A stretch of 64,000 nucleotides of DNA from Pyrodictiaceae archaeon (GTDB taxonomy: Archaea > Thermoproteota > Thermoprotei_A > Sulfolobales > Pyrodictiaceae), in NCBI GenBank assembly GCA_027036135.1, contig JALVSY010000007.1:420880-484879 (forward strand). Direction: 5' to 3'. Under the pieces are notes generated by a model. That model was not told the origin of the DNA. It made no database searches and worked only from the letters and a program-made list of their open reading frames with translations. A program made the translations under genes and the position numbers. Of this stretch, positions 1-64,000 are shown piece after piece; position 1 is the first letter of the stretch, and each line of letters opens with the position of its first letter.

Positions 1-229
1 TATCTATAGCTTTAACAGTATTCTTTATAGTTGAGCTGGGTGGATCAGGTAGCCCTGCTTCACGTGGATGGTGTGCACCAAGTGCATCACCGCAGGGTTT
101 ACCCCAAAGCGTGTCGCTTGTTCTCCAATCAAATGCCGCTACGTAGAACCCCATGCGTGCGAGATGCCAGAGCGCTACTGTTCCTGCAGGGCCTAGTCCA
201 GCGATAATGACATCATACCTTTTGTTCAC
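1..229 (-). CDS. Geranylgeranyl reductase family FAD-dependent oxidoreductase (5' part only, runs off the window)
   Basis: Manual translation from GTG at 229: MNKRYDVIIAGLGPAGTVALWHLARMG...WGKPCGDALG. GxGxxG FAD motif plus KPCG motif. SD GAGGTGG upstream. Confidence 0.85.
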   Translation of the reverse strand, partial: MNKRYDVIIAGLGPAGTVALWHLARMGFYVAAFDWRTSDTLWGKPCGDALGAHHPREAGLPDPPSSTIKNTVKAID

Positions 230-427
230 GAAACCACCTCGTTGCCTCTAAGGGTAGAGTTCCGGGCATTCTCCCTAAAGGTACTAAGCCCTAATTAGTG
301 CTAGTACACTTGAAAACATAACACATTACCATATCTACGCCTCGCATAGACTATGTGTTCTCTAAAACACTCGCCGTGATAATATTAGGGGGCATACACG
401 AAATTATAGAATGGAGGGGACAAGACA

Positions 428-982
428 ATGGGGTATCCCTGGAGACGTAGATTTAGTCTAGGAGACATTTTTGATGAAATTGAGGAAACAATACGCGAAA
501 TGGAGCGATTCGTATCAAGAATGATGGAGGAGTTCGAGGCCAGAGCCCTAAGACCAGCTATCGAGACCAAGGGAGAAGTTAGAGGCCCCATAGTCTATGG
601 AGTAAGAATAACCATAGGGCCCGATGGACAACCAATAATAGAAGAGTTTGGAAACGTAAAGAGAATTGGTAGAAAGGCAATAGTAGAGGAAACAGTTGAG
701 CCGCTCGTTGATGTTATTGAGGAAAAGGACAAGGTTACAGTAATAGCTGAGGTACCCGGCGTTGACAAAGATAAGATAAAGATACGTGTAAAGGACAACA
801 AGCTGATAATAAAGGCTGAGGACAAAGATAGGAAATACTACAAGGAGATAGAATTACCTACAGAGGTTAAGCCGGAGACGGCGAAGGCAAGGTACAGGAA
901 CGGGATACTTGAGGTTACTTTTGAGAAGAAAACTAAGGAGAAAGAAGAAGAAGAGGAAGGCATAGAAGTAAAAGTTGAGTAA
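428..982 (+). CDS. hsp20: Small heat shock protein, archaeal Hsp20
   Basis: Alpha-crystallin domain (EPLVDVIE, AEVPGVDK, ARYRNGILEV) and YGVRITIGPDG motif. Confidence 0.95.
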   Translation: MGYPWRRRFSLGDIFDEIEETIREMERFVSRMMEEFEARALRPAIETKGEVRGPIVYGVRITIGPDGQPIIEEFGNVKRIGRKAIVEETVEPLVDVIEEKDKVTVIAEVPGVDKDKIKIRVKDNKLIIKAEDKDRKYYKEIELPTEVKPETAKARYRNGILEVTFEKKTKEKEEEEEGIEVKVE

Positions 983-993
983 GCATAAACAAG

Positions 994-1563
994 TCATTCC
1001 TTTTCACCGCTTCGTCTATTAAGGGGCTCGGTCCTTGCCTTATCGCTAATTATTGTGCTAACGCCTTCGGGATCATCAATAATTACAGTGAATTCTTTTT
1101 TCCCGTTTTTTGCATCTTGGATCCAACTTAGTAGCTCGTTACATTTCTGTTTATTGGCTCCGGGGTCTCGGCAAGCAAGCTCTATGGCTTCTTTAAAGCG
1201 TTCAAGAAGTCCCTCAACAGTTGTTATAAAGCCCTGAGACGCAGGTCCTGGGTGCATTTCAAGCCCCGTCTCAGGTATTATAATTGATGCGGTAGATGCT
1301 CTAACAACCAATGCGTTTAGGTCGCGTTGGTTAGTGACTCTAAGTATTATTCTCCTTGGAGGATTGGTTTCCGCTAATCGTACGTCATTGTACTTATATC
1401 CACACTTTGTACACTTGCCAGTTGTAAGAATAACTCTACCTACAAGTGGTACATCATATAAGTAATCTGTTATTCTGAGGGATTTTGTTCCGCATACGGG
1501 GCAAGTAATTGTTGCTTCACCTATTTTTACTAGTTTCTCGTTTTGCAGTATCTTGTCCACCAT
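994..1563 (-). CDS. ZPR1 zinc finger protein
   Basis: CPVC...CTKCGYK, GFITTVEGLL and IIDDPEG motifs. Confidence 0.92.
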   Translation of the reverse strand: MVDKILQNEKLVKIGEATITCPVCGTKSLRITDYLYDVPLVGRVILTTGKCTKCGYKYNDVRLAETNPPRRIILRVTNQRDLNALVVRASTASIIIPETGLEMHPGPASQGFITTVEGLLERFKEAIELACRDPGANKQKCNELLSWIQDAKNGKKEFTVIIDDPEGVSTIISDKARTEPLNRRSGEKE

Positions 1564-1772
1564 TTAGGTGCACCAAGTATTTGACGGGTTGTAGAGGGTC
1601 CTAATGTATCATGTTGCCCTCAGAGGGTATTACCCTTGACAATGTTTCACGGATTCAGTAAAGTATTTCAAGAATATGCCTCAAGGAAGTTAACTGAGTT
1701 TATGAAAAGCTTTCTATATTATGGTTTAACACTAGACTATGAAGTGTGCGGGACATGTGTGCGGTGAAGCTT

Positions 1773-2090
1773 ATGGCTAGGACTGTGCATGGTGAGGATT
1801 TTGACCTAGTAATACCGTCGCCTAAGAGAGTGGTTAGTATAAAACTTGAGGTAGATCTAATAGAGGAAATTGATAGATTATGGCGAAGCCTTGGCTATAC
1901 CTCGCGCAGCGAGTTTATACGCGAGGCAATAATATATTATATGCAAATAGTTTCTTTAAGAAGTGGGGAAAAACAATCAATGGTAAAGGCTACTAGTAAT
2001 GATCTAGAAGAGCCCAAATCCCGCAGTGAAGGGTCATTGAGAAAGGATGAGCCTTATTTAGTCATTGATACCACGACTGATATTGCCTAG
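1773..2090 (+). CDS. Ribbon-helix-helix (CopG/NikR-like) DNA-binding protein
   Basis: VVSIKLEVDLIEEIDRLWRSLGYTSRSEFIREAI. Start moved to ATG 1773 behind SD GCGGTGA. Confidence 0.85.
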   Translation: MARTVHGEDFDLVIPSPKRVVSIKLEVDLIEEIDRLWRSLGYTSRSEFIREAIIYYMQIVSLRSGEKQSMVKATSNDLEEPKSRSEGSLRKDEPYLVIDTTTDIA

Positions 2091-2109
2091 TTTTCCTTGG
2101 TTCCTATTT

Positions 2110-2508
2110 TTACTTCTTTAGTTGCTTAAGTAGGTTTTGTAATACTTCTCTATATATTTTAGCACAATGTTCGAAATCTTCTATAATCTTATTTATAACT
2201 TTTTCTGGGTCAGATATATAGTATTTATATTTAGGTCTTCCGGCTCCTCCCTTCTTTTCACGTGTCCTCGTTACAAACCCTATTTCTACAAGCTTTGTAA
2301 GGCCTCTATTGACGGTGGCTTTGCTTAGTTTAAGTTTTTCGGCTAATTCATCCACAGTATACTCTTTTCCTTTAAGTAGCTCGAAGAGTATAGCTGTATC
2401 TGTTTCGCTAAGGTCGTAGCAGAAGCGGAGGCCCTCAACTATATTGGCTTCCCTCCCTGTTGGTAACCTTAATCTTAGCTCCTCTATTTCAGTAGCCATG
2501 TGCATCAC
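2110..2508 (-). CDS. Winged-helix transcriptional regulator (TrmB/MarR-like)
   Basis: FCYDLSETD, TVDELAEKLKLSKATVNRGLTKL, GRPKYKY. Confidence 0.88.
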   Translation of the reverse strand: MMHMATEIEELRLRLPTGREANIVEGLRFCYDLSETDTAILFELLKGKEYTVDELAEKLKLSKATVNRGLTKLVEIGFVTRTREKKGGAGRPKYKYYISDPEKVINKIIEDFEHCAKIYREVLQNLLKQLKK

Positions 2509-2569
2509 CTATTAGGCTAGTTTCTTCACCATTTTTGATAATATAGTTAGACTATTTATTATCTTTTTC

Positions 2570-3118
2570 TCAGTCAGTTACCAGTGAAGCGATTCTTGCT
2601 GTGATAAATGCCTCGATAAATGCGGCTATGAATAAAATTATGGCTGCGTATAGTAATCCATATAACTGGCTAGTTAATATTTCTTTCACATTGTTTCTTT
2701 TTCTTAGGACATTAAATGGTAGCGATATGGCTGCTGCAGATGCGTATATAAAGGCATAGAGCTCGAAGATGCCGTGAGGCGCTAATAATAGGAATACAGT
2801 AAGTCCTCCTACATTCTTTGAGCCAATAGCAGCAACGCTACCTATAATGTAGCCATTATTGAACAGGATTATGAGTCCAGGGATTATGACCACAGATAGA
2901 GCATACAATAATATCATTACAGACGTATTATTCATATATATCGCTATCATTTGCCATGCATTACTAAGTCTAGTTACCTTTTCCAAATCCTTGTTTTGCT
3001 CTAGAGCCTTAAGGGAGGGATTACTAATACCGTAAAGTATTCCGGCAATAAGCACTACTAGCGAGATAATAGCAGCCCATTTACCAATATTACCTCCTAT
3101 TCTCGTTATATAAGGCAC
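2570..3118 (-). CDS. Stage II sporulation protein M family membrane protein
   Basis: IYMNN, NGYIIG, PHGIFEL, AAFIEAFIT motifs and multiple TM helices. Confidence 0.88.
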   Translation of the reverse strand: MPYITRIGGNIGKWAAIISLVVLIAGILYGISNPSLKALEQNKDLEKVTRLSNAWQMIAIYMNNTSVMILLYALSVVIIPGLIILFNNGYIIGSVAAIGSKNVGGLTVFLLLAPHGIFELYAFIYASAAAISLPFNVLRKRNNVKEILTSQLYGLLYAAIILFIAAFIEAFITARIASLVTD

Positions 3119-3202
3119 CGCTATTCCCTTCTCCTACCCTAGTGCAGTGATACACGTATAGCTGGGGAAAATTACTTTCATCCCTCCACGCTCTATCAGT
3201 AA

Positions 3203-3261
3203 ATGGATGATGAGCGATTCCGGGCGGAACCACAATGAAGAGCCGTGTGAGGACTGAAACA
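3203..3261 (+). ncRNA. Box C/D guide sRNA
   Basis: C ATGATGA 3207-3213, D' CGGA, C' ATGAAGA, D CTGA 3254-3257, with 11-12 nt guides, intergenic. Confidence 0.8.
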
Positions 3262-3292
3262 TATCGTTCTAGATAAAACATTACGAGCAGCA

Positions 3293-3371
3293 AGCTATGA
3301 AGAAGCCCCTACACAGTATTGATACCGAGCGGAACACCGGTAGATGAAGAAGTGGTCCTTCGCTGAGCCTA
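3293..3371 (+). ncRNA. Box C/D guide sRNA with hairpin spacer
   Basis: C ATGAAGA 3297-3303, D' TTGA 3319-3322, TACCG/CGGTA hairpin, C' ATGAAGA 3344-3350, D CTGA 3363-3366. Confidence 0.7.
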
Positions 3372-3456
3372 GCACTTATTTATTTGTTAGCCTTTAATGG
3401 CGTATATGAAACTACTTTAGCGCATAACTAGTCTAAGTGCATGGGGGCTGCTCGGT

Positions 3457-4329
3457 ATGAGAAAGCTAGTTTTCGCTGATGCGCATGCTCATACATCTCC
3501 CGAAGGCCTAGGGGCGTATAAGGTTGCATCCAGGTTCCGTGAGCACGATGGCTGGTTCATGGCTCTGGTTATGCTTCCTCCCTGGCACTATGGTGTTTCG
3601 CTGTCTCCTAAGAGCCTCGTAGAGGGCTATAGTAAAGCCATTGAGATCTTCCTAGGTGAGTGCAGTGCTGCCAGGGAGGCTGGGATAAAGGTATCGTGTC
3701 TCGCTGGATTTCATCCAGCCGAGGTGGATAAACTAATAGGTATTGGAGTAAAGCCCGAAGATGTATTAGCACTTGCTGAGCAGGTATTAGAAATGGAAGC
3801 CTCGTTGTGTAGGAAGGGCATAATTCAAGGTATAGGTGAGGTTGGTAGACAGCATTATAAAACCATGCCGGAGCGGGTAGCTATAGTAACAAGTATCATG
3901 ATTAAGGCCTTTGAGTATGCTAGGGATTATGATTGTCTTGTCCATCTTCACTTAGAGAATGCAGGGTATGTGACTGTTCGCACAGTTAATGATCTTGCTC
4001 GCCTTGTAGGTGTGCCACCTCATCTCGTAGTGTTTCACCATGCTTCGCTAAGGGTTGCTGAGGCGGCGGAAAATAATGGTTACTATACAACTCTGCCGGG
4101 AAAGAAAGAGCTACTAAGCCGTGCATTTAGTAAGAATATACCTATAGAGACACTGCTCATAGAGTCCGATTACATAGATGACCCTAAAAGACCGTGTGTA
4201 TCTTCTTGCCCCTGGGAGATTATTGAGAACGAGCTAGCACTTATGAGAGAAGGCATTGTTGATGAAGAAACTCTGTTTAGAATAAACGTTGATAATGTTG
4301 TAAAATACTATGGTGTCGAGCCTCCCTGA
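3457..4329 (+). CDS. TatD family metal-dependent hydrolase/nuclease
   Basis: DAHAH, GFHP, GIGEVG, HLHLE, ESDY motifs. Confidence 0.9.
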   Translation: MRKLVFADAHAHTSPEGLGAYKVASRFREHDGWFMALVMLPPWHYGVSLSPKSLVEGYSKAIEIFLGECSAAREAGIKVSCLAGFHPAEVDKLIGIGVKPEDVLALAEQVLEMEASLCRKGIIQGIGEVGRQHYKTMPERVAIVTSIMIKAFEYARDYDCLVHLHLENAGYVTVRTVNDLARLVGVPPHLVVFHHASLRVAEAAENNGYYTTLPGKKELLSRAFSKNIPIETLLIESDYIDDPKRPCVSSCPWEIIENELALMREGIVDEETLFRINVDNVVKYYGVEPP

Positions 4330-5636
4330 CCTAGCATAACTACTTTTAGTGCTTCCTGTCTATCTAGCTTTGTTGCGACCATGTAGCTCTCTGATATTGC
4401 TCGAAGATCCGGGTTATTGCCGTGTATCATGACTGTGTGTAGCCTGGCATTGGCGCGGGCTAGGCCCTTCCTAACCATGTCTATAGCTACTCGATCCTCG
4501 CCATCTGTTATCAAGATTATATCTGATACCCTAGACCGAGGCGTCGTCGATACTATGTCGTCTACAGCTGTTAGTATCGCTCTTGTTATATCGGTTCCGC
4601 CGTTTGCCCTTATTCGCGCAAGATATTCGAGAAGCTTAATTACGTCTCTTCCGTGGATTCGTCTAGAAATATGAATGGGCGGGTAGGGAATGCTATCAAA
4701 GAATCTAACATAGAACTCTCTGCGCTCCCTTACAGCTCGCTGAGCTAGAGCCAGGGCTACTGCTTTTGCCCAGATTATCTTTAACCCCATCATGCTCCCG
4801 CTCTTGTCAAGTAGTATGTAGAACTTTCCATAGTCTCGGGAGACTACTTTGCGGTAGAGAAGAAGGTCTCTTTCAGCATACTTTACTAGGAAAAGTTCCT
4901 TGGGTAGCGCTAGTTCACTAGGAACTATCTTTTCGACATCGTTCCCTAGTTCGTATCCTTCTAATTCTCCTCGCGGACTTGGGATCTTTTTTACCCTTAT
5001 ATAGGTATCAGTCTCCTCTATCAGTTTCAAGACCTCGAGGATTGCTTTCACATTGGTATTTTTGGCTAGGTTTATTACGTCCTGGATTACGTCATCGAGT
5101 GAAAGCATTGAGGCATTCCCAGCAGCGAACTTCATGGCAAGATTCGTTATTTCCTTGGCTTGTTTGGCTATGTCCTTTACTGATTCCAGGGCCTTATCCA
5201 CAGCATTAGAGAGATCGGTGCTCCTAGATTCTCCAAAAGGCGTGTTTTGATTTTGCTTTGCGTTCATGTCGCCGCCGTGTGGCTGCCCCATTCTCTGTAG
5301 CTCTTCTACAATTGTTTCAAGGAATACTGCGGATACGACAGTACTTGTTGTTGAATCTGCTACTGTGTGCTGCTTAACTGCTCGGAGATTATTCGACGAA
5401 AGAAGAGCAGATATGAGCGCGTATTTTGTTAGCTCCTTTGGATCCCTCTTCTCAGGCTCCTTGAGTATCGGGTATGGGAGGAAGAGTGCATAATATATGG
5501 ATATAGCTAGTTTTTCGTCCAGAAAATCCGGCTCATTTGGGGAGTCTGGCATTAGTTTTCTTAGAAGCGAGATTATACGCTCGGCCCTATACTTAGTCGG
5601 TGGATCATCGAGTCTTACTCCTCGGATATATGGCAT
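4308..5636 (-). CDS. VWA domain protein (ViaA-like partner of MoxR ATPase)
   Basis: MIDAS DKSGSM, GGTDI, ITDGED. Directly downstream of the AAA gene. Confidence 0.9.
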   Translation of the reverse strand: MPYIRGVRLDDPPTKYRAERIISLLRKLMPDSPNEPDFLDEKLAISIYYALFLPYPILKEPEKRDPKELTKYALISALLSSNNLRAVKQHTVADSTTSTVVSAVFLETIVEELQRMGQPHGGDMNAKQNQNTPFGESRSTDLSNAVDKALESVKDIAKQAKEITNLAMKFAAGNASMLSLDDVIQDVINLAKNTNVKAILEVLKLIEETDTYIRVKKIPSPRGELEGYELGNDVEKIVPSELALPKELFLVKYAERDLLLYRKVVSRDYGKFYILLDKSGSMMGLKIIWAKAVALALAQRAVRERREFYVRFFDSIPYPPIHISRRIHGRDVIKLLEYLARIRANGGTDITRAILTAVDDIVSTTPRSRVSDIILITDGEDRVAIDMVRKGLARANARLHTVMIHGNNPDLRAISESYMVATKLDRQEALKVVMLGQGGSTP

Positions 5637-5641
5637 AGTGG

Positions 5642-6796
5642 TTACATCCCCAGTTTATAGGATATTTTCTCTAGTAGCTTGTCTATTTCCTCTAATGTCT
5701 TCTCAGCAAGGGCCTTTACGCTTTGGTTATCAGTTTCTTTAAGTATATTAACTATTCTACTTTTAGCTATCTTTAGGCTTCGGAACAGATCTACAAGCCT
5801 GGGATCATAACTTCGCATTGTGTCAACTAAGTGGTAGGTCTCTCTAACATTAGCTCGTATATCATTTAGTTCCTTAATAAATCGTTCTGGCATTTTCAAC
5901 TCTTCCGACAATATTATATTGACTTTCTCGAAGTCCTCTATATCCCTAGGCGCTACATACTTTAGCGCAACTAGGTCTTTTTCCTGAGTAATGATTCTTC
6001 CCTCCAGGAGGGCATGGGCAGCAATAACTTTTAGCGCCTTAGCCTTTCTCCTATCTGTTAAATGTATTCCCCTCTCCTCAAAGATAGCGTAGAGTCTTAA
6101 CAACTTGGACTTAATAGGTGACAAGTCAACTCTGAAAATCAATTTATGTATCTGGGCAAGTGTATCCATATCTAGTACAGGCTCTGCTGGCGGTATTTGT
6201 CCCGACTCAATTCTCCATCCAGCATCTAGTAGCTCGTTCCACTTATTCTCAGGCACGGGTTTAGCGTACTGACGAACAAGGAACCTATCATATACTGCTT
6301 CAAGCTCTGGCTCCTCAGGAACCCGGTTCGTAGCGCCAATAAGGGTCCATAAAGGAACTCTTATCTCTGTGTATCCATCGTACCATACTCTCTCCTGCAT
6401 TATACTGAGAAGCGCGTTAAGTATAGCTGAATTTGCGTTGAAGACCTCATCTAGAAACACTATCTCGGCTTCCGGCATCTTTCCCTTTGTTATTCGGACA
6501 TACTTGCCCTCCTTCAACGCATTTAGGTCTAGAGGGCCGAAGAGCTCGCTTGGCTCAGTGTACTTCGTCAAAAGATACTTGAAGAAATTCGCGTTAATGA
6601 GCTCAGCAGTTCTTCGAGCAATTGCCGACTTAGCTGTACCTGGCTCTCCTATTAGTATCACGTGCTCGCGCGCCACAAGCGCTAGTGTTAGTGCCTTGAT
6701 CTCGTCCTCTCTAGCGACGAAGGGCTCTTGTAGAACCTTGTAGAAAGTTTGTATCTTTTCTATTAGCCCTGAAGCACCCCGTTCTGGCGTTATCAA
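5642..6796 (-). CDS. MoxR-family AAA+ ATPase (RavA-like)
   Basis: Walker A GEPGTAKS, Walker B FLDEVF, TEPSELFGP, AVYDRF. Confidence 0.92.
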   Translation of the reverse strand: MITPERGASGLIEKIQTFYKVLQEPFVAREDEIKALTLALVAREHVILIGEPGTAKSAIARRTAELINANFFKYLLTKYTEPSELFGPLDLNALKEGKYVRITKGKMPEAEIVFLDEVFNANSAILNALLSIMQERVWYDGYTEIRVPLWTLIGATNRVPEEPELEAVYDRFLVRQYAKPVPENKWNELLDAGWRIESGQIPPAEPVLDMDTLAQIHKLIFRVDLSPIKSKLLRLYAIFEERGIHLTDRRKAKALKVIAAHALLEGRIITQEKDLVALKYVAPRDIEDFEKVNIILSEELKMPERFIKELNDIRANVRETYHLVDTMRSYDPRLVDLFRSLKIAKSRIVNILKETDNQSVKALAEKTLEEIDKLLEKISYKLGM

Positions 6797-6909
6797 TTAC
6801 TTTCTCCCCTTTGTCCAATAATACCCTTATTCTTAGCAGGGAATATATTTACTGCCTAGCCCTCTTATTAGCCATTATGGTAATAGTGTGGACTGCATAC
6901 TTTTTCGCG

Positions 6910-6980
6910 GGCGGGGATGAGCCCGGTTTTCAGCTGACCGCTGGCTACCGGGGATGACGAGGAGTTGCTCAGCTGAGTAC
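6910..6980 (+). ncRNA. Box C/D guide sRNA
   Basis: C-like GGGATGA 6914-6920, D' CTGA 6934-6937, C' ATGACGA 6954-6960, D CTGA 6973-6976. Confidence 0.75.
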
Positions 6981-7083
6981 TAAGAGGCATCAATATCGCT
7001 TCGTTCTTGTAATGAAGGCTTCTACTGCAAAAATGTTAGAGTATGGTTACAAAGCAGAACCTCTCTTCACCTTGGCGTAGAAG

Positions 7084-7152
7084 CCGGGGGATCGGTAACC
7101 GGTGCATTCTTCATCTATTGGTCAAGAGACGGGGTTTATCCTCATTCCCCGG
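7084..7152 (-). ncRNA. Box C/D guide sRNA
   Basis: Minus strand: CCGGGGA-ATGAGGA-guide-TTGA-CCAATAG-ATGAAGA-guide-CCGA-TCCCCCGG, with a terminal stem. Confidence 0.78.
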
Positions 7153-7237
7153 ATCATTTATTACCAGATTGCTCTATCTCATAAAAATAGCTCGCTTCAC
7201 CATTGTTACTAGGAGGAGTGCTTATTCTTAGTCATAG

Positions 7238-7300
7238 GGCAATGATGAAGATTGCACGTCAGTGATAAAAATATGAGCGGCCTCCACCGGTACTGAGCAA
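7238..7300 (+). ncRNA. Box C/D guide sRNA, probably targeting 23S rRNA
   Basis: C ATGATGA 7242-7248, D' GTGA, D CTGA 7293-7296. Guides are complementary to UGACGUGCAAU and CCGGUGGAGGCC, recalled as neighbouring LSU rRNA sequences. Confidence 0.8.
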
Positions 7301-7369
7301 TAGCTCTTCTCACCTAGCCTTTTAAATGCCACTTAAACACTACTAAATAGCATTGGAGGGCGTATCATA

Positions 7370-7723
7370 TTGTCTAACGAGAGCATTATTAGGTCTATTG
7401 AGCGTTGTCTTTCCTATAGTCTTCAAGATTCCTCGATAGCTCTTAGGAATAATTGCGATAAACCTGTAAACATAAAAGCTATTGAGATAGAATATTATAT
7501 ATACATTCATCGTGCGTCAGCGGCCCAGTCGAGCGAGAAGGTTGAACTCGGGCATCTCCGTAGAAGAGTTGTTGAAAGAATAAGTATAGAACAATCTATT
7601 GAACCTGGTTCTGTTCTAAACATATACTTTGGTGCGCTAAAGAATATCGAGAATGTATTCGCAATAATAGAGTATGATGACAAGGAGTATAAAATTAGGG
7701 TAAGTCAAGAGAAGCAAAGCTAG
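7370..7723 (+). CDS. Hypothetical protein, predicted beta-rich fold
   Basis: 117-aa ORF with SD GGAGG and upstream TTTTAAAT. No recognised family. Confidence 0.7.
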   Translation: MSNESIIRSIERCLSYSLQDSSIALRNNCDKPVNIKAIEIEYYIYIHRASAAQSSEKVELGHLRRRVVERISIEQSIEPGSVLNIYFGALKNIENVFAIIEYDDKEYKIRVSQEKQS

Positions 7724-7776
7724 TACTTTATGGCAAGGATAACAATAGTTGCAGCAGCCATGGCAAAAACTAGTGA

Positions 7777-8400
7777 TTAGTGCCCTGTGTATCTTATTGC
7801 TTCTAGTATTCCTGTTCTTATCATAGATATAGCTATTGCTGCGAGCATCATTGACATTATTTTTGATAATGCTAGTGCCCCGTTTTCTCCCATGACTTTT
7901 AGCATTTTGCCACTATTTGTCAGCATAATATATGTAATAGCTATATTGGCAACTATGCTTATCAATGAGTACAATAATCCATAAATGGCCTTTATGTATA
8001 GCACGGTCGCGATTGCTGCAGGACCAGCTAGTAAAGGAGTTGCTAGAGGTACTATAGCTATTGCCTCTGCCTCCTCTGGATGCCTTATGCCGGCGGCCTC
8101 GGTCCATCCAAGTATTCCTGCAATGCCATAGATTAGTAATATTATTCCACCTGCTATTCTGAAATCAGCAAGCGTTAGTCCAAAATAATAGAGAATTAAG
8201 TCACCAATGAGAGCGAATAATAGTAGGATTAACGATGCAATTTCACAACTATTTTTGACAATTTTCTCCCTCTTCTCATCAGAAAGCATTGTGGTTAGGC
8301 TATAAAATAATGGAGCATTTCCTAGGGGGTCGATTGCTATAAATAGAATTGTTACCGAGTGAATGAGGAACGTTATATTTATGTCAATGTTTGGCAACAC
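7777..8400 (-). CDS. MarC family membrane protein
   Basis: IDPLGNAPLF, FRIAGGIIL, IVPLATPLLAGPAAIA. Confidence 0.93.
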   Translation of the reverse strand: MLPNIDINITFLIHSVTILFIAIDPLGNAPLFYSLTTMLSDEKREKIVKNSCEIASLILLLFALIGDLILYYFGLTLADFRIAGGIILLIYGIAGILGWTEAAGIRHPEEAEAIAIVPLATPLLAGPAAIATVLYIKAIYGLLYSLISIVANIAITYIMLTNSGKMLKVMGENGALALSKIMSMMLAAIAISMIRTGILEAIRYTGH

Positions 8401-8728
8401 GTTGGGCGTACCTCTCTAGTATCTCCGCTATTTTCGCTATTATCTCGCTTCGACATTTATCCATGCACTCACTAGTACATTTAGGATCATCTCCGCAACT
8501 CGAATTACACGACACTTTGCAGCGTCTATCTATCGGTACAAGTGCATATATTCTCTTCTTTGGATCAAGCAATGCTACACTTAACGCGAGATTCACGCCA
8601 GCTTCACGAATTACTTCAATTACGGTGCTGTGCTTATCTAAGTCATCCTCATATATAAAGCCTCCATAATATCGTAGCGCACTAGCTATTCTTCTCGCTA
8701 GCAGGGTCTTCTCCTCCGTATTTGTCAT
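8384..8728 (-). CDS. Hypothetical protein with Cys-rich helical motif
   Basis: 114 aa, SD GGGGGT, CKVSCNSSC...CTSECMDKC, overlaps the marC start. Confidence 0.75.
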   Translation of the reverse strand: MTNTEEKTLLARRIASALRYYGGFIYEDDLDKHSTVIEVIREAGVNLALSVALLDPKKRIYALVPIDRRCKVSCNSSCGDDPKCTSECMDKCRSEIIAKIAEILERYAQRVAKH

Positions 8729-8814
8729 CTTAACCCCCTATTGGCGCATGAAGGCAGGGGCCTAAAAATAAATACGTAAATACGATTAGGTATGTTTTAG
8801 GGCTATCTTTTAAC

Positions 8815-9003
8815 TTGGGGTGTAGAAGGATAAACGTAGCAATACTTGCCTCCGCTTTACTACTAATCATAGGTATATTAATATTTGATAAACTTGTCGA
8901 GATGGAAGGAGCTAGGCATAAATATATAGCAATCACTAATTATTTAGCACTAAGCATTGCCGTCACATCGCTATTAGTATTTTTGTTAAGGAGTTGTGCA
9001 TGA
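8815..9003 (+). CDS. Possible small two-TM membrane protein
   Basis: 62-aa ORF with two hydrophobic segments and a TTG start. Confidence 0.4.
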   Translation: MGCRRINVAILASALLLIIGILIFDKLVEMEGARHKYIAITNYLALSIAVTSLLVFLLRSCA

Positions 9004-9087
9004 GAATGTCTTCACCCGTAGCTATTATTTAGGATTATTCTAGCGTTTTTCTAGGGGACTTGGTGGATACCCAAGTGGTGTTGAGTA

Positions 9088-9372
9088 GTGGTTAAGCCGG
9101 GCTACGAGAAGATACATGTCGCGCATCTTGAAGGATTAGTGGCGCTGGGTAAGGCTAAGAGATACTGGTGGGAGAAATGTAATGTCCCTAATATGGTAAG
9201 ATTTTACGTTGAAACAAAAGATGGTAAAATATATGAGACAAAGTGCATTGATGAGAGAGGTGCTAAGAAGGTAATAACTTACCTGGGTATAGCCTTGAAG
9301 CTGAGTAAAGACATCGTCCTCGATATAGAAGTCAACAAGGATGAAGTCTTTATCCCTGAAGATGAGGGCTAG
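9088..9372 (+). CDS. Hypothetical protein
   Basis: 94-aa ORF with SD GGTG and coding-like composition. Confidence 0.75.
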   Translation: MVKPGYEKIHVAHLEGLVALGKAKRYWWEKCNVPNMVRFYVETKDGKIYETKCIDERGAKKVITYLGIALKLSKDIVLDIEVNKDEVFIPEDEG

Positions 9373-9483
9373 GATAAGCTACAGTGGGATACAAGGTAAT
9401 TTTAACAGCAAGTTAATTAGGATGCTTCGTGCTTGCAACATTTGGTGCCTTGGGTAAATGGCTAGGTGTAAGCAGTTATAGGG

Positions 9484-9825
9484 GTGAATAACATGGGTAA
9501 GCGAATGAGGATGACGTTGCCTAAGAAAGAAGAAGATTTACAAAAAGTAGTGGAAGAAGTAGAAGAGACACATCATGATCATCATCATCACGAGCATGTA
9601 GAGGGACTTGACGAGATTCTTCACACCATTGACGTATTAATGGATGTTATGAATACGCGTATTACTGATTTAGAGGAGAAGGTCGAATTTCTTAGGGACG
9701 AGATAATTAACTTATACAAGCTCTTTGGTGCAGTAGTTGAGGCGCTGACGAGCCAGAGCGAGGAGGAGCGTAAGGCTGCTATAAACAAGGCTTATGAAAT
9801 ACTGAGCAAGTCTTTAAAGAAATAA
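9484..9825 (+). CDS. His-rich coiled-coil protein
   Basis: HHDHHHHEH followed by a heptad-like helix. Start may be ATG 9493. Confidence 0.8.
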   Translation: MNNMGKRMRMTLPKKEEDLQKVVEEVEETHHDHHHHEHVEGLDEILHTIDVLMDVMNTRITDLEEKVEFLRDEIINLYKLFGAVVEALTSQSEEERKAAINKAYEILSKSLKK

Positions 9826-9889
9826 CTTGATTATATGGTTAATTAAGAAACCATGATATATTTTCGCTAAACGTTTCTTTGAGATATGG

Positions 9890-10921
9890 CTATTCTCTGT
9901 ACATAAATGTTTTAGACTCTGCAACGCCTACTACTATTGCATCCAGGGTCTCTCCGCCTAGGATTATCTTTGCCTTAATACCTTGTACAACTACTTTGCC
10001 TCCTTCAAATAATAAGGGAACATATATACCGTCGTAAGAGACTATGTGTTCATTGCTTGTCTCAACTAAGCCGGGGTAATCACCTGCACTTATCTGATAG
10101 GGTTCAATGTATACTTCTTTTCTCACAACCTTATTAGTTAGCACAAATATCCTCGTCTCTGGTTTTAGCCGGGAGCTAACATTTACAAGTGATATACTTA
10201 TATCTGTTGTACCTATTCGCAATCGTTGCCATTTTCGCAACGCTTTTCTCAAGATCTCGGTACCTATGTCTCTCCATTTTGCTTCCCGTGCTATGTATTG
10301 AGGCGTTAGCGCCGATTGTAGTTTATTAGGCGAAGACGTGTAGAAGCTCTCTACGAGCTCTATGGTCCTCTTATAGCAGCTGGAGGTATCTATGCGGAAA
10401 ACTATATCGATATCAGAGAACTCTCTAAAGGAGCCTAGCAGTAGGGAGCCCGTAGGCCATATGCACTCATTTAGTGCATTTATTTCTAGTAAGCCTATTT
10501 CTTCAACTAGATAGCTAATGATATTTGACCACTTGTAGTTGCTGTACTTATCTAATTTACTTATATCTCTTATTGGATCTATGTTGCTGCCGGAGCAAAG
10601 ATATATGTGAGTCATATTGCTGGACACGGCCTCTACTGGTATCGGTACTCCATAGTGAGGACTATACTTAACTATAGTATAGGTCAATGTGCTCTTTACT
10701 GCCTTTGGTGCATATAATTCTATAAGACGATGTAATGAGCCAAGGTACTTTGTACTCCACGGTCCTCTGCTCAATGCTCTATACTTTGGTATAACAAGGT
10801 ACTCATTATCTATTATTTTCCTAACTACTACTGAGATGAGTCCTTTTTCTTCGTTAATTACAAGGTCGTTGGGCAATACCTCGTTAGTGGGTCTACCGCA
10901 CCAGTTTGGTACTGATAGCAT
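9890..10921 (-). CDS. Predicted nucleotidyltransferase (pol beta superfamily)
   Basis: TGSLLLGSFREFSDIDIV fits the GS-x10-DxD motif. Confidence 0.72.
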   Translation of the reverse strand: MLSVPNWCGRPTNEVLPNDLVINEEKGLISVVVRKIIDNEYLVIPKYRALSRGPWSTKYLGSLHRLIELYAPKAVKSTLTYTIVKYSPHYGVPIPVEAVSSNMTHIYLCSGSNIDPIRDISKLDKYSNYKWSNIISYLVEEIGLLEINALNECIWPTGSLLLGSFREFSDIDIVFRIDTSSCYKRTIELVESFYTSSPNKLQSALTPQYIAREAKWRDIGTEILRKALRKWQRLRIGTTDISISLVNVSSRLKPETRIFVLTNKVVRKEVYIEPYQISAGDYPGLVETSNEHIVSYDGIYVPLLFEGGKVVVQGIKAKIILGGETLDAIVVGVAESKTFMYRE

Positions 10922-11026
10922 GGTCTTGCGCCGTGGATAGATATTATTTATAGGAGCAGAACTCCGGGCACGGCCTCGACATGTTGTATCGCGTAGAGCC
11001 TTATGAGATGAGGGAATTTACGCAAA

Positions 11027-11104
11027 TGGCGGGCCCGCGGGGATTTGAACCCCGGACTACCGGCTCCGCAGGCCGGCGTCCTATCCTGGCTAGACTACGG
11101 GCCC
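11027..11104 (-). tRNA. tRNA-Arg(GCG), no intron, encoded CCA
   Basis: GGGCCCG acceptor stem, anticodon arm CCGGC-CTGCGGA-GCCGG, T-loop TTCAAAT, 3' GCCA. Confidence 0.97.
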
Positions 11105-11144
11105 TCCTTAGGCCCGTGTTCATAGTTTTCTATCTCCTTTTTGC

Positions 11145-11152
11145 CTTTAAAA
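11145..11152 (-). promoter_or_regulatory. Probable TATA box of tRNA-Arg
   Basis: TTTTAAAG on the minus strand about 40 nt upstream of the mature 5' end. Confidence 0.5.
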
Positions 11153-11245
11153 GCCTTGTTTGAATCCCGTTTCATAGAGCTAATGTCTAAGTGCTCTTAT
11201 ACGGTGTTACATAAAGATAGTATGAAATACGGGTGTTTCCAGTAC

Positions 11246-14179
11246 ATGCCTGCTAAGAAACGGAAAAGGCCTAGCGATGGTACGAGAAGTCTCCTATTCT
11301 ATTTAAAGAATTTGAAGAATTCTGAGGGCATTAGCGTTAATGAGAGGCAACATGGCTCGGAACACAAGCGTATAGATAGTGGTAACGATACAATAGATGA
11401 GGCTCTAAGGCAGAGGGAGGAGTATTTTGAAGAGTTATTAAAAGAATTAAGGAGAAAAAGTGTTGCTTCTTCGCAGAGTACTGTTGGTATTGAAATGAGT
11501 GTTGAAAGGAATACTGGGATTGGAAAAGACTTGGTAATTACGGATACTGAGAAAGGAAATCAGGTAGAAAGCAAAGCAGTGATTCCAGCGGCTACTTTGC
11601 TTAAGTCACTTCAGGGAGGGGGCGTTAAGGAGCTTGAAAAACTAGGGGATAAGCCGCTGGTGAGGTTTCCAAAAGAGGCGGAGAATGGAGATGAAGGATT
11701 TCTTTTGCAGACGTTCTATGATGGAGATAAAGAAGTTGCCGTTGCTAAACTTTACGATGATTCAACCGGAGAAATAATTTTATACCACGATAAGACGGGG
11801 TATAGGCCTTACTTCTTAACAGATATTCCCCCTGATAAGTTGCGTGAAATACCTGAAGTGGTTAGACATAAAGGATTTGAACGTGTTGAAGTAGTGGAGA
11901 AATTTGATCTCCTGCGTTGGCAGAAGAAGAGAGTTACTAAGATAGTTGTAAAGACTCCGGATGTTGTGAGAATATTAAGGGATAAGGTTCCACGTGCATG
12001 GGAAGCTAACATAAAGTTTCATCATAACTACATATATGATTATGGATTAATACCTGGAATGAAATATAGAGTCATCAATAATCGTCTCGAGCAAGCTGGC
12101 GATGTAATTGCCGAGGACAACAAGATAAGAGAAGTCTTTAGAGACGAAGACAAAGAAACTATAGAACTGGCAGTAAAGTGGCTACCCATATTTGAGGCAT
12201 CCCCACCCAAGCCTCGCCGAGTCGCGGTCGACATCGAGGTATTTACTCCCTTCAAAGGTAGAGTACCTGATCCCAAGACGGCTGCATATCCTATTATTAG
12301 CGTAGCATTTGCTTTCGAGGACGGTAGTCAAGCTGTATTCGTTCTTGCACGTCCTGGTCTCCAGCCAGGGGTTTTAAGAGATAGACTACCTGAGAGAATT
12401 CACATAGAAATATTTGATGATGAAAGATCCTTAATTCTTGAAACGTTTCGTATATTGTCTAACTATCCTATAGTTATAAGCTTTAATGGCGATCACTTCG
12501 ACTTTCCCTACCTATATATGCGTGCTCTTCGCCTCGGTATCGATAGGGATTATATACCGTTTCGCATAACTAGGAACTACGTTTCGTTAAAATATGGTGT
12601 ACATATTGATTTATACCAGTTTTTCAACATAAAGGCTATACAGGCATATGCGTTTGGTAATGCTTACAAAGAGTTCACGCTTGATGCTATAGCCTCTGCA
12701 CTGCTTGGCGAGCACAAGGTAGAAGTAGAGTCATCTATAAGTGACCTCTCTATGCTTGAGCTAATACGCTATAATGCTAGAGATGCTTACCTTACGCTTA
12801 AACTAACTAGCTTTAATAGCAACTTAGTATGGACACTAATAATCCTGCTCATGCGAATATCGAAGCTGCCTATCGAGGATGTAACCCGCAGTCAAGTATC
12901 AGCATGGATTAAGAGCCTATTTTATTGGGAGCATCGAAGAAGGGGCTATCTTATACCAACGCGAGAAGAAATAATAAAGCTAAAGGGTGGAACTAAATCA
13001 GAGGCTATTATTAAGGGTAAGAAGTATCAAGGAGCAATAGTTCTTGACCCCGCTAGTGGGGTGTTCTTTAATGTTGTTGTGCTAGATTTTGCGAGTCTAT
13101 ACCCAAGCATTATTAAGCAATGGAATCTAAGCTATGAGACAGTAAACCCAGTTTACTGTCCGGGTTCAAGGCTGGTTGAGGTTCCGGGAGTTGGGCATAA
13201 AGTATGCATGAGTATACGTGGATTAACTTCGCAAATAGTAGGTTTGCTAAGAGATTATCGTGTAAGGATATATAAGAAGAAGGCTAAATCAAGGGAGCTT
13301 CCCAAGGAAAAAAGAGAATGGTACAATACCGTCCAAGCCGCTATGAAAGTATACATAAACGCCAGCTACGGGGTCTTCGGGGCGCCTTCATTTCCTCTAT
13401 ATGCACCTCCTGTAGCTGAAAGTGTTACCGCCATAGGGCGCTATACGATTAAGCAGACGTTAGAGAAAGCCTCAGAACTAGGTCTTCGCGTGCTGTATGG
13501 CGATACTGATTCCCTATTCCTATGGAACCCCGATAAAAATAGCCTAAGAGAGCTCCAAGACTATGTGGAAGAAAACTTCGGGCTTGACCTCGAGGTCGAT
13601 AAAGTCTATAGATTTGTAACATTTAGTGGATTAAAGAAAAACTATATAGGTGTTTACGAGGATGGAAGTGTTGATGTTAAAGGCCTTGTCGCAAAGAAGC
13701 GAAATACCCCTGAATTCCTTAAGAAGGAATTTGCCGAAATAATAAAAGTAATAAGCTCAGTGCGGTCTGCCGAGGAGTTCATCAAGGTACGTAACTATAT
13801 TAGGGAGAGGCTAAGGCTGATGTACAGAGGCCTTCGTGACCTAGAGTATAACTTAGATGAACTCGCTATTAAGATGGCTCTTAATAAACATGTAAATGAA
13901 TATACAAAGAATACTCCTCAACATGTTAAGGCAGCTCGTCAACTTCTTCAAGTAGGTGTCCAAGTTCTTCCGGGTGATATTATCTCCTTTGTCAAGGTTA
14001 AAGGAAAGGAGGGAGTAAAGCCAGTACAATTAGCCCGATTAACGGAGGTTGATATTGAGAAGTATATTGATAGTATGAAGAGCGTGTTCGAACAACTTCT
14101 ATCAGCTATAAATATGGGTTGGGATGAGATAATTGGTGCATCAAGGCTTGAAGCGTTTTTTGCGCCAAGAGCCAGATAG
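11246..14179 (+). CDS. polB1: Family B DNA polymerase, PolB1 type
   Basis: Exo I VAVDIEV, DFASLYPSII, KVYINASYG, YGDTDS, and WEANIKFHHNYIYD typical of PolB1. Start set to ATG 11246 behind SD GGGTG. Confidence 0.96.
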   Translation: MPAKKRKRPSDGTRSLLFYLKNLKNSEGISVNERQHGSEHKRIDSGNDTIDEALRQREEYFEELLKELRRKSVASSQSTVGIEMSVERNTGIGKDLVITDTEKGNQVESKAVIPAATLLKSLQGGGVKELEKLGDKPLVRFPKEAENGDEGFLLQTFYDGDKEVAVAKLYDDSTGEIILYHDKTGYRPYFLTDIPPDKLREIPEVVRHKGFERVEVVEKFDLLRWQKKRVTKIVVKTPDVVRILRDKVPRAWEANIKFHHNYIYDYGLIPGMKYRVINNRLEQAGDVIAEDNKIREVFRDEDKETIELAVKWLPIFEASPPKPRRVAVDIEVFTPFKGRVPDPKTAAYPIISVAFAFEDGSQAVFVLARPGLQPGVLRDRLPERIHIEIFDDERSLILETFRILSNYPIVISFNGDHFDFPYLYMRALRLGIDRDYIPFRITRNYVSLKYGVHIDLYQFFNIKAIQAYAFGNAYKEFTLDAIASALLGEHKVEVESSISDLSMLELIRYNARDAYLTLKLTSFNSNLVWTLIILLMRISKLPIEDVTRSQVSAWIKSLFYWEHRRRGYLIPTREEIIKLKGGTKSEAIIKGKKYQGAIVLDPASGVFFNVVVLDFASLYPSIIKQWNLSYETVNPVYCPGSRLVEVPGVGHKVCMSIRGLTSQIVGLLRDYRVRIYKKKAKSRELPKEKREWYNTVQAAMKVYINASYGVFGAPSFPLYAPPVAESVTAIGRYTIKQTLEKASELGLRVLYGDTDSLFLWNPDKNSLRELQDYVEENFGLDLEVDKVYRFVTFSGLKKNYIGVYEDGSVDVKGLVAKKRNTPEFLKKEFAEIIKVISSVRSAEEFIKVRNYIRERLRLMYRGLRDLEYNLDELAIKMALNKHVNEYTKNTPQHVKAARQLLQVGVQVLPGDIISFVKVKGKEGVKPVQLARLTEVDIEKYIDSMKSVFEQLLSAINMGWDEIIGASRLEAFFAPRAR

Positions 14180-14201
14180 TCATCTAGTCATAATATATCA
14201 G

Positions 14202-14738
14202 CTATTTACTCTTCTTTCGTCTCCTTCGGCTCTTCTTCGGTTTTTGCTCTTCTAGCTCTTCTAATCCCTCTTCAAGTCTTCTTAGCTCCTCCTCTCCTAA
14301 TGCTAATTCCCCGCCTTCTTGTTGTATTTTCTTCGGCTCCTTAGTAGCGTCTATGAGGTAGTCCTCAAGCTGTTTTACTTCATTGTCATCTATGTATGGT
14401 GCTATTATGTACATACGTCTATCTAGGTATGAGTCCCCTAGCCACGCATTGTCAAAACTTATTGTAAGTACGGGTATATTTACTACAAGTTCGTTACCTT
14501 CTCTAAACATTTCTAGGTTGAGCTCTTGGAGAGTGTCGTATAGCTCTGGATTTATAGGTAGCTTGTACCTGACTTCGAACTTTGTCCGTATAGCAGTAAA
14601 GTCGCTATTCTCGGGATTCCACTCTTCAAGGGCTTTTTTAGCTATGTTCTTTGCTACTTCGCTATAGGGCTCATCTAGTATATCTTTTTGGGTAATTTTC
14701 CCCTCGTCTGAGCGTAGCACTACTACCTTTATCATCAA
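14202..14738 (-). CDS. Conserved crenarchaeal protein (DUF2286-like) with acidic then basic tail
   Basis: ALEEWNPENSDF and ISFDNAW motifs, recognised from memory. Confidence 0.7.
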   Translation of the reverse strand: MMIKVVVLRSDEGKITQKDILDEPYSEVAKNIAKKALEEWNPENSDFTAIRTKFEVRYKLPINPELYDTLQELNLEMFREGNELVVNIPVLTISFDNAWLGDSYLDRRMYIIAPYIDDNEVKQLEDYLIDATKEPKKIQQEGGELALGEEELRRLEEGLEELEEQKPKKSRRRRKKSK

Positions 14739-14779
14739 TCACCATGATATAGAGGCTTCTATTAGGCTATTTTTAAATT

Positions 14780-15292
14780 TTAAGTTTCATTTGCTGAGTC
14801 AGAAAAGCCCCTAACATAGACGTATATGTTGTGCGAAACTCTACCATCATTTATCGTTGAAAAGATTATTGGATTCCATTTAGTTATTCTGAATTCGTGA
14901 GAAACTATTCGCGCCCCCTTCTTTAGCTCTGTCCGGAACTTTTCTGCAAGTGCATCATTTACGCTCGTTAGCAAGAAGAGTGTAACTATGGTAGCTTCGC
15001 TAATATTTATATTAAACATATCATTATTAATAACTATTACTTTATTTTCAAGATTTAACGCTTTAATGTTCTCTTTAGCTTTTTTGGCTAATTCTTTCCT
15101 AATCTCTATGCATACAGCTTTACGGACACCAAACTCTCGAACAGCTATAATCGGTATTCGTCCGTCACCACAGCCTAAATCATAAACTATATCGTCATTA
15201 CTAGCATTGACTAGCTCTAGCATCTTACGTGCAACAGGTAAGGGTGTAGGCACAAAAGGGACGAGTATAGTCATATGATACCATGCACCCAA
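14780..15292 (-). CDS. Class I SAM-dependent methyltransferase (protein-lysine methyltransferase-like)
   Basis: PFVPTP, YDLGCGDGRI, GARIVSHEF. Confidence 0.9.
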   Translation of the reverse strand: MGAWYHMTILVPFVPTPLPVARKMLELVNASNDDIVYDLGCGDGRIPIIAVREFGVRKAVCIEIRKELAKKAKENIKALNLENKVIVINNDMFNINISEATIVTLFLLTSVNDALAEKFRTELKKGARIVSHEFRITKWNPIIFSTINDGRVSHNIYVYVRGFSDSANET

Positions 15293-15336
15293 ATAAATTA
15301 TACATTATAAACTTAAGGGAAATGTATTATAATCCT

Positions 15337-15651
15337 TTACTGTAGTTCCTCGAGCCTTTTCATCACTTCCTTCTTTGCTAACTCTAGGCTTGGCTGCAGA
15401 TTTTCATCAAGGGGCATTCTGGATAGGAGGAGTTTTATTTCACCATTATCCAGTTCCACTAGTAACTGCGGGAGCCACGCCATACCAAGGTCATCTGTGT
15501 CACCGTGCTCAACTAGAAGCACATAGTCTTCTATTCTAACCTCTTTATCAAGACTTTTCTCATTAGCTACTTCTTCGAGTAGTTGTATCCAGAGCTTATG
15601 TTGAGGATGATGTGGTGCTGTAACTAATATTAATTTGCGAGGTTTTGCCAC
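15337..15651 (-). CDS. Conserved protein, probable thioredoxin-like fold lacking CxxC
   Basis: LILVTAPHHPQH at the CxxC position and LPQLLVE cis-Pro-like motif. Confidence 0.65.
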   Translation of the reverse strand: MAKPRKLILVTAPHHPQHKLWIQLLEEVANEKSLDKEVRIEDYVLLVEHGDTDDLGMAWLPQLLVELDNGEIKLLLSRMPLDENLQPSLELAKKEVMKRLEELQ

Positions 15652-15872
15652 GGCTCTTTTTCACCAGGCACAAGCTCCGTGATGAGGAGCTTATATGTTC
15701 TCTTGCTCCACCTTTCTACGAGGCCTCTTCTCTTCATCTCTGCTAATATACGGCCAGCAGTTTTTGTTGATACTCCTAAGAGTCTTGCCAATTGATCGAC
15801 AGATATGTAGACGAGACCTAACGCTACGAGTGTTGAGGCGAGTTTCTCTACTTGTAGCCTTATCTGCGGCAA
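15630..15872 (-). CDS. Small winged-helix DNA-binding protein
   Basis: ISVDQLARLLGVSTKTAGRILAEMKRRGLVER. Confidence 0.8.
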   Translation of the reverse strand: MPQIRLQVEKLASTLVALGLVYISVDQLARLLGVSTKTAGRILAEMKRRGLVERWSKRTYKLLITELVPGEKEPWQNLAN

Positions 15873-16013
15873 AGCTTTGCCCCATGTATGTGTCTAGTGA
15901 TTGTAGCCTATGGCGAGGTGAGAGCCGGGCGAAGATATTCGGTATATTGGCGGAAAAAGCAAAAAAGAACACACACTTAGCTCCAAGGAATTAATGGGGG
16001 ATGTAGTAGCGCC

Positions 16014-17585
16014 GTGAGTATAGTAAATGAGGCTATTACGCCAATCTATGTACCTGATACTAGTGTCTTAATAGAGGGAATAGTCTCTAGGCTTGTAGAA
16101 GAAGGCAGAATAAGCGGTAAGATAATAATACATAGGGCGGTGTTATCTGAGCTAGAGAACCAGGCTAATCAAGGCAGAGCTACTGGTTACGCAGGGCTTG
16201 AGGAGGTAAAGAAGCTCCGCGAACTTGCGCGCCGAGGTAGAATAGAGCTCGAGATAGCAGGTGCCCGACCGTCGCCCAGCGAGATACGATTAGCAAAGAG
16301 CGGTACTATAGACGCCTTAATACGCGACTACGCTTACGAGGTTGGAGCTACTCTAATAACCTCTGATAGAGTTCAAGCTCTGGTAGCTGAGGCAATGGGA
16401 ATGAGTGTAATCTATATTCCTCCTAGGGTAACTAGTCTAGAGCAACTACGCATAGAGAAACTATTTGACGAGAACACAATGAGTATTCATATCAAGGAAG
16501 GCGCGCCAATAGTTGCAAAGAAAGGCACACCCGGTAACTGGGTCCTAGTCGAACTCACGTCTTCGCCGCTAAGCAGGGAGCAGGTAGAGGAAATTGCTAG
16601 GGAAATCGTAGAGGCGGCGAGAAGACGCCAAGATGGATTCATCGAGATAGATAGAGAAGGTTCTACTATCATACAGCTAGGAAGCTTTAGAATAGTTATA
16701 ACGCGGCCGCCTCTAAGCGAAGGCTGGGAAATAACAGCTGTAAGACCTGTTAAGAAGCTACGGCTCGAGGATTATAAGCTACCAACAAAACTACTCCATA
16801 GGCTCGAGTCAAAAGCAGAAGGTATATTAATAGCAGGCGCGCCAGGTATGGGTAAAACAACGTTTGCACAAGCCCTAGCCGAGTACTATGCATCCAAGGG
16901 CAAGGTCGTAAAAACCATAGAATCGCCTCGGGATATGAAGCTACCACCGCAAATAACCCAGTACTCAAAGAGCTTTGCACAACTAGGTGAACTTCACGAT
17001 ATACTCCTCCTAAGCAGACCCGACTACACGGTATTTGATGAGCTACGTACAGACGAGGACTTCAAACTATACATAGACCTTAGACTCGCAGGAATAGGTA
17101 TGATAGGAGTCGTTCATGCAACTTCGCCCATTGATGCTATTCAGCGCTTTATACGAAGAGTAGACATAGGTATACTTCCAAGCATAATTGATACAGTAAT
17201 ATTTATCGATAAAGGCACTGTTGATAAAGTTTATGGTTTAAGAATGACTGTAAAGCTTCCTACGGGCCTCCGAGAAGCTGAGCTAGCTCGTCCAGTCGTC
17301 GAGGTACGTAATGTCTTAACCGATGAACTTGAGTACGAGATCTATACATTTGGGGAACAAACAGTAGTCGTGCCAGTAAAGACTGTACAAGCTCCTATGC
17401 AAGGAGATAAAATAAGACGAATAATAGAACGAATAATACCGGGAGCGCAGGTAGACATACACGATAACGTAGTGGTAGTCAATGTCCCAAGGTTAGCAGC
17501 AAGAACTTTAATGAAGAAGATGAAAAAGATAAGAAAACTCGAAGAAAAATACGGCGTCACAATACGAGTAAACATGATTGGGTAG
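16014..17585 (+). CDS. PINA: PIN domain + P-loop ATPase + KH domain
   Basis: PIN DTSVL, Walker A GAPGMGKTT, RPDYTVFDELR, GVVHATSPIDAIQRF. Confidence 0.93.
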   Translation: MSIVNEAITPIYVPDTSVLIEGIVSRLVEEGRISGKIIIHRAVLSELENQANQGRATGYAGLEEVKKLRELARRGRIELEIAGARPSPSEIRLAKSGTIDALIRDYAYEVGATLITSDRVQALVAEAMGMSVIYIPPRVTSLEQLRIEKLFDENTMSIHIKEGAPIVAKKGTPGNWVLVELTSSPLSREQVEEIAREIVEAARRRQDGFIEIDREGSTIIQLGSFRIVITRPPLSEGWEITAVRPVKKLRLEDYKLPTKLLHRLESKAEGILIAGAPGMGKTTFAQALAEYYASKGKVVKTIESPRDMKLPPQITQYSKSFAQLGELHDILLLSRPDYTVFDELRTDEDFKLYIDLRLAGIGMIGVVHATSPIDAIQRFIRRVDIGILPSIIDTVIFIDKGTVDKVYGLRMTVKLPTGLREAELARPVVEVRNVLTDELEYEIYTFGEQTVVVPVKTVQAPMQGDKIRRIIERIIPGAQVDIHDNVVVVNVPRLAARTLMKKMKKIRKLEEKYGVTIRVNMIG

Positions 17586-17593
17586 AGGACACA

Positions 17594-18046
17594 GTGCCGA
17601 GGAATCGGCGAAGAGGCTTCCAAGCAGAAAGAGAACTAGTGAAAAAACTATGGGACCACGGCTTTGCAGTAATAAGGGCACCAGCCAGCGGCTCCGGTGC
17701 ACGTAGAATTTTCTACCCAGATATTGTCGCAATATATCATGGCAAAATATTTGTCATAGAGGTAAAGTATCGTTCATCCAATGACCCTATCTATATGAGT
17801 AAGGATAAGATAGATAAACTACTAGATTTCGCCAAACGTGCTAATGCCCGAGTATTTATCGCAATAAAGATTAGGAGCAGAGGCTGGTACTTAGCACCGC
17901 TTATGGAAGCATGTGTCGCAACTCTTCAAGGCTGCAAAATAGAAATTAATGATAATAGTATTATATCTTTAGAAGATTTTATAAACAGGATTACAAATGA
18001 TAGTTTAGATAAATATATTAGTAGCAACGCTTTATCAGCCGGATAA
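17594..18046 (+). CDS. hjc: Holliday junction resolvase Hjc
   Basis: GFQAERELV, GFAVIRAPASG, PDIVA, IEVK. Confidence 0.93.
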   Translation: MPRNRRRGFQAERELVKKLWDHGFAVIRAPASGSGARRIFYPDIVAIYHGKIFVIEVKYRSSNDPIYMSKDKIDKLLDFAKRANARVFIAIKIRSRGWYLAPLMEACVATLQGCKIEINDNSIISLEDFINRITNDSLDKYISSNALSAG

Positions 18047-18090
18047 GTTATCGTCATCTATTATCAGGCCGGGAGTAATTCATCACGTAT
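18031..18090 (-). ncRNA. Box C/D guide sRNA overlapping the hjc 3' end antisense
   Basis: Minus strand GTGATGA-ATTACTCCCGGC-CTGA-TAATAG-ATGACGA-TAACTTATCCGG-CTGA, near-perfect boxes with two 12-nt guides. Confidence 0.88.
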
Positions 18091-18125
18091 CTGCTCTTTA
18101 CTGTTAGTCTTGGATGGGCTCACTT

Positions 18126-19124
18126 TTATGAAGGTCTAATCTTTTTCTCAACGATATACGTATTATCCTTAAACCGCCATATAGCTCGTATAATATTAAG
18201 ATGGTCTGGCTTCATCTTTATAACAATATTCTTCTTTTCGCCCGCCTCTATTTGTTCGATAACTTTTCTATCTACAACAGTACCTACAGCGATATCAACA
18301 ATGACAACATTGGTTGCAACATTATTACCATTATTCTCTACTACTATCTCAGCTTTACTATTATTAAGTTTTCTAATATTAATATCTATATTCGGTCTAG
18401 GTATGTTTGTTTCGTAAATTAGGAGTGAGGAAACTATAATTTCCTTAGGAAGGTAGGCACCACTACCTATATGAGCTATAGTCAGTGCTTGAACTTCCTT
18501 AATGTTGTCTGTATACTCAAGTGAACCCTGATACCCAGAGATTTCTACTTTTGAATGGTTACTCGCCAATATTAATTGTGCCGAGGAATGAGGAATTGTA
18601 AGAGTCATTTTGATGTATGCGTCCCCAAGCCTAAAGGGAAGTCCTATACGAGTTTTTTCGCCAGGACCTAGTATTAGGGGTTCATTTAGATAGACATACT
18701 TTGTATGTGCTTTTTTGTTGCTCGTAAGTGTTAAGAACCCTATATGAAGCAAGTTAATTTCGTTATTCATTTCGGGATAAAATATGCTGACCCTATACCT
18801 TGCTGAGGGCTTAGACTTTACTATAGGAGTGACATCGAATACAATTTTACATACATAACCATTACTATATCTTTTACATACTTGCGGCTTAAACTCACGT
18901 GTTAGGACAACATCGGATAACTCTATTTTCCATTTTCTCGCATTATTACTTTTAATGGATACAACTATATCAAGTAAAGCTCTTACTATTTCTTCCGAAC
19001 CATAAGAGGCGATAGCAAAGTCAATGTAGTAATGTGTCTTATTTCCGACACCGCCTAGAATTACTTGAGGAGCAATGGCCTCGTATGCTAAATCAAAGCT
19101 ACCACTCTCATGTACTACTTGCAT
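18126..19124 (-). CDS. Hypothetical beta-rich protein with C-terminal CARDB/Ig-like domain
   Basis: IVVENNGNNVATNVVI...IEAGEKKNI pattern, no signal peptide. Confidence 0.7.
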   Translation of the reverse strand: MQVVHESGSFDLAYEAIAPQVILGGVGNKTHYYIDFAIASYGSEEIVRALLDIVVSIKSNNARKWKIELSDVVLTREFKPQVCKRYSNGYVCKIVFDVTPIVKSKPSARYRVSIFYPEMNNEINLLHIGFLTLTSNKKAHTKYVYLNEPLILGPGEKTRIGLPFRLGDAYIKMTLTIPHSSAQLILASNHSKVEISGYQGSLEYTDNIKEVQALTIAHIGSGAYLPKEIIVSSLLIYETNIPRPNIDINIRKLNNSKAEIVVENNGNNVATNVVIVDIAVGTVVDRKVIEQIEAGEKKNIVIKMKPDHLNIIRAIWRFKDNTYIVEKKIRPS

Positions 19125-19215
19125 AGTTATTGCATCTTCACCTCCTTCTCTGCTCCAATCATTATTGCTTACCGCTACTATAAGGAAGTTTAATCCTTAC
19201 CCCCCCATAGTAATC

Positions 19216-20886
19216 TTACACAATTAACCCTAGGTATTCTTGCGCCTTGCTTAGTACTTTTTTCATAGTTCTCTCTTCTTGGGTATCTTTGAGCGCCACA
19301 TAATAAAGTCGAGCGGTTTTTCCCTCGGCGGGTCTAAGTAAGCGCCCCAATCTCTGTATGAATTGGCGTGTAGACGAGGTACCTGAAACTATTATTCCTA
19401 CATTCGCATCTGGTATATCTATACCTTCATCACCAAGCGTTGTCAATATTAGTACTTTATATCTATTATTCTTAAATAAATTAAATACAAGGTTCCTAGT
19501 ATTCTTATTGGTCTTGCTAGTGACTACTGGTGCTCCAAGTTTCTTCCCAAGTTTTTTCGCTTGTGATACATATTGCGTAAATATTATTATTTTTGAATTA
19601 TTTTTTAATTCTCTTTCAACTATTTCTTTTACTGAATCAAGCTTCTTTTCAGAGCTTAATAATATCCTCCTTATTTCGTTCATTATTTGTAATGCCTGCT
19701 TAGCCGATTCCTCGCCAAAAGCAGCTGCTTGTATAAGCTCACGTATTTCTCTACCCTTGGCAAGGGCAAAGAAACGTTTCCTTAGTTCTTTATATTTTGT
19801 GCGAAGTTTCTCCTCTAATGGAACCACAACTGGTATTATATTAAAAGGTGCTATAAAGCCAGCACTTATTAGATCAGCTAAACTCCTTGAATAGACTATG
19901 CCGCCTACAAGACTGAATAACTCTTCGTGTTTGCCGTCCTCTCTATAAGGTGTTGCCGATAAACCTAGGCGATAAGGTGCTAAAATACCCTCTGCAATTG
20001 CTCTAAATTTGTCGGCTGGGAGATGATGTACCTCATCAATTATTATTAGAGAGAACTTGTCTTTAAGGAGATTAATGTTGCGAAAAGCTGATTGATAAGT
20101 AGTTACTGTTATAGGTTTAATAATTTTCTTTTCGGAGTAGAATTCGCCGATAAGCCTAGTGGATCCCTTTACAAATCTCCTTATCTTATCAAGCCATTCG
20201 CTCAATTGCTCTTTTGTGTACACAACTATGAGAGTCGGCACACTTAGCTTAACTAAAGCTCCAAGACCTATAATAGTCTTGCCAGCACCGGTAGGAAGCG
20301 CTATCACTCCCCGGTATCGATGTCTTATCCATTCATTGAGCGCTTCCTCTTGATAGGGCCTTAGCGGAACACTAAGTTCCAAATCCCCTATTTTCTCATT
20401 TGCAATAATGAGACCTGTCTTATCAATTATCCTAAGACCTTCGCTTTCTAAGCGTGCTATTACATCGATAATAGCATAAGGTTTTACAAGGAATCCCCTA
20501 TGAAGACGAGAATACCAGACTACACGTTTCTCCTTAAACACTTGAAGATAGTCATTTAAATATATCGGTGAGCGGAGAATATACATATTGTTGTGTTTAT
20601 ATATTTCAACAATTCGAAATTCTCTTAGTCTATTAATAATATCGTTTTTTGATCCTCCTACAATCTCTGCGCCGATTTCATCGATAAGGTCAAGTACCTT
20701 CTCCATAGCTGAAATATTATTCGCATCCACTAAGAAAGTGCTGCACCCATTCTCTCGGCCTATATATGTAGCAAATTCTATAATTTTGTTAAACTCTTCT
20801 TTCTCGAGCCAGCGGCAAACCCTAAGCTTGATAAGCAATCTATAGCCCCTTTTTCTAAATTCTTCTTGTCTTCTCTCTATGAACAC
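19216..20886 (-). CDS. xpb: XPB/Rad25-like superfamily 2 helicase
   Basis: LRPYQEEAL, LPTGAGKT, DEVHH, GLSATPYRED, DEGIDIPDA, QRLGRLLR. Confidence 0.9.
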   Translation of the reverse strand: MFIERRQEEFRKRGYRLLIKLRVCRWLEKEEFNKIIEFATYIGRENGCSTFLVDANNISAMEKVLDLIDEIGAEIVGGSKNDIINRLREFRIVEIYKHNNMYILRSPIYLNDYLQVFKEKRVVWYSRLHRGFLVKPYAIIDVIARLESEGLRIIDKTGLIIANEKIGDLELSVPLRPYQEEALNEWIRHRYRGVIALPTGAGKTIIGLGALVKLSVPTLIVVYTKEQLSEWLDKIRRFVKGSTRLIGEFYSEKKIIKPITVTTYQSAFRNINLLKDKFSLIIIDEVHHLPADKFRAIAEGILAPYRLGLSATPYREDGKHEELFSLVGGIVYSRSLADLISAGFIAPFNIIPVVVPLEEKLRTKYKELRKRFFALAKGREIRELIQAAAFGEESAKQALQIMNEIRRILLSSEKKLDSVKEIVERELKNNSKIIIFTQYVSQAKKLGKKLGAPVVTSKTNKNTRNLVFNLFKNNRYKVLILTTLGDEGIDIPDANVGIIVSGTSSTRQFIQRLGRLLRPAEGKTARLYYVALKDTQEERTMKKVLSKAQEYLGLIV

Positions 20887-21346
20887 TAGGAGTCAAGCGT
20901 CCGTTACTCGTTTTTGAGGAGGTAATACATTCTATTTGTTCTCTCAGATCACTAATTTCGTTTAAACATAGCATGCTTCGTCTCTTGCTGTTACTTAGCC
21001 CTAAGCACTTCATTATCTCTTGGTATTCGTTTTCGTCATCAAGAACTAGTAGAGTATAAGGGCCCTCTTTAACTATATATAATATATTATTGATATTTAT
21101 ATTTTTTATACAATTATAATTATTTGTACAAATTATGTAACCATAGAGAAGTACACCGGGTACATTATTATTATCTATCGGTAAATCTATTTTAAATATG
21201 CAGCCAGTAATAAGATCGTCTGAGTCATGAAGAGAAGCTACCAGGTGACAGTCCCAGATACTAGCAAACGCAGCAACATACGTATAATCCACTTTACAAA
21301 GCTCCCTGCGTGGGTTCGTCATCACATATCCCTTTTTCTTCAGCAT
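20855..21346 (-). CDS. Hypothetical Cys-rich protein
   Basis: 163-aa ORF between operon-like genes, overlapping the xpb start. Confidence 0.55.
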   Translation of the reverse strand: MLKKKGYVMTNPRRELCKVDYTYVAAFASIWDCHLVASLHDSDDLITGCIFKIDLPIDNNNVPGVLLYGYIICTNNYNCIKNININNILYIVKEGPYTLLVLDDENEYQEIMKCLGLSNSKRRSMLCLNEISDLREQIECITSSKTSNGRLTPSVHREKTRRI

Positions 21347-21358
21347 TTAAAACCCCGG

Positions 21359-22057
21359 TCATCGCTCAAGTATACACTTGATACTCATTCCACCATATTT
21401 CTTCAATTCACTTCCGCAAACTATAATTAGTGGAATGACTTCTTTTATCTTTAGTACACTCCTTATACGCTCACAAATAGTTCCTATTGCCTCAACATTA
21501 ATAACCAAAGGAAAGACTAGCAAAGCGTGGGAAGCTCTTGTCCTAAGCGCATCGTATCTAGTGCACGCAAATATAGCTATTGGGTTTGTTGCAATGGAAA
21601 AACATTCGGCACGAGTTCCCGGCACAATAGGGGCGAAATAAAGCACAACTAGGTTCTTCATAAACGCGTCACTAAGCTTCATAGCAAGTGAAATAGACGG
21701 GTCATTAAACGATATAATGACGTCTGCGTTGATGACTTCATTGGCGAATTTCCTTATTGTGAGTAAAAGCAGTGTGTTGGCTACAACGTCATTATATAGT
21801 AGGTCGGGATTTTTTCTTATAAGATTAGCTATTTCTTTCGATATTTTTGAATTAGCAATAAAATTATTAATTATTTTTTCGGCAATATTCTTTCCGGGTA
21901 AGCTGTGTCTATGCAAGTACCTGCTTATCATCGAAGGCGGTATTCCCAGCATTGTTGAGATATCTTTATAGCTATAAAATTTGTGCATTAATTCTATAAT
22001 ATCCACGGCCATGCGTCTATAGTCGATTAGCCTAGTAAATACATTGTCTCTCCGCAT
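21359..22057 (-). CDS. HTH fused to a degenerate phosphoribosyltransferase-like domain
   Basis: YSYKDISTMLGIPPSMISRYLHRHSLP HTH typical of archaeal HTH-PRTase proteins. Start set to ATG 22057. Confidence 0.7.
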   Translation of the reverse strand: MRRDNVFTRLIDYRRMAVDIIELMHKFYSYKDISTMLGIPPSMISRYLHRHSLPGKNIAEKIINNFIANSKISKEIANLIRKNPDLLYNDVVANTLLLLTIRKFANEVINADVIISFNDPSISLAMKLSDAFMKNLVVLYFAPIVPGTRAECFSIATNPIAIFACTRYDALRTRASHALLVFPLVINVEAIGTICERIRSVLKIKEVIPLIIVCGSELKKYGGMSIKCILER

Positions 22058-22223
22058 AGTATCCAGCCTGGTGTTTCCATTACTCTGATTAAGATGATTA
22101 ACTTGAACAACTATTACCTGGTTGTATGTGATTTTCTGCTCGTATAGGACTTTAACACACGGCAATTTAATAAGAGCTTCCTTTCAACAGAAGTGTGCCT
22201 TGGAGGAGTGAGGGAAAAAGTGC

Positions 22224-23093
22224 ATGTCATCGCAGCAAAAAGTGCCTCCTGAGGTAAAAGCTCGTATAGAAGCTATTAAGCGAATTAGAGAACAGGAGGA
22301 ACAAGTTCGGAAAAATCTTGAGAAAATAAAGTACAAGATAGCAATTCTTAGCGGTAAAGGTGGAGTAGGTAAGTCGTTTGTTACAGCTAGTCTCGCTTTT
22401 GCACTGGCTTACTTGGGTAAACAAGTTGGTGTGTTGGATGCGGATATTTATGGGCCATCAATTCCTAAGATGATGGGGGTTGCTGGTCAGCCTGTTATGG
22501 GTACACCGGATGGGCGTATTATACCAGTTGTGGCTCCGCTTGGTGTAAAAGTACTCTCTATAGGTGTTATGCTTCCATCCGAGGACACGCCAGTTATATG
22601 GCGAGGGCCAATGTCTACGTCAGCTATTCGAGAAATGTTGGCGTATGCGGATTGGGGTGAGCTTGATTATCTGCTAATAGACCTACCTCCAGGCACAGGG
22701 GACGAGCAGCTAACTATTCTTCAGCTCATTAAGGACTTGACTGGCACGATAATAGTCACAATACCATCTGATGTGTCTAGAGTGGTTGTTGCTAAAGCAA
22801 TAAACTTTGCAAGAAAGCTCAATGCACCAATACTAGGCATAATCGAGAATATGAGTTATTTTACATGTCCTGATGGTACAAAGCACTATATATTCGGCCA
22901 GGGAGCTGGTAAGAAAATAGCTGAAAAATACAATGTAAGATTTCTTGGCGAAATACCAATAGATCCTAGAATATCCAGAGCCAATGACGCGGGTGAACCC
23001 TTCTTTGTGAAATATCCTGATAGCGAGGCAGCAAAGGTTCTACTAGAGTTAGCCCAGAAAATAATTGAAATTGTTGAAGGAAAAACTCAGTAA
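22224..23093 (+). CDS. Mrp/ApbC/NBP35 iron-sulfur cluster carrier ATPase
   Basis: SGKGGVGKS, DADIYGPS, WRGP, DLPPGTGD, ENMSYFTCP. Confidence 0.95.
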   Translation: MSSQQKVPPEVKARIEAIKRIREQEEQVRKNLEKIKYKIAILSGKGGVGKSFVTASLAFALAYLGKQVGVLDADIYGPSIPKMMGVAGQPVMGTPDGRIIPVVAPLGVKVLSIGVMLPSEDTPVIWRGPMSTSAIREMLAYADWGELDYLLIDLPPGTGDEQLTILQLIKDLTGTIIVTIPSDVSRVVVAKAINFARKLNAPILGIIENMSYFTCPDGTKHYIFGQGAGKKIAEKYNVRFLGEIPIDPRISRANDAGEPFFVKYPDSEAAKVLLELAQKIIEIVEGKTQ

Positions 23094-23148
23094 CAAATAG
23101 TTAAAACAAAATCCATTTTAAGTTTTAACTATAACTTGTGGTAAACGG

Positions 23149-23568
23149 TTGGGATTTATGAGAACAACCGAGATAGTGAAAGTTGATAGCAAAGGTAGAG
23201 TTACCATACCTCTCGTAGTGAGAGAAGCATTAAACATTGTTGAAGGGATGAATCTAATTCTCATAGCTGACACGGATAGGAGAGAGATAATACTTACGCC
23301 TCTGCCTAGTATTGAGGCAAAGCTATATGAGCTTAGAATCGAGGTCAAGGATGTTCCTGGAGCTCTAGCCAAGGTTGCTGGTAGATTAGCAGAGCTTGGG
23401 GCTGATATAGTAATATCTCAGTGCACGTCAATTAAGAGAGGAGAGTTTGCCGAGTGTGTTATCGTAGTGGATGTATCCAGGTCTAATAAGGATATTGAGG
23501 AAATAAAGTCCGAGCTCTCAGCGCTAGACGTTGTTAGATTCATTCAAGCTAGGTCCCTAAAGCGTTGA
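23149..23568 (+). CDS. AbrB/MazE-type DNA-binding domain + ACT domain regulator
   Basis: VKVDSKGRVTIPLVVREAL and DVPGALAKV. Confidence 0.9.
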   Translation: MGFMRTTEIVKVDSKGRVTIPLVVREALNIVEGMNLILIADTDRREIILTPLPSIEAKLYELRIEVKDVPGALAKVAGRLAELGADIVISQCTSIKRGEFAECVIVVDVSRSNKDIEEIKSELSALDVVRFIQARSLKR

Positions 23569-23648
23569 GGATAATGATAGCATAAGGACACGAGATATCC
23601 AAGGCAGCACTCAATTTTTCTTCTGCGTATTGTTTCTAAAGGTATCGG

Positions 23649-24482
23649 ATGGGCTCTATGACTAGTGAGCGATATGTCTCAATCTATGTCGGTTGTTGTG
23701 GTTTTCCTATGGCGCGTTCACGTTATTATAGGACTTTCAAGACAGTTGAGATCCAGCAGACGTTTTACAATTTACCAACGGCTAATACAGCTATGCGTTG
23801 GCGTGAGGAGGCACCAAGCGATTTTATATTCAACATGAAGGCGTGGCAGGTCATAACGCATCCTCCAAGCAGCCCTACTTGGAGAAGGTTAAGATCCGAG
23901 CCTCCAGGTAATAAGAAGAACTATGGCCTACTCAAGCCAACTGAGGAAAATTTCTCTGCGTGGAGACGCAGTCTGGATATCGCCAGAATTTTAAGAGCTC
24001 GATTGATTGTTCTCCAGACGCCTCCCAGTTTTGGCTATAGCGATGAACATGTTAACTGGGTTAATATTTTCTTTTCACGCGCTGTAATTGAAGCTAATCA
24101 GTTGGGTGTGCTAGTTGGGTGGGAACCTAGGGGGAGCTGGCGAGATGCCCTAGAGACCGTAAAGGAGATTGTATGCAAGCACGGGGTTATTCATATTGTT
24201 GACCCGCTGCGCCTTGACCCGGTTATTTGTGAGAAGCAGACAGTTCTATACTTTAGGCTTCATGGTCTAGGGGGAAAAGAGGTAAATTATAGATATAAAT
24301 ATAGAGACAATGATTTAGTTTTATTAGCTAATAAATTATCTAACTATCTAGAGACTCATAAAGATTTAGAAGAAGTATATGTTATGTTTAATAATATCTA
24401 CATGTTAGATGATGGCATTAGATTTAGGCAGATAGCTTCTGAACACCTTAGCAACAAGTATCCACGGATTAAGATATACTAG
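23649..24482 (+). CDS. DUF72 family protein
   Basis: VGCCGF, VEIQQTFY, KAWQVITH, YFRLHG, YVMFNN. Confidence 0.92.
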   Translation: MGSMTSERYVSIYVGCCGFPMARSRYYRTFKTVEIQQTFYNLPTANTAMRWREEAPSDFIFNMKAWQVITHPPSSPTWRRLRSEPPGNKKNYGLLKPTEENFSAWRRSLDIARILRARLIVLQTPPSFGYSDEHVNWVNIFFSRAVIEANQLGVLVGWEPRGSWRDALETVKEIVCKHGVIHIVDPLRLDPVICEKQTVLYFRLHGLGGKEVNYRYKYRDNDLVLLANKLSNYLETHKDLEEVYVMFNNIYMLDDGIRFRQIASEHLSNKYPRIKIY

Positions 24483-24513
24483 ATGTTAAGCTGTATGTCG
24501 CTCCATTTTACAG

Positions 24514-24585
24514 TGGGCTCAGTCGGTGGTTAGTTCTTCATCTATTGCGGCACGGTCAAGGCGGGTAGAGCGCCATCATCGCCAT
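24514..24585 (-). ncRNA. Box C/D guide sRNA, possibly tRNA-targeting
   Basis: Minus strand ATGATGG-CGCTCTACCCGCC-TTGA...AATAG-ATGAAGA-ACTAACCACCGA-CTGA. Confidence 0.75.
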
Positions 24586-24657
24586 CTATAGCATAAGTCC
24601 CTAGGTATAAATAAAGCTGAAAGTTCTCTACTAAAGATAACGTACGGAGGGTGAGGT

Positions 24658-25419
24658 ATGAGCTTTAGAGCCATTTATCCCGCGGCTACGAAGTTTAAAT
24701 ATATAGTTCAGACACTTGCAAAGGTGATGGACGAGATACCCTTTGTAGCCACAGCTGAGGGGCTCGAAGTTAAGGCGCTAACGCCTGATAAAACTACAAT
24801 GATAATTTTACGTCTCCCATCAACTGTCTTTGATTCTTTTGAGTTAGCAGAGGAGAAGAAAACCTTCATAGTCAGTGCTGACGAGTTAAATAGGATTGCC
24901 AAGCGAGGTACACGCAATGATATTGTTGAGCTAAAACTTGATGAAGAACATCGTAGGTTAGAGATAAACTTTCACGATAAGAAGACAGGTGTAGTTCGGT
25001 CGTTTTATGTGGCTCTCCGGGAGGGCATAGTTGAGGAGCTAAGTGAGCCTCAAGTGGAACTGAGTGTTACTGCGCGCATGATGGCAGAGGACTTCAAGAA
25101 TATAATTAATGATGCTAAGATAGTCAGTGACGAGGTAGAGTTCAAAACATATGAGGATAAGATAGAGGTTCTAGCTGAAACTACCCAGAAACGCTATCGT
25201 GGTGTCCTGGTGCAGGGAGATCCGCTGCTTAGCTTAGATGTTAGTGGGAATCCTCCTATATCAGCTAAGTACTCTATAGATCTATTGAAGGCTACGCTGA
25301 AGGCGACGAGTGCAGCTGATACAGTAACCTTGCAATATGGAGAATCGCTTCCTATGAGGCTTAGCTTCGATCTACCTGGTGGAGGCATACTCGTGTACTG
25401 GGTGTCTCCTAGAATCTAA
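24658..25419 (+). CDS. pcn: PCNA sliding clamp subunit
   Basis: 253 aa with PCNA fold pattern (ALTPDKTTMI, DAKIVSDEV, YSIDLL, LPMRLSF, YWVSPR). Confidence 0.93.
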   Translation: MSFRAIYPAATKFKYIVQTLAKVMDEIPFVATAEGLEVKALTPDKTTMIILRLPSTVFDSFELAEEKKTFIVSADELNRIAKRGTRNDIVELKLDEEHRRLEINFHDKKTGVVRSFYVALREGIVEELSEPQVELSVTARMMAEDFKNIINDAKIVSDEVEFKTYEDKIEVLAETTQKRYRGVLVQGDPLLSLDVSGNPPISAKYSIDLLKATLKATSAADTVTLQYGESLPMRLSFDLPGGGILVYWVSPRI

Positions 25420-25655
25420 CTTCCTTCCAGTTTCCTCAGTAGTTCTTCAAGTGCTTTCTTTGCCTCTTCCTTTGTCTCTGTTACTCTAGGTACTACTCCT
25501 CTTAGTGAAGGAAACCAGGCTGGTCGAGGACACTGGTTTCGTTCTGGACAAGCTAGACAGCAATATGGGCACACACTTCTCTCGGGATGAAGCCAGCATT
25601 GACGCGTAGGTCTGTGTCGTCCACATACATCGCATCTTTCCCAATAGATGCTCAT
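25416..25655 (-). CDS. Small Zn-binding Cys-rich protein
   Basis: CDVC..C..H..CPYCCLAC...C. Start set to ATG 25655. Confidence 0.78.
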   Translation of the reverse strand: MSIYWERCDVCGRHRPTRQCWLHPERSVCPYCCLACPERNQCPRPAWFPSLRGVVPRVTETKEEAKKALEELLRKLEGS

Positions 25656-25759
25656 TCCCGACCCCAGTACTCCTATTGATGCTTGAGGCAAACTAAAAAG
25701 GAGCAAGGCCTTAAAGTGTTATTAAACAAGTCTTATAAGAATACCATATAGATGGCTGA

Positions 25760-25856
25760 CCGATGATAAGCGGTAATCGCGGCGGGGTATATCTCTTACA
25801 AGAGCCCCGTGGAGTAGGCCGCTCAGAGGGATGATGCCGTTAGAGACTTCTCTAGC
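25760..25856 (+). ncRNA. Candidate structured sRNA (degenerate C/D boxes around a long hairpin)
   Basis: TTATAAG upstream, ATGATAA, hairpin AGCGGT..GCGGGG..CTCTT/AAGAG..CCCCGT..GCCGCT, then CAGA, ATGATGC, CTAG. Confidence 0.4.
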
Positions 25857-25906
25857 TATTTATTAGGTGTGTGCTATCCTCTAAGGGGTTAACTGAGGGA
25901 TAAGGG

Positions 25907-26287
25907 ATGAAGCGAATAACCATAGAAATCGATTTCGCGAAGTATAAATCAGTAAAACTTCCTAAGGATGAGGCCGAGAAACTCCTCCAGACACTTACCG
26001 AGATACTGGGTAAGAAGCCCAATGATATACAGGAGACACTTAGGTATATCAAGAACTTTGACGAGTTCTTTGAATATATGAGGAAAAAATTCAAGGACTA
26101 TCTCGCGCCACCGCATAGGGCTGATGACTATATTAGAGGTGAAGCAGTTGTTGACAAAGTTAAGTTGCTAAAAAGGAATAACGAAAAATATGTTATGATA
26201 ATATTTGATAGACGTGTTAAGGAAGACTTGATTAGAAAGGCTTTAGAGCAGCTAGGGTACGAGGTCGAAATAAAGAAGGTATTCTGA
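25907..26287 (+). CDS. Conserved hypothetical protein
   Basis: 126-aa ORF with SD GAGG and strong coding bias. Confidence 0.8.
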   Translation: MKRITIEIDFAKYKSVKLPKDEAEKLLQTLTEILGKKPNDIQETLRYIKNFDEFFEYMRKKFKDYLAPPHRADDYIRGEAVVDKVKLLKRNNEKYVMIIFDRRVKEDLIRKALEQLGYEVEIKKVF

Positions 26288-26304
26288 TCCAGTTCTTAAT
26301 CAAA

Positions 26305-26556
26305 TTATTTCTTCTTTTTACGCCTCTTTGAACCAACAGTAGGTATAGCCACCGCTTGTAGCGAGGAAATAGCCTCTTCAACGCTAAGTTCTCCGTGCAA
26401 AACCTTTTCTAGGATATCTGTGCGCTTCACCATTGCCTCAAGTAGCGACGCGTTTATGTCGATATCGATCGCCTCTTCTAACTCTTCTCCTTCAGCGCTG
26501 CTGGTCTCACTTGTCCCAGTCTCTTCAGCAATTACCGGCTCCTCTGCCTCGGACAT
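26305..26556 (-). CDS. rpo13: RNA polymerase subunit Rpo13
   Basis: Acidic N-tail, core LLEAMVKRTDILEKVLHGELSVEEA resembling the Sulfolobus Rpo13 core as recalled (IELLMKNTEIWDNLLNGKISVDEA), basic C-tail. Confidence 0.78.
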   Translation of the reverse strand: MSEAEEPVIAEETGTSETSSAEGEELEEAIDIDINASLLEAMVKRTDILEKVLHGELSVEEAISSLQAVAIPTVGSKRRKKKK

Positions 26557-26635
26557 TCAATTTCACCTTCTCTCTTCGCTCACTTCTTGCAGCTTATAAC
26601 CTTTTGCGTTGCCTATTAAAATACTTCATTGTCCA

Positions 26636-27649
26636 TCAGCTTATACGCAGCATTAATGGAGTATTAATATCGTAGTCGCGGACAACGGCGTAACCTTTGG
26701 GTAGTAAGCCGAGTGTTTCCGTAAGTATATCTATCTCGTCGCGATTATTACTAACAGCTATACTTTCCGCAACATATTTTGCTAGTTTTGGTTCAACTTG
26801 CCGTAATGCTATCTTTGTACCAGTATTAGCCAAGATTGATTTGTCTAGGTCGTCTAGGCGCTGTGTTATCAGTATAAGTGCAAGCCCATATTTCCTTAAC
26901 TCAGTAGCCATGTTCGCTACAATATTTCTCCGTGAATTCTTAGATGCAACAAGATGAGCCTCATCGATTACAAGTACTGCCCTAACGGTTTTTGCCAGGT
27001 CTCTTTCCTTCATAGCTATATATAGTTTTTCGAGAAACAACTCTATGTATAGACTTTGCCACGATCTCTCTCCAATACTTGATAAATCTATTATTACTGG
27101 CTTCTCTGAACCAAAGATAGTATCTATTGAAATATTTGTTTTCGCGAATACTCTTGAGGCAAGCGACTCTACATATGTTGCAACAATATATGCTCGCTTC
27201 TCTCTACTAGCAATCCGTCTCAGTATCTGAGCAACATCAAGTAAAGTAGGCGGTGTTCTTCTCCAAGTACTTGGCTCATTCTCTATTATGCCTTTTGCCT
27301 CGTAAGCGAGAAGTATAGCGTCTTCCAGTAAGCGTTCTTGAAGCGGTCCCAGCTTAAAGAGCGATGATATTAGGGAAGTGATCTCGATTGCTCGTTGCCG
27401 TGGACTTTTTCCATGTAGGTCTAAAGGATTAATGGATGAAGTAGAGGCATCTATGACTATGCTATCGTTTAACAAGTTCTTATACTCACCATGAGGATCG
27501 ATGATAATTACACTCGATTTGGCTGATTTGGCTATCTGAGTAGCTATCCTCGCAGCTGTATACGATTTTCCGGATCCCGATGCCCCGCTAATCACAATGT
27601 GGGGGTTCGTATGCACGCCAATACTTATCTTATTATGAGTGGTGCCCAA
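26636..27649 (-). CDS. HerA/VirB4-like ATPase domain (C-terminal part of a split gene)
   Basis: NPHIVISGASGSGKS, IDPHGEY, VIDEAH, ELRKYGLALILITQ. Confidence 0.88.
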   Translation of the reverse strand: MGTTHNKISIGVHTNPHIVISGASGSGKSYTAARIATQIAKSAKSSVIIIDPHGEYKNLLNDSIVIDASTSSINPLDLHGKSPRQRAIEITSLISSLFKLGPLQERLLEDAILLAYEAKGIIENEPSTWRRTPPTLLDVAQILRRIASREKRAYIVATYVESLASRVFAKTNISIDTIFGSEKPVIIDLSSIGERSWQSLYIELFLEKLYIAMKERDLAKTVRAVLVIDEAHLVASKNSRRNIVANMATELRKYGLALILITQRLDDLDKSILANTGTKIALRQVEPKLAKYVAESIAVSNNRDEIDILTETLGLLPKGYAVVRDYDINTPLMLRIS

Positions 27650-28410
27650 TCATATGAATACCTACGAGTAATTCGTATGTTCTCGTCACGATACCTCACG
27701 AGAGGAGATTCTATTAGGGCTGCAATAGCTTGGCCTAGTTCAGCCCCCTCTCTATTCCGAAGCATTTCAATTACTTCTATCGTTTCTGCGTCCTTGAGGT
27801 AATATAATAAAAGTACTAATGGAGGATATCGTAACGACGATACAAAGACTAATGAGGAGACTACTTGGAGCAGTGGGATGTCTTGTACTGGTGCTATGAA
27901 TAGATATAGAGGTATTGATACGATATAAAGATATATTATATTAGGTGGTATATGTGGGCTTAGAATCCATAGCAAAAGAGTTAGTATGGCGACATAGATT
28001 AATTGGTTCCTAAAACTTGTACTATAATCTTCTAATATGTTTTTATAATATCTTAGAATATTTATTACGCTAGCTAGGAAACTATCTTTTATATTATTTC
28101 TTTTAATATTAATTATTAGAAGTACTATTAAATATATGATTAGTATTGACTCCGTTATTGATACAGCCATTGTTGGTACTAATGTTGGTAATTGGTTATT
28201 AAAATTTGTTATAAGTATTGTTCTCTCTAATATTTTAAAAAATATTACTATATTCATAATAAATATAAGAATTGTAGCTAATATTGATTTGAGTATTAAA
28301 GCAACGAGAATCCCTATTAAAGGGTATACAATACTAGCGTATTGACTAGGCACGAATAATACAGTAGCGGCAAGGAATAACGAGAGAATAATACTAAGTT
28401 GTTGTCTCAT
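27625..28410 (-). CDS. Polytopic membrane protein (probable N-terminal part of the split HerA/VirB4 gene)
   Basis: About 6-7 TM segments followed by a soluble LGQAIAALI strand. Overlaps the ATPase ORF by 25 nt in another frame. Confidence 0.72.
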   Translation of the reverse strand: MRQQLSIILSLFLAATVLFVPSQYASIVYPLIGILVALILKSILATILIFIMNIVIFFKILERTILITNFNNQLPTLVPTMAVSITESILIIYLIVLLIINIKRNNIKDSFLASVINILRYYKNILEDYSTSFRNQLIYVAILTLLLWILSPHIPPNIIYLYIVSIPLYLFIAPVQDIPLLQVVSSLVFVSSLRYPPLVLLLYYLKDAETIEVIEMLRNREGAELGQAIAALIESPLVRYRDENIRITRRYSYDWAPLIIR

Positions 28411-28443
28411 TAGCACTCTTCCAAGCTCTGAGGTGAACTGGTA

Positions 28444-31260
28444 GTGCAACAAGATAATGTTTTTTCTCTACTCGACACGCGGCTCTATAAAGTGCTCAGT
28501 AAATATGGATATAGAGAACCTACTCCCATACAGTCGGCAGCAATTCCTTTTATTCTTACTGGCTATAGTGTTCTGATAGCTGCTCCCACTGGGAGCGGAA
28601 AAACAGAAGCAGCTTTGTTTCCTGTAATGTCCATGATACTTAGAAACAGACTCTCCGGGATACGTGCTCTCTATATTACTCCTCTTAAGAGCTTAAACAG
28701 GGACATTTTCCAAAGAATGGCACGTATTGCCGAGGAGGCTGGTTTAAGTCTTAGAGTTAGGCATGGTGATAGCAGTGCGTCGGAGAAAAGAGAATTCTTG
28801 ATGAATCCTCCAGCAATAGCTATTATGACTCCCGAAACTTTCTACTTACTTTTATCCTCGGAGCCTTTCAGGAGATCATTAAGATATTTGGAATACGTAA
28901 TAGTAGATGAAGTTCACGAGCTCTTATCGAGTAAACGTGGTGTAGAGTTATCTCTAGCGATAGAGCGTGTTGATGCTCTTTATTCAAGGAAACACCTAAA
29001 GATTATAGCATTATCGGCAACGCTAAGCGATCCATTTGGTGTTGCGAGGCTCATCATGGGGCATAGAGTATTTAGGGTTATTAATGCAGATAGATTAGTA
29101 AAACGCTATGCAATAGAGGTTGATGTGCCATGCCCTAAGGAATCCTGTTCCGATTCGCTAGAGTCTCTTAATGCTAGAGTGAATTATATAGCTAACAAGG
29201 TGGCGAGTTCTCGCGGAAATGTTTTGCTGTTTACGAATACTCGTGACACAGCAGAGGTGCTCGGCGCTTTACTTAGGAGTAGGCTAGGCAATATTGTCCG
29301 TGTTCATCACGGTAGCCTTAGTAGGGATGAACGAATAGAGAGTGAAACATACTTCCGGGACGGCAAGGTGAGATTGCTTATAGCGACTTCAAGCCTAGAA
29401 CTGGGCATCGATATAGGGCGTGTTGACTTAGTTATTCAGTACTTATCTCCGCGCCAAGCCTCTAGGCTTGTTCAGCGTGTTGGTAGGGCTTCACATAAAT
29501 TAGGCTTAGTATCGAGGGGCATCATAGTTGCATCACCTAACGTTTTTGACATCCTTGAATCAGCTGTTATAGCTGCTAGAGCTATGCGAGGCAACTTAGA
29601 GGACCTCTATATACATATGAATGCACTAGACGCTTTGGTTCATCAAGTTGTGGGCTTGGTTATAGAGAGGGGTTCAATAAAGTTACTAGATGCTTACAAT
29701 ATCATTACACGTAGTAAATTCTATGAAAACCTTGACATAGATCAGTTTATTCAAGCAATCAGTGTAGCAGATTCTGTTGGCATTCTTCGTTTTAATGGCA
29801 ACGAGATTAAGCCTGGACCGCGTAGTAAGAGTTACTACTTCTCTACAACGATGATAACAGAGACTAAGCAATATGATGTAATCGACTCCATTAGTGGTAA
29901 GAAGATAGGCGTACTTGACGAGGAATTTGTCGCAACACTCGATAAGGGTGATGTCTTCGTACTAGCGGGTAGGGTTTGGGAGGTAATAGATATCACAAAT
30001 GATGTTGTGCGCGTAATTCCTCAAAGTAATACAGAGCGATTAATGCCTCCAGCATGGGAGGGCGAGCTAATACCAGTCGAATACGGTGTTGCACGTGAGG
30101 TTGGAAGTATTCTGAGAAGATTTAAGGAAAACAATAATGTTTTAGAGAATTATCCCCTATCCGAAAATGCTAAGGCCCTGGTGAATAGAAAGCTTATGAA
30201 TTATCTCAAAGATATAGGAGAACTACCTAGCGATAGAAGCTGCGTCATAGAGCACTATGGTGACGTCTTCATTATTTATAGTTTCTTGGGGTCTAGAGGG
30301 AATAAGGCTCTTGAGTACCTTATCTCAGCGTACATAGCTGAGATAGAAGGCTTTAATCCATCAACAGCCAGTACGCCCTATGTAGTCGCGGTTCGTCTTC
30401 CATCGCGCCGCTCAGCATCTTATGTTAGACAAATACTGCAAGGGCTAATGATGCTAAGTGATAAAGAAATAATAGAGCTAGTTAAAAGGGCAGTTAAAAG
30501 AAGTAAAATGTTTGAGTGGACTCTCTACAGAGTTAGTGTAAGAAGTGGTGCTATTCAGCGCGAGGTAGTTGATACCACGCTTTTGAAGAGAACACTAAGA
30601 AGATTAGCTGATACCATTCTCGGTGAGGAGGCTTTCAGAGAGATCCTTGTGAGAAAGATTGATATTAATGCGCTCTTACAATTCATTAAGGAGTTAAGAA
30701 AAGGAATACGTAAGTTAAAAGTCGTTGAACTAAGAAATATATCCATTTTAGCAGAGGACGCTGTATCAGAGGCAAGGTTTAGTGACAAGATAATTGCAAA
30801 ACAACTACCATCTACTATCATCGCTGAGGCTATTAAGAGAAGACTATCTCGGAAGGAGGTATACCTAGTATGTCTTATGTGTGGTTCGATTAAGAGAGAG
30901 TTAATCTCGAACATAGAAGATACTCCGAAGTGCGAAGAATGCGGCTCGAGAATGTTAGCACCATTTACCAGCATGGAAGAGGCCAAGAAAATCGCTAATA
31001 TTGTAAGGAAGAGACGCCAGCTAAGAACCCTTACGAAAAGCGAGGCTAGGTTGCTAAGAGAGGCTTATGAGAGGGCAAACATAGTGCTTAATTATGGTAA
31101 AAAAGGTATCGAGGCCTTATCTTGGATCGGCATTGGTCCGTCAACGGCTAGAAGGGTTCTGAAAAAACTTGTATTCGGTGAAGAGGCGTTTTATAAAGCT
31201 CTTATAGAGGCAGAGGTTCAATTTCATAAGTATAAGCATAAGCTTCAAAGAAAGGAATAG
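28444..31260 (+). CDS. lhr: Lhr family ATP-dependent helicase
   Basis: PTPIQ, APTGSGKTEAA, DEVHEL, HHGSL, SSLELGIDIG, QRVGRASH, PPAWEGE, C-terminal CLMC/CEEC. Confidence 0.95.
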   Translation: MQQDNVFSLLDTRLYKVLSKYGYREPTPIQSAAIPFILTGYSVLIAAPTGSGKTEAALFPVMSMILRNRLSGIRALYITPLKSLNRDIFQRMARIAEEAGLSLRVRHGDSSASEKREFLMNPPAIAIMTPETFYLLLSSEPFRRSLRYLEYVIVDEVHELLSSKRGVELSLAIERVDALYSRKHLKIIALSATLSDPFGVARLIMGHRVFRVINADRLVKRYAIEVDVPCPKESCSDSLESLNARVNYIANKVASSRGNVLLFTNTRDTAEVLGALLRSRLGNIVRVHHGSLSRDERIESETYFRDGKVRLLIATSSLELGIDIGRVDLVIQYLSPRQASRLVQRVGRASHKLGLVSRGIIVASPNVFDILESAVIAARAMRGNLEDLYIHMNALDALVHQVVGLVIERGSIKLLDAYNIITRSKFYENLDIDQFIQAISVADSVGILRFNGNEIKPGPRSKSYYFSTTMITETKQYDVIDSISGKKIGVLDEEFVATLDKGDVFVLAGRVWEVIDITNDVVRVIPQSNTERLMPPAWEGELIPVEYGVAREVGSILRRFKENNNVLENYPLSENAKALVNRKLMNYLKDIGELPSDRSCVIEHYGDVFIIYSFLGSRGNKALEYLISAYIAEIEGFNPSTASTPYVVAVRLPSRRSASYVRQILQGLMMLSDKEIIELVKRAVKRSKMFEWTLYRVSVRSGAIQREVVDTTLLKRTLRRLADTILGEEAFREILVRKIDINALLQFIKELRKGIRKLKVVELRNISILAEDAVSEARFSDKIIAKQLPSTIIAEAIKRRLSRKEVYLVCLMCGSIKRELISNIEDTPKCEECGSRMLAPFTSMEEAKKIANIVRKRRQLRTLTKSEARLLREAYERANIVLNYGKKGIEALSWIGIGPSTARRVLKKLVFGEEAFYKALIEAEVQFHKYKHKLQRKE

Positions 31261-31317
31261 TTTCACCTACCCCATTCCCGGATATTGTTTCTACGAACAA
31301 AGAATCTACGGGGTAAG

Positions 31318-31593
31318 TTGAGCGATATAGTGAGTTTCATAAACACACTCACTACCCGGATAGTTACCATAGCATGGGGATTATTCCTTTTAACATGGAG
31401 CATTGGCTGGCTTCTCAAAGGCTCTCCCATACCCTTTATGAGAGTAAAGAGAGCCGGGCAAGACCTAGTTGAGGATGCTGTCTGGGCTGCCTTCTGGCTT
31501 GCACTAGGCTCATCAATATTCGCGCTAATATCATATATTGTTAATATGGTTGTTGGGTCACCAAGCATCAATGTAACCTCGGTACAACCCTAG
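31318..31593 (+). CDS. cedA1: DNA import pilin CedA1
   Basis: AWGLFLLTWSIGWLLKGSPIPFMRVKRAGQDLVEDAVWAAFWLALGS matches CedA1. TTG start behind SD GGGGT. Confidence 0.92.
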   Translation: MSDIVSFINTLTTRIVTIAWGLFLLTWSIGWLLKGSPIPFMRVKRAGQDLVEDAVWAAFWLALGSSIFALISYIVNMVVGSPSINVTSVQP

Positions 31594-31609
31594 TAGGTGA
31601 TAATAAGCC

Positions 31610-33055
31610 ATGGTAGTACTAAGTCCCTCAGCTCTGCTTTTATTAGCCACACAGATATCTGTACTCACGTACCATGTTGGTGTGCTAATCTACTTGGCTC
31701 CAATACCTATACGTAGTCTAAAGAGGTGGGCACCGCTCCTTATTCAGGATAGTATATGGGCCGTGATACTAGCGCTTTCCTTCTCGGCTCTCCTATATCT
31801 TTCAGACCTTATTGCATCATGGAGTGGATATACGCTTCAGGACGTAGTACTTTATGCAAAATCTCGAATGAGTGCAATACTTACAGCACAATTTATACTA
31901 AAGATGTTTATGATGATGACGTCTATATTTGCATCGGCTTTTAATAAATTCTTCTCCTTTTTCCTAATACCTCTTACACTAAATTTTTATGCACTAATAT
32001 CAGCATTTACAGTAGTAATAATAATAGCGGGTATAGTTATGAGTACTAAGGCCGCGCTAGCTGCACTAGGCATAGTATTGATGTCGTTACCCTTTAGGCT
32101 CGGACGTAATGCAGGTGCATCATTACTTGCATTTAGTCTCGTAGCTAATGCAATGCTACCATATCTACCTATTTGGATTAGCTTCTTCTACCAGGGCCTT
32201 ATACAAGGATATACGAATGTTCATGAACTAAATCATGTATCCCTTTACAAGACCTATGATCTTTGGGGGACAATCTACGGAGAGGCCGGCACATATCCCC
32301 ACGGAGGCTTAATTTTCTTTAATAATACAAATCTCCGTACAACGTTCATATTTAGAATACGGCAAGATGGAAGCTATTACATAATATATCCAGAAGGCAT
32401 ACCTAATGGTACATATATAATATATATAGAATATCTCGGAGCAAAGATAGTAAATCAAGGCTTTATAAATATACCACGAGATCTTAGGCTAACGTACGAC
32501 TTAGATGAAGCACCCTACCGCCTAGATATACACCTAAAAGATTATGTGTTTCTGAACCCTGACGTAGTACTCTTTAGTCAGGATTGCTCAAGTGTAAGAG
32601 TGAATAAAAATACAGATTCTCTATCTGTGATTACGTGCACACCTTCTACAAATTATGTGCATATAGAGCTCTATGTACCAGGTACATGTAGCGTTGAGTT
32701 TAAGACAAAAGGAGGCGATGTATATACAAGTGCCTTGTTCTATAAGCGATGGAGAGGAATAGGGGTACGCATTTACAAGTTCGGCGTGTACGGTGGTGTA
32801 GGTTATCCGATAACAATTGAAATAACTAAAAAAGGTACATGTTATGTTAATTGGGATAAAATTATAGCTGGAAAAATAATTCAGCAAACACCTAATAACG
32901 AGGGTCTCAATTTTAGTACACTAATGTACCTAATAGTATACATGACAGCGCTACCTATGGCAGTGTTCTCGTTCCTTACAATTATGAGCTTAGTAGTTGT
33001 TAGTGTTGCTCGCGCCCTTGGCGCTTCGTACTCACGCATAATATTTGAGCTCTGA
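31610..33055 (+). CDS. cedA: DNA import membrane channel CedA with large inserted domain
   Basis: GVLIYLAPIPIRSLKRWAPLLIQDSIW and LPFRLGRNAGASLLAF motifs, located after cedA1. Confidence 0.9.
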   Translation: MVVLSPSALLLLATQISVLTYHVGVLIYLAPIPIRSLKRWAPLLIQDSIWAVILALSFSALLYLSDLIASWSGYTLQDVVLYAKSRMSAILTAQFILKMFMMMTSIFASAFNKFFSFFLIPLTLNFYALISAFTVVIIIAGIVMSTKAALAALGIVLMSLPFRLGRNAGASLLAFSLVANAMLPYLPIWISFFYQGLIQGYTNVHELNHVSLYKTYDLWGTIYGEAGTYPHGGLIFFNNTNLRTTFIFRIRQDGSYYIIYPEGIPNGTYIIYIEYLGAKIVNQGFINIPRDLRLTYDLDEAPYRLDIHLKDYVFLNPDVVLFSQDCSSVRVNKNTDSLSVITCTPSTNYVHIELYVPGTCSVEFKTKGGDVYTSALFYKRWRGIGVRIYKFGVYGGVGYPITIEITKKGTCYVNWDKIIAGKIIQQTPNNEGLNFSTLMYLIVYMTALPMAVFSFLTIMSLVVVSVARALGASYSRIIFEL

Positions 33056-33073
33056 AAGGTGTGGTGACTAGGT

Positions 33074-33244
33074 ATGTCTCAAAAAACTGTATTGAGGCTG
33101 AAGCTTCAGACGACATTAAAAATAGCTCTTGTGGCTTCATTAATTGGACTGGTAGCAGCGGTTGCTACAAAAGAAAAATATATATTAATAATATCTATAA
33201 TAAATTTAGTATTATCTGTTTATTTAGCCAATGTTCTTAGGTGA
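33074..33244 (+). CDS. cedA2: Small two-TM protein CedA2 (not in the ORF track)
   Basis: Manual translation MSQKTVLRLKLQTTLKIALVASLIGLVAAVATKEKYILIISIINLVLSVYLANVLR (56 aa), SD GGTGA, between cedA and cedB. Assignment is positional. Confidence 0.72.
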   Translation: MSQKTVLRLKLQTTLKIALVASLIGLVAAVATKEKYILIISIINLVLSVYLANVLR

Positions 33245-33248
33245 TATT

Positions 33249-34598
33249 ATGATTATAGTTAGCATAATAGCGATAGTTATATTATTTAATATAGTTCCGG
33301 GATACATAGGTGTTAGTTCATTAATAGATAGAATATTTGGTAGAAAAAAGAGGGAAAGTGGTCAAAGATGTTGTATTAATATAGATAATAAATGCTATTA
33401 TTTATATAGAATATATCGTGATGATTGTATATTAGGTCTTCTTCGAAGCGGTGCACTATTAGAGTTAATGAGGGACTCGAATCTGTCGGGTATATTTGTG
33501 GTTTATGAGAGAGTTCAGCTTCACAAGGCTCTTCGCGAAATTGAGGCAAAAATATTAACATATAGAGTTGAACTTGAACGTAACCCGGATAATTTGCGAG
33601 CAAAGCAACGTCTAGAATTATTAGAATACATCTATAAAGAATTATCTAGATTAAATGATCCGATTAAGCCAACGCTTCTAATAGTGCTAGATAGTGAGGC
33701 AAAGCTTAGTGATATAAAGAAGAAACTATCTATATATAGATGCGGCATAAAGAGTGCTTGTAGTTTTTTACTAAATAGACGTAAGCCAATTATATCACGG
33801 AATTCTATTGCAATCAATATCATCCAAGTATTAAATTATGCCTACTCCTTGCTTGCTCTGCAAAGTAGCTCCGGCTTCTTGATAGGCTATGAGATGCTTA
33901 ATAATACTCCCGTAAAGCTCCCTATGTGGAGTAATAGACTAGGTGCTCTTCATACACTGATTGTTGGACCGAGTGGCAGAGGGAAAACAACGCTTCTTGC
34001 ACGTTTGGTGTTCGAAAGCATTGTTAAAGAAAACTATTGTCTAAAAGTTATAGATCCTAAAGGTGATTTAGAAGAATTGATAGGCAGAATTATGTGGCTA
34101 GGTAACCTAGAAATATATGATAGTAGTAAAACGGATCTAATCAACTTAGACACTTTGCTTGATTGGCCTAGTAAGTGTCGATATAAAGTAGTTATAGGTG
34201 ATGAGGCTTGGCGAGTAATAAGTGAACTAGGCTCCAAGTATGATAAACTAATTAGGTCTGCTAGAAGCTTGGGCATAAACCTTGTATTGGCGTCTCAACA
34301 ACCAGAGGATTTTCCGCAGAGCATGTGGAATAATTCCCATAACTTCATAGTGTTTGGATCATCTAGTCCAAGCTATATTGAGTCCATTAAAAGATTTGCA
34401 AATATATCTGAGGAGGAGGCATCTCAGCTTCTTAGGCTTGGAATAGGTGAGGCATTGCTTAAACACTTCAAATCTATGACGGGTATATTCTTTCGTGCAT
34501 ATACTCCACCGATAACAGTTAAGAATCCGGGAGAAGGGGTTGGGAAGGCTGGGAGAAGGGTGCTAAGCTATGGGCAAGCGATTGATTATCCAGCGTAG
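33249..34598 (+). CDS. cedB: VirB4/HerA-like ATPase CedB
   Basis: N-terminal TM, coiled coil, HTLIVGPSGRGKTT, IDPKGD, GDEAW, RSLGINLVLASQ, located after cedA2. Confidence 0.82.
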   Translation: MIIVSIIAIVILFNIVPGYIGVSSLIDRIFGRKKRESGQRCCINIDNKCYYLYRIYRDDCILGLLRSGALLELMRDSNLSGIFVVYERVQLHKALREIEAKILTYRVELERNPDNLRAKQRLELLEYIYKELSRLNDPIKPTLLIVLDSEAKLSDIKKKLSIYRCGIKSACSFLLNRRKPIISRNSIAINIIQVLNYAYSLLALQSSSGFLIGYEMLNNTPVKLPMWSNRLGALHTLIVGPSGRGKTTLLARLVFESIVKENYCLKVIDPKGDLEELIGRIMWLGNLEIYDSSKTDLINLDTLLDWPSKCRYKVVIGDEAWRVISELGSKYDKLIRSARSLGINLVLASQQPEDFPQSMWNNSHNFIVFGSSSPSYIESIKRFANISEEEASQLLRLGIGEALLKHFKSMTGIFFRAYTPPITVKNPGEGVGKAGRRVLSYGQAIDYPA

Positions 34599-35286
34599 GG
34601 GTAGAGGCACACCACTATATCGTAGCAGGCCGTGGCTCCACCCAGCACCGGCTCGATATCCACCGCTAACACCAGTTACTCTTAGAGGCAGAGTTATAGA
34701 ACTGATACATGACCCGGGGAGATGGGTTCCATTAGCACACATTGTGCTAGAGAACGGACAAGACTTCTGGATACCAGCTGTTGAGGGAATGTATGTTGGC
34801 CAAATCATAGAAATAGGGCCCGAAGCTACACCAAGCAATGGCAACATACTGCCAGTAGGGAGAATACCGGAGGGAACACAGGTAACCAACGTAGAGATAC
34901 GGCCAGGAGATGGCGGGAAGATAGCTAGATCCTCGGGGACCTACGCAGTTATTATTGGAAGAAGTGGAAACAAGACACTAATTCAGCTCCCTAGTGGCAA
35001 AGTAAAAGAAGTGCCTAATGATGCAAGAGCGACTATAGGGGTAATAGCTGGAGGAGGTAGGCTAGAAAAGCCATTACTAAAAGCGGGTGCCTCGTACTAC
35101 AAGTGGAGCGCAAAACCACATGTATGGCCGCGTGTAAGGGGCGTAGCAATGAACGCTGTAGACCATCCACATGGCGGTGGCAGCCACCAGAGCCCGAGCT
35201 TCCCAACAACAGTCTCGCGTAATGCGCCTCCAGGCCGCAAAGTAGGCCACATAGCTGCTAGGTCAACTGGTCGTAAGAAGAGGTAA
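34570..35286 (+). CDS. rpl2: 50S ribosomal protein uL2
   Basis: MGKRLIIQRRGRG, HDPGR, VRGVAMNAVDHPHGGG. Confidence 0.98.
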   Translation: MGKRLIIQRRGRGTPLYRSRPWLHPAPARYPPLTPVTLRGRVIELIHDPGRWVPLAHIVLENGQDFWIPAVEGMYVGQIIEIGPEATPSNGNILPVGRIPEGTQVTNVEIRPGDGGKIARSSGTYAVIIGRSGNKTLIQLPSGKVKEVPNDARATIGVIAGGGRLEKPLLKAGASYYKWSAKPHVWPRVRGVAMNAVDHPHGGGSHQSPSFPTTVSRNAPPGRKVGHIAARSTGRKKR

Positions 35287-35330
35287 ACCTAATTCAACCC
35301 CTTAGCTATTGATGTGTAGAGGGAGTAATT

Positions 35331-35798
35331 ATGCAGAGTGCGCGTCTCCGACTAGACGAGGAAATGAAGAAATGGCTTGATGCTCTTCCGCCAGAATGGA
35401 AGAAGTTCAAGTACCGTGGCTATTCCCTAGAGGAACTCTTATCCATGCCTATGGATGAATTTGTAAAACTATTGCCAGCAAGGCAGAGGCGAAGCCTACT
35501 TCGAGGCTTGACGGATCAGCAACGAAGACTGTTATGGAAAATAAGAAAGGCACGTAAGAAGATCCTTGAAGGGAAGAAAGTTGTTGTTAAAACACATGTA
35601 AGGGACATGATAATACTACCAGAAATGGTTGGCTTAACTATAGCTGTATACAATGGAAAGGAATTCGTACCCGTAAGAATACAGCCAGAAATGATAGGGC
35701 ACTACTTAGGAGAATTCAGTCCAACATGTAAGCAAGTGCAGCACGGCGAGCCAGGTCTTAAGGCAACAAGAAGCACCCTACACGTAGCGCTAAAGTAG
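35331..35798 (+). CDS. rps19: 30S ribosomal protein uS19
   Basis: [25 protein letters not shown]. Confidence 0.98.
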
Positions 35799-35948
35799 CA
35801 TGCATCAACATTCCTTACCTTACCTCTGTCTTTTCAAAATATAGCTTTAATTCCTGTTTTAATTTACTTGAAAAGCGCCGAAGCTGACAGCATCCTATAC
35901 TTGTAAAAGGAATAGAATGAATGCATTAGCGCGAAACGAGGGAAGCTT

Positions 35949-36491
35949 GTGTCAACTAAGAAGCAGGTTCTAAGACTAAAGTATAATATAACGAGTAAGG
36001 ACTATGATGCAATTTATGCCGAGGAACAACTAGAGAAATATACCGTATCTATAAAGTATATAGATGTATATAATAAGGTGCTTGATTGCGGTTGCGGTAC
36101 AGCACTTTTCATAGAATTCCTAAAAGGTATGAAAAGACTCTGCAACGTGAATTACTACCTATGCCTAGACTTGTCTCCAGGAATGCTGAGACAAGCCAAA
36201 CGAAGAATAAGGAAGCTTGGCTTAGGCTTTCTCGCCGAACTCGTAGAAGCGGACGCAGAGTATTTGCCTCTTCGAGACAAAAGCGTGGAGACGGCTGTAT
36301 CATTCACTGTCATAAATCTGTTGGAAGATAAGACAAAGGGTATTAGAGAGCTCCAACGTGTAACATGTGGCTGTATCCTAGTATCGGTACTAAAGCTTGC
36401 AGAAAAACTCGATATGGTTAGTCTCCGCTTCGGTAAGTATGTAGGTGAAACAAGCAAGGACAAAATATTTCTCAAATGCAATAATGACTAA
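35949..36491 (+). CDS. Class I SAM-dependent methyltransferase
   Basis: VLDCGCGT, DLSPGML, ADAEYLPL. Confidence 0.88.
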   Translation: MSTKKQVLRLKYNITSKDYDAIYAEEQLEKYTVSIKYIDVYNKVLDCGCGTALFIEFLKGMKRLCNVNYYLCLDLSPGMLRQAKRRIRKLGLGFLAELVEADAEYLPLRDKSVETAVSFTVINLLEDKTKGIRELQRVTCGCILVSVLKLAEKLDMVSLRFGKYVGETSKDKIFLKCNND

Positions 36492-36519
36492 TACGTCATT
36501 AATTGTATGACTGTAGTCG

Positions 36520-38523
36520 CTATAAGCGTAACAATGCGCGCTCAATAACATTGATACTGTCTACCGTAATTATTCTGGCCCCTGTATTGTCGAGGCATGA
36601 AGGATAGTTGTTAGAAGGCGTAAGTATAACAACGCGCCATCCAGAACTTTGAATCCATGCTACTTGATCACATACATCAGTCTCTGTATAGGGCTTAACA
36701 GTTTGCTTAAGATCGCTAATTAATACAAGCTTTGAAGCACTAATACCTTTGACAGCAGCATCTAGTGCTGATACTATGTTCGTATACCCGCTAAACTGTG
36801 TAGAAAAGACTAACTCGATGAGCTTATGAATATTGACCCTGCTTAGCTTATTAAGTACATATACATTCTCGTCAAAGAATACTATCCTTTTTACAAGAGG
36901 CGCTAATGCAGCAGCTGAAAGCAAGGCCGCAATAGCATAGTCGCGCATGCTGCCACTCTTATCAATTACCAATACAATACTCTTCGTTCTCTTATTACTC
37001 CTAACAGTTATCGGGTTCGGTTTCATCCTTACCATATTATGTATCGTATGCCTAGTCGATATCTTACCAAACCCGCTTCTAGTAATAGCAACAGTGGCTC
37101 TTCTACCCTTACTAAAGAGACCAGCATATCTCCTGGTAATAATGTACAGAAGCCTCATTGCATAGTGCTTAGTACGGGAATCCGCACTGCTAGCTATGTT
37201 GCTCAGTAACTTAACTGCATCGGTGAATGAGAGATCCTTTACAAGCGACTTCAACGCTGCATAATTATTTCCCGTCATCAGCGCATTTGCCTCGTAATTA
37301 ACTCTCTCATAGATTTTCCTTAGCTCAGTAAGCACTTCCCCCTCCTTAATCTGGCTCAACATCTCTTTTGCCTTCTCCAATTCAGCTAGCGCGTAGTCTC
37401 TATAGGCTTGTTCATCCTGACCAAGCATGCTCCTAAAAAGCATCTCACGTGCTTCCGCTATCTTCGATAATAGAGCTAGTTCGGTTGAGCCGAGTTCTTT
37501 CTTACGAGCCTTTTCAAGCAGAACATTGTTCGCAAGTATAACTCCGAGAGCCTTCTTATGTATAGGAGGTACCCCTAACGCCTTAGCAGCTATCTCAACA
37601 CTATTCTCGTTATCTCTATCACTTAGCGCTATATCCAATAATTCTTCGCTACTAATACTATTCCTTAAGCGGTCTATTAGCCTTGGATTAGCCTTAATGA
37701 GTTTATTAAGTAATTTCTCGTCAAGCATTTTCTCCCTTATAGCGATATCTAGTACAAGCCTAGCCTCGTTCTCAGATAAGCGATTACGCGAAGCAGCTAT
37801 CCGCGATAAAACACTAGCAACATAGCGCCTTAGAGGCCTACTCCTAGCATACCTATAGATTCTCGCCAGTTGCTCTATTCCTAGCTTCCCGAGATCAACA
37901 TAGTAGGGAAGCTCACTGCCAAGACGAGCAGCAAGCGATAAAACAAAATCATTCCTACCCTTACCAGCAATAGCACTAGCTACGGCTTCACGATAACTAC
38001 TTGAACTCCTAGCCAGTCTTCTAGCTATGTCCTTTATAGCCTTCTCAGATACAACCCGGGCTCTTGACCCCTTGCTTTTAATAACTCCCAATAATCGTAG
38101 CCTAGCATAAGCCGCTTGTGCATCATCACTAAGTCTGCCCCTTAAACTAAAACTAGAGCTCGGCCCTACTCCTAGCTTCTCCAAATCCGACTTAATACCG
38201 CGAATGATATCCTTTACACTATCCCGGCTACTAGTATCCAAGACAAGGTCAGAGAATTTCCTAGAATCCTCCTTTCTCTTACAAAGCACCGAACAAGAAA
38301 CAAACACTATGTCGTCATTAGTTAACATGCCTCCTCGCAGCGTAGCATAAATAGAAAGAATCCTCGCTAATTCAACAAGCTCAGCCGTAGAAACCCTTAT
38401 TCCACGGCTCCTAGCCTTCTTTGCCAGCTTATTTACAAGATCTATTATGAACTCGTCGTAACTTCTTAAGGCACTAGGAACCGAATTAGCCTGAGCCTCC
38501 AAAGACCCTTCCCAGCGCTTCAT
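36520..38523 (-). CDS. VWA domain protein (CoxE-like) with long helical region
   Basis: ARSRGIRVSTAE N-terminus, MIDAS DKSGSM, GYTNI, ISDL. Confidence 0.85.
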   Translation of the reverse strand: MKRWEGSLEAQANSVPSALRSYDEFIIDLVNKLAKKARSRGIRVSTAELVELARILSIYATLRGGMLTNDDIVFVSCSVLCKRKEDSRKFSDLVLDTSSRDSVKDIIRGIKSDLEKLGVGPSSSFSLRGRLSDDAQAAYARLRLLGVIKSKGSRARVVSEKAIKDIARRLARSSSSYREAVASAIAGKGRNDFVLSLAARLGSELPYYVDLGKLGIEQLARIYRYARSRPLRRYVASVLSRIAASRNRLSENEARLVLDIAIREKMLDEKLLNKLIKANPRLIDRLRNSISSEELLDIALSDRDNENSVEIAAKALGVPPIHKKALGVILANNVLLEKARKKELGSTELALLSKIAEAREMLFRSMLGQDEQAYRDYALAELEKAKEMLSQIKEGEVLTELRKIYERVNYEANALMTGNNYAALKSLVKDLSFTDAVKLLSNIASSADSRTKHYAMRLLYIITRRYAGLFSKGRRATVAITRSGFGKISTRHTIHNMVRMKPNPITVRSNKRTKSIVLVIDKSGSMRDYAIAALLSAAALAPLVKRIVFFDENVYVLNKLSRVNIHKLIELVFSTQFSGYTNIVSALDAAVKGISASKLVLISDLKQTVKPYTETDVCDQVAWIQSSGWRVVILTPSNNYPSCLDNTGARIITVDSINVIERALLRL

Positions 38524-39490
38524 CCACTATCTCTCCCTCCTCAACACGCTTATACAATACTATTGTAGCAGCATCAATTACCTCTCTTACCGATACCTCG
38601 TCTCGGCCTCGTAGCGCAGCTAATCTACCAGCAATCCTGGCCCATAATACAGTATCAGCTGGCCCAGGTTTATACGTGGCTTTTTCCCGAAGAATATTAA
38701 CAACCATTACCATCTTCTTTACTAGTTCGTCGCTAATACGAGTAGCCGCGTCATAGCGCAGCCTTACAATTTCGAGCTCAAGCTCTGGAGAAGGATAATT
38801 GAACTCAATGCGCACAACCCTTCTAAGAAAGGCATCACTTAGCTCGCCTTGTGCATAGTCCTCGGGATTACTTGTAAATATTATCTGAAACCCATCACCC
38901 CTAGCCCAGAATACACGCTTAATCTCGGGAACAATAATCCTCCTCTTATCAATTATATCAAGCAATAGGTTCTGGAACTCTTCACTGCTCCTCCTTATCT
39001 CGTCAACAAGAACGCCAGCGTCAAGTATCAGGGCAGCAAGCAATGGGCGTGGCATAAAGCTTGCCTCATTAAACCCGTATTTAAGGGCCATCAGTGGATG
39101 AAAATCACCTATAACCCTATACTCGTCATAATTCTCGCTGCAGGGTATGATAAAAGCAGGCTTACCAGCCCATAGGGAAAGTATAGCCTCACCTATCTCC
39201 GTCTTACCAGTCCCGGGAGGTCCCTCAAATAAGACAGGTCTCCCAGCGAGAAAAGCAGCAGCAGTCAAAGTAATAACCTTATCATCGACTATAAGCTTAT
39301 ACCTATTCCTAAGCTCCCTTCTTATAAGATCCGGGTTACGAATAGGCTTCTGAGCTTTTTTCTCAATAATCTGTCCATAAATCTGCCTAACCTTATCCTC
39401 AATAGACTCATTTCTCCCCCTAATAGGCTTCTCATTGTTAGGTTCTAGATAGCTCTCAAAGACCCATATGTCATCAGTACTGTTGTCCAT
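38486..39490 (-). CDS. MoxR-family AAA+ ATPase (CoxD-like)
   Basis: EGPPGTGKT, VDEIRR, LSDAFLRR, YPSPELE. Confidence 0.92.
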   Translation of the reverse strand: MDNSTDDIWVFESYLEPNNEKPIRGRNESIEDKVRQIYGQIIEKKAQKPIRNPDLIRRELRNRYKLIVDDKVITLTAAAFLAGRPVLFEGPPGTGKTEIGEAILSLWAGKPAFIIPCSENYDEYRVIGDFHPLMALKYGFNEASFMPRPLLAALILDAGVLVDEIRRSSEEFQNLLLDIIDKRRIIVPEIKRVFWARGDGFQIIFTSNPEDYAQGELSDAFLRRVVRIEFNYPSPELELEIVRLRYDAATRISDELVKKMVMVVNILREKATYKPGPADTVLWARIAGRLAALRGRDEVSVREVIDAATIVLYKRVEEGEIVDEALGRVFGGSG

Positions 39491-39647
39491 ACCCTTGCTC
39501 CCTTTCTAAGAGCCTGTACACGTACCCCCTAATTATGCAAAGTGTACACAATCAATGCCATGAGCAAGGTAACAGAAATAACAATGCAACAATATAATTA
39601 GCCCGAGTAACATTACTTTTATCTAAGCAATAAGGGGAGACAAGCTA

Positions 39648-40115
39648 TTGGCGCACCTCGAGCCAGTACTCTATAGCGTCTGGATAAGAAAAGGTCCAGA
39701 CATAGAGAAATATGACCTAGTATTCGATGAGACTGGAGTCGAGCTACGATTCCTAGGTGAGTACTGGGTCTCCCTAAGACCAAGAACCGGGCTGCAAAGA
39801 CGAACAGACTTATTCATTTACAGCTTAAGGAAACGAAAGGCCAGGCAGGAGAGCGTCCAATCGATACGCATAGACTACTGCGATATAGCTAGGTACGAGC
39901 TAAGGAAGCCACAACAGAAAAAGAAGCAGAACAGGATGAGTACAACGAGCATATCCGTAGAGCAGGAAGCGGCTCGCCTAGTACTTGTGCTAAGGAATGG
40001 AAAGATAATCGAGATAGGTATATCGCCCAAAGTTTATCATATAGCGAAAGCATTGGTGAAAAATTATCTTATAAAGGGGCTTGAGAAATGCCGTAAACAG
40101 GACAAGGGGCAATGA
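39648..40115 (+). CDS. Hypothetical protein (possibly PH-like fold)
   Basis: 155-aa ORF, SD GGGGAG. Confidence 0.65.
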   Translation: MAHLEPVLYSVWIRKGPDIEKYDLVFDETGVELRFLGEYWVSLRPRTGLQRRTDLFIYSLRKRKARQESVQSIRIDYCDIARYELRKPQQKKKQNRMSTTSISVEQEAARLVLVLRNGKIIEIGISPKVYHIAKALVKNYLIKGLEKCRKQDKGQ

Positions 40116-40185
40116 AGAGGGCCCGATAATCTGAAACAATGCTAGGCTTCTTCTCGGTGATGAAGGATCAACCGTCGGAGCCGCC
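40106..40185 (+). ncRNA. Box C/D guide sRNA, probably targeting 16S rRNA
   Basis: C ATGAAGA 40112-40118, D' CTGA 40131-40134, C' GTGATGA 40157-40163, D CGGA 40176-40179. Guide AGGATCAACCG is complementary to the 16S 5' end CGGUUGAUCCU. Confidence 0.85.
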
Positions 40186-40196
40186 TATATCCTAAC

Positions 40197-40463
40197 TTAT
40201 CTCGTCGCATCTATGCTGTACACCTTTACACCAAACACGGTATCAGTCTTGTTCTCCTGGACTATTCTCTCAACGCGTCTCCGTAACTCCTCTAGGTCGG
40301 CACTCCCAGCATCTATGTCCACGTAGTATAGCTCTGGTGTAACCTTTGACCTACTAAGCTTGAACTCAATACCATTATTCTGTAGAGCAGTAAGTATCCT
40401 TTCCGCGTCGCTTGAGTAATAGGTATTGAATATTAGGCGGACAGCCCTTCGCCCTTTGGGCAT
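40197..40463 (-). CDS. Hypothetical protein (ferredoxin-like fold pattern)
   Basis: 88-aa ORF closely following the upstream gene. Confidence 0.7.
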   Translation of the reverse strand: MPKGRRAVRLIFNTYYSSDAERILTALQNNGIEFKLSRSKVTPELYYVDIDAGSADLEELRRRVERIVQENKTDTVFGVKVYSIDATR

Positions 40464-40465
40464 GG

Positions 40466-41032
40466 TTACCCATACCTCGCTATGTACTCGTCTATGTCCA
40501 TAATAGTTGCGCAGGTTTTTAAATCAGTCACTGGTTTAAGCCCCCTCCTCTCCACGTATTCCACTATGCTACTAAACTCTATGAAGGCGTTCTTAGCCGC
40601 CTCAAACTCGTTTGGGAAAACTCTTGGGATTAAGTTAACATTTCGACTTAGTTGCTCAGCAACCCTCTTATTATTAGCTACCCAGTCACACTTACCTGAG
40701 AGCATTAGTTTTCCACTCGGCATTTCGAGAAGCAAGGGATACATCTTGCAAGCATACGGCTTATCCCTATGTATCCTACAGCGGTGTTTCTCCCTATCAT
40801 AAAAAGGGCAGTATCCTTGTATAATCCACCTATAGAGCGTTACAATGCATGATCTCTTATCATCCATGTATACTTGTAATGGCTTGAACTCTAGCGAAAC
40901 ACCAAGGTTCTCGGCAAGTTCTTCAAGTAGTCTTTTCTCCCAGGGAAAGACCGTTGGCATTTCATATTCTTTCTCGAAGTAACAGCAATGATCGCAGTAC
41001 AAGCACTTAAACCGTGGAAGTTGCCTCACCAT
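40466..41032 (-). CDS. YkgJ family Cys-cluster (Zn/Fe-S) protein
   Basis: CLYCDHCC, CPFY, CRIHRDKPYACKMYP. Start set to ATG 41032. Confidence 0.9.
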   Translation of the reverse strand: MVRQLPRFKCLYCDHCCYFEKEYEMPTVFPWEKRLLEELAENLGVSLEFKPLQVYMDDKRSCIVTLYRWIIQGYCPFYDREKHRCRIHRDKPYACKMYPLLLEMPSGKLMLSGKCDWVANNKRVAEQLSRNVNLIPRVFPNEFEAAKNAFIEFSSIVEYVERRGLKPVTDLKTCATIMDIDEYIARYG

Positions 41033-41088
41033 TACTAGTAACCCTAAAGCCCTAGTACCAGCTACTCCCTTGATATGGGCAACGCCTC

Positions 41089-41154
41089 CGCTGTGATGAA
41101 GGGTGCAAACGCAGAAGAGCCTTACTAGATGACGAAGAGAACCTGTCTGAGCTA
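41089..41154 (+). ncRNA. Box C/D guide sRNA
   Basis: C GTGATGA 41093-41099, D' CAGA, C' ATGACGA, D CTGA 41147-41150, 11-12 nt guides. Confidence 0.82.
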
Positions 41155-41171
41155 TCCTAGCCACTAATATG

Positions 41172-41240
41172 GGCCTCCGAAGAAGGGGTTTGGTCAGCAC
41201 AGCGCTGTGCTCAGTACTCGGCAAACACTTCATCGGCTCC
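41172..41240 (-). ncRNA. Candidate box C/D sRNA with palindromic spacer
   Basis: Minus strand CCGATGA-guide-CTGA-GCACAGCGCTGTGC-TGACCA-guide-CGGA, with TATAATTT upstream. Confidence 0.5.
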
Positions 41241-41303
41241 GAGAATAGCTAGGAAAAATTATAGGGGTTGATTAATCCCTAGCGCTACTTGGTGAAGGGA
41301 CGA

Positions 41304-41414
41304 ATGGGTGGCAGGCAGAGAACAACTCTATTCATGACAGCTGAGGAGAAAGCTGCTTCAAAGACTAGGGAGGCGAAGCAGACAAAGACCAAGAAGGGTA
41401 AGGGCAAACGATAA
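41304..41414 (+). CDS. 36-aa basic micro-protein (not in the ORF track)
   Basis: MGGRQRTTLFMTAEEKAASKTREAKQTKTKKGKGKR, SD GGTGA, upstream AAAAATTATA, downstream T-run. Confidence 0.65.
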   Translation: MGGRQRTTLFMTAEEKAASKTREAKQTKTKKGKGKR

Positions 41415-41520
41415 CAATACCTTTTTATCGATAAGTTATTAAGTTGCATTTTTATCAATGTATACAGTTTGTGTGCTATACTCGTCTTCTTCAGTGATAC
41501 GAGAAGCGGTGCACCAAAAA

Positions 41521-42363
41521 TTGACTGCTAAGAAGCGTCGATGCAAGCTAGGTGTAGCGCTAGCGGCATCGTATACGTTAACTGAGCCATCGCTTCTCCT
41601 CAAGACGATAAAGATAGGTGTCCTCGGGAGACTATTAGCAGTGTTTAGAGTCGATAATGTGGTCTTCTTCATAGACCGTGCTGATGCCTGGAAAGAGGCT
41701 AGCCTTGCCAAGCGAATACTAGAATACATGGTTACAGCTCCTTATCTACGCCGATACGTCTATCCCCCTAATGTCCCGGATCTACGCTATGCAGGGGTCT
41801 TGCCCCCGCTTCAGCTTCCTACGCATGGTGTCGGTGGACCACGCGAGGGAGAGATTCGGGAAGCCCTTGTACTTAGACCAGTGAGGCAAGGTGTAGTAGT
41901 GGAAGCAGGGCTGAGTAAGCCAGTACTTGCGAGAACGAATAAGAAGTATAGGAGAGGCCAGAGAGTACTGATACGAATAGAGTCTCTTTCCCCGATATCG
42001 GTAACCCTGTTGCAAAAAACCGATATATACTCGGGGTTCTCAGTCCATATAGAGGAGTCCCTTACAAGGCTTTTACGCAAATATCGTGACAAATACTATG
42101 TTATCGCAACTAGTAGAAAGGGTAACACCATAGATATAGAAAACTTACGTGCCAGGAGCCACTCGGTATGCAATAAAGGCGTACTAGTAGTGTTTGGCTC
42201 GCCTAGTGAGGGCTTATTCGAGCTAGCTGAGCATGAGGGACAGAGACTGACTAGCCTCGTAGACGAGGTTGTGAACACGGTTCCGGGCCAAGGCACACTA
42301 ACAGTTAGGGTTGAGGAAGCTGTAGCAGCAACCTTAGCGATACTTAACCTATTCTTGGACTAA
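41521..42363 (+). CDS. SPOUT-class RNA methyltransferase (DUF171-like)
   Basis: TAPYLRR, LRYAGVLPPL, VVFGSP, NTVPGQGTLTVRVEEA. Typical position before rpl3. Confidence 0.92.
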   Translation: MTAKKRRCKLGVALAASYTLTEPSLLLKTIKIGVLGRLLAVFRVDNVVFFIDRADAWKEASLAKRILEYMVTAPYLRRYVYPPNVPDLRYAGVLPPLQLPTHGVGGPREGEIREALVLRPVRQGVVVEAGLSKPVLARTNKKYRRGQRVLIRIESLSPISVTLLQKTDIYSGFSVHIEESLTRLLRKYRDKYYVIATSRKGNTIDIENLRARSHSVCNKGVLVVFGSPSEGLFELAEHEGQRLTSLVDEVVNTVPGQGTLTVRVEEAVAATLAILNLFLD

Positions 42364-42474
42364 ACGGATCTACCCCTCTCGTTGCTTTATGCGTTGACGC
42401 GTAGGGATAAAAACGAGTAGAGGTAGGGACTGGCTACGGGAGCACGGTAGTAAGGAATACGGTGGTGGTGCAGA

Positions 42475-43518
42475 GTGGGTGCGAGGAAAAAGCATGCGCC
42501 TAGACGAGGTAGCCTAGGACTAAGGCCGCGGAAGAGGGCATCAAGGCTAGTGCCCCGTATAAAATCGTGGCCAGAGGTTGTGAGCGAGAACCCGCTACCC
42601 CTTGCATTCCTAGCTTATAAGGCTGGCATGACGCATGCATTCATGATAGATGATACACCTGGCTCAATGACTCATGGAAGAGAGATATTCGTTCCCGTAA
42701 CGGTTCTCGAAGCACCCCCCATGGTAGCTGTAGCACTCCGCGTCTATGGCTATGACCCCAATATAGGGCTCTATACTATGGGCGAGGCCTGGGCGCAGCC
42801 GGAGGCGCTAATCAATCAGTACAAGCTCGATATAAACCGGGCTATTCCGCGCCTAAGGTTCCCCGATACCGAGAAGGCTGTAAAGAGGCTAGAAGAGAAG
42901 CTCAGCGATATCTACGATGTGAGGATAATAGCAGCGTCACAGCCACGCCTAGTAGGTGGGCTGAGCAAGAAGAAGCCAGACCTAATTGAGATAAAGATAG
43001 GTGGTGGTAAGAGCCTAGAAGAGCGCTTCAACTATGCAACAAAAATACTTGGTGGCGAGATAAAGATAACCGATGTATTTAAGGAAGGACAGCTGGTTGA
43101 CGTCATAGCAGTCACCAGAGGCAAGGGGTTCCAGGGCGTAATAAAGAGGTTTGGAGTAAAGGAACTCCCAAGATGGCACAAGCACAGAAAGGGTAGTAGG
43201 AGCGGTCCAGGCACACGTGGCCCGGCAACCACGTTCTCTTGGAGCGAGGTACCGCAGCCAGGCCAAATGGGGTACCATAGGCGAACGGAGTATAATAAGC
43301 GAATAATCAAGATAGGCGAGAACGGCCTAGAGGTAACGCCGGCAGGCGGCTTCCTCCACTACGGTATAGTGAGGAGCACATACGTACTACTCGCGGGCAG
43401 CGTGCCAGGTACGCCAAAGAGACCAATAGTGTTAAGACACCCAGTGCGCCCCACGTGGACGCCGGAGGCTCCTCCACGAATCACGTTTATCAGCTTACAA
43501 AGCAAACAAGGCAACTAA
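42475..43518 (+). CDS. rpl3: 50S ribosomal protein uL3
   Basis: PRRGSLGLRPRKRA, YKAGMTH, GQMGYHRRTE. Confidence 0.98.
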   Translation: MGARKKHAPRRGSLGLRPRKRASRLVPRIKSWPEVVSENPLPLAFLAYKAGMTHAFMIDDTPGSMTHGREIFVPVTVLEAPPMVAVALRVYGYDPNIGLYTMGEAWAQPEALINQYKLDINRAIPRLRFPDTEKAVKRLEEKLSDIYDVRIIAASQPRLVGGLSKKKPDLIEIKIGGGKSLEERFNYATKILGGEIKITDVFKEGQLVDVIAVTRGKGFQGVIKRFGVKELPRWHKHRKGSRSGPGTRGPATTFSWSEVPQPGQMGYHRRTEYNKRIIKIGENGLEVTPAGGFLHYGIVRSTYVLLAGSVPGTPKRPIVLRHPVRPTWTPEAPPRITFISLQSKQGN

Positions 43519-43553
43519 AAATAATCAATAAATATATGAGGTGAGCCGGCACC

Positions 43554-44387
43554 GTGGGTAGCTTAGTGGGCTCAACAATATTTCTCCTAGCCCGTGAACC
43601 AGCAGTCGTGCCAGTATATTCTAAGAGCGGTGAGAAAGCCGACGAAGTAAGGCTCCCCAGAGTATTCGGTTTACCGGTGCGGGTTGATCTCATAAGGCGG
43701 GCGTTCTTCTCTGAGTTCACCGCCAGGCTTCGGCCGAAGGGCCGCGACCCTCTCGCTGGCAAGCGTACTACAGCAAGGAGTTTTGGAGTAGGTCTAGGTA
43801 TAGCAAGAGTACCAAGAATACCGGGTCTTGGCAGAGCAGCATTCATAAACTCGGCTGTAGGAGGCCACCTGGCTCATCCTCCTAGGCCAGAGAAGAGAAT
43901 ACATGAGGAGATAAACAAGAAGGAGAAGAAACTAGCCACGGCCTCAGCGCTAGCAGCAACATCGATAAAAGACTTTGTACTGAGACGCGGCCACGTATTT
44001 AGTGCAGAGCACGTCCCAGTAATCCTAGTTGATGAAGTTGAGCAATCAATAACAAAGGCTAGAGAGGCCCGTGAGTTGTTAGAAAAACTAGGCCTATGGA
44101 GTGATATCGAGAGAGCCAAGGAACGCACACGCATACGTGCTGGTAAGGGCAAGCGCCGCGGAAGGCGATACGTAACACCTAAGAGCATACTCTTCATACT
44201 GAGTAACCACAAGTCCCCGTTTGCCCAGATAGTGAAGAGCTTTCCCGGCGTAGACGTAGCAGAGCCGTGGAGCGTCAATGTGCTACAGCTCGCTCCAGGC
44301 GCGGTACCGGGCCGTCTCACAGTCATAACCAGGACAGCACTCGAGGAGCTCTCAAAGCGCTTTGATAACATAATATTCAGGGCCTAA
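43554..44387 (+). CDS. rpl4: 50S ribosomal protein uL4
   Basis: GRDPLAGKRTTA, RAGKGKRRGRRY, LAPGAVPGRL. Confidence 0.98.
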   Translation: MGSLVGSTIFLLAREPAVVPVYSKSGEKADEVRLPRVFGLPVRVDLIRRAFFSEFTARLRPKGRDPLAGKRTTARSFGVGLGIARVPRIPGLGRAAFINSAVGGHLAHPPRPEKRIHEEINKKEKKLATASALAATSIKDFVLRRGHVFSAEHVPVILVDEVEQSITKAREARELLEKLGLWSDIERAKERTRIRAGKGKRRGRRYVTPKSILFILSNHKSPFAQIVKSFPGVDVAEPWSVNVLQLAPGAVPGRLTVITRTALEELSKRFDNIIFRA

Positions 44388-44403
44388 TACGAGGTGGGCA
44401 TAG

Positions 44404-44661
44404 ATGGGATTAGAGATACTCATTAGGCCTGTACAAAGCGAAAAAGCACTAAGGCTAATAGAGCAAAACAATACATTAACATTCATAGTTGATCGTAAAG
44501 CAACAAAACACGATATAAAAAGGGCAATAGAGGAAGCCTTCGGCGTTAAAGTAGAGAGAGTAAATACGTTGATAACGCCAAGAGGAGAAAAGAAAGCTTA
44601 CATAAAACTAGCACCGGGCTATAGTGCCGCAGACATAGCTGCACGGCTAGGAATTCTCTAA
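44404..44661 (+). CDS. rpl23: 50S ribosomal protein uL23
   Basis: [25 protein letters not shown]. Confidence 0.98.
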
Positions 44662-44811
44662 CATATGTTCATCGAATTATTTTCAGACATTACTAGTCGT
44701 TTTGTCTTCCTTCGTCTTTATTATATTCAAGTAGTCTCCTCATAGTCCATGTCTCTGGATTTGTATGCTATCTTGGTGAGCAGGAACACATTCTACGCTG
44801 GTTACTTATGT

Positions 44812-44946
44812 TTATTAGGGGACGACGTTTTCCTCATCTATTATGGAGCATGCCCGCGCGAGTGCCCCGCGTAATCGGGGCCCCGTGAGCGCGCGGAGGC
44901 TCCACCCCTAGGCGTCAGGCCCCTCGTACATGCTTCTTCTCGCCAC
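44812..44946 (-). ncRNA. Candidate structured ncRNA: C/D-like boxes flanking a 60-nt GC-rich hairpin
   Basis: Hairpin 44844-44904 (TGGAGC/GCTCCA, CCGCGCG/CGCGCGG, GCCCCG/CGGGGC). Minus-strand GAGAAGA..CTGA and TAATAG-ATGAGGA-12nt-CTAA. Confidence 0.5.
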
Positions 44947-45031
44947 CTCAGGTCTAGGTATCATTTACTTATTTAGGTGAGTACTCTGCTGAGAGGGCAT
45001 CGGGATTACACTCTAGCGTGAGGGGTTAGCT

Positions 45032-45502
45032 GTGCCCACCTGGAAGTACTCAGTAAGGGTTGATGAGGAGCGCTCAGCTAAGGCTATGGTATGGGATGCC
45101 CCGATATCGTATAAGAAAATAGTTGAGCTTGCTAGGCTGCTTAAGGGAATGCGCGTCAATGACGCTAAAGCGTTTCTTGAGAGAGTAGCAGCGGGCAGGG
45201 AACCAGTTCCCGTGAGGAGGTATAGCGGAAAGCAAGCCCATCATCGCGGCCTAGCAGCCAAATATAAGTGGCCTATCGGCAGGTACCCCGTTAAGGCGGC
45301 TAAGATACTTCTCAAGCTCCTAGACAATGCCGTAAATAACGCAGAAGTAAAGGGACTCGATACGGAGAGACTACGAATAACACATATAGCTGTACACAAG
45401 GGCAGGGTTATCAAGAAGTGGATGCCCAGGGCATTTGGGCGCTCATCGCCGCGCTTCCGGAAGTATAGCCACATAGAAATGGTTGTAACGGAGGAGGAGT
45501 AA
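45032..45502 (+). CDS. rpl22: 50S ribosomal protein uL22
   Basis: GRYPVKAA, NNAEVKGLD, PRAFGR. Confidence 0.98.
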   Translation: MPTWKYSVRVDEERSAKAMVWDAPISYKKIVELARLLKGMRVNDAKAFLERVAAGREPVPVRRYSGKQAHHRGLAAKYKWPIGRYPVKAAKILLKLLDNAVNNAEVKGLDTERLRITHIAVHKGRVIKKWMPRAFGRSSPRFRKYSHIEMVVTEEE

Positions 45503-45506
45503 GGCC

Positions 45507-46211
45507 TTGGTGCTCATAAAGAAGTACTTTATAAGGAAAGCGATGCTCCAGACGATGATAGACGAGTACCTAGCTAAGCGCTTCTACAGAGCAGGGTACG
45601 CTGGCGTACAAATCATACAGTTCCCTCTAGGCACAAAGATATTCATTGATGCTGAGCGCCCAGCAATGATTATCGGGAGACGCGGCGAGACAATAAGGCA
45701 GCTAGCAGCTATATTCGAGCAACAATTCGGGCTACAAAACCCACAGATAACGGTTAGGAGAGTAGAAAACCCAGACCTCAATGCCCGGGTAGTCGCTTCT
45801 CGAATCGCGGTGCTACTCGAGCGTGGCGCCTACTTCCGAAGAGTAGCCCATGTCATGGCTAGGAGAGTAATGAATGCTGGCGCACTTGGAGTACAAATAC
45901 TAATCAGCGGTAAGCTACGCACAGAGCGTGCACGCTACGAGAAAGTAAGAGTAGGCAAAGTCTACTCAACAGGTCACCAAGTAGAACACATGGTTGATAG
46001 AGCAGTGATGCATGTTCTACTAAAGCCAGGCGTATTCGGTATAGAAGTGACGATAGTTAAGCCAGCGCGGCCCAGCGACTATGTGAGAATCAAGGAGCCC
46101 GAGGAGGTAAGAGAGGACATCGAGGAGATAAGGGCGGAGCTCGAGAAACTTAGAGCAGCTGAGGCCCAGAAACAAATAGCCGAGCAAGCAGGAGAAAATA
46201 AAGGAGAGTAA
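45507..46211 (+). CDS. rps3: 30S ribosomal protein uS3
   Basis: RPAMIIGRRG, ISGKLRTERAR. Confidence 0.98.
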   Translation: MVLIKKYFIRKAMLQTMIDEYLAKRFYRAGYAGVQIIQFPLGTKIFIDAERPAMIIGRRGETIRQLAAIFEQQFGLQNPQITVRRVENPDLNARVVASRIAVLLERGAYFRRVAHVMARRVMNAGALGVQILISGKLRTERARYEKVRVGKVYSTGHQVEHMVDRAVMHVLLKPGVFGIEVTIVKPARPSDYVRIKEPEEVREDIEEIRAELEKLRAAEAQKQIAEQAGENKGE

Positions 46212-46225
46212 GAGGTGCCTAGGCT

Positions 46226-46444
46226 ATGCCCAAGTTCGCGATACGTGTAGACGATATCCGCAAGATGAGCCCCGAAGAGAGGTTGAAGAAGCTCCAGGAG
46301 CTCAGAGAGGAACTCGTAAAGCTAAGACTTAAGGCAGCAATGGGTACCCTTGATAACCCAGGTGCTATAAGGGCTATACGGAAAACCATCGCTAGGATAC
46401 TCACTGTTATGAGGGAAGAGGAGCTAGCTAAGCAGCGAAAATAA
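46226..46444 (+). CDS. rpl29: 50S ribosomal protein uL29
   Basis: NPGAIRAIRKTIARILT. Confidence 0.97.
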   Translation: MPKFAIRVDDIRKMSPEERLKKLQELREELVKLRLKAAMGTLDNPGAIRAIRKTIARILTVMREEELAKQRK

Positions 46445-46478
46445 GCTCGCATGGCATTGTTTCTTAGGGCTGCCAAGC

Positions 46479-46835
46479 TTGCGCCGACAAGCATGGAACA
46501 TAACAATACATGTGCTCGTAGGCCTTGAAGCCAAGGTTCTGAATCACCCGGATCCCTCGCTCCGTGGCCTCCGGGGCCGAATTGTGCGAGAGACCAAGAA
46601 TACTCTAGTGCTTGAAACAAGTGATGGTTCTCTCAAGACAGTTCTGAAGCCAAACGCTCTTTTTCTCCTCCGCCTCCCTGGTGGTGAATGGGTGCTTGTG
46701 CGAGGAGAAAAAATACGGGGGTTGCAGCCCGACAGGCTTAGGAGGGTAGAAAGGCTTAGGGGGGTCAAGTGGCTTGTCCGTGAAAGTAAGAAGTATAGGT
46801 ATACCTGGGCTCAAGCCACCGGAGAAAACATGTAA
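46479..46835 (+). CDS. rnp1: RNase P protein component 1 (Rpp29)
   Basis: LVGLEAKV, GRIVRETKNTL, canonical position before rps17. Confidence 0.92.
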   Translation: MRRQAWNITIHVLVGLEAKVLNHPDPSLRGLRGRIVRETKNTLVLETSDGSLKTVLKPNALFLLRLPGGEWVLVRGEKIRGLQPDRLRRVERLRGVKWLVRESKKYRYTWAQATGENM

Positions 46836-47121
46836 TGATAAGAAGTGTCCCTGGCACGGTAACATAAGAGTCCGTGGACTCATACTCACTGGCGTCGTTG
46901 TCAAGGCGAAGATGAAGAACACTGTTGTCGTTGAGCGCGAATATCTCTACTACAACAAGAAGTATCGTAGGTACGAGAAGAGGAGGAGTCGCATACACGC
47001 ACATAATCCTCCATGCATTAATGCTAAGCCAGGCGACATAGTAGTAATAGGCGAGACAAGGCCCTTAGCGAAGACAGTTCACTTCGTCGTACTAGGAGTT
47101 GTTGGTAAGCAGGGAAGCTAA
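46774..47121 (+). CDS. rps17: 30S ribosomal protein uS17
   Basis: CNDKKCPWHG, IHAHNPPC, GETRPLAKT. Confidence 0.98.
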   Translation: MSVKVRSIGIPGLKPPEKTCNDKKCPWHGNIRVRGLILTGVVVKAKMKNTVVVEREYLYYNKKYRRYEKRRSRIHAHNPPCINAKPGDIVVIGETRPLAKTVHFVVLGVVGKQGS

Positions 47122-47194
47122 GGATCCCCGTGTCGCTACTTGTTTCTTCACCCGGTGCCCTGCCTGGTGTTGTTAGGGTTTCTTTTGTTTAGTC

Positions 47195-47202
47195 TTTAAA
47201 TA
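47195..47202 (+). promoter_or_regulatory. Internal TATA box upstream of rpl14
   Basis: TTTAAATA 45 nt before the start, preceded by T-rich tracts. Confidence 0.55.
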
Positions 47203-47246
47203 GGCCTAGGTGCTTCTCCACCGTCTTCCCGGGGCGTGAAGCCGCT

Positions 47247-47663
47247 ATGCCCAAGGGCTCTAAGGGAGCTTCGCCGCGAAGACACATTGCTGCAGGATTG
47301 CAAGTGGGTACTTACGTTACTGTAGCCGATAATAGTGGAGCAAAGGAGGCGATGATAATAGGTGTAATAGGGTACCGTGGTCGTCTTAGGAGGATACCGC
47401 CAGCTGCGGTTGGCGACATGGTAGTTGTCACAGTGAAGAAAGGCACGCCCGAGATGAGGAGACAAGTAGTTAGAGCAGTTGTTGTGAGACAGCGCCGCCC
47501 ATACCGCAGGCCAGATGGCACCTGGGTAGCTTTTGAGGACAACGCGGTAGTAATAGTGTCTCCCGATGGCACGCCAAAAGGGAGCGAGATTAGGGGCCCA
47601 GTTGCCAGAGAAGCGGCTGAGAGATGGCCAAAGGTAGCCAACATAGCAAGCATAATAATCTAG
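47247..47663 (+). CDS. rpl14: 50S ribosomal protein uL14
   Basis: [23 protein letters not shown]. Confidence 0.98.
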
Positions 47664-47682
47664 ACACGAGGGGTGTCGTGTT

Positions 47683-48114
47683 ATGAGATGGGTTAAGTCT
47701 TCCCAGCCACGAAAGCAGAGAAGAGCACTCTTCAACGCTCCTCTGCACAAGAGACAGAAGCTCATGTCTGCTCCGCTTAGCCCAGAGCTAAGAAAGCAAT
47801 ACGGTATACGCAACCTGCCAGTAAGGAAAGGCGACGAAGTAGTCATCATGAGAGGGAGCTTTAAGGGGCATAGAGGCAAGATTGTGAGAGTTGATCTGCG
47901 GAGAATGCGTATATACGTTGATGGCGCCACGGTAAAGAATGCGAGAGGCGAGCCAAGATACTATCCTATACACCCATCTAACGTGATGATAGTTAGCCTC
48001 AACCTTGATGACAAGGCTCGCCGCGAGATAATAGAGCGTAAGAAGAAGGGAAGAGAACTCCAACTAGCCCTCATGGGGAGGGGAACAAGTTCTTCAACCA
48101 CTGCAGGCAAGTAG
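47683..48114 (+). CDS. rpl24: 50S ribosomal protein uL24
   Basis: [19 protein letters not shown] motif, IHPSNV. Confidence 0.98.
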
Positions 48115-48133
48115 CCCGGCGGGGTGGTAAGTA

Positions 48134-48904
48134 GTGGCAAGAATGGGTGGAAGAAGGCACCTAAAGACGCTTGCGGCTCCAAAGTTCTGGCCTGTTCGTC
48201 AAAGAGCAGGCGTATTTACTGTAAAGCCGTCGCCGGGACCGCATCCTATTGAGCGCTCTATCCCGTTACTAATACTTGTGCGAGACGTACTAGGCTATGC
48301 CAAGACTGGTAGAGAGGCTAGGAAACTCATAGCCGAAGGCCACTTCAAGGTAGATGGAAGAGTTAGGAGGAACTATAAGTACCCAGTTGGCTTCATGGAC
48401 GTGGTAGAGATAGTTGATACTGGCGAGGCCTATAGGGTACTCCCGTACCCTGTGAGGTTCTTCACGCTTCACCCAATAAGTAAGGAAGAGGCACGGTTCA
48501 AGCTCTGTCGCATAGAGGATAAATCAACAGTCAAGGGTGGGCACATACAACTACATCTCCATGACGGAAGGAATGTGCTCATACGAGTAGAGGATCCAAC
48601 AAACCCCGTGGAGGCTAAGGAGTACCGCACACTTGGTACAGTGAAGATAAGCATACCTGAGCAGGAACTCCTAGCATATACGCCTCTAGAGACAGGTAGC
48701 CTAGCAATAATCATAGGTGGAAGAAACGTTGGTAGAGTAGGGAGAATAGTTGATATTAGGAAAGCCTTTGGCAGGAAGAACAGCATAGTTACTATCGAGG
48801 ATGTTCGCGGCGAGAAGGTGCAGACAAACCTAGACTACATATTCGTCATTGCACCGCCTAACGAGGAGCCCTGGATAAGCCTGCCCGAGGGTGCATGGAA
48901 ATGA
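48134..48904 (+). CDS. rps4e: 30S ribosomal protein eS4
   Basis: [29 protein letters not shown]. Confidence 0.98.
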
Positions 48905-49500
48905 GCCTGGTAATGGAAGCTGCTCAGCCAGCGCAGCCTCTACCCCTCTCTCCAGAGCAAGTAGAGGAGATTAAGAAGCGCTGGGAATCAAACCCTATGC
49001 TAAAGCCAAGGATAGTAAAGGTTACAGTGAACATAAGCGTGGGAGAGTCCGGTGAGAGGCTCCAGAAAGCTGCTCGTGTACTAGAGATGCTGACTGGGCA
49101 GAAGCCCTCGGTTAGGAGAGCTAAGAGAACAATTAGGGACTTCGGGATAAGGAAGGGAGAACCCATAGCCGTTATGGTGACGCTTCGCAGAGAGAAAGCA
49201 ATCGAGTTCCTAAAGAAAGCATTCCACGCCATGGGGTATAAGCTTAAGGCCAGCCAGTTCGACGAGTTCGGGAACGTATCCTTCGGCATAAAGGAGCATA
49301 CACTGCTACCCGGTGTACGTTACGACCCAGAGCTAGGAGTCTTCGGGATGGATGTTGCGATAACTATTGAGAGGCCAGGCTACCGAGTAGCAAGGCGTCG
49401 CCGGGCTCGGAGACCAATACCGCGGAGACATAGAGTCACAAAGGAGGAGTCAATGGTTCTTCTCAATGAGTTATTCGGAGTAGTCATAGAACCAAAATAA
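48901..49500 (+). CDS. rpl5: 50S ribosomal protein uL5
   Basis: [36 protein letters not shown] overlap with rps4e. Confidence 0.98.
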
Positions 49501-49541
49501 ACCTCGGCTAACACTGCGTAGTGAGCGGGGGTGCCTCTAGA

Positions 49542-49706
49542 ATGGGGAAGTATAGGCCGCCAAAAATCGTCAAGTATGGGAAAGGCGCATATAAGTGCCA
49601 GAGATGCGGAAGCAGGGACGCAGTTATACATAAGTACGGGCTAATGCTCTGCCGCCAGTGCTTCCGCGAGCTCGCAGTAAGCCTAGGCTTCCGCAAATAC
49701 AACTAA
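49542..49706 (+). CDS. rps14: 30S ribosomal protein uS14
   Basis: CQRCG, LCRQCFRE, GFRKY. Confidence 0.97.
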   Translation: MGKYRPPKIVKYGKGAYKCQRCGSRDAVIHKYGLMLCRQCFRELAVSLGFRKYN

Positions 49707-49727
49707 CACGTATTAGGTGAGCTTTGC

Positions 49728-50129
49728 ATGGTAATGCTCGATACTCTTGCAAACGCTATGGCCGCGATAGTTAATGCAGAGGCACGTGCAAAGCCAGAAG
49801 TAGTGATAATGCCGGCATCCAAGCTAATAATTAATGTACTGAAAGTGATGCAGAGAGAGGGCTACATAGGCGAGTTCGAGTACATAGACGATGGTAGATG
49901 GGGAAAGATAAGAGTACAACTCCTCGGTAGGATTAATAAGGCCGGCGTCATAAAGCCTAGATTCCCGGTAAAGTATAAGGATCTACTAAGAATGCCTGAC
50001 TGGATGAGAAAATACCTGCCAAGCAGGGACATAGGAATACTGATAATATCTACAAGCCAAGGCGTAATGTCGCACAGGGAGGCAATAGAGAAGCACATAG
50101 GCGGAGTATTGCTAGCCTACGTGTACTAA
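49728..50129 (+). CDS. rps8: 30S ribosomal protein uS8
   Basis: [31 protein letters not shown]. Confidence 0.98.
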
Positions 50130-50192
50130 TCACTGCTACTCCTATTTTTCGTCAACAATGCATGTTATATACGAGAGCGGGGGTGCGGTTTT

Positions 50193-50753
50193 ATGCCCAA
50201 ACTCGTCCACGTAGCTGAGGAGGTAAGGATACCAGAAGGAGTAGAGATTAGCATTGATGGTATGAAGGTGAGGGTTAAGGGTCCCAAGGGCGAGCTAGAG
50301 AGGGACTTCTCACATGTTCGGGGGGTCGTAATCAGGCTTGATGAGGATGAGGAAGGTAAGAAAGTGGTTGTTGAAGCTTACTTTGCTAATCGTAGGCTCA
50401 AGGCCCTTGTTGGTACTATAGCTTCGCACATAGATAACATGATTACCGGGGTAACTAAGGGCTTCAGGTACAAGCTCAAGATAGTCTACTCGCACTTTCC
50501 CGTAACAGTAAAGGTACAGGACGACAAGGTGGTTATCGAGAACTTCCTCGGCGAGAAAGCACCTAGAATCGCTAAAATAATGCCTGGTGTAAAGGTAAAG
50601 GTTCAGAAGGATGATGTGATAGTTGAGGGCATCGATATAGAGGCTGTAGGCCAGACAGCTGCTAACATAGAGCAGGCTACTAAGGTAAAGGGTTTTGATA
50701 GGAGGGTATTCGTAGACGGGATATACATCTATGAAAAGGGGGTGGCTGAGTAA
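50193..50753 (+). CDS. rpl6: 50S ribosomal protein uL6
   Basis: [29 protein letters not shown]. Confidence 0.98.
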
Positions 50754-51148
50754 TGAGTAATGTAACGGAGCGTGAGTTTGAACGCTTGCTGCGTGTACGG
50801 GCCCGGCAGAAAGCGAGGAAACCAGAGTTCCTGCGCACCCTGTGGTGGAAGTTCCCAAAGTTCAAGAACGATCCCAAGTGGAAGAAGCCAAAGGGCATTG
50901 ATAATCCTATGAGGCTCCGGCTAAAGGGTAGGCCACCAGTAGTCGATGTAGGGTACCGTTCACCAGCAGCTGTTAGGGGGCTACATCCCACGGGACTGGA
51001 GCCAGTAACTGTCGCTAGTGCGAGAGAGCTAGAGAAGCTTGACCCAGCAAAGCACATAATCTATATAGCGTCAAGTGTTAGTCTCCGGAAGAGGCTCGAG
51101 TTAGTAAAAATAGCTAGGTCTAAAGGTTTCCGCGTAGCCAATGCATAA
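50753..51148 (+). CDS. rpl32e: 50S ribosomal protein eL32
   Basis: WKKPKGIDN, GYRSP, RGLHPTG. Confidence 0.97.
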   Translation: MSNVTEREFERLLRVRARQKARKPEFLRTLWWKFPKFKNDPKWKKPKGIDNPMRLRLKGRPPVVDVGYRSPAAVRGLHPTGLEPVTVASARELEKLDPAKHIIYIASSVSLRKRLELVKIARSKGFRVANA

Positions 51149-51173
51149 ACAACGTGGTGGAAGGTGGATAGTC

Positions 51174-51638
51174 ATGGCACAGAACCTATCGCTCCAAAAG
51201 AGGCTCGCAGCAGAGCTTCTGGGCGTGGGCGAGTCCAGGATATGGATCGATCCAGCAGCCCTAGAGGATGTAGCCAACGCGATAACCCGCGAGGAGATAA
51301 GGAGGCTGATAAAGGAGGGAGTTATACAAGTAAAGCCAGTTCGCAAGCCATCACGTGGCCGTTGGCGCGAAAAGCACGAGGCCAGGAAGAAGGGTCGTAG
51401 ACGTGGACCCGGCAGGCGCAAGGGCGACGCGTCAGCTCGCCGTGACCCCAAGGAGGAGTGGATGCAGCGAATAAGGAAGATAAGGAGATATCTTCGCTAC
51501 CTAAGAGACCATGGAGTAATTGATAGGAGGACTTATCGACAGCTATACATGTGGGCAAAGGGTGGCATGTTTCCGACATTTGCGTCTCTGCAGAGATGGC
51601 TAAGAGAGCATGGATACCCTACATCAGTGAAGAAGTAG
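51174..51638 (+). CDS. rpl19e: 50S ribosomal protein eL19
   Basis: LQKRLAAELLGVG, GRRRGPGRRKG, AKGGMF. Confidence 0.98.
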   Translation: MAQNLSLQKRLAAELLGVGESRIWIDPAALEDVANAITREEIRRLIKEGVIQVKPVRKPSRGRWREKHEARKKGRRRGPGRRKGDASARRDPKEEWMQRIRKIRRYLRYLRDHGVIDRRTYRQLYMWAKGGMFPTFASLQRWLREHGYPTSVKK

Positions 51639-51770
51639 CTCTATCCAATCGGCCTCAATAGTATTTTCCTGCCAATTTCGTGATACAAACCAGCTGCTCC
51701 TCTATGATGCTTGTTACTTGGTGCTCCTTTTCCTAGAGGGGTTGTTGTATACTGCTTTCTTCATCACAGT

Positions 51771-51778
51771 TTTATAAC
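51771..51778 (+). promoter_or_regulatory. Probable TATA box upstream of rpl18
   Basis: TTTATAAC in a 210-bp intergenic gap. Confidence 0.45.
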
Positions 51779-51848
51779 TAGTAGCTTATTAGAGGGCTCT
51801 GGGTGCCCTTGCATCGGGGTTGCAGAAGCCCGGTAGCGGTGGCGCAGC

Positions 51849-52481
51849 ATGGCTCATGGTCCGCGGTATAAGGTTCCGCGTCGGCGGCGAAGAGAGGGTA
51901 AAACAAACTACTATAAGCGCTATGTCATGGTTCTCTCTGGTAAGCCTAGGCTAGTAGTGAGAAAGACTAACAAGTACATCTGGGTTCAAGTTATTAAGGC
52001 CAAACCTGAGGGCGACGTAACGGTAGCAGCAGCACATAGCCGGGAGCTAGTAAAGAAGTACGGATGGCTAGGCGGTACAAAGAACACGTCGGCGGCGTAC
52101 CTGACTGGTTTGCTAGCTGCTCTCCGCGCCCTCAAGGCCGGGGTAAACTACGCGGTTCTCGACATAGGTCTTCACCGTCCAGTAAAGGGTGCGAGGGTCT
52201 TCGCTGCCCTCAAGGGCGCGCTTGACGCTGGCCTCGAGGTTCCATATAGCGAGGAGATACTCCCAGATGAGTCGAGGATAAGGGGAGAGCATATTGCTAA
52301 GTATGCTGCGCTACTTGCACAGGAGAACCCCGAGCTATACGAGCGGCGCTTCAGCCTCTACCTGAAGCGGGGCTTGCAGCCCGAGAAGCTACCAGAGCAT
52401 TTCGAGGAGGTTAAGAATAAAATACTAGAAGAGTACCGTGATGTTCTAGAAAGGGTTAAGGCAGAGGAGGCGGTGCAGTAA
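51849..52481 (+). CDS. rpl18: 50S ribosomal protein uL18
   Basis: [24 protein letters not shown]. Confidence 0.98.
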
Positions 52482-53131
52482 TGAGCTTGTCGCCATACGA
52501 GCTAGAGCAGGAGTGGAAACCTAAGACCTATGTTGGTAGACTGGTAAAGGAGGGACGTATCAAGAGCCTAGCAGAGATATTCGAGCACAACCTACCAATA
52601 CTAGAACCGGAGATAGTTGATTACCTCATAGGTCCCGAGCTCAAGACAGAGACAGTTGACGTAGCATTGGTCCAGAAGATGACGGACGCTGGCCGCATCA
52701 ATAGGTTCAGAGTCGTGGTGGTAATTGGTAACGAGAACGGCTTTGTGGGCGTTGGCCAGGGCAAGGCTAGGCAGATAAGGGTAGCGATAGACAAGGCGGT
52801 TAGGAATGCTAAGCTAAACATCATACCCGTTAGGAGAGGCTGTGGTAGCTGGGAGTGTCTTTGTGACCAGCCACACAGCGTGCCATTCACTGTGCGTGGG
52901 AAGAGTGGTAGCGTAGAGGTAGTATTGAAGCCGGCGCCGAGAGGCACCGGGCTCGTGGCAGGAAACGCGGCCAAGGTTGTTCTAAGACTAGCCGGGATAC
53001 AGGATGTGTGGACATTCACAAAGGGTGACACGAGAACAACCATAAACTTCGTAAAAGCAACCCATAATGCCCTGAGACAGACCTATAAGTTCGTAACCCC
53101 GATCGACTGGGTAAAAGCAACTCAGGCCTAA
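52481..53131 (+). CDS. rps5: 30S ribosomal protein uS5
   Basis: [27 protein letters not shown]. Confidence 0.98.
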
Positions 53132-53235
53132 GGGGTAGCACAGCCTTACGATTACTCGCTTTTAATTAATCACCCCGTCGACAAGTCTCTTCCCTAGCTT
53201 GACTCGTATTGGTTTAGCTATGCAAGGTGGTATAG

Positions 53236-53781
53236 TTGAGCACTGTGGCCGCGGAGAAAGAAGCGGGAAAGACTGAGCAGAAGCAAGTAAAGCTCTACGC
53301 TATTATAAGGATAAGGGGACGAGTAGACGTAAGACCAGAGGTACGCTATACTCTGTCACTCCTAAGGCTTCATAAGAAATACCATCTCGTACTATACCCC
53401 TCAACAACGCCAGGTCTAGAGGGAATGCTCAGGAAGGTAAGAGACTGGGTAACCTGGGGCGAGATCGACAGAGAAACACTCATGCAGCTGCTACGCAGCC
53501 GCGGCAGAACCCCAGGGAATAAGCCCCTAACAGACGAGTACGTCAGGGAAAAACTTGGGCTATCCGGTATAGAGGAGCTAGCAGACAAGCTACTAAAAGG
53601 AGAGATAATGCTACACAAGCTCTACGACAAGAACAAGAAAATCTGGATAATAAAGCCGGTATTCCGGCTACACCCGCCACGAGGAGGATTCCGGGGCAGC
53701 ATAAAGAAGCACTACGGCGCTGGCGGCGAGCTAGGATACCGAGGCCCAGCCATAAATGAGCTTATTAAGAGAATGCTCTAG
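53236..53781 (+). CDS. rpl30: 50S ribosomal protein uL30
   Basis: [22 protein letters not shown]. Confidence 0.97.
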
Positions 53782-53821
53782 CCTCATTCACCGCGGAGAG
53801 ACGAGCCCAGGTGAATGAGCA

Positions 53822-54280
53822 ATGGTTGTCCGTCGCAGAAAGAAGAGCCGTAAACTAAGAGGACGAACCAGGACCATGGGCTGGGGCCGCATAGGGCAGC
53901 ACCGTGGAAGCGGTAGCAGAGGAGGCTTTGGAGCAGCTGGCATGCACAAGCACATGTGGACATGGGTAGTAAAATACGCGCCCACCTGGTTCGGCAAGCA
54001 CGGCTTCAACAAGCCGCTAAAATACGAGGTCAAAGCCAGCCAGATCAATGTAGGCGAACTAGCAGAGCTAATCGACAAGCTAACGGCAGAGGGTAAGCTA
54101 GCAGAAGAGAACGGAAAGATAATAGTAGTAAACCTAGCCGAGATGGGCTACTACAAGCTACTAGGACGAGGCAAGATAAACAAGGCGGTCAAGGTAATAG
54201 TGCCTGAGGCAACAGAGCTAGCAGTCAAGAAGATAGAGGAAGCTGGCGGCGAAGTAGTACTACTTACAAAGCAAGAATAG
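53822..54280 (+). CDS. rpl15: 50S ribosomal protein uL15
   Basis: GQHRGSGSRGG, FGKHGF, KLLGRG, KIEEAGG. Confidence 0.98.
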   Translation: MVVRRRKKSRKLRGRTRTMGWGRIGQHRGSGSRGGFGAAGMHKHMWTWVVKYAPTWFGKHGFNKPLKYEVKASQINVGELAELIDKLTAEGKLAEENGKIIVVNLAEMGYYKLLGRGKINKAVKVIVPEATELAVKKIEEAGGEVVLLTKQE

Positions 54281-54670
54281 CTCTTTTCTTGTGTATGTTC
54301 TTGTTCTGCATGATTTTGTGAAATCGGCTTACTTATGGTTATATTATTTGATTTACATTTATGTGTTACGTATTGCTATACTTAGTAAATGGTATTTGGG
54401 TATTCGCATCTCTTATAAGTATCTTAGCTATCATGCGTAAATATACAGGACGGAGGTAATAGGAAGATTACGTTGCTGTAATAATTGATTAGGTAGCCTT
54501 AGGGTTAGAGCGTAACTTATTGGACTTGTTTTTAGATACTTAACTATGACTCAAAAGATGCTGGCTTATCCTTGTCTAAAACTTTACTTCACCGGTGCGC
54601 TAGGCTTAAAGAACTAGGCGCTCAAGGTATTAAAGCCGCGGCTCAATAGTGGGGCGTGGGGCGGCTAGTA

Positions 54671-56047
54671 TTGCCAGGTGTCCTTGAGGCTCTTGCCGAG
54701 ATATCGAAGTATATTCCGACGGTTAAGAAGGCTGCTAGGCCTCCATCGCTTCCCACGAGGCTTATGTGGACAGGTATAGTCATCTTACTCTACCTCATAA
54801 TGACCGAGATCCCCCTCGTGGGGGTCAAGATAACGGGTACAGCTACAGCGGCTACGCTGACCTATATGTTGCTGGGCATGAACCTGGGCACATTGATGAC
54901 CCTGGGTATAGGCCCGATAGTGACTGCCGGTATAGTGCTCGAGGTATTGGTTGGCGGAGGTCTAATAGAGATGGATCTAACGAAGCCCCGTGATAGAAAG
55001 ATATTCATGGGCGCCCAGCGTACACTAGCAATACTCTTCGCGATACTAGAGGCAGCTGCCTATGCATTTGGTTGTCGCTTCTGGAGAGTACCTGGTGCAA
55101 CACTAGGTACCTGCCCAGTAGGCCTCGGTGTAAAACTATTAGTTATACTACAGCTAACCATAGCGACACTCATACTTATGTGGTTCGACGAACTAGTCCG
55201 CAATGGCTGGGGCATTGGCTCAGCGCTTAGCATGTTCATAGTCGCTAACGTCGTCAAGGGCATGTTCTGGCAACTAGCGGGCACGGTGAAGTACCGTGGG
55301 CAATACTATGGGTGGTTGACGCAAGTAATTATGCAGCATGACCCAGCTGTCCTTAGACTTGGCTTACCGGATATGGTTGGGTTCCTCGCAACCATAGCTA
55401 TAATCATGTTGCTGGCCTACTTCCAGCTAATGAGGGTATATATACCGGTCACTAGCCCGAGATATGGCAGCATTAAGACAAGGATACCGCTTAACTTCAT
55501 CTACGTGACTAACATACCTATACTATTCGTGGCTATAACGGTATCTGACTTACAGATACTAGCCAATGTAATGGCTAGTATCACTGGCCCTAACAGCTTC
55601 TGGACAAAAGCAGTAGCATACATGTATGCCTATATGAGGCCCCCCAGAGGCGTACTAGAGTCAATACATTATCCGTTGCACTTCCTAACATTTACGGTAT
55701 CGTGGCTGGCCCTAGGCCTCCTCTTCGGCTTCATCTGGGTCGAGGTAGCAGGGCTAAGCCCACGCCAACAAGCAGAGAACATTATCAAGTCGGGTATGGA
55801 GCTACCAGGTATAAGGAGGAACATAAAGCTCCTAGAGAGGATACTAGCCCGCTACATCTACCCATTGACGGTTATAAGCTCGCTACTAGTAACCGGGATA
55901 GCTATACTAGCAGACTTCTTCGGAGCTTATGGAAGCGGCTCGGGCTTAGTACTGCTAGTGGGCATAATCTATAGCTTCTACGAGGCACTGGTATATGAGA
56001 GAACACTGGAGATGTACCCAGCGCTACAGAGAATACTCGGTCGCTAA
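54671..56047 (+). CDS. secY: Preprotein translocase subunit SecY
   Basis: LMTLGIGPIVTAGI, GWGIGS, YVTNIPIL, GSGLVLLV, about 10 TMs. Confidence 0.97.
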   Translation: MPGVLEALAEISKYIPTVKKAARPPSLPTRLMWTGIVILLYLIMTEIPLVGVKITGTATAATLTYMLLGMNLGTLMTLGIGPIVTAGIVLEVLVGGGLIEMDLTKPRDRKIFMGAQRTLAILFAILEAAAYAFGCRFWRVPGATLGTCPVGLGVKLLVILQLTIATLILMWFDELVRNGWGIGSALSMFIVANVVKGMFWQLAGTVKYRGQYYGWLTQVIMQHDPAVLRLGLPDMVGFLATIAIIMLLAYFQLMRVYIPVTSPRYGSIKTRIPLNFIYVTNIPILFVAITVSDLQILANVMASITGPNSFWTKAVAYMYAYMRPPRGVLESIHYPLHFLTFTVSWLALGLLFGFIWVEVAGLSPRQQAENIIKSGMELPGIRRNIKLLERILARYIYPLTVISSLLVTGIAILADFFGAYGSGSGLVLLVGIIYSFYEALVYERTLEMYPALQRILGR

Positions 56048-56266
56048 CCTCTCTTCTCCGCTGCTCTTTCAGCGAAACCCCCATGTACTTAGATATAATT
56101 CTTCGTTTCAATTCAATTAGGTATAGAGGGCTATTAGTGCCGATGCATAGGGGTGGTGGATAAGCACTAGCTAAACTACTTATGCTGGGTCTGCATCAGC
56201 CTAGGACACGGGTTTGCCCCGGGACTAGCCGAAGAGATTGGAGTCACGGAGAAGAGGGATTAGGGG

Positions 56267-56884
56267 ATGGTGCTCCGAAACCCCTTCACGACAATAATCG
56301 TTACCGGTGTACCTGGTGTGGGCAAGACTACGGTTCTTACGCAGGTAAGGAGTATACTGGATTCTAAGGGCAAGAAGTACATGGTGGTTAACTTCGGTGA
56401 CTATATGTTCAAGGTTGCTTCTAGTAAGGGTTGGGTGAAGCACCGGGACGAGATGAGACACCTACATCTAATGAAGCAATTAGAATTACAAGAATATGCT
56501 GCTGAGGCGATAAGGCTTGACGCCGAGAAGGTACTAGGCGAAGGAGACATACTCTTTGTAGACACGCATGCTGTCATACGTACGGATACTGGTTATTGGC
56601 CTGGGCTTCCCGAAGAGGTAGTAAAGAATCTCCGGCCAGACTCGATAGTAGTGATAGAGTCTCCGCCAGAGGTCATCGTTGATAGGCAGAAGAGGGATCC
56701 AACAAGGTACCGAGCCGACCTAGCCAAGATAGAGGTAGTGAAGGAGCTCCTAGACATGGCTCGGCTAGCAGCGATGTCTAGCGCCGTGCTTGTCGCGGCA
56801 AGCGTCTATATAGTTGAGAACGTTGAGGGAGACCCGAGTATAGCTGCTAATAAGATTGCTGAGCTCGCGGAGAAGCTTCGCTGA
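56267..56884 (+). CDS. adkA: Adenylate kinase (archaeal type)
   Basis: GVPGVGKTT, NFGDYM, DTHA, GYWPGLP. Confidence 0.96.
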   Translation: MVLRNPFTTIIVTGVPGVGKTTVLTQVRSILDSKGKKYMVVNFGDYMFKVASSKGWVKHRDEMRHLHLMKQLELQEYAAEAIRLDAEKVLGEGDILFVDTHAVIRTDTGYWPGLPEEVVKNLRPDSIVVIESPPEVIVDRQKRDPTRYRADLAKIEVVKELLDMARLAAMSSAVLVAASVYIVENVEGDPSIAANKIAELAEKLR

Positions 56885-56895
56885 GGAAACTAGGC

Positions 56896-57393
56896 ATGGC
56901 TGTGAGCATAACGTTCTATACTTTTTACCTAGCAGTGCTAGGGCTCGTGGCTACGCTGCTCTCTGAGTACACGTTTCACACCTTTACCCGGCTCCGCCTA
57001 GTCCGGGTAAGAGCGGAGCTGGAAGCGGCTATAGCGGAGCTAAGGAGCATAACCAGGGACAAGCGGGGCCAGAGGAAGAGAAGCAAGCTAGCAGCACGAG
57101 TAAACATGATGTATGCAACGGTTAAGCGCTATACCCTTTACCGGACAATGCTCCTCCTAGGCTTCTACACAGCCGCAGTACTCGTGAGCATCTCAAACCA
57201 GGTACTGATACCATCGCGCTGCCCGATACCATTCATAACAGCTAGGCTCGAGACAAAAATGGGCCCGATACCTGTTACATCCTCAGCCATCGTCCTCGCC
57301 CTCTCGTTCTTATCATCGATATTCATTGTGCGAGAGGACGTAGTAGGATTATTAATGCTTAAGATACTCCAGCGCAGACCTAGCAAAGAGTAG
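56896..57393 (+). CDS. Membrane protein, probable DUF106/EMC3-TMCO1 (Oxa1 superfamily)
   Basis: TM-coiled coil-TM-TM topology and conserved position between adk and rpl34e. Confidence 0.6.
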   Translation: MAVSITFYTFYLAVLGLVATLLSEYTFHTFTRLRLVRVRAELEAAIAELRSITRDKRGQRKRSKLAARVNMMYATVKRYTLYRTMLLLGFYTAAVLVSISNQVLIPSRCPIPFITARLETKMGPIPVTSSAIVLALSFLSSIFIVREDVVGLLMLKILQRRPSKE

Positions 57394-57405
57394 CGGGGAT
57401 AGGCA

Positions 57406-57720
57406 ATGCCGCGCCCGCGTCACCGGACAAGCTCGTTCCGAAAGATACACGTAAGACTACCCGGGGGAGAGACAGTAGTACACTATGAGAAGCGGCGACC
57501 AGGACCAGCCCGGTGCGCAATCTGTGGCAGACCACTAAGCGGTGTACCAAGACTGAGACCGGTAGAGCTACGCAAGCTACCAAAGACAGCTAAGAGGCCG
57601 GAGAGGCCATTCGGCGGCATGATATGCCATGAGTGCCTAGAGAAGCTAATAAAGAAGAGCGTGAGAACACAGCTAATAGCAAGGCTCCAAGAGCTAAGAA
57701 AACCAGCCACAGCCGCCTAG
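57406..57720 (+). CDS. rpl34e: 50S ribosomal protein eL34
   Basis: RLPGG, CAICG, RPERPFGG, CHEC. Confidence 0.97.
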   Translation: MPRPRHRTSSFRKIHVRLPGGETVVHYEKRRPGPARCAICGRPLSGVPRLRPVELRKLPKTAKRPERPFGGMICHECLEKLIKKSVRTQLIARLQELRKPATAA

Positions 57721-57943
57721 TCAACCAGGCCCAGTTACAGAGAAGACCCCTTGTACCAGCGTCCATATGTGATTTTATAAGCTTCCTAGAACCTAGGGAT
57801 TTCGGCTAGAAGCCTACACTTGCTAGGCCATTGCTAGGTCTATTGCATCTATCCATAATTAGCTGATTTGTCTCCGTAACGTCTTGGCAGAGGGTACCTG
57901 GCTAGGCCTAAACGGCTTACCTCGCCGAAAAGGTGTGAGCATA

Positions 57944-58558
57944 TTGGCTCTATTCGCTAAGAATGGCTGCGGGGACAAGAAGGGCCCCACAATAGCTTTT
58001 AGCGGGCCACCGGGTGGCGGCAAGACTACTTACGCTAAGAGGCTTGCCGAGGAGCTAGGCCTAGAGTACTACTCGGCGGGCTCCATTTTCCGCGAGTATG
58101 CCCGCGAGAAAGGTGTTAGCCTCGAGGAGCTGAACCGGCTCGCCGAGAAGGATCCCAGCATTGATTACGAGATAGATTCGCGCACATATAGGCTAGGGTG
58201 TAGGGGAAGCGTTGTCCTCGAGGGCCACTTAGTCGCCTGGGTTGTCTCCTCGGTAGCCGATGTGAAGATCTACATCACTGCCCCTCTGGAGATAAGGGTT
58301 GAGCGAATAGCTAGGCGCGAGAATAGGGGCAGGGACGAGGTCTTTCGCGAAACAGTTGCGAGGGAGTATCTCCATCGTCATCGCTTCCTAAAGCTCTACG
58401 GGATAGACATAGCCAACCTACAGATATTCAACCTGATACTAGACACAGGCTACTTGAGCCCCGACGAGGCCTACGCAATAGTAAAGCAATTTGTCTGCTC
58501 CACGTTATCCCATAGAGGCTATAGGCTAAGAGGCTGTAGAGAAGAGCAACAAAGGTAA
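57944..58558 (+). CDS. cmk: Cytidylate kinase
   Basis: SGPPGGGKTT, SAGSIFRE, VLEGHL, YGIDI. Confidence 0.94.
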   Translation: MALFAKNGCGDKKGPTIAFSGPPGGGKTTYAKRLAEELGLEYYSAGSIFREYAREKGVSLEELNRLAEKDPSIDYEIDSRTYRLGCRGSVVLEGHLVAWVVSSVADVKIYITAPLEIRVERIARRENRGRDEVFRETVAREYLHRHRFLKLYGIDIANLQIFNLILDTGYLSPDEAYAIVKQFVCSTLSHRGYRLRGCREEQQR

Positions 58559-58604
58559 CGCTTAAAGGATTCACTTGCAGAGCCTAGCGCGGGAGGGTTG
58601 AGAG

Positions 58605-58901
58605 ATGCCCGCGATAGAGGTTGGCAGGCTCTGTGTAAAGACACGTGGCCGAGAAGCTGGCAGGAAATGCGTAATAGTAGAGATAATAGATGACAACTTC
58701 GTCGTAATAACGGGGCCAAAGGACGTCTCCGGAGTAAAGAGGAGAAGAGCAAACATTAACCACATAGAACTCCTGCCCGAGAAGATAAACATCGAGCCAG
58801 GCGCAAGCGACGACGAGGTAAGAAAGGCCCTAGAGGAAGCAGGGCTACTAGACTTCGTGAAGGAACGAGTAAGAGTAGAGCTAAAGCCAGGCCTACTTTA
58901 A
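58605..58901 (+). CDS. rpl14e: 50S ribosomal protein eL14
   Basis: [24 protein letters not shown]. Confidence 0.97.
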
Positions 58902-59045
58902 CCAGCCAATTCTGTAGCGGATAAAGAACAAGAGCGTCTGCGCCTCATCTTGGGCTCTTTTCCGGAGCACCCTTCCCGCGGAACTAGTCCTCTTCTCGGT
59001 GGCCCGAAGGCTGGCTAGAAGGGAGTTTAGCTAATGGTTCCTGCT

Positions 59046-59372
59046 TCATTGCTCGGTTATTTCTATTAGTTTTGCCCTCTTCTTGTAGTATTCTAGCATC
59101 TCTTTTGATACGACGTGTATCTCGAAGGGATCTTTTATCCCATGGCTCCAGAGGGCTGCCAGTACTTCTCCGGGAGGCTTGTCTGTTACCACTAGGATAT
59201 CTATGTCGCTTGAGAGCAAGTGCCTCCCTTCTGCTACGCTGCCAAACAAGTAGACCTTGGCGTCCCTGTCTAGCTGTCTGATCACCCCGGCTATCAATGC
59301 TAAGTACTTGTCCAGCTCTCTATGGATTCTTGCTCTACGCTTGGCTTCCTCTACAAGCAGTTTCTCTGACAA
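59046..59372 (-). CDS. Minimal nucleotidyltransferase (MNT antitoxin)
   Basis: YLFGSVAEGRHLLSSDIDILVV. Confidence 0.92.
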   Translation of the reverse strand: MSEKLLVEEAKRRARIHRELDKYLALIAGVIRQLDRDAKVYLFGSVAEGRHLLSSDIDILVVTDKPPGEVLAALWSHGIKDPFEIHVVSKEMLEYYKKRAKLIEITEQ

Positions 59373-59742
59373 TACGTATCACCTCCTCAACGGTCCACCT
59401 TAGTTTCTGGACCTCTTCTGCAGTGTATTCTCTAGGCACGTACCTCGAGGAGATGTAGGCGTCCTCCAGGGCACCTAGTTCAACACTAAACCTGATTAGG
59501 AGCTTCCTCGGCTCTTCTCTACCGCTGGCCTCGCTTATGAGCTCTAGTAGTCTCCTAACACTATGAACCCTGGGATAATCTAGTCCTAGTTCTAAGAGAC
59601 AAGCTTTGAGAAACAATTGGAGAGCCTGCTCAAGACTAAAAGCAGCTAGATCATAGAACCCCTTACTGATCTGCATTAGTGCTGTCTCGTAGAACCTCCT
59701 AGACCTCTCGAGTAGTAGCTCATATTCCTCCCTCCTTGTCAC
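59335..59742 (-). CDS. HEPN domain protein (putative toxin)
   Basis: GFYDLAAFSLEQALQLFLKA, PRVHSV, YISSRY. Overlaps the MNT gene. Confidence 0.92.
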   Translation of the reverse strand: MTRREEYELLLERSRRFYETALMQISKGFYDLAAFSLEQALQLFLKACLLELGLDYPRVHSVRRLLELISEASGREEPRKLLIRFSVELGALEDAYISSRYVPREYTAEEVQKLRWTVEEVIRIVRETACRGSQA

Positions 59743-60016
59743 AACGTATCCACCGCCCCGTCTACGCTCCACTTGTACAGTATCTTATGCCGGGTGTTCT
59801 CTATTAGTCTCTCACCCAGACTCGTCCTCTAGGCAACACAGCTATTGCTCCTCTGCTTGCTCGGCACCAGCTAGCCCTATATCCAGCACCTGGTTCTCCT
59901 GGGGCGCAGTTATTGTAAAGCTCTTTAGGTTCTACCCTGTGTACCACGTATCTTGCAAGAGGGGTGCTGCCCCTAGGCGCTTGGCTAGGGAGCACTACTG
60001 AGCGGTGAATGGGTGG

Positions 60017-61099
60017 ATGAGTCTCGAGCTTGCTAGGAAGGGTATAGAGTTCGTTAAGGGCCTAGACGAGTTTGCTGGGCTTAGCAGGAAGTGGCTTGTC
60101 AAGATAGAGGATGAGCCCACTAGCCCGGAGTATGGTACTCCTCCCTGGGAGAGGCCTATCGAGCAGCACATAAGGATGGGTGTTATTGCTCTCGATAAGC
60201 CGCCGGGCCCTACGAGCCACGAGGTAGTTGCGTGGATTAAGAGGATGTTTGGGCTGAGCAAGGCTGGTCACGGTGGTACACTCGACCCTAAGGTTACTGG
60301 TGTTCTCCCAGTAGCTCTCGAGGAGGCCACCAAGATTATTGGCCTCGTGGTGCACACTGGCAAGGAGTATGTCTGCGTGATGCAGCTCCATAGCCCTGTG
60401 CCGGAGCGGGAGCTACGCAAAGCAGTACAAATGTTCATCGGGGAGATTTATCAGCGCCCACCTCTGCGGAGTAGTGTTAAGAGGAGCCTCCGCACCAAGA
60501 AGATCTACGACATCGAGCTACTAGAGTACACTGGGCAATACGCGTTGATGAGAGTTGAGTGCGAAGCAGGCACCTATATGAGGAAGCTATGCCACGACAT
60601 AGGCCTAGTACTAGGCGTCGGCGCCCACATGAGGGAGCTGCGGAGGACGAGGAGCGGGCCCTTCCGCGAATCAAAGGGGCTTGTGAGGCTCCAGGAGCTA
60701 AGCGAGGCTCTTTACCGCTGGCGCACAGAGGGCAAGGACGACTGGCTGAGAAGATACATTCTCCCAGCGGAGTATGCTGTGAGCCACCTGGCCAAGATAA
60801 TTATACGCGACACGGCCGTTGACGCCATCGCCCATGGAGCGGATCTCGCTGTCCCGGGCATAGTCATGCTCCACGGGGGCATAAGGCCCGGGGACATGGT
60901 TGCGCTGTTCACTCTCAAGGGCGAGCTAGTAGCAGTAGGGGTTGCGAAGATGAGTAGCGAGGAGATAATGAAGGCTAGGAGAGGAATAGCGGCGCGGATG
61001 CGCCGAGTAATAATGAAGCCGGGAGTCTATCCACGGGCATGGAAGCGCAAAGAACAGGCTAGGGAGCAGGGCGGGGAAGCCAAGCCCGGGAAGGAGTAA
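60017..61099 (+). CDS. cbf5: H/ACA RNA-guided pseudouridine synthase Cbf5
   Basis: [39 protein letters not shown] domain. Confidence 0.97.
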
Positions 61100-61149
61100 T
61101 AGTGTAGTCTGGCTCCTCATTGTTCTCTCCGTGAAGGGCTGGTGGCGCG

Positions 61150-61740
61150 TTGTCTCACTATTTTAGGCCGGGGCGGCGAAGAGGCCCCCGTATGCTGATA
61201 AGCGATGCACTGCGAGGAGTCACCGTGGAGTTTTATGTCACTGGCGATGTTTTCTCGCCCCGCGGGGTCGATGAGGGTACCCGGCTCCTAGTTGAGAACT
61301 CCATTGTCCCGGAGGAGGGCGTGGTCCTAGACCTTGGCTGCGGCTACGGCGTGATAGGAATTACCCTTGCTAAGGCTTACCCAGGTCTCCGCGTAGTCAT
61401 GGTCGATATCAATCCCAGGGCTGTTGAGCTGGCCAAGATGAATGCTAGGCTTAACCGAGTAGAGAACCGCGTAACTGTGCTGCTAGGCGACCTCTACGAG
61501 CCAGTAGAGGGAATGATGTTCGACGCCATTCTCTCAAACCCGCCGCTAGCAGCCGGCCTTGAGACGACTGAGAGGCTGATAGAGGGCGCGCCGAGTCATT
61601 TACGGAGTGGTGGGAGCCTCCAACTAGTAATGAGGAAGGGGGCATCAAGGGCCCTCGAGGTAATGAGGGAGGTTTTCCCCGAGGCACGTGTCCTTCTAAG
61701 GAAGAAGGGCTACACGATACTCTACGCGGAGAAGCACTAA
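61150..61740 (+). CDS. RsmC-like class I methyltransferase
   Basis: VFSPRGVDEGT, LDLGCGYG, SNPP. Confidence 0.92.
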   Translation: MSHYFRPGRRRGPRMLISDALRGVTVEFYVTGDVFSPRGVDEGTRLLVENSIVPEEGVVLDLGCGYGVIGITLAKAYPGLRVVMVDINPRAVELAKMNARLNRVENRVTVLLGDLYEPVEGMMFDAILSNPPLAAGLETTERLIEGAPSHLRSGGSLQLVMRKGASRALEVMREVFPEARVLLRKKGYTILYAEKH

Positions 61741-61768
61741 TGGGGCGAGCCCTCCACCAGTTGGCTGG

Positions 61769-62332
61769 GTGCAGTGCTTGATACAGATTGGAGTAGCTGC
61801 TTACTCGGGCAACCCTGGGTCGGAGCTAGTGAAGCGCTGCGAGGCGTTTGTCGACGAGCTTGTGAAGAGGTGTGGCAGGGATAAGCTAGTGCTCCTCCTA
61901 GGCGGTTACTGGGGGCTTATGCGCTGCGTAGTTGACCGCGCCCTTGGGCACGGTGTCTCCGTGGTGCTGTTTCCGCCCATTGACCGGGAGGACCTTGGCT
62001 ACCCCGACGAAGTAATCGTTGTCCGTACTTCTTCGGGGCCCCGGCTCCGCAGCATCTACCTCGTTAGGAGCAGCGATGTCCTCGTAGCTCTCGGCGGCGG
62101 GGCTGGCACTTTGCAGGAGATAGTGACCGCGTATACCGAGGCCAAGCCAGTATACGTTCTAGCAGGAACAGGTCTCGCAACCGATAAGGCGAGGGGGTGC
62201 ATCGAGCCCTACATCGATGAGAGGAGAACCACTCCAATAACCTTCGTCGAGGACCCCGCGGAGCTCGCCCACCGGGCCTGCGTCGAGGCAAAGATGGCCG
62301 CTGGTAGGCGCCTCCTACCCCAACGCGGCTAG
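61769..62332 (+). CDS. LOG/SLOG family protein
   Basis: GGYWGLM, LGGGAGTLQEI. Confidence 0.88.
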   Translation: MQCLIQIGVAAYSGNPGSELVKRCEAFVDELVKRCGRDKLVLLLGGYWGLMRCVVDRALGHGVSVVLFPPIDREDLGYPDEVIVVRTSSGPRLRSIYLVRSSDVLVALGGGAGTLQEIVTAYTEAKPVYVLAGTGLATDKARGCIEPYIDERRTTPITFVEDPAELAHRACVEAKMAAGRRLLPQRG

Positions 62333-62951
62333 TAGCTGCTGAGCCCTCTCAAGCGCCCCCGTGATAACGGGGTCCCTGGAGCCCCTCCAAGCCCTTATGA
62401 ATTCCTCCAGCTCTTTCCTTGTCTCTGCTAGTAGTCTCTCCTCGTGCCTCTTGCCGAGGGGCTTCTCTGCCTGCAGCTTCGGGCCTCCCTCCATGAAGCC
62501 CTCCGGGAAGTACCAGTCCTTAAACCAGCGGAACCCCCTGATGAATAGCTCGTAGCCTAGCCGGGTAGCCGGGGCAGGCACACCTAGCTCCAGGGCCCGC
62601 ATGGTCTCCTCGTCATAGAGGTACTCTATGAACAACCTCTCCCCGGGCCCAAGGCTCGCCGAGACAGCGTCGAGGACGCGTGCCTCTAGCTCGCTGCCCG
62701 GGAACACGAGGGAACCCCTACCGAGGTGTAGCTCGCGCTTAGCCCCGAAGACCTCTATCCACGCCCTGTAGAACTCTCCGCGGCCAAGAAATACGAGAAG
62801 GTAGAGAACAGTCTCCTCACCACCATCCCTAATGACTAGGCGCGGCCGAAGAGTCTCCCTTATCCCGCCCCCTGCCAAGCTTCTCGAGAGATAAGCGGTA
62901 ATCCCCTAGCCACAGCCCATCTAGCTCCGCGACAAGCACCTCAGAATCCAT
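62315..62951 (-). pseudogene. DUF1122 family gene with a +1 frameshift near 62865
   Basis: GFRWFKDWYFPEGFMEGGPKLQAEKP motif. The ATG at 62951 with a strong SD reads in another frame, and the total span is 3n+1. Confidence 0.75.
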
Positions 62952-63053
62952 TGTTCCCCTCCCTCATAGACGTAAGAATGAGGTAACTGCCCCTCTAAAT
63001 TACATATATGTAGAAACAAGGGAATAGAGACGCTGAAGCCGAAGAAGCATTAC

Positions 63054-63400
63054 ATGGTAACGCAGTACTAAGACAACTAAACAACAACGGCATGCTAGAC
63101 CTCCTACTAGTACTAACAGACATGGACGTTTCCCAGAGAGTAGTAGGCATTGCCGCAAGCACCGGGGTCTTCAAGATAACGGACTACCTCAACGAGTCAC
63201 CAACGAGGCTATCCTAGCTACTAGACGCCCTAGAAGAACCAGCAGAGCCGATCGGTGTCTACAAGCACTCCGGGACCTAGAAGTAGCAAAGGGGCTGGCA
63301 AGGATGATAAAAAATACTCATAATAGGCTCATGGTGACAGGGAGAACACTCAATCGCTTTTCTCCAGGCCCTAGCACAGCCCTTCTCCCTAGGACCAGTC
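63054..63400 (+). pseudogene. Decayed gene remnant, possibly winged-helix regulator
   Basis: Coding-like reading ...TDYLNESPTRLS*LLDALEEP...VYKH/LRDLEVAKGLAR with an internal stop and a frameshift. Confidence 0.4.
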
Positions 63401-63442
63401 ATAGAGCATAGCTCGTTCTTAGTAGAAAAGTGAAAGAAACTG

Positions 63443-63844
63443 TTATTCGGTTTCACTGTGCTCGTCTCCTCCTAGGACGTGGTGATCCTTTGTGAACGAT
63501 GAGTGTGTAGAAGAGTGTCTCTCTGAAAGGGTTAGGAAGTGGCGAAGGCTTGCGCTAGCCACTAGTGCTGAGCTCTTCTCGGAGGAAGCCGGTGATGAGT
63601 GGAAGTGGATGAGCAGGGAATACGCGGAGCACAAGCTAGGGCTACACCAGGGCAAGGAGAGCATGATCCTAGGCAGAGACGCGACGGGGTAGCATAGGGG
63701 GTAGGGGGCTTGTGCTCGTGGTCTATGTGTGGGTTCCTTGAGAGCCTTTACCGCGGCCTCGGTAGCGGCGTGGGCTGCTTCGTTGAGCCCCTTGTCGCTG
63801 AGCACAACCGCTGCTACGTTAACACTAACTTGCTCGGCGCCCAC
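63443..63844 (-). pseudogene. Probable gene fragment(s)
   Basis: Only the first ~40 codons (VSVNVAAVVLSDKGLNEAAHAATEAAVKAL) look protein-like. A competing short plus-strand ORF lies at 63492-63692. Confidence 0.3.
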
Positions 63845-64000
63845 GCGCTCCGGGTCTGCGGCTCAAGCCTAGCGAGCCGGGTCGAGGCCTTCGCTAAGCG
63901 GTTCCGGGGCCTCAGGCTCTGTCGCTACCGGGTACTCTGGAGAGAATCGATCCCCTACCCGCCCCGCGTCGCTAAACGGGTCGGGCTAGGAGCAGTGAGG

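Follow-up and report, generated by a model that had tools for sequence, protein, structure and literature searches.

A membrane ATPase of a separate clade, encoded head-to-head with aLhr1, adjoins the Ced DNA-import cluster in a Pyrodictiaceae archaeon

RESULTS

A complete ced cluster is joined to a two-gene module

A stretch of 64,000 nucleotides from a Pyrodictiaceae archaeon, hereafter the window, contains a complete Ced DNA-import cluster, with cedA1, a long-form gene for the probable CedA channel, a cedA2-like gene and cedB, the motor gene. Adjoining the cluster is an old module of two genes, which code for the helicase aLhr1 and a membrane ATPase. In our protein tree this ATPase belongs to a third clade, nearest to CedB and distinct from both CedD and HerA. 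The clade of the gene that lies head-to-head with lhr is called LAA, a name coined here. The locus comprises the following features.

26305..26556, minus strand: rpo13, RNA polymerase subunit Rpo13 (Pfam RNA_pol_Rpo13, 28.2 bits vs a cut-off of 25)
26636..27649, minus strand: LAA C-terminal part, HerA/VirB4-type ATPase domain (337-aa ORF in the window)
27625..28452, minus strand: LAA N-terminal part, multi-pass membrane domain (275-aa ORF in another frame)
27632..27633, no strand: site of the 13-letter gap in the window's LAA (loss placed near 27632-27634)
28444..31260, plus strand: lhr, aLhr1 type, 938 aa (Pfam DEAD, Helicase_C, WH_Lhr, DEAD_assoc)
31285..31593, plus strand, open from 31285: cedA1, VirB2-like Ced pilin (NF041797)
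31610..33055, plus strand: cedA, long form (partial match to NF041796, position, conservation)
33074..33244, plus strand: cedA2-like small membrane protein, 56 aa (position and topology only)
33231..34598, plus strand: cedB, membrane-anchored VirB4/HerA-type ATPase, 455 aa (CedB clade in the tree)
34570..35798, plus strand: rpl2 and rps19, downstream border of the locus (Pfam Ribosomal_L2_C, Ribosomal_S19)

An earlier sequence-only reading of the window had named lhr, cedA1, cedA, cedA2 and cedB, and all five lie where it placed them. The product of cedA1 matches NF041797 over residues 15-89 with 129.5 bits, above the cut-off of 100, which identifies it as CedA1. Two in-frame TTG start codons follow the lhr stop at 31260, one at 31285 (24 nt downstream) and one at 31318 (57 nt downstream). 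The latter is probably the true start; the lhr-cedA1 gap of 57 nt reported earlier is correct for that codon and shrinks to 24 nt for the other.

The cedA gene starts 17 nt downstream of cedA1. Its product matches NF041796 over residues 5-208 (E 1.4e-33), with a score of 116.6 bits that stays under the cut-off of 330. A structural model (pLDDT 80.7) shows a CedA-like membrane domain at residues ~5-208, followed by two beta sandwiches (~214-409) and, at 435-469, a final membrane helix. The inserted beta part of ~200 aa is absent from NF041796, a Sulfolobaceae-based model of 259 positions, and long cedA ORFs of 468-531 aa occur in 13 relatives from four families. The cedA2-like ORF has two hydrophobic stretches and no match in Pfam or NCBIfam family-model scans; it is 66% identical to its counterpart in a same-genus relative and weakly matched in one other genus. 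The product of cedB has a hydrophobic N terminus and scores 76.7 bits on NF041017 (E 1.4e-21), under the cut-off of 700. It was identified as CedB by its place inside the CedB clade (SH-aLRT 99), where it groups with three proteins of Sulfolobaceae scoring above the curated cut-off.

The LAA gene is intact in the organism

The ATPase divergent from lhr had been described as one membrane HerA/VirB4 protein. In the window, LAA does not read as one gene: two ORFs in separate frames overlap by 25 nt. Alignment with a same-genus relative, whose ORF of 609 aa is intact, traced the split to 13 nt missing near 27632-27634. The ORF is uninterrupted in all 20 relatives examined (536-668 aa), and contigs from 4/4 public runs carry 13 extra letters behind position 27632; among these runs is the probable source sample, with a depth of 75.8 and otherwise no difference over 8 kb. 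In addition, an intact protein of 595 aa, P0002, that is identical to both LAA halves is on record in the protein collection. Because of the 13 letters in every run, the intact relatives and the intact protein, we regard the split as an artefact or rare variant of the window's assembly, and the description as one membrane-anchored ATPase, which fails for the window, therefore holds for the organism. The two overlapping ORFs would by themselves suit a pseudogene or a natural two-part gene. This reading is extremely improbable for the organism in view of the evidence just given, to which the good conservation of both halves outside the break can be added. As contigs drop rare variants, a frameshifted strain might exist as a minority.

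The C-terminal ORF matches Pfam DUF87 (61.1 bits, cut-off 23.2) and AAA_10 (49.4 bits, cut-off 27.5). The N-terminal ORF is hydrophobic throughout and shares 73% identity with the corresponding part of the intact gene from the same genus. In the model of this same-genus orthologue, residues 1-233 form about eight to ten helices, and the pLDDT in the blocks of the helix region is mostly 55-79 (39 in the first block and 90 in the last). A Foldseek search with the model returned HerA (4d2i, E 9e-18), DndH-C (7es4) and VirB4 (4ag5, TM 0.74 by target). Family models and fold thus both place LAA in the HerA/VirB4 branch of the FtsK-HerA superfamily. A match to Pfam TrwB_AAD_bind (34.7 bits, cut-off 20.5) is confined to residues 15-77 around the P-loop, and no TrwB or VirD4 chain is among the best fold matches listed for the model. 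LAA does not belong to FtsK/SpoIIIE, as the FtsK_SpoIIIE match spans just residues 6-32 and its 19.3 bits fall short of the cut-off, 24.

LAA is separate from CedB, CedD and HerA

In a tree of 58 ATPases, LAA formed a clade of 27 rows that includes the window's protein and four Lhr-adjacent proteins of Sulfolobaceae. SH-aLRT support was 98 for HerA, 97 for CedD, 99 for CedB and 95 for LAA, and the CedB and LAA clades joined at 94. The window's ATPase therefore groups beside CedB and not with an unrelated HerA clade, in keeping with the tie to ced proposed earlier.

Sulfolobaceae carry CedD, CedB and LAA as three separate genes. In five genomes of this family, CedD and CedB pass their curated cut-offs and are encoded at places other than LAA. 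The LAA proteins, located in four of those five genomes and scanned directly in three, reach about 40-53 bits or none on the CedD and CedB models (on the CedD model alone, about 46-53 bits or no score). On the CedB model, LAA scores only about 40-63 bits.

CedD is the second Ced ATPase, described in 2025 as essential for import (PMC11868833, PMC11823120), and the divergent ATPase might have been this known motor placed beside ced. A first NCBIfam scan of the window's ATPase did name CedD as the best family (97.5 bits, E 7.5e-28). CedD is also said to co-occur with CedB in most Desulfurococcales, the accessions counted standing in the supplements of that report (PMC11868833), and TedD is encoded inside the Ted locus in Thermoproteales (PMC11823120). 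However, 97.5 bits is far below the cut-off of 600 and near the HerA score of 81.6, and the CedD model gives 157.9 bits (next family, 49 bits) for a 526-aa protein encoded on another contig of the window genome, whose best matches in Sulfolobaceae are true CedD genes. That protein is the better CedD candidate of the genome. Together with the separation of the two clades in the tree and the three separate genes in Sulfolobaceae, it makes the identification of LAA as this lineage's CedD very improbable, and we rejected it. Naming by best hit would have mislabelled the gene. The count of two motors in the earlier reading has to be revised to three membrane-type ATPases, with LAA apart from both CedB and CedD and the better CedD candidate encoded elsewhere.

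The helicase is aLhr1

The lhr product consists of an SF2 helicase core, a winged helix, domain 4, a C-terminal CxxC...CxxC zinc ribbon and a conserved helical tail. The CxxC...CxxC motif is found in 27/27 orthologues, with four invariant Cys columns. As the aLhr1 group is defined by a cysteine-rich motif at the C terminus in addition to the Lhr core of two RecA domains, winged helix and domain 4 (PMC8301817), the presence of this motif and of all four Pfam Lhr domains identifies the window's protein as aLhr1. The Cys-rich C-terminal stretch is absent from the translations of the two other Lhr paralogues of the window genome, which has its own aLhr2-like gene elsewhere. One aLhr1 orthologue per genome was found in 146 of the 151 genomes of the order, including genomes where CedA1 was not found. 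In Sulfolobus, aLhr1 unwinds branched DNA.

In genomes of the genus Sulfolobus the aLhr1 orthologue lies at 651-653.5 kb, two genes from rpo13. Read on the scale set by cedA1, cedD and cedB, this position fits locus-tag number 0814, and rpo13 is Saci_0816 (PMC2675907). The earlier analogy with an Lhr linked to the ups pilus genes concerns another paralogue: Saci_1500 is an aLhr2, whereas the window's lhr is an aLhr1 like Saci_0814 (PMC8301817, PMC10003305).

aLhr1 is nearly ubiquitous in archaea, and deletion of its gene causes broad DNA-damage sensitivity (PMC10003305). When aLhr1 (Saci_0814) is lost, a linear cassette introduced by electroporation recombines five-fold less, and SSO0394, a homologue of aLhr1, was a candidate interactor of SSB-ssDNA (PMC10003305). 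In S. islandicus, a box for aCcr1, a regulator of the cell cycle, lies on the aLhr1 promoter, and aCcr1 overexpression reduces expression of the aLhr1 gene along with cdvA and segAB (PMC9976892, Table 1).

Linkage across the order

We analyzed gene order across the order of the window (GTDB Sulfolobales). LAA was counted as present in 91 genomes, some of them related and hence not independent, at a line of 1e-55 that was set after viewing the list. LAA and lhr are adjacent and divergent in 62 of them, among which are 20/20 Sulfolobaceae; by family the counts are f1 10/12, f2 14/16, f3 1/1, f5 1/1, f6 0/11, f7 0/7, f8 1/1, f10 12/18, f11 1/1, f12 2/3 and f13 20/20. The f6 proteins called LAA may be another paralogue, because one of them falls just outside the LAA clade. 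As the pair is order-wide, the earlier statement that the window's lineage has gathered the module cannot be upheld.

The proposed linkage of lhr and the second ATPase to ced was borne out in relatives. Of 13 loci of the window's family, contained within a set of 20 relatives' loci, eight have the full chain rpo13 / ATPase / lhr / cedA1 / cedA / cedB / rpl2 / rps19, and two more agree with it up to their contig ends. The rpl2/rps19 border recurs in nine loci of this family, namely one that lacks lhr and the eight in which the chain is complete. Other arrangements were found elsewhere. While LAA diverges from lhr-cedA1-cedA-cedB in the window's family, it diverges directly from cedA1, without lhr, in two genera, and in another family (locus L149) cedB-cedA-cedA1-LAA lie on one strand and face lhr. 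In f7, LAA is ~2 kb from cedA1 in 5/7 genomes, without lhr, and in f4, which is without LAA, cedA1 directly follows lhr in 16/19 genomes. Altogether, LAA lies within 6 kb of cedA1 in 26/91 genomes, in several arrangements, and at 6-15 kb in 12 more. In Sulfolobaceae, the one group studied experimentally, LAA and lhr are mostly distant from ced, by more than 15 kb in 14/20 genomes and on other contigs in 2. Since lhr or LAA is near cedA1 in several families and in differing arrangements, an old linkage with later dispersal fits at least as well as local gathering.

The region is an information-processing neighborhood, with genes for PCNA, Rpo13 and ribosomal proteins, and for a PP-loop enzyme in other families. 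The rpo13 gene, downstream of LAA, adjoins it in 14 of the 20 relatives' loci and in one Sulfolobaceae locus (L144). Adjacency alone is therefore weak evidence here, because a gene with no plausible tie to DNA import is also kept beside LAA.

LAA scarcely occurs outside the Ced-bearing order

Of 130 genomes sampled from the rest of the phylum, a single one yielded LAA at E<=1e-50. CedA1 is present in 89 of the 91 LAA genomes. Searches of 12 genomes, from four genera in three families, recovered Lhr but no CedA1 and no LAA orthologue. CedA1 does occur in other genera of these families, which in two of the families also have LAA in most genomes. CedA1 occurs without an LAA orthologue in 46 genomes, including those of families f4, f8 and f9.

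DISCUSSION

To our knowledge, Ced is the only conjugation-like machine for importing chromosomal DNA from one cell into another. LAA forms a third clade, with CedB as its nearest relative, is found in the same archaea, lies head-to-head with a recombination-linked helicase and recurs in ced loci, which makes it a concrete candidate for DNA preparation, export or hand-over to recombination. Judging from these comparisons of sequence and gene order, a role of LAA and aLhr1 in DNA exchange is plausible, and we consider it about evenly balanced. LAA would form a ring-shaped membrane DNA translocase, as its HerA and VirB4 relatives do, and work with aLhr1, so that both would constitute an accessory DNA-handling module of Ced-mediated exchange. 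On the recipient side, the two proteins could take up and unwind DNA arriving via CedA/CedB; on the donor side, they could prepare and feed DNA. aLhr1 would also have a wider, Ced-independent role in repair.

The main rival, which we hold to be a real possibility though the less probable one, is that LAA and aLhr1 form a housekeeping genome-maintenance module that lies beside ced only through an old conserved neighborhood. One possibility would be an FtsK-like membrane translocase acting with a helicase in repair, chromosome resolution or cell division. The rpo13-LAA-lhr block far from ced in Sulfolobaceae, the flanking genes of Rpo13, PCNA and ribosomal proteins, and the reported cotranscription of Rpo13 with pcna3 in S. 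solfataricus (PMC2675907) are in line with such a module. So are the presence of aLhr1 in nearly every genome of the order, the broad sensitivity of its deletion mutant (PMC10003305), the 46 genomes with CedA1 and without LAA, and the aCcr1 box on the S. islandicus promoter, a hint toward the cell cycle (PMC9976892, Table 1). The table of UV-induced, TFB3-dependent genes in PMC11823120 lists neither LAA nor lhr. A purely housekeeping function is harder to reconcile with the distribution of LAA, which unlike aLhr1 is nearly limited to the Ced-bearing order and is missing jointly with CedA1 in four genera of three families, or with its position as the clade nearest to CedB. Moreover, the nearness of LAA to cedA1 survives loss of lhr and changes of strand and order, an outcome not expected from passive synteny. 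We therefore retain participation in DNA exchange as our working proposal.

A bolder form of this proposal appears unlikely to us: LAA and aLhr1 might supply the machinery still missing from archaeal exchange of chromosomal DNA, either on the donor side or for hand-over, and operate without a relaxase. The discussion in PMC11868833 describes the ATPases that export DNA as unknown. If this form were true, the tasks of the coupling protein and relaxase-helicase of bacterial conjugation would fall to a membrane ring ATPase and a 3'-5' helicase, and Ced would have three dedicated motors, CedB, CedD and LAA. The analogy with VirD4/TraD plus TraI, FtsK/SpoIIIE and Streptomyces TraB lies in an FtsK-HerA membrane ring ATPase and a helicase acting on membrane-crossing DNA. 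Unlike the conjugation coupling systems, LAA and aLhr1 are accompanied by no relaxase, and the best folds for LAA are HerA and VirB4, not TrwB or FtsK.

Among known Ced components, LAA most resembles CedB (Saci_0748 type), the motor of the importer, which is likewise a membrane-anchored HerA/VirB4-type ATPase, with the same range and often the same locus. The two genes coexist in the same genomes; the proteins differ in clade and in their N termini, with about eight to ten helices in LAA vs a short anchor in CedB. CedD (Saci_0667 / SiRe_1715) shares with LAA its superfamily, its order and its nature as a membrane ATPase beside CedB-bearing systems, but belongs to another clade. No domain-level difference was found between the window's lhr product and aLhr1 (Saci_0814 / SSO0394 / SiRe_1605), both having the Lhr core and the Cys-rich motif, whereas the position directly upstream of cedA1 sets the window's gene apart from aLhr1 of Sulfolobaceae. 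Saci_1500, near the ups pilus operon, is also an Lhr-family helicase near DNA-exchange genes but, as an aLhr2, lacks the Cys-rich tail (PMC8301817).

A literature search for the likely locus tags of the Sulfolobus LAA orthologue returned no mention of them. Judged by position, this orthologue is flanked by saci_0814 and saci_0816, and its host is a model organism amenable to genetics.

Gene order of the locus

Within the window, lhr stands head to head with a membrane ATPase gene of the HerA/VirB4 type, called here LAA (Lhr-associated ATPase), and is followed on its own strand by a Ced cluster.

Genes of the locus and its borders, in window coordinates
24658-25419 (+): PCNA gene
25416-25706 (-): small ORF between PCNA and rpo13, no Pfam family match
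25907-26287 (+): small ORF between PCNA and rpo13, no Pfam family match
26305-26556 (-): rpo13
26636-28452 (-): membrane ATPase gene, LAA
28444-31260 (+): lhr
31285 or 31318 to 31593 (+): cedA1, 129.5 bits on the curated CedA1 model (cut-off 100)
31610-33055 (+): cedA, significant match to the CedA model, under its cut-off
33074-33244 (+): cedA2-like ORF, 56 aa
33231-34598 (+): cedB, significant match to the CedB model, under its cut-off
Directly after cedB in gene order: rpl2 and rps19

The cedA1-cedA-cedA2-cedB cluster proposed in the sequence-only reading is a true Ced cluster, with CedA1 above its cut-off and CedA and CedB significant below cut-offs that were set on Sulfolobaceae. The second membrane ATPase gene diverges from lhr, as had also been proposed, and the starts of LAA and lhr either overlap or are separated by no more than about 34 nt. 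The distance of 57 nt reported between lhr and cedA1 holds with the second TTG start of cedA1; with the first TTG it is 24 nt. No clear TATA-like box was seen by eye in the short spacers. A scan for bacterial-type promoters and terminators, uninformative for an archaeon, returned 23 promoter-like sites (24.3 expected) and 6 terminator-like sites (5.1 expected).

The ATPase gene is intact in the population

The window presents LAA as two ORFs in different frames, one of 275 aa for the membrane part and one of 337 aa for the ATPase part. This split is not real. In a same-genus relative, whose ATPase part is 89% identical, the gene is a single 609-aa ORF, relative to which the window lacks 13 nt at about 27632-27634, and a single ORF of 536-668 aa was found in 20 of 20 relatives. 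Contigs from all four public runs, representing three studies, carry 13 extra letters behind position 27632; that of the probable source sample has a depth of 75.8 and does not otherwise differ from the window over 8 kb. An intact 595-aa protein identical to both window halves is present in a protein collection. A minority strain with a frameshifted LAA may exist beside this population, because contigs can hide rare variants. Automatic annotation of the window record would yield either a pseudogene or a pair of genes instead of the single intact gene of the population.

LAA forms a separate clade of Ced-type ATPases

The second Ced ATPase, CedD, was reported in 2025 to be essential for DNA import (PMC11868833; PMC11823120). 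It was the top NCBIfam match of LAA in the first scan, with 97.5 bits against a cut-off of 600, an identification overturned by the status of LAA as a third gene in Sulfolobaceae, by a better CedD candidate and by a phylogenetic tree. Five Sulfolobaceae genomes each have a CedD (622-732 bits) and a CedB (797-831 bits) above the respective cut-offs, at places of their own. The Lhr-adjacent ATPase is a third gene in the four Sulfolobaceae genomes where it was located, and gives about 40-53 bits on the CedD and CedB models or no match. The better CedD candidate of the window's genome is a 526-aa protein encoded away from the ced cluster on another contig (C16:200148-201728, plus strand; locus L005:949-2526). 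Its score is 157.9 bits with the CedD model and 49 bits with the next-best family, and its best matches in Sulfolobaceae are true CedD genes.

The tree, built from 58 ATPases by IQ-TREE quick search with SH-aLRT support only, resolved four clades. HerA has a support of 98; CedD (97) has 13 rows, the 526-aa protein among them; CedB (99) has 11, that of the window among them; and LAA (95) has 27, to which the window's ATPase and four proteins of Sulfolobaceae belong. The CedB and LAA clades join at 94, and a long branch carries one protein of family f6 that is placed immediately outside LAA. Thus, LAA is a separate clade of Ced-type ATPases whose nearest relative is CedB. Such a phylogeny had been suggested in the sequence-only reading, with an unrelated HerA clade as the outcome that would count against it; LAA groups beside CedB, apart from the HerA clade.

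The structure of the intact same-genus LAA was predicted with a pLDDT of 81.7. The model comprises a helical membrane domain of modest confidence (residues 1-233), a beta hairpin and an ATPase domain (pLDDT above 90) whose predicted fold matches HerA (4d2i), DndH-C and VirB4. Profile-profile comparison of the membrane domain with CedA yielded a probability of 0.6%, and a relation between the two was therefore rejected.

The family has no informative name in the collections searched: the LAA orthologue of a named same-genus species is a hypothetical protein at NCBI, none of 11 matches in a collection of 5.8 billion proteins was named more informatively than that, and the protein's own cluster in the ESM Atlas (130 archaeal members) bears a generic ATPase name. 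A scan of public genome contigs with an ATPase profile based on a single peptide pattern retrieved mostly distant HerA-type genes. The window's genome also encodes a 345-aa HerA-type ATPase (contig C30:281871-282908, minus strand) on a very long tree branch. It is rich in Ala, Pro and Arg, unlike the remainder of this low-GC genome, and may be foreign DNA or part of a mis-binned contig.

The adjacent helicase is aLhr1

Three Lhr paralogues are encoded in the window's genome. In the C-terminal part of the window's copy lies a CxxC...CxxC motif that 27 of 27 orthologues share, its four Cys columns being invariant; such a motif is given as the hallmark of aLhr1 (PMC8301817). The translations of the other two copies contain no Cys-rich C-terminal stretch. 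One resembles aLhr2 in its strong domain 4, the other aLhr3 in that its 722 scanned residues gave no match to domain 4. The sequence-only reading had drawn an analogy with the Lhr encoded near the ups operon of Sulfolobus; this concerns another paralogue, since that gene, Saci_1500, is aLhr2 (PMC8301817).

In published locus tags, aLhr1 is Saci_0814 and SSO0394 (PMC10003305) and Rpo13 is Saci_0816 and SSO0396 (PMC2675907). As the order in a Sulfolobus-genus genome is Lhr, LAA, Rpo13 (locus L144), we infer by position that LAA is the gene between these tags. The literature searched contained no mention of saci_0813/0815, SiRe_1604/1606 or SSO0395.

The LAA-aLhr1 pair is old and order-wide

We surveyed 151 genomes of the order in the GTDB sense, Sulfolobaceae (f13) included. 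A single orthologue of the window's Lhr was found in 146 (E<=1e-95), CedA1 in 135 and LAA in 91, the line for the latter (E<=1e-55) having been picked after a gap was seen in the match list. Of the 91 LAA genomes, 62 have lhr next to LAA in divergent orientation; these belong to families f1 (10/12), f2 (14/16), f3 (1/1), f5 (1/1), f8 (1/1), f10 (12/18), f11 (1/1), f12 (2/3) and Sulfolobaceae (20/20); f6 (0/11) and f7 (0/7) have none. The pair is old and order-wide, and the proposal that the window's lineage had itself gathered an import-and-process module is not supported.

Linkage to ced varies. Among the 131 genomes with both lhr and cedA1, cedA1 directly follows lhr in 28 (f1 11, f4 16, f11 1), lies 0.6-3 kb downstream in 16 (f10 14, f3 1, f4 1), is within 15 kb in 12, and is far off or on another contig in 75. 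As for LAA, 26 of its 91 genomes have cedA1 within 6 kb of it, 12 at 6-15 kb and 16 farther away; the two genes are on different contigs in 35, and cedA1 was not found in two. The window's family has LAA facing lhr-cedA1-cedA-cedB, or, in two genera, LAA facing cedA1 without lhr. The order in f11 is cedB-cedA-cedA1-LAA facing lhr; f7 has LAA about 2 kb from cedA1 without lhr, and f4 has lhr-cedA1 without LAA. The co-occurrence of Ced, LAA and lhr far exceeds in frequency what chance placement would produce in genomes of 1.1-3.0 Mb, and takes a larger number of configurations. The linkage to ced expected from the sequence-only reading recurs in relatives, but the pair lies next to ced in some of them only.

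One genus of the window's family has rpo13 directly facing lhr, LAA missing and cedA1 9.5 kb downstream of lhr (L151; genome G009, contig C1:1526000-1538000), as if LAA had been lost cleanly and both lhr and ced retained. Several loci also encode a PP-loop enzyme (SGGKDS), about 660-680 aa in length and bearing a zinc-ribbon-like motif at its N-terminus (L148:2072-4042, L047:8189-10219, L052:11129-13162 and L049:8454-10484). Two families have it between lhr and cedA1; in a third it directly follows lhr, cedA1 being some 10 kb further on, and in another it separates cedA1 from LAA. It is a conserved neighbour that we judge to be no part of the LAA-lhr module and that probably has no link to DNA exchange.

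A possible role in DNA exchange or in housekeeping

LAA would act as a DNA translocase in the membrane and, jointly with aLhr1, have an accessory part in DNA exchange. We consider that a role of the pair linked to exchange has an even chance of being correct. In its favour are the kinship of LAA with CedB, its range, its co-absence with Ced and data on Sulfolobus aLhr1; the first three also speak against a housekeeping role. Outside the order, LAA was found in 1 of 130 genomes of a phylum-wide sample (E<=1e-50). CedA1 is present in 89 of the 91 LAA genomes; a further 46 genomes carry it but lack LAA, and both are missing from 14. These counts are patterns and not statistics because related genomes are not independent. 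CedA1 was not found in four genera of three families (12 genomes); these have only weak ATPase matches, and Lhr in 12 of 12. CedA1 is present in other genera of the same families, and in two of the three most genomes of these other genera carry LAA as well. In Sulfolobus, deletion of aLhr1 lowered recombination of an electroporated linear cassette five-fold, and an aLhr1 homologue is a candidate partner of SSB-ssDNA (PMC10003305).

That LAA and aLhr1 instead have a housekeeping role is the chief alternative, though somewhat less likely. Several points count against the exchange-linked role. The adjacency of rpo13 to LAA is equally faithful, and the locus is set among information-processing genes. 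aLhr1 is retained where Ced is missing, and LAA is absent from many Ced-bearing genomes. In Sulfolobaceae, most copies of the pair lie far from ced, and neither gene is listed in the UV-induced gene table of one study (PMC11823120). The S. islandicus aLhr1 promoter contains a cell-cycle regulator box (PMC9976892).

Long-form cedA and flanking regions

The window's cedA encodes a long form of 481 aa, in whose predicted structure two beta-sandwich domains (about residues 214-409) separate a helical membrane domain from a last helix. The curated CedA model (259 positions) reaches no further than residue 208; the roughly 200 residues inserted before the last membrane helix, modelled as the two beta-sandwich domains, presumably lie on the outer face. 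A fold search with the CedA model gave weak generic matches to tandem beta-sandwich domains (best E 5.5e-4, TM 0.18). Thirteen relatives from four families have ORFs of comparable size (468-531 aa), and long cedA genes outside Sulfolobaceae were noted in the window (31610-33055) and at loci L038-L054, L047, L052 and L149.

No rRNA match was obtained in the window, the sole RNA family match being a tRNA at 11030-11104 (-). From 42000 to 64000, the G+C content rises from about 0.37-0.45 to 0.47-0.58, and the ORFs, most of them plus-strand and about 200-460 aa long, would be consistent with a series of ribosomal-protein and secY-type genes.
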